DNA of 13,018 nt from Conexivisphaerales archaeon (GCA_049509455.1 JBEKZX010000041.1:1-13018), one strand, 5' to 3'. Positions 1-13,018 are shown, numbered from the stretch's first letter. Notes: generated from the sequence alone by a model not told the origin. Program-made: numbers and translations.

Positions 1-1190
1 CGACGGGGACACCCAAGGGCGTCGTCCACAGCACCGCCGGCTACATGCTCTGGTCCTACTATACGCAGAAGGTCGTCTTCGACGTCCAGGACGACGACAT
101 CTATTGGTGCACGGCGGACTGTGGTTGGGTTACAGGCCATACATATGTGGTCTATGGCCCGCTCCTAAGAGGTGTCACTTCGTTCATGTACGAGGGCGCG
201 CCCGATCACCCTGCCCCTGACAGATGGTGGGAAATGATCGAAAGGTACGGCGTCACCATACTGTACACTACTCCGACGTCCGTCAGGATGCATATGAAGT
301 ATGGAGAAGAGTGGGTGAAGAAACACGACCTACTCTCTCTTCGTTTGCTCGGTTCGGTGGGCGAGCCTATCAATCCCGAGGCCTGGCAGTGGTACTACAG
401 GAACGTGGGGAACCACCGATGCTCAATCGTTGACACGTGGTGGCAGACTGAAACTGGAGGTATAATGGTCTCCCCTCAGCCAGGAATCGCCAATATCCCG
501 CTGAAAGCGGGCTCTGCTACGCTCCCCCTGCCGGGCGTTGATGCCGACGTCATAACAGAAGATGGTAGGTCAGCTCGTCCCAACGAGAAGGGCTTCATGG
601 TCATAAAGAGGCCATGGCCGGGAGAGCTCATGACCGTCTGGGAGGACCCGAAGAGATTCAGGGAGGCATATTTCAAGAAGATTCCTGGAATGTACTTCGC
701 AGCGGACTATGCTATGAAAGACGAAGACGGCTACTTCTGGTTCCTCGGGAGGGCCGACGAGGTGCTCAAGGTCGCCGGCCATAGGATCAGCACAACCGAG
801 CTAGAGGACGTCCTGATCTCTCATCCAGCCGTGGCCGAGTCGGCGGTGATAGGGAAGTCAGACCCGATAAAGATGCAAGTACCCGTGGCGTTCGTCACCC
901 TCAGGCCAGATAGCAAAGCGTCACCACAGCTGAGAGTGGAGCTGATAAACCATGTGAGACACAACCTTGGATCCATAGCCGCACCAGAGAATATCTATTT
1001 CGTAAGCAAGCTACCCAAGACCAGGAGCGGGAAGATCATGAGACGCCTGCTGGGAGCCATCGTCGAAGAAAGGGCGCTGGGGGACATCACGACTCTGGAG
1101 GACGGAACGAGCATAGAGGAGGCAAAGCAGAGCTACGAGGAGTTGAAGACAGAATTGAAGGCCGTGCTTGTTGGAGTTGAAACATCGTGA
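1..1190 (+). CDS. acs: Acetyl-CoA synthetase (acetate-CoA ligase), 5'-partial; gene starts before the window
   Basis: The frame is open from base 3 (TGTPKGVVHSTAGY, the AMP-binding P-loop), so ATG45 is not the start. Also WCTADCGWVTGH, LGSVGEPINP, IVDTWWQTETGG, LGRADEVLKVAGHRI and the C-terminal LPKTRSGKIMRR with the catalytic/acetylated Lys. Confidence 0.95.
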   Translation, partial: TGTPKGVVHSTAGYMLWSYYTQKVVFDVQDDDIYWCTADCGWVTGHTYVVYGPLLRGVTSFMYEGAPDHPAPDRWWEMIERYGVTILYTTPTSVRMHMKYGEEWVKKHDLLSLRLLGSVGEPINPEAWQWYYRNVGNHRCSIVDTWWQTETGGIMVSPQPGIANIPLKAGSATLPLPGVDADVITEDGRSARPNEKGFMVIKRPWPGELMTVWEDPKRFREAYFKKIPGMYFAADYAMKDEDGYFWFLGRADEVLKVAGHRISTTELEDVLISHPAVAESAVIGKSDPIKMQVPVAFVTLRPDSKASPQLRVELINHVRHNLGSIAAPENIYFVSKLPKTRSGKIMRRLLGAIVEERALGDITTLEDGTSIEEAKQSYEELKTELKAVLVGVETS

Positions 1191-1792
1191 GCGTCACCAT
1201 GGATAAGGCCCTGGCGGCTGACCCCGCCCCTCTGGGGTTGGCAGCCTTCGCCTTCACCACCTTCCTGCTCAGCTTCGCCAACGCTGGATGGTTACCTTCG
1301 ACTACAACTGCTGTAGTGCTTCCCCTGGCGCTGGCCTACGGAGGCCTATGCCAGCTCCTTACGGGCGTCTTCGAGATGAGGAAGGGGAACACCTTCGGGT
1401 TCACGGCGTTCTGCAGCTACGGCGCCTTCTGGCTCTTCTACGCCCTCCTGGTGCTCCTTGCCAGCATGAGCATCATAACGCCCATCTCGAGCGCGGTGGG
1501 CGCGACCCTCATCCTGTGGGGGATATTCACGTTCTACATGTGGATACCGTCCATGAGCATAACCCGCGCCCTGAGCCTCGTCTTCCTCTTCCTCTGGATC
1601 ACCTTCTTCTTCCTCGGGGCGGGCGACCTCTACGGCATCTCCCGCCTGACGACCATAGGAGGGTACCTTGGAATCATCACCGCCTGCCTGGCGGCGTACA
1701 CCAGCTTCGCGATAGTGACCAACTCCGTCGTTGGTCCAGGAACCATCCCGCTAGGCAAGGGGATGGCATGGAGGAAGGCAAAGCCCAGCTGA
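1187..1792 (+). CDS. satP: Acetate uptake channel, GPR1/FUN34/YaaH (SatP) family, about 6 TM
   Basis: ADPAPLGLAAFAFTTFLLS (NPAPLGL-type signature) and GNTFGFTAFCSYGAFW. GTGA overlap with the acs stop; alternative start ATG1199. Confidence 0.9.
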   Translation: MSVTMDKALAADPAPLGLAAFAFTTFLLSFANAGWLPSTTTAVVLPLALAYGGLCQLLTGVFEMRKGNTFGFTAFCSYGAFWLFYALLVLLASMSIITPISSAVGATLILWGIFTFYMWIPSMSITRALSLVFLFLWITFFFLGAGDLYGISRLTTIGGYLGIITACLAAYTSFAIVTNSVVGPGTIPLGKGMAWRKAKPS

Positions 1793-1823
1793 AGGCGGGG
1801 ACAAGGACACGGTCGAAGTCTGA
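1786..1823 (+). repeat. Repeat copy 0: core plus 3' end only, overlapping the satP stop codon
   Basis: GGACAAGGACACGGTCGAAGTCT (1799-1821) matches GGACAGGGACACGGTAAAAGTCT of copy 1 at 20/23 nt and ends in the same frame (DKDTVEV* vs DRDTVKV*). CAGCTGAAG (1786-1794) precedes it, with 13 nt less spacing than in copy 1. Confidence 0.6.
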
Positions 1824-1883
1824 CTCGTTTGGAAGTCGGGCTTCTAGAGACATCCGATAGTAGCATTATTGGATGATCATATG

Positions 1884-1907
1884 TTGCAAATCCTACAAGG
1901 TTTGCAA
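1884..1907. terminator. Inverted repeat between convergent satP and AKR genes (possible terminator or binding site)
   Basis: TTGCAAA-T-CCT-aca-AGG-TTTGCAA: 10-bp stem with one bulge. Confidence 0.3.
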
Positions 1908-2010
1908 GGTACCTAAACCCTATTGGATACAGGTCCCGCTCGGGCCAGTTCCCTCTACAGCTGGATGTTCTCCTGCTCACGAAAGAAGGGTCTCTGACAA
2001 GATCCCCTGG

Positions 2011-2844
2011 TCAGGCCGGAGGAGGGTAGGCGTTCTCTAGCTCGGACCTGTCTTCGGCCGACATCCTCCAGCCGACGGACCCGATATTCTCCATGACGTG
2101 CGCCTCGTTTGAGGCCCTGGGAATGGGAAACACGTTCTCCTGCGACAGCAGCCAGTTGAGCGCCACCTGAGGAGCAGTCTTGCCGTACTTCTGCCCGATG
2201 CTCGACAGTACCCTGCTAGAGGTTAGCTTCCCATGCCCCAGCGGAAAGTACGCCAGGAGTGCCATGTTCTCCTTCCTGCAGTAGGGAAGTATCTCCTTCT
2301 CCATCCGCCTATCGGCGAGGTGGTAGGGCATCTGGTTCGACGCGAGGCGGTGCTTCTTCAGGGAATCGTTCGCCTCAACCATCTGTCTGAGCGAGAAGTT
2401 GGAGACGCCTATGTACCTGATGAGGCCCCTATCCACCATCTCCTCCATGGCGGACATGGTTTCCTTGATGGGCACGAAGGGGCTCGGCTGGTGGACCTGA
2501 TATAGGTCGACGTAGCCCAAGTTCAGCTTCCTGAGGCTCCTCTCAAGCGATTTCACGAGCGCGTCATGCCGCAGGTGGAGGAACATCACCTTGGTGGCGA
2601 TGAAGAGGTCCTCCCTCGGGAATCCGTCGATCGCCCTGGCGACAAGAGGCTCGGAGTTGTAGACTTCAGCCGTGTCTATCAGGCGGATGCCGCCATCGAG
2701 CCCCACCCTGAGTGCAGCCACCTTCGCCTCCCCTCCCGCGACGACGCCCGCCCGAGACTTGATGATCCACGGGAAGTCGTAGTAAGTGCCCATCCCCAGC
2801 GCGGTCACCTGCCTTGCCGTCCAGCCGAAGGATTTGCTTTCCAC
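2011..2844 (-). CDS. Aldo/keto reductase
   Basis: Catalytic tetrad motifs IDTAEVY (D,Y), LFIATKV (K), VDLYQVHQP (H), plus RYIGVSNFS and IPRAS. Family-like sequence starts at GTG2844 (MESKSFGWT); the ORF-track extension to 2937 looks non-homologous. Confidence 0.93.
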   Translation of the reverse strand: MESKSFGWTARQVTALGMGTYYDFPWIIKSRAGVVAGGEAKVAALRVGLDGGIRLIDTAEVYNSEPLVARAIDGFPREDLFIATKVMFLHLRHDALVKSLERSLRKLNLGYVDLYQVHQPSPFVPIKETMSAMEEMVDRGLIRYIGVSNFSLRQMVEANDSLKKHRLASNQMPYHLADRRMEKEILPYCRKENMALLAYFPLGHGKLTSSRVLSSIGQKYGKTAPQVALNWLLSQENVFPIPRASNEAHVMENIGSVGWRMSAEDRSELENAYPPPA

Positions 2845-2914
2845 GCGCCGCTCGCCCAGCACGGGCTCCGGAATCCCACCTAAACAAGTCTTGCTGACAT
2901 GACGAGGCCCTTGC

Positions 2915-3535
2915 TCAGCGCACCATGTACATCTCAAGCGGCGGCTGTGCTATCATGACGCTAGGGGGCAGATTCCTCGGCGGTATTCTCCGGCCGCCGG
3001 TCATCGCCTTCCGTCGCTTGTCTGTCGTCCTGACGAAGGGTTCCGCCTCCCGAGGCACCGCCCCCACCTCCTTCTCCGCTTCCCCCAGCTCGTGCCGCAG
3101 CTGGATGATATTCTCTTCAAATATCCTAATCAACCGTCTGAGCTGGGCCCGCTCGCTCGCACTCCATTCTTCACTATCCGCTCGCCGATGAGCTAGTTTG
3201 TATTTCATTCCCGTCATGGATGTGGTGTATTCATTAGCATTGAGCTTCCGCACATTCTGGCGGGCAAGTATGTACCAGTGGTATTCGGTGCCCACAGGAG
3301 CCCCTGATCCTTCGGGCGCGTTCCATTTCCTCAGTTTGTTCACAGCGTAGGTAAATTGCCATCTGTCGGGAGCGACCTTTGTCTCCTTCCATTCCCCTTG
3401 CCGATAGTACCAGCTATGGCTACCGCCAACCCTCATTCCGCTGTATTTCCTACCTTCGAATTCTTTGATGGCGTTGTAGCTCGCAGCTACATCCTCCACA
3501 CCCGCCGGCTTTCGGCTGATTGCGACCTCTCCCAT
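2915..3535 (-). CDS. Uncharacterised protein (YSGMxVGGSHxWxY...APEGSGAPVGTEYHWYILA motif), function unknown
   Basis: 206-aa ORF with dense aromatic/Gly motifs (GEWKETK, YHWYILA, KLNANEY, KYKLAHRR) that I recall from uncharacterised bacterial/archaeal proteins; TATA-like box 22-27 nt upstream. Confidence 0.85.
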   Translation of the reverse strand: MGEVAISRKPAGVEDVAASYNAIKEFEGRKYSGMRVGGSHSWYYRQGEWKETKVAPDRWQFTYAVNKLRKWNAPEGSGAPVGTEYHWYILARQNVRKLNANEYTTSMTGMKYKLAHRRADSEEWSASERAQLRRLIRIFEENIIQLRHELGEAEKEVGAVPREAEPFVRTTDKRRKAMTGGRRIPPRNLPPSVMIAQPPLEMYMVR

Positions 3536-3555
3536 GATGATTTAGAAGGTCAGCA

Positions 3556-3563
3556 GATATAAC
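3556..3563 (-). promoter_or_regulatory. Candidate TATA box for the 2915-3535 gene
   Basis: GTTATATC on the minus strand, 22-27 nt upstream of ATG3535, consistent with a leaderless archaeal transcript. Confidence 0.4.
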
Positions 3564-3763
3564 CACATACAATTCTCGATAGACCACTAGATAACCTTCC
3601 CAACTGATTCTCCTGTTCTTCTGGAATGGTAACGCTCGGGACAACCTAGTGGGAACCGAATCGACTCTGTGATGTTGACTTGGGATTCACCTAATTGGTT
3701 AGGTGCCTAGCGCCCTCTTCGCTCAGGGACAGCGTAGAACCTTAAAGGGCGCTCACCCCTATC

Positions 3764-3982
3764 ATGACGGTGATGTCGTCCGTCGTCGAGGAGGACACGA
3801 AGGGGGAGAGGGTGGCCTACAAGGACATGCACACTCTCTACGAGGCGGAGCAGAAGAGGGCCGACAGGCTGTCCAGGGACGAGGCCGCCAGGGAGCTGAA
3901 GAACTGAGAGAACTCTTCCTGGGTCGCGAAGCAGCTGAAGAAGGCCCTGGACCCCAAGGACAGGGACACGGTAAAAGTCTAG
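3764..3982 (+). repeat. Repeat copy 1: most complete copy, ~72-codon frame interrupted by TGA at 3905-3907
   Basis: MTVMSSVVEEDTKGERVAYKDMHTLYEAEQKRADRLSRDEAARELKN*ENSSWVAKQLKKALDPKDRDTVKV*. 151/171 nt identical to copy 3 and 125/147 nt identical to copy 2 (hand count). Confidence 0.95.
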
Positions 3983-4373
3983 AAGACAATTGCTCCAACG
4001 ATGCACTTATGCTAAGAACGCAAAGGCAAACAAAGGAAAGATGTCTCGGTCAAAACGCGCAGGCGATTTGAAAGAAGGCGATATCATAGAGCTTTAGGGA
4101 GTTCGAGTCAGACTGTCTCGCCACAGGAATTGCGATGTGTGTAATCCTAAACAAGATGCGAAGACCCCGACGAAGCTGAATCACCACGCTGAACATCACT
4201 ATGCATATACTGAATATGCCATAGGAGTGCTCGGCTTCAAGAACACGGTGCGATATTATGAAACAGTCGAATGACGATAGTTGAGGAAGCATTCCCGAGC
4301 GCCTGGTTTTTGCGCGGAAGAGCCTGCCGTACATTCGAACCTGACATGGCTAGGACCCAAAAGGTCCGTGGGC

Positions 4374-5099
4374 TCATTCTGTTGCTTTCGACTCCTGCAT
4401 CTCTTTGAGAAGACGGTTGACTTCGCCTAAGACAGTTCTGACGCGTTCACCTTCGTTTTGCTTCGAAGCGTAGGCGGCCTTGAGCCGATCTTCAAATCCC
4501 TTTTCGCCGAGGGTCTTAATATCGGCGTTCAAACGGAGAATTAGCTTCTTGGCCGAGCCCCTAGCGCTCAGTTCCCTGATCTTGTCCCAGTCTGCTCCCC
4601 TCACAAGCATCGCCACGTCTCTCAAGTCGGGGTCCCTTCCGGCGTGCAGCTTCATCGCAATCAGCAGTTCCCTTGAGGCCACCTTCGAGAGCACCGAGCC
4701 GCTGACGCCTGTCACCCGAAGCTCCCGCGACGTCTTTCGGATCTCTTCCTCCTTCCAGATTGCCTCTGTCTGGCGACATCTAACACCGCCAACCGACAGA
4801 TCTACAAAGACCTCATCCTGGCCTATTGTCTTGATGAACTTCCATGTCTCAAGTTTACTGGGCTCATCCCGATAGATCATTCCTTCGTTCGCGTAGCCCT
4901 GAGTCTTGAAAGATGACGCGAACCCATCGAATTGTAGATTTGCAATGACTATGTCGCAGTCTGCGGAGTACCGTGGAAGAGGAGAATATGCGTTGACTGC
5001 ATAGCCACCTATCAGTGTGAAGTTCTCTCTCATCCCGTAAATGGCTTGCAGCGTCCGGATGACTTCCGCTTCTCTTGCTACGAGGCTCTGGCGGATCAT
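4374..5099 (-). CDS. Nucleotidyltransferase, Pol-beta superfamily, AbiEii/MenT-like putative toxin
   Basis: LIGGYAV (GG motif), RYSADCD (RxSxDxD), LIAMKLHAGRDPDLRD (K..R..D..D). ATGA overlap with the upstream gene. Confidence 0.85.
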   Translation of the reverse strand: MIRQSLVAREAEVIRTLQAIYGMRENFTLIGGYAVNAYSPLPRYSADCDIVIANLQFDGFASSFKTQGYANEGMIYRDEPSKLETWKFIKTIGQDEVFVDLSVGGVRCRQTEAIWKEEEIRKTSRELRVTGVSGSVLSKVASRELLIAMKLHAGRDPDLRDVAMLVRGADWDKIRELSARGSAKKLILRLNADIKTLGEKGFEDRLKAAYASKQNEGERVRTVLGEVNRLLKEMQESKATE

Positions 5100-5722
5100 C
5101 TGGTCATCGGAACATCCTCATATTCAGCGTTCAGACCAAGATTGTATTTCTTATCGAGCATCTCTAGCGCTGGCGCATACGTGTACGGATCTCTTCGGCA
5201 GTACTCGACCACCTTGTCCAGAGGGTCGACGCTCAGCCCATCGACGAACGTATACCCGACGCTAGCCGTTAGCCTGAGGACAAAGTAGATGCCGTACAAT
5301 GTCTCTGCCGGTTTGGAACCCTCTACGATGCATTTCTTGTCGTTGATGGAGAAGAATGTCCTCCACTTCTCGTTGTCAGACTCGTTGACCTCGATGTATA
5401 TTGGATAAGACCCAAAGAACCTGTTCGCGTTGTACCCACCCTTGGTCCACACGAACACCCCGTCTACGTTGGTCAGAGCATAAGGAAGTCTAGACCTTTT
5501 CAAGAGATCATACGCGCCTCCGATATCGTATTTTGAGCTCAGGTAGCGGTCTGGGCTTTTGACTCTGTATTTTCCGCGGCCTATCCTTTCTAGGAGGCCT
5601 TTCTTTGTCATGTCGAATAGGACTTTGGATGGATCAGGACTAGAGAAAGCACTAGCGAAGTCTTCCGTCGTGAACTCTGACTTCCAGTTCCCCAGGATTG
5701 TCCAGAGCTCATAGTATGACAT
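5096..5722 (-). CDS. Winged-HTH protein, AbiEi-like putative antitoxin/regulator
   Basis: FTTEDF...KVLFDMTKKGLLERIGRGKYRV is the typical AbiEi-type wHTH signature (L.+.G.+.RI.RG.Y). Likely start ATG5722, which has a TATA-like box 25-30 nt upstream. Translationally coupled to the NTase. Confidence 0.75.
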   Translation of the reverse strand: MSYYELWTILGNWKSEFTTEDFASAFSSPDPSKVLFDMTKKGLLERIGRGKYRVKSPDRYLSSKYDIGGAYDLLKRSRLPYALTNVDGVFVWTKGGYNANRFFGSYPIYIEVNESDNEKWRTFFSINDKKCIVEGSKPAETLYGIYFVLRLTASVGYTFVDGLSVDPLDKVVEYCRRDPYTYAPALEMLDKKYNLGLNAEYEDVPMTR

Positions 5723-5726
5723 GCTG

Positions 5727-5754
5727 ATTACCACTGCAGTAATAGGTATATGAA
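5727..5754 (-). promoter_or_regulatory. Candidate TATA box and adjacent inverted repeat (possible autoregulatory operator)
   Basis: TTCATATACC on the minus strand (5754-5745). ATTAC-N7-GTAAT at 5727-5743 lies between the TATA box and ATG5722. Confidence 0.35.
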
Positions 5755-5803
5755 GACATCGCTCTGTAGAGGTCAAGGTCACGCGGCCGACTTTGAGTGG
5801 GAG

Positions 5804-6019
5804 CTAGTCTGTTTGGAGTATGGGGCCTATATCTTCCTCTGTTCGTCTTGCAGCTCCTTCGAAAGGGGAGAGGGACTCTGTCGTCACGAGAGAGGAGGTA
5901 GGGAGGAAGTTCGGACGAGGACTAATCGACCTGAGGGGACGGAAGGGATAGTCGATCTTGATGATATCGATCTCCTCTCCAACAGCAAACCGAGCGAGCT
6001 TCTCCTATACTACGCCCAT
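5804..6019 (-). pseudogene. Possible degraded ORF, MGVV*EKLARFAVGEEIDIIKIDY...
   Basis: The ATG overlaps the previous stop (TGATG); in-frame TAG at codon 5; no recognisable family. Confidence 0.2.
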
Positions 6020-6328
6020 CAAGGAGAGCTCAATCCAGCCTGGGCCGCCTCGGCTAGGATCTCTTCCGCCTGTTGATTCGCCTCTCGCATGTCAGCACTT
6101 TCGCCGACAGGCTCCCGGTAGACCCCGAATCGGTTATAGCAGTCGGCGCAGAACCAGGCGGGAGACTTGCCGCTGACGTAGAGGCACCCTCCCAGGAACG
6201 ACCTTTGATGGCCCGGCCCCTTCAGCTCCTTGGCCAACCTCTCGAAGTCTGGCAGGCCATACTCAATCGGTATTACGTTCGTGGAACCGCACTTCGGACA
6301 GGGTTCTGGCGAAGTACTTCAGTCTCAT
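6019..6328 (-). pseudogene. Frameshifted small Zn-ribbon protein (CxxC...YGLP...LGGC...WFCxxC)
   Basis: ATG6328 (4 nt after the upstream stop) gives MRLKYFART. Removing one base in the CCC run (plus-strand GGG 6301-6303) joins it to CPKCGSTNVIPIEYGLPDF...FLGGCLYVSGKSPAWFCADCYNRFG, 102 aa in total. The ORF track shows only the last 72 aa. Confidence 0.75.
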
Positions 6329-6332
6329 GGGC

Positions 6333-6848
6333 TCAGTACAGCGGGTTCAGCACCACCGGCTCGCAGCCCAGCATCTTCAGGATGGAGACGGCCCCGGAGG
6401 CCCTGATGGAGTCCCTATGGTTGGCCCAGGCCAGCCCGCTCCACGAGACGGCGTAGAAGATCACGTACTTCGTGACCCCCCTGCAGCGGGCGGAGACGTA
6501 CTCGATCGTTTCGAGCATGAGCTTCTCCTGGTCATCGTATTCCCCCATGACCACTATCGCCACCGGCTGGAAGCGTCCGGAGGCGAACCCCGGTATTATG
6601 GCCACGCCGTCCGGCAGGGGAGGGAGCTCCTTTCGAGGGAGCAGGTCGACGGGGAGGAAGTCGAGCTCGAATGAACCCAGAGTGTAGACGTCCCTCCCCA
6701 CCAGGCGCCCAACGATGCTGTCCCCGCCCCACACCCAGCTGTGGTCCCGGCTTTCGTTGAGGAGCTCCCTCTCGACGCTGGTCAGCTTCGAGAGGATGGA
6801 CTGGACCTCGGGCGGCAGCTTCCTGATCAGGAGAGGAGACACGGTCAA
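6333..6848 (-). CDS. Hypothetical alpha/beta protein
   Basis: Strong G/C third-position bias. SD-like GAGGTG (6861-6856) 7 nt before TTG6848 (GTG6842 is an alternative). Motifs AIIPG, ARCRGVTKYVIFY, W...W.NH. Confidence 0.8.
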   Translation of the reverse strand: MTVSPLLIRKLPPEVQSILSKLTSVERELLNESRDHSWVWGGDSIVGRLVGRDVYTLGSFELDFLPVDLLPRKELPPLPDGVAIIPGFASGRFQPVAIVVMGEYDDQEKLMLETIEYVSARCRGVTKYVIFYAVSWSGLAWANHRDSIRASGAVSILKMLGCEPVVLNPLY

Positions 6849-7026
6849 CACTAGGCACCTCGAGCGCAAACCATGAAACCCGTTCCCCTAATAATCGCTG
6901 GAGTTGGTAGGGATTTGACCTAGAGTGAATAAGAGGTGACGCTCCACGAAACGGTGATGTTGAGCTAGAAGCGGAGGAAGTGAAGTCGAAGTCATCAATG
7001 TAGGAGGGAATCAGAACCATCTAGGA

Positions 7027-7173
7027 CTCTACGAGGCCGAGCGGAAGAGGGCCGACAGGCTGTCTAGGGACGAGGCCGCCGGGGAGCTGGGGAACGAGGA
7101 GAACTCCGATTTGGTCACGAAGCAGCTGAAGAAGGCACTGGACCCCAAGGACAGGGAGGCCGTAGAAATCAAG
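7027..7173 (+). repeat. Repeat copy 2: lacks the 5' part, no start codon
   Basis: LYEAERKRADRLSRDEAAGELGNEENSDLVTKQLKKALDPKDREAVEIK; 125/147 nt identical to 3836-3982. Confidence 0.95.
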
Positions 7174-7276
7174 AACGAAGCGGCCCAAGATTTAATAGCA
7201 CAGTGATGTGCACGCCCTTTGAGCCTCCAATGAATGATCCGGCTGGGTTACACGAGTCACCGGCGGGACGGCACAG

Positions 7277-7750
7277 GTGATGACGATGAAGGAGGTGGTG
7301 CCGAGATCGTTCAGGAGAGCGGGCGTTCTTGCCGTGATCGCGGGTTTGGTCCTGATTGCGAGCGGCGTCAGATCGGGCTCAATACTCCTGACGGGCTTAG
7401 TCGATGCAGATGCATATCTCGGATTGAGCCTCGGTTCTGGCCAGTTGGTGGTGCAGCTTGCCATCCTATGCCTAACGTTCCTCGTCGGACTCGGAGGGTT
7501 ATTGGTGATCGTTGGAGGAGCTTTGCTCTTGCGCAGACATGGATCCTCGGGAAGGTCCCTCATAGGTCTCGGAGGAGGGACGGCGATCATCGGTCTACTG
7601 TTCTCCATGGGCGAGGCCTTGTACGCCTCCGGATTCTCAGCGCCCATATTTCACCAGACGTATTCTATCCTGTATTGGATTGGCGCGATTCTTGCGACGG
7701 CTTCGATCCTTCTTTCTAGGAGAGACCCCACGACCAAACCGATGATCTGA
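7277..7750 (+). CDS. Hypothetical 4-TM membrane protein
   Basis: Four Gly/Leu-rich hydrophobic segments with basic residues near both termini and in the central loop; clean ORF. Confidence 0.85.
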   Translation: MMTMKEVVPRSFRRAGVLAVIAGLVLIASGVRSGSILLTGLVDADAYLGLSLGSGQLVVQLAILCLTFLVGLGGLLVIVGGALLLRRHGSSGRSLIGLGGGTAIIGLLFSMGEALYASGFSAPIFHQTYSILYWIGAILATASILLSRRDPTTKPMI

Positions 7751-7820
7751 TCACGGCAGCGGCCCCTGGCGAGCCCAGCTTGATCATCCTGTTCAATCTA
7801 TCTCCCAGCTTCGCCGTTGT

Positions 7821-8040
7821 CTAAGCGTATCGTGACTGCAAGATGCGCATGGGGACGCCTCGTACTCCGCCAAGTTCCACGACTGCGGCAAGGAACCTCC
7901 GCGTTCGACTCGCTTCGGCAATCGAACCGTCGGTTGTTTCTCTTCATGTCTCCAACTGCCACCAGCCAGCCGTCCTACCGCGCATACTTCACCGTGAGGG
8001 AGAGCTTCCGGCCCGACCTGCGTCCCAGTTCCCGCCGCGC
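7821..8040 (-). pseudogene. Possible heavily eroded TnpB (IS200/IS605 OrfB) remnant
   Basis: Collinear motifs over three frames: RRELGRRSGRKLSLTVKYAR*DGWLVAVGDMK (cf. HKxSRxIVxYA...IxVGDL), SLPQSWNLAEYEA (cf. EYKA), GVPMRILQSRYA*T (cf. GIPVxxVxxxYTS). Recognition by eye only. Confidence 0.35.
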
Positions 8041-8114
8041 TTGCGGTGCCAGCAGGAGGAATCAGAGGTTACAGTCACTTGCCGGTGAGGAGATTCTCGC
8101 CCTTGACGAGCCGA

Positions 8115-8171
8115 TAGACCAGCAATCACCGCGAGGACACCAGCACTGAAAGAATATGCTTTCTCATCCAA
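8115..8171 (-). pseudogene. 5' fragment resembling the N-terminus of the 7277-7750 membrane protein
   Basis: MDEKAYSFSAGVLAVIAGL shares AGVLAVIAGL with 7319-7348; 21/30 nt identical and all 9 differences synonymous. Confidence 0.35.
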
Positions 8172-8196
8172 TTTCTTTGACGTTACTTCCCCCGTT

Positions 8197-8209
8197 GACT
8201 TAAATAGTC
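8197..8209. promoter_or_regulatory. Candidate TATA box, possibly bidirectional
   Basis: GACTTAAATAGTC: TTAAATA about 40 nt before TTG8247 (+) and TTTAAG 28-33 nt before TTG8171 (-), framed by GACT/AGTC. Confidence 0.45.
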
Positions 8210-8246
8210 GTCAGAAATATCAAAAAGACGGAAAGATGGTGAAGCC

Positions 8247-9908
8247 TTGAAGAGCAGGCTCTCTGCCAGGGAGAAATCCAAACTCCATAGCCTTGCCGAA
8301 TCCTTCGTCAAGAAAGAGAGCATTGTCGCCCTTTGCGCGTACGGCTCCAGGGTAGCGGGGTTTGCCAGAGAAGACTCTGATTACAACGTAATCGTTGTTG
8401 CGAAGGGCTTCGAGGAGGGAGTAAAGTCGACGCAAGCCGTGGCACCCATTCAGGCATCAGCGCTCATCGTAGACGAGTCAGTCCTGCGCGAAGAAGCGAG
8501 CAGGTCATCTCCTAGGGAGTTCGTCGTAGGCAGGTTTCTCAACATCTACGAACCGATAGTCGGTGCGGACCTCTTTCGAAGTGTGGAGCTGGAATACAAG
8601 AAGAGGATCATAGCCGAAGAGCTGATTGAAATCCAGTCCGAATATGGCGGCTTGGCTTCAAGCCTGATCCTTCCTTACGAGTACTTCCTTTTCGACAAGC
8701 TGCACAAGAGGGCCAGCGTCTTCCCCGAGGCGACCTACGCCTTTGCTAGCACCTACACATGCGTCAACAGGAAAGGGAACCTAGAGTTCACAGTTCGTGG
8801 GTTTCGCGAAGCGGCGGAATCTCTTGCTTCAAGCGGGGTGATAGAAATTACTGATGAATCGGTCAGGATCGTGCCCGGCGAGGTGCCCACGAATATACTC
8901 TCGAAGATAGTCACGCTCCTGTCACCCGCGAAGGAGGGTACCACCCAACCCACGGGCAAAGGTTACGATGTCTTGGCGGGAACCGGGGTCGTCGGAACCG
9001 ACGTTCACGCCGGGGCTTTAGGCAGAAGAGGGGCATTCAAGTCCCCAGTCGAGCTCGACCGTCCGAAGAAACTGCTCCGCCTCGAGGAAGGGGTTGTCTT
9101 TGATGACGCAAGTAAGATAAACGAAGAGCTTGCGCGGATGTCTGGGTTCCACGGAGCCTTCACCTTCAAAGAGAGGAAGAAGGGAGAGGTCTACACTTCC
9201 ACGCAGCTGCTCGAGATTTCGAGCCAAGGAAGACGAGTGGACTACGTCCTGAAGAGCTTTCCCGATCTGAAGTCCGTGAAGTGGGCGCTCCTCAACCTAT
9301 GGGCATTTACCGGCAAGAAATTCACCATGACTCCTTTTGCAAGACTCCAGCGGGAATATGAAGGTGTCAAACGGCTACGTGAACTTGGAATAGGTACTCA
9401 CAGCATAGTCGGTATCGCGCTGGACCAAAAGATCTTGGTTACGAAGTATGTGAAGGGAGCACCGCTCTCCAAGTTTGTCGATAGGGTAACTAGTGGGAAG
9501 AGCACAGACACCAAGTATGTCGAGAAGTATGCCAAGACCTTGGCAAAGCTACACAGCGCTGGTCTCGTATATGGAGACACAAAAGCAGATAACGCGTTCG
9601 TATGCCAAGGCGGAATCAGTCTTTTCGACCTCGAGCAAGCCGTTGAGAATGGCGATACGGCGTGGGATCTCGCTGAATTTCTCTACTTCTCCGCGAGGAG
9701 CGCTATGAAGGAGGAAGGGATGAAGCTCGTCGCTGACTCCTTCCTCGCGAGTTACCGAAAAGAGAATGGCACTCGAGCGATAGCGAAGGCGAAAAGCGTA
9801 AGATATCTGGTTCCGTTCCAGGCCTTCCTAGCGGCAGGGATGATTACGGTGATTAGAGATTCGCTTGAAGAATACTCGTCGGCTGCTAGTAGGGGCAGGA
9901 GTCATTGA
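8247..9908 (+). CDS. Fusion of N-terminal minimal nucleotidyltransferase-like domain and C-terminal Bud32/RIO/Kdo-like kinase
   Basis: N-term AYGSRVAGFAREDSDYNVIVV (GS..DxD-like). C-term YVLK (beta3 Lys), QREYE (alphaC Glu), LVTKYVKG, LHSAGLVYGDTKADN, LFDLEQA, WDLAEFLY. Confidence 0.88.
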   Translation: MKSRLSAREKSKLHSLAESFVKKESIVALCAYGSRVAGFAREDSDYNVIVVAKGFEEGVKSTQAVAPIQASALIVDESVLREEASRSSPREFVVGRFLNIYEPIVGADLFRSVELEYKKRIIAEELIEIQSEYGGLASSLILPYEYFLFDKLHKRASVFPEATYAFASTYTCVNRKGNLEFTVRGFREAAESLASSGVIEITDESVRIVPGEVPTNILSKIVTLLSPAKEGTTQPTGKGYDVLAGTGVVGTDVHAGALGRRGAFKSPVELDRPKKLLRLEEGVVFDDASKINEELARMSGFHGAFTFKERKKGEVYTSTQLLEISSQGRRVDYVLKSFPDLKSVKWALLNLWAFTGKKFTMTPFARLQREYEGVKRLRELGIGTHSIVGIALDQKILVTKYVKGAPLSKFVDRVTSGKSTDTKYVEKYAKTLAKLHSAGLVYGDTKADNAFVCQGGISLFDLEQAVENGDTAWDLAEFLYFSARSAMKEEGMKLVADSFLASYRKENGTRAIAKAKSVRYLVPFQAFLAAGMITVIRDSLEEYSSAASRGRSH

Positions 9909-10024
9909 TCGGATTCTCGCAACGCTGGGCTTGAATAACCGCACCCGGTTGTAAGATAGGGTTCGTTGAGGGGCCGCCCGTCCACCAATCGTACCAAGAT
10001 TGCATTGGAACGGCCGGTCCAGCG

Positions 10025-10196
10025 GTCGTCCGTCGTCGAGGAGGATACGAAGGGGAAGGGGGTGGCCTACAAGGACATGCACACGCTCTACGAGGCAGAG
10101 CAGAGGAGGGCCGACAAGCTGTCCAGGGGCGAGGCCGCCGGGGAGCTGAAGAACGAAGGGAACTCCGAATAGGTGACGGAGCAGCTGAAGAAGGCC
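10025..10196 (+). repeat. Repeat copy 3: 5' part plus core, lacks the 3' end, TAG at 10170-10172
   Basis: SSVVEEDTKGKGVAYKDMHTLYEAEQRRADKLSRGEAAGELKNEGNSE*VTEQLKKA; 151/171 nt identical to 3776-3946. Similarity stops 6 nt after CAGCTGAAG. Confidence 0.95.
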
Positions 10197-10331
10197 TCTT
10201 TATTAGACTCTGCAGGTTGATTCCATGCTTGAGGTCCATCCCAGACATGACGGAAGCTGCTCCAGCGCAGGTCATCTCCTCTCGCCCCCGGGCCCAAGGA
10301 TCGGAGGCGGCCAAGGAGGCCTAAGGCTATC

Positions 10332-10463
10332 ATGAGCAGGAATTTGGTTCAGTGCAGGTTCTGCGGGGCCTGGATCTACTTTGAGAGAAACGCCGAAACG
10401 GGAGGGACGGACGCAAAGAACCCAGACGGCACCATTCACAGGTGCAGTGGTGCATGGGGTTGA
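10332..10463 (+). CDS. 43-aa Zn-finger microprotein (CxxC...HxC), below the ORF-track cutoff
   Basis: MSRNLVQCRFCGAWIYFERNAETGGTDAKNPDGTIHRCSGAWG; SD-like GGAGG at 10315-10319. Confidence 0.7.
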   Translation: MSRNLVQCRFCGAWIYFERNAETGGTDAKNPDGTIHRCSGAWG

Positions 10464-10600
10464 CGGGCTCGTCGAACGAAGTCACATTGATGGTCATTCA
10501 TTCAATAGCCCGTCATATCCTTGACTGAGCCATCGGCTCTTGCGAATCGGACGCGACCGCTGGCCCGCCTTCTTCGGTTCCAACACTAGGCTCGAGTATT

Positions 10601-10608
10601 GGAAAAAC
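10601..10608 (-). terminator. Oligo-T terminator candidate for hsp20
   Basis: GTTTTTCC on the minus strand about 35 nt after the hsp20 stop. Confidence 0.35.
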
Positions 10609-10615
10609 AGATGGA

Positions 10616-10651
10616 GAAAGGGTTCACTGAACTGAAAGGGTTCACTGAACT
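10616..10651. repeat. Perfect 18-bp tandem duplication spanning the hsp20 stop codon
   Basis: GAAAGGGTTCACTGAACT at 10616-10633 and 10634-10651; each unit contains the palindrome GTTCA-C-TGAAC. Confidence 0.95.
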
Positions 10652-11151
10652 TTTAGTTTCCTGATCTTCTTTTGAGGCCTGGGCCCAAGCTTGGGAAGCT
10701 TCACTTCGAGTATGCCTTCGACAATGTGTGCTGACACTTTTTCCGTGTTTACCGTCTCGCCGAAGCCTATGTGCCTGTGGAAAGTGGAGAAGGCCCTCTC
10801 CCTGTGCAGATAGGTCTTTCCCTTCTCCTCCGTCTTCACATCAGATTTGGCGTTCAGCACCATTTCGTTCGGCCCGACTTCGATCTCCACGTCCTCCTTC
10901 TTGATCCCTGGAATCTCCGCTTTCACGACATACTCGTTGCCAGAGTCGATGACATCGACGTAGGGTATTCTCGTCGGCAGCTCATATTCAAGAGGCCACT
11001 CGAATCCCCTGAATGGATCCCACGGCATCAGGCGAAATGGCTCTAATATCTTGTTGAAGTCTTCAATCCAAGTGGGTTGAGGTTCTCTGACGGCAAGCTC
11101 AGGCTTCTTTTCCTTCTTAACGGCTAAGGTCCCTTCTTTCTTCTCAGACAT
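10642..11151 (-). CDS. hsp20: Small heat-shock protein, Hsp20/alpha-crystallin family
   Basis: PYVDVID..NEYVVKAEIPGIKKEDVEI, RER.FS.F.R.I, VSA...EGILEVKLPK and the C-terminal IXI-like KLKV motif. Confidence 0.95.
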   Translation of the reverse strand: MSEKKEGTLAVKKEKKPELAVREPQPTWIEDFNKILEPFRLMPWDPFRGFEWPLEYELPTRIPYVDVIDSGNEYVVKAEIPGIKKEDVEIEVGPNEMVLNAKSDVKTEEKGKTYLHRERAFSTFHRHIGFGETVNTEKVSAHIVEGILEVKLPKLGPRPQKKIRKLKVQ

Positions 11152-11241
11152 AATTATGCCTCAATTATTTTCATGGCAAGGGCTTGCTGTTATAGTTATG
11201 TGTGTTTATTGTTGCGTTTTTTCCAAACATGATCGACCACC

Positions 11242-11335
11242 CGAATCCGACAAGCTATGTGGATGGCAGGAGACCGTAGGCTCGCTCAAGAGCCGTCGTT
11301 TCACGGCCTTGACGCCGGGGTTCTGCTCGGATTCG
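11242..11335. other. Long imperfect hairpin in the hsp20/ACT intergenic region (candidate structured RNA/DNA)
   Basis: CGAATCCGA/TCGGATTCG (9 bp), GCAGGA/TTCTGC, TCAAG/CTTGA and GCCGT/ACGGC nested around the loop CGTTTC. Confidence 0.45.
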
Positions 11336-11435
11336 ACTTCCATTCCCTCTTAGTAATAGACATTACTTAGTATATAGATATGTCCTAAGAGAATGGTTAA
11401 GTATTACATGCGCCTGTTCTAGATTTAGGTCAGCC

Positions 11436-12140
11436 TTGTCAAGCAAGAAGGCAACCATCCCTGCCGTGGTGGCATCCATCGTAACCCACAACCCAGCCCT
11501 CTATGAGTGTCTCAAACTGAAGATAATCAATTATCACGCCCTGGCCGCGAGCATCAAACCCGAGGTCGAGAGGTTGGCGGAGAGGCCCACCAGCGTCAAC
11601 ACGATTGTGGTCGCCCTGGTAAGGTTCTCCGATACCATCACCGAAGCTGTCACGCCTGAATCACTCCCCATCCTAAGGGACGCCAGAATAACGCTGGCCA
11701 GCGACGTGGTGGACGTGACCATCAAGGCCAAGAAGTCAGAGCTGTTTCTCATCGTGAAGCGGCTAGCCGAGCTATCTCCCACCCTGAGCGAGCCCATCCA
11801 CCTGTTCCAACTTTCCAGCTCGATCAAGCTGATCGCCGATGAAGGCGAGTATAACTCCTTGATCCGGCCGTCCCTTGACAAGATACAGATTGCGAGCGAA
11901 ACGACCCAGTTGTCAAGGTTGGACATCCACCTCTCCCCCGCCGTTGAAACGACCCCCGAGTTCGGGTTCTTCCTCACCGAATTGCTCTACCGCCAGGGGG
12001 TGAAGATACGCCATACCTACATCGGGGAAGAAACGATCTTAATCCTAGGCAGGGATGAAGGTTCGAGAGCGTACGGGATATTGCGGCAGGAGATAGACAG
12101 AAGCAGGACAGCTTCGGTTAAGGAAGAAGCCAAAGCATAG
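11436..12140 (+). CDS. Archaeal putative regulator with N-terminal helical (INYxALA) domain and C-terminal ACT-like domains
   Basis: NPALYECLKLKIINYHALAASIK...TIVVALVRF matches the pattern of archaeal ACT-domain regulators; C-term PEFGFFLTELLYRQGVKI...EETILIL is ACT-like. TTG start. Confidence 0.8.
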   Translation: MSSKKATIPAVVASIVTHNPALYECLKLKIINYHALAASIKPEVERLAERPTSVNTIVVALVRFSDTITEAVTPESLPILRDARITLASDVVDVTIKAKKSELFLIVKRLAELSPTLSEPIHLFQLSSSIKLIADEGEYNSLIRPSLDKIQIASETTQLSRLDIHLSPAVETTPEFGFFLTELLYRQGVKIRHTYIGEETILILGRDEGSRAYGILRQEIDRSRTASVKEEAKA

Positions 12141-12143
12141 TCC

Positions 12144-12168
12144 GAGGGGCCTGGCCGCTCAGCCCCTC
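12144..12168. terminator. GC hairpin directly after the ACT-gene stop
   Basis: GAGGGGC-N11-GCCCCTC between convergent genes. Confidence 0.3.
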
Positions 12169-12276
12169 CAGGCATCTCGAACGACGATTCTCTATCCTGC
12201 CATCGCCGAATTCGTCCAGGCAAGGTCCTAGGGTCCTTGCTGCAGAATAAAATAGCGACCTTATCTGAATTAAGTT

Positions 12277-12290
12277 GAAAGAAAGAAGGA
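12277..12290 (-). terminator. Pyrimidine-rich terminator candidate for the RAM-RAM gene
   Basis: TCCTTCTTTCTTTC on the minus strand 6 nt after the stop. Confidence 0.35.
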
Positions 12291-12295
12291 TTCGT

Positions 12296-12817
12296 CTACG
12301 CTGATACCGTCGGCTTGTAGACGAACGATGTTTCACTTGTTCTTATTCCGTCAATCTGCGAGATCTTCTGAATCGTATTCGCGAGAATCTCTTCGTAGGA
12401 TTCCCCTTTCACTGTTGCAAGGATGTCCCACTGGCCTGATACGACCGAGGCGTCCGATACTCCGGAGATGCTCATCAATGACTTCAGTATGTCCTGCACG
12501 GGTTTGTCCACCCTCAGGAACACTTGACCCATCGCGTGGGCGCCATTGCTATGTGCATTCGCCAGATATTCGTAGGGGTACATAGAGGTAGTCGAGAGTA
12601 CGCCGTTCATAGATCTGATCTCCTTGATTGCTGCGTAAGTCTTCTGCACGTCATTGCCCTTGAGTGAGGCTACGAGATCGAAGCGGCCGGAAGTGCTTCC
12701 GAACCAGTTTATGTAACTGACTTCCTTCAGCTTGTGCAACACTGCGTTAAGCTCGCGCTTTTCGACATTTGCGAACAAGTACGTCGGCTGCATGTTTGCT
12801 GTTAGTATATTAGTCAT
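12296..12817 (-). CDS. HTH-less Lrp/AsnC protein with two tandem ligand-binding (RAM) domains
   Basis: Internal duplication: SGRFDLVA...NGVLSTTS and SGQWDILA...DGIRTSETS (G.[YFW]D and GV..T.T motifs); no N-terminal HTH. Confidence 0.85.
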   Translation of the reverse strand: MTNILTANMQPTYLFANVEKRELNAVLHKLKEVSYINWFGSTSGRFDLVASLKGNDVQKTYAAIKEIRSMNGVLSTTSMYPYEYLANAHSNGAHAMGQVFLRVDKPVQDILKSLMSISGVSDASVVSGQWDILATVKGESYEEILANTIQKISQIDGIRTSETSFVYKPTVSA

Positions 12818-12838
12818 TGCATAGTGTATTAGGCGTGT

Positions 12839-12864
12839 CTATATATAAGCGTTTCCATATAAAA
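12839..12864. promoter_or_regulatory. BRE/TATA promoter of the RAM-RAM gene with a possible back-to-back TATA
   Basis: Minus strand GGAAACG-CTTATATATAG, TATA 25-31 nt before ATG12817. Plus strand TATAAAA (12858-12864) 21-27 nt before ATG12885. Confidence 0.55.
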
Positions 12865-12884
12865 GGTTACAGCTGCAACACTTG

Positions 12885-13018
12885 ATGCTTGCCTGTCACA
12901 CCGGCTTCTGGGAGCGCAAGTTCGCCCTGAACGTGGAACGGGACGCGAGAGTCAGGGAGTCCCTCAGACGCGACGGATGGACCCTCCTGGAGTTCTGGGA
13001 GCACGAAGTGGAGAGGGA
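12885..13018 (+). pseudogene. vsr: C-terminal fragment of a Vsr-like very-short-patch-repair endonuclease; 5'-truncated, runs off the window
   Basis: TGFWERKFALNVERDARVRESLRRDGWTLLEFWEHEV matches the Vsr pattern FW..K...NV.RD......L...GW.VL..WE. In-frame TAA at 12846-12848, so the N-terminal catalytic part is absent. Confidence 0.8.

Follow-up and report, generated by a model that had tools for sequence, protein, structure and literature searches.

The 13,018-nt stretch of Conexivisphaerales DNA analysed here (GCA_049509455.1 JBEKZX010000041.1:1-13018; hereafter the window) is part of a flexible stretch of chromosome that measures at least 86 kb, and about 20 same-direction copies of one small gene mark many joints of this fast-changing accessory-gene stretch (>86 kb). 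We tentatively regard the region as an old one in which the direct gene copies are joints of homologous recombination: the copies would mark the joints because recombination between them reorders or swaps gene blocks. The original prediction, made from the window alone, had described an undescribed gene-accretion array. The tests that it called for showed clustered copies, reordered blocks and breakpoints at copies; a linked recombinase, a fixed core and specifically stress/defence cargo were not found.

Four decayed copies of a small gene

The window carries one small reading frame four times on the same strand, and none of these copies is functional (Table 1). All four had been predicted to lie in the same orientation, and all were found on the + strand. 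The shared word CAGCTGAAG matched exactly on that strand at 1786, 3932, 7123 and 10182, against 0.15 matches expected, and none of 200 shuffles reached four. The claimed identity of about 85-88% was borne out: relative to copy 2 (3775-3946), copy 4 (10025-10196, 172 nt) is 88% and copy 3 (7027-7175, 149 nt) 85% identical. Copy 1 consists of the 9-mer CAGCTGAAG and 23 nt (1799-1821, 20-21 of them matching the gene's last codons) and nothing more; we counted it as real since it is also present behind satP in G004, a better assembled relative (2.0 Mb) with homology to window 1-1822 in this region. Copy 2 is 90% identical to the one intact copy in the window's own genome, G000 (G000:C65:351-560), and 94% identical to copy a of G004; the TATA-like box is the only part of its promoter that is kept. 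Copy 3 has lost both start and stop codons, and a decayed part of about 65% identity reaches back to 6966; the match of copy 4 ends after GAAGAAGGCC. This cut point and the DNA downstream of it are also present in G004 (window 10133-10449 versus G004:C3:511260-511577, 90% identity).

The repeat is a genuine small gene of 69 aa that has its own promoter and is under selection. Eight intact orthologues gave dN/dS values of 0.07-0.2 (0.33 for one close pair), indicating purifying selection, and their upstream regions have in common a TGACCnATTGTCA palindrome and a TTTAA box. The whole unit begins some 95 nt upstream of the gene, ends about 8 nt after the stop codon and measures roughly 350 bp. 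The gene is an orphan seen only in one Conexivisphaerales genus (Nitrososphaerota) of soil and peat archaea: it occurs in 4/4 genus members versus 0/36 other relatives, as a single copy in most species and in unrelated surroundings in every one, with no synteny kept on either side. Viral contigs yielded no relative. An excisionase or MerR-type HTH identity of the 69-aa protein found no support: searched against Pfam at E<=10, the protein matched no HTH family, and its AF2 model shows, at low confidence (pLDDT 67), a beta-hairpin and two helices.

Table 1. Small-gene copies and other genes in the 13,018-nt window
Feature	Position	Strand	Evidence and remarks
Acetyl-CoA synthetase (ACS), C-terminal part	3..1190	+	Pfam AMP-binding, AMP-binding_C; start left of window
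SatP/YaaH-type acetate channel	1187..1792	+	Pfam Gpr1_Fun34_YaaH, E 2e-45
Copy 1	1786..1823	+	remnant of the small gene's last codons; overlaps satP stop codon
Aldo/keto reductase, cargo unit 1	2011..2937	-	Pfam Aldo_ket_red, E 8e-60
Hypothetical protein, 206 aa, cargo unit 1	2915..3535	-	no Pfam match
Copy 2	3739..3989	+	full-length pseudogene, frame 3773-3982, in-frame TGA 3905-3907
Hypothetical protein, 94 aa, cargo unit 2	4050..4334	-	no Pfam match; gene call in one population contig
AbiEii-like nucleotidyltransferase (NTase), cargo unit 2	4374..5099	-	weak Pfam AbiEii, E 0.0019, below curated cut-off
AbiEi-like winged-helix protein, cargo unit 2	5096..5782	-	Pfam AbiEi_4, E 2e-5; overlaps NTase start
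Hypothetical protein, 171-178 aa, cargo unit 2	6333..6869	-	
Copy 3	6966..7175	+	5' third decayed (~65% identity); 7027-7175 at 85%
Hypothetical protein, ~156 aa, cargo unit 3	7277..7750	+	no Pfam match; called in population contigs
Pol-beta-type nucleotidyltransferase + RIO/Kdo-type kinase fusion, 553 aa, cargo unit 3	8247..9908	+	Pfam RIO1, E 2e-5; Polbeta, E 8e-4
Copy 4	10025..10196	+	gene's 5' three quarters; no ATG; in-frame TAG 10170-10172
HSP20 small heat-shock protein	10642..11151	-	Pfam HSP20, E 2e-19; convergent with copy 4
Right flank: DUF7523-like gene (+), Lrp/AsnC regulator (-)	11436..12817	mixed	

The cargo in the intervals between copies is mutually unrelated, as had been claimed. 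Lying on both strands, it consists mostly of common cellular accessory genes and not specifically of stress or defence genes, and the 'possible tnpB remnant' proposed for cargo unit 3 found no support in Pfam. ACS (655 aa at full length in population contigs), satP and copy 1 form a single block that is found in G004 too. The aldo/keto reductase gene is 95% identical to G004:C3:561888-562874, which occupies another position in the G004 array, and the gene for the 206-aa protein matches G004:C3:541916-542631 at 93% identity, with a 66-nt reductase relic adjoining it there. The region of the 171-178 aa hypothetical protein (window 6337-6933) shares 78% identity with G004:C3:522890-523486; relatives of this gene lie directly upstream of a full small-gene copy in G004 and on C65. 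Neither the ~156-aa hypothetical protein nor the NTase-kinase fusion had a match in G004. The right flank is 85% identical to G001:C25:168589-170179, and the HSP20 gene body is absent at the corresponding place in G001.

A flexible region with shuffled gene blocks

All 18 DNA matches to the small gene in G004 lie within 86 kb (C3:482-568 kb, minus strand), so that the copies are confined to one flexible region rather than scattered over the genome. Local BLAST finds about 21 matches in this array, of which the small gene is the sole substantial repeat. The most upstream copy in G004 is full length and two further full copies lie inside the array; on C65 3' fragments precede the intact copy, contig ends limiting the view. 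The cargo between the G004 copies is not duplicated and the blocks share no backbone. About 68 kb of the array annotated with Pfam contain cellular accessory genes throughout, with no plasmid or virus hallmarks. On two other contigs (L068 and L070), 9-10 kb of plain metabolic genes lie beyond the fragments.

Relatives were found to carry either different cargo, an outcome that the original prediction had named as support, or the same blocks reordered with orientation kept. Six G000 contigs map onto the G004 array as blocks of 0.4-3.7 kb at 85-95% identity in changed order, and all but one of the alignments listed are co-oriented. A metagenome contig (L060) carries blocks B-A where G004 has A-B, with gene fragments adjoining each. 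Because copy identity is 74-96% and many copies are orthologous between G000 and G004, the small-gene copies must be old.

The ends of shared blocks coincided with fragments 5-7 times more often than expected: in G004, 10/39 lay no more than 30 nt from a fragment (1.4 expected, p<0.0002), and in G000 8/39 did so (1.7 expected). Synteny breaks at copies in part only: for 18/39 block ends the nearest fragment is more than 200 nt away. Fragments with the gene's 3' end number about 21, versus about 6 with the 5' end, and some 20 of the 21 lose their match 0-10 nt past the stop codon, where at least 12 unrelated right flanks begin. Ten left ends cluster at positions 164-177 of the 330-nt query, and left ends recur at about 147, 168 and 240, all with unrelated flanks. 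Overall, the fragment ends are heterogeneous and fall at many positions, with no one fixed crossover core; in one copy, an internal deletion runs between the gene's two GAAGAAGGC words.

At least eight independent assemblies, made from other samples, contain the entire 13,018-nt arrangement at 99.8-99.98% identity; it is therefore neither a misassembly, which the original prediction had named as a possible refutation, nor an actively shuffling system. The proposed addition or exchange of cargo does not hold for the window's own population, where the arrangement is fixed. One strain variant (L076) differs just left of the window, with one crossover inside the ACS gene, and a further small-gene fragment lies about 160 nt upstream of ACS.

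The recombinase sought next to a copy was absent. Profile searches with PF00589, PF07282, PF00665 and PF00239 gave no match inside the array, and neither 96 kb of G004 nor the DNA adjoining any G000 copy contains a tyrosine or serine recombinase, an rve or a TnpB. Matches to PF00589 (G000:C100; G004 C5, C4 and C3:399 kb) all lie outside the arrays and do not adjoin them, and the sole TnpB on C65 is an insertion specific to G000.

We compared the repeat with known types. Co-oriented sites part unrelated cassettes in an order that varies between relatives, as in integrons and CALINs; a complete integron was rejected as no IntI-type tyrosine recombinase lies beside the array. The 3' fragments, folded as single-stranded DNA on both strands, gave z-scores of -0.9 to +0.2 versus shuffles, and the repeat codes for a protein and evolves under purifying selection, which speaks against attC sites. 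Direct repeats of a target gene's 3' part with one intact copy are what a series of attL/attR sites would present; integrase, integrase relic and element backbone genes are absent between the repeats. The ends of IS200/IS605 elements were dismissed (PF07282 and PF01797 match neither the window nor the G004 array, and there is no hairpin), as was a CRISPR array, the repeats being gene pieces of 40-280 nt set 2-3 kb apart with genes between them and no Rfam match. The repeat accordingly has no attC- or CRISPR-like structure, as first described, and it also has no terminal repeats or target duplications; a transposase is likewise absent. Elsewhere in the same genome, genes on other contigs are separated by short co-oriented sites of a distinct second family (GTGGGCTTGGACCTGCGAA, at least 45 copies).

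Possible routes of block exchange

Recombination between dispersed direct repeats is ordinary, and homologous recombination between copies is the agent of exchange that we tentatively favour. In the lineage of G000 and G004, whole gene units would have multiplied in direct orientation and come to lie between accessory-gene blocks of one region of at least 86 kb, the first of them perhaps seeded by Campbell-type integration of DNA with the gene or its 3' part. These direct copies would serve as portable homology. Recombination between two of them would delete a block or loop it out, while re-insertion at another copy, unequal crossing-over and exchange with DNA of related strains would move or replace blocks and never invert them, so that their order would be shuffled and their orientation conserved. 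Surplus copies would be dispensable, and would accumulate stop codons and erode mostly from the 5' side.

The clustered, co-oriented copies, their coincidence with breakpoints and the shuffling with orientation kept are consistent with this explanation, and ends at many positions fit homology-driven exchange plus erosion rather than a single core. The array without enzymes, the cellular cargo free of plasmid or virus hallmarks and the L076 crossover inside ACS point the same way. However, homologous recombination alone cannot newly join a fragment to unrelated DNA, whereas the right flanks comprise at least 12 unrelated sequences, and the sharp recurrent ends (positions 164-177; past the stop) look more like site-specific joining. 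Erosion explains the 3' excess (~21 to 6) only with an extra assumption, copies of 74-96% identity are a poor substrate for present-day homologous recombination, the 18/39 block ends away from fragments are not accounted for, and no recombination intermediate was observed.

Serial site-specific integration is possible but rather unlikely. Elements whose attP carried the gene's 3' end would each have left an attR 3' fragment, their integrases and backbones being lost later and the remains reshuffled; in Sulfolobus, genes are reportedly captured after integrase loss. The predominance of 3'-end fragments, the sharp right boundary just past the stop codon with its unrelated flanks and the recurrent left ends (~147, 168, 240) argue for such a history, and the fragments followed by metabolic genes on L068 and L070 are as expected of an outermost attR. 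Thaumarchaeal iMGEs are known to use the 3'-distal parts of protein genes as integration targets and to form tandem stacks (Krupovic et al. 2019, PMC6563490). Arrays of a target gene's 3' fragments are a known scar of serial integration (PMC6563490), and 'undescribed' was thus too strong a word. Like the tandem integrated elements that archaea carry at the 3' ends of tRNA and protein-coding genes, the region combines an intact target gene with co-oriented direct repeats of its 3' portion, foreign or accessory DNA between them and a right repeat edge just beyond the stop codon. Unlike them, it has no integrase, relic or common backbone in 96 kb and consists of small blocks (0.4-3.7 kb) of cellular genes. 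A simple attL/attR series predicts neither the several full-length, promoter-bearing copies inside the array nor the 3' fragments upstream of the intact copy on C65; the lack of a small-gene relative in viral contigs also speaks against it, and the repeats, reaching 100-280 bp, are longer than crenarchaeal att sites (29-69 bp; PMC6563490).

Less probable still is a dedicated integron-like cassette system, in which a trans-encoded recombinase would use the small gene's tail as a site to insert, excise and reorder blocks. It would suit the co-oriented joints, the shuffled order with orientation kept, the permuted adjacent blocks, the sharp right boundary and a recombinase-free array like a CALIN, and the GTGGGCTTGGACCTGCGAA family of the same genome suggests that some trans-acting cassette machinery may exist. 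Against it stand the missing common core and hairpin, the heterogeneous fragment ends, multi-gene blocks on both strands, an arrangement frozen across at least eight population assemblies, the half of block ends without a fragment and the lack of any linked candidate enzyme.

It is highly improbable that the copies are a passive family of old tandem or segmental duplicates, decaying without part in the rearrangements: their age and the stable population arrangement agree with this, but the breakpoint enrichment does not, the unduplicated cargo argues against segmental duplication, and the strict co-orientation of about 20 copies is left unexplained. Least credible of all is a small-gene unit (~350 bp, promoter to stop) that itself copies into intergenic sites among ordinary resident genes, since its fairly sharp ends (~95 nt upstream to 8 nt downstream) and unrelated contexts in every species are offset by the lack of terminal repeats, target duplications and transposase, the restriction of copies to one region and one strand, and the single copy in most species.

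Relation to known arrays

Two further known systems share features with the array. Rhs/CdiA 'orphan' arrays combine a full gene with same-direction 3' fragments that bear different DNA and are reportedly exchanged through homologous recombination. The present array likewise has a full-length gene with co-oriented 3' fragments bearing different DNA, but these fragments have no variable coding tail or immunity partner, and the DNA joined to them bears no relation to the repeated gene. Exchange of flexible genomic islands takes place by homologous recombination via conserved flanking sequence, and the replacement of accessory genes at strain and species level with crossovers in shared sequence (e.g. 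ACS in L076) is similar; here, however, the shared sequence occurs about 20 times inside the island and does not merely flank it.

Integrase-less attC clusters (CALINs) include archaeal ones (Ghaly et al. 2022, PMC9668308). Integron arrays and CALINs share with this region the co-oriented repeated joints between unrelated blocks, the order shuffled with orientation kept and, for CALINs, the recombinase-free array. In contrast to them, the joint here is a protein-coding gene or a fragment of it instead of a folded attC; IntI, a single crossover point and any sign of recent activity are lacking, and the cargo lies on both strands, often as several genes. If the integron-like reading were true, unlikely as we consider it, Nitrososphaerota would have a system that functions like integrons but uses a coding, unfolded site, perhaps kin to the GTGGGCTTGGACCTGCGAA short-site family of the same genome.

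Four pieces of one small gene in the window

Four matches to the 9-mer CAGCTGAAG, all on the plus strand (1786, 3932, 7123 and 10182), are present in the window against 0.15 expected, and each sits within one of four pieces of a single sequence. This bears out the original prediction of four same-orientation copies of one small frame, whose translation reads MSSVVEEDTKG...DPKDRDTVEV. The table lists their lesions; none of the four copies (0/4) is functional. The cargo between the copies had been described as mutually unrelated, as the gene content of units 1-3 confirmed; a possible tnpB remnant proposed for unit 3 found no Pfam support. The GC content of the units is 54-57%, compared with 58.2 ± 2.9% for the genome. 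The window has no tRNA and no Rfam match, ruling out tRNA-linked integration or a known RNA.

Misassembly, a concern raised together with the prediction, was also ruled out. At least eight independent assemblies from other samples agree with the window at 99.8-99.98%, and the 13-kb arrangement is therefore real and fixed in the population.

Coordinates and content of the features discussed (G000, genome of the window; G001-G004, other genomes of the genus; C, contig; L, contig sequence, some from metagenomes or populations; ACS, acetyl-CoA synthetase; SatP, acetate channel)
Feature	Location	Strand	Description
Copy 1	window 1786-1823	+	38-nt relic across satP stop codon
Copy 2	window 3773-3982	+	full length; in-frame TGA
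Copy 3	window 6966-7175	+	5' third decayed
Copy 4	window 10025-10196	+	without start; TAG; cut after GAAGAAGGCC
Unit 1	between copies 1 and 2		aldo/keto reductase, 206-aa protein
Unit 2	between copies 2 and 3		AbiEi/AbiEii-like pair, small hypothetical proteins
Unit 3	between copies 3 and 4		156-aa protein, nucleotidyltransferase-kinase fusion
Fusion gene of unit 3	window 8247-9908		553 aa; Pol-beta-type nucleotidyltransferase and RIO/Kdo-type kinase domain (weak Pfam scores); not found in G004
Left flank	window		ACS, SatP
Right flank	window		HSP20, DUF7523-like gene, Lrp regulator
HSP20 body	window 10484-11054		insertion/deletion difference between species
ACS-SatP and relic copy 1	G004 519.7-521.6 kb
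Reductase	G004 561.9-562.9 kb
206-aa gene	G004 541.9-542.6 kb
Copy 4 and downstream DNA	G004 511.3-511.6 kb
Intact small gene	G000:C65:351-560		sole intact copy in G000
TnpB gene	G000:C65 ~4400-5560	-	IS605 family; within array
ParB-like gene	G000:C70:14366-15454 (L089:967-2055)		362 aa; ParB_N, HTH_ParB and ASCH domains
DUF1156 gene and SNF2 helicase	G004:C3 ~568-575 kb (L042:1188-7234)		adenine-methylase-like gene; 1118-aa helicase with NOV_C domain
GTGGGCTTGGACCTGCGAA on C58 of G000	249, 1719, 3525, 5681, 6402, 10292, 12516, 13407	+

The resident gene and the extent of its array

The window is the complete contig C77 of its genome, a MAG of 2.05 Mb in 140 contigs (G000), which holds one intact copy of the gene. 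Intact orthologues are present in 4/4 other genomes of the genus and in 0/36 genomes from the wider family, order and class. The small gene is protein-coding and under purifying selection: compared in pairs, eight intact copies mostly give dN/dS values of 0.07-0.2 (0.33 for one close pair), with dS reaching more than 1. The 69-aa protein matches no Pfam family, and its look-alikes in the protein atlas are all unnamed; its AF2 model, of low confidence (pLDDT 67), shows a beta-hairpin and two helices. No small-gene relative was found in viral contigs, ruling out a viral origin.

About 95 nt upstream are common to the intact copies, including the TGACCnATTGTCA palindrome and a TTTAA box. Aligning the copy on C65 of G000 (palindrome ~65 nt before the ATG), copies a-c of G004 and those of G002 and G003 gave the conserved form TGACC(A/G/T)ATTGTCA, ~20 nt upstream of the TTTAA box, with conservation continuing to about -95. 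The palindrome probably serves a regulator as its operator, and the window's pseudocopies have lost it. In a G002-like contig, HSP20 immediately precedes the intact small gene in the same orientation, and in G001 the stretches on either side of the HSP20 body (window 10308-10483 and 11055-11162) are adjacent. The ParB-like gene adjoins a small-gene copy in G000; relative to the intact gene, it stands 170 nt downstream in G003 and 3.3 kb upstream in G001, a recurrence that could hint at a plasmid-derived origin.

Of the further copies and fragments in G000, six are on C65, three on C70 and two on C24, with others on C25, C98, C122 and C67. The array region is spread across at least six contigs of this genome, a warning for MAG assembly. 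The better assembled relative G004 (10 contigs, nearly contiguous) carries all of its genome DNA matches (18/18) on contig 3, at 482-568 kb on the minus strand; the copies are thus not scattered genome-wide, the outcome that the prediction had set against itself. A local search gave ~21 matches, three of them full length. K-mer counts and self-comparison of these 96 kb identified the small gene as the sole substantial repeat, ruling out segmental duplication of whole blocks as the main process. Each of the other three species carries a single intact copy plus one or two fragments, and another population has a single copy with no fragment in 20 kb.

The annotated part of the G004 array (~68 kb) encodes TBP and TFB paralogues, ACS-SatP, an M29 peptidase, GNAT, an ECF transporter, permeases, XPB-Bax1, helicases, a xanthine-dehydrogenase-like enzyme, a DUF87 ATPase and many hypothetical proteins. 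Immediately upstream of its first full copy stand the DUF1156 gene and the SNF2 helicase, which look like a DISARM-type defence module. The TnpB gene on C65 of G000 is absent from the G004 array. It directly precedes a fragment in which the small gene's final 19 nt are followed by ~70 nt of downstream flank, the latter common to four copies. An rve gene adjoining the intact copy in another population is an incidental IS relic; neither G000 nor the G004 array contains rve.

G000 contains a second repeat family, unrelated to the small gene. GTGGGCTTGGACCTGCGAA has at least 45 copies, co-oriented within nearly every contig, and parts gene-sized intervals on C58 (table), C69, C112, C3, C93, C51, C96 and others. 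This short-site array looks more integron-like than that of the window. We found no clear relation between the two, as the window lacks GTGGGCTTGGACCTGCGAA and the G004 array has two weak matches, one of which directly follows a gene fragment.

Block order between relatives

We turned six G000 contigs so that their repeats face one way and mapped them onto the G004 array. They matched as blocks of 0.4-3.7 kb at 85-95% identity, in another order, with orientation conserved in all listed alignments except one. The AbiE pair and unit 3 have no match in the G004 array. The prediction that relatives would differ in content between the copies is supported. The metagenome contig L060 carries as B-A two blocks that stand as A-B in G004, with gene fragments adjoining the blocks in both. 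Among the 39 shared-block ends, 10 lie within 30 nt of a fragment in G004 (1.4 expected; 0/5000 randomisations as high), 8 in G000 (1.7 expected) and 13 in either genome, while 18 have no fragment inside 200 nt.

Copies within a genome are 74-96% identical. Many fragments, together with their flanks, are common to G000 and G004; much of the array is therefore older than the split of the two. We found no movement within the window's own population, with one exception, a variant represented by contigs L076/L082. These differ from L074/L075 (C91 of G000) in the genes left of ACS, with the window 99.9% identical; the 5' part of their ACS is 94% identical and an extra small-gene fragment lies ~160 nt upstream of it. 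The pattern is that of replacement by homologous recombination.

Fragment edges and the origin of the array

Our preferred reading, taken tentatively at a little under even chances, is that the region is old and flexible and that direct copies of a small resident gene, multiplied within it, serve as homology for block changes. The direct copies would support deletion, re-insertion and exchange of blocks, and surplus copies would erode. Blocks common to different contexts often keep gene pieces on both sides, differently truncated, which suggests that the ancestral array had a copy at every joint and has since eroded.

About 21 fragments contain the gene's 3' end, versus about six 5' pieces and about eight internal pieces. 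In ~20/21 of the 3'-end fragments similarity stops 0-10 nt past the stop codon, and the sequences to their right fall into at least 12 unrelated kinds. Left edges are variable: of ~38 in all, 10 are at positions 164-177 of the 330-nt small-gene query, with unrelated left flanks, and smaller groups lie near 147 and 237-252. The 3'-cut pieces stop at 228-243, and one copy shows a deletion inside the gene, between its two GAAGAAGGC words. We ruled out a single crossover core, whether CAGCTGAAG or the CCCTG..CAGGG region, as the ends fall at many positions in loose clusters only. GTCTAGAAGAC, a small palindrome located at the stop codon, was rejected as a site, not being conserved among orthologues. 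No attC-like or other hairpin was found in the fragment, in agreement with the prediction on this point.

Homologous recombination alone does not produce a right edge this sharp, left edges that recur or such a surplus of 3' pieces, and these features leave room for two site-specific readings. Decayed serial integrations into the 3' end of the small gene, which these three features favour, are unlikely but deserve weight: the repeats of the array bear the signature of tandem integrated elements, and thaumarchaeal elements habitually integrate into gene 3' ends (PMC6563490). However, the array lacks an integrase and an element backbone; profiles for Phage_integrase, TnpB, Y1 transposase, rve and resolvase had no match in the G004 array or beside the G000 copies, and the recombinase sought next to a copy did not materialise there. 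Tyrosine recombinases of 476-524 aa are encoded away from the copies, at G000:C100 and G004:C3:399 kb. The same three features would fit an integron-like system whose recombinase acts in trans, a reading that we consider improbable. Functionally, the array resembles a sedentary cassette array or CALIN (PMC9668308) but has no attC, no IntI and no single crossover. That the copies form a passive decayed family is very doubtful, and a self-copying gene unit is more doubtful still.

Non-ammonia-oxidising Nitrososphaerota are uncultured, and to our knowledge little is known of how they gain and lose accessory genes. The array gives gene turnover in this group a concrete architecture, a flexible region spanning 86 kb or more whose joints are ~20 co-oriented copies of one small resident gene and whose blocks are reordered or replaced between species with orientation conserved. 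If only homologous recombination is at work, this would be a clean natural case of a repeated resident gene making its region a landing pad for accessory genes; the involvement of a site-specific enzyme would make it a cassette system of a new kind, not belonging to the integron family.
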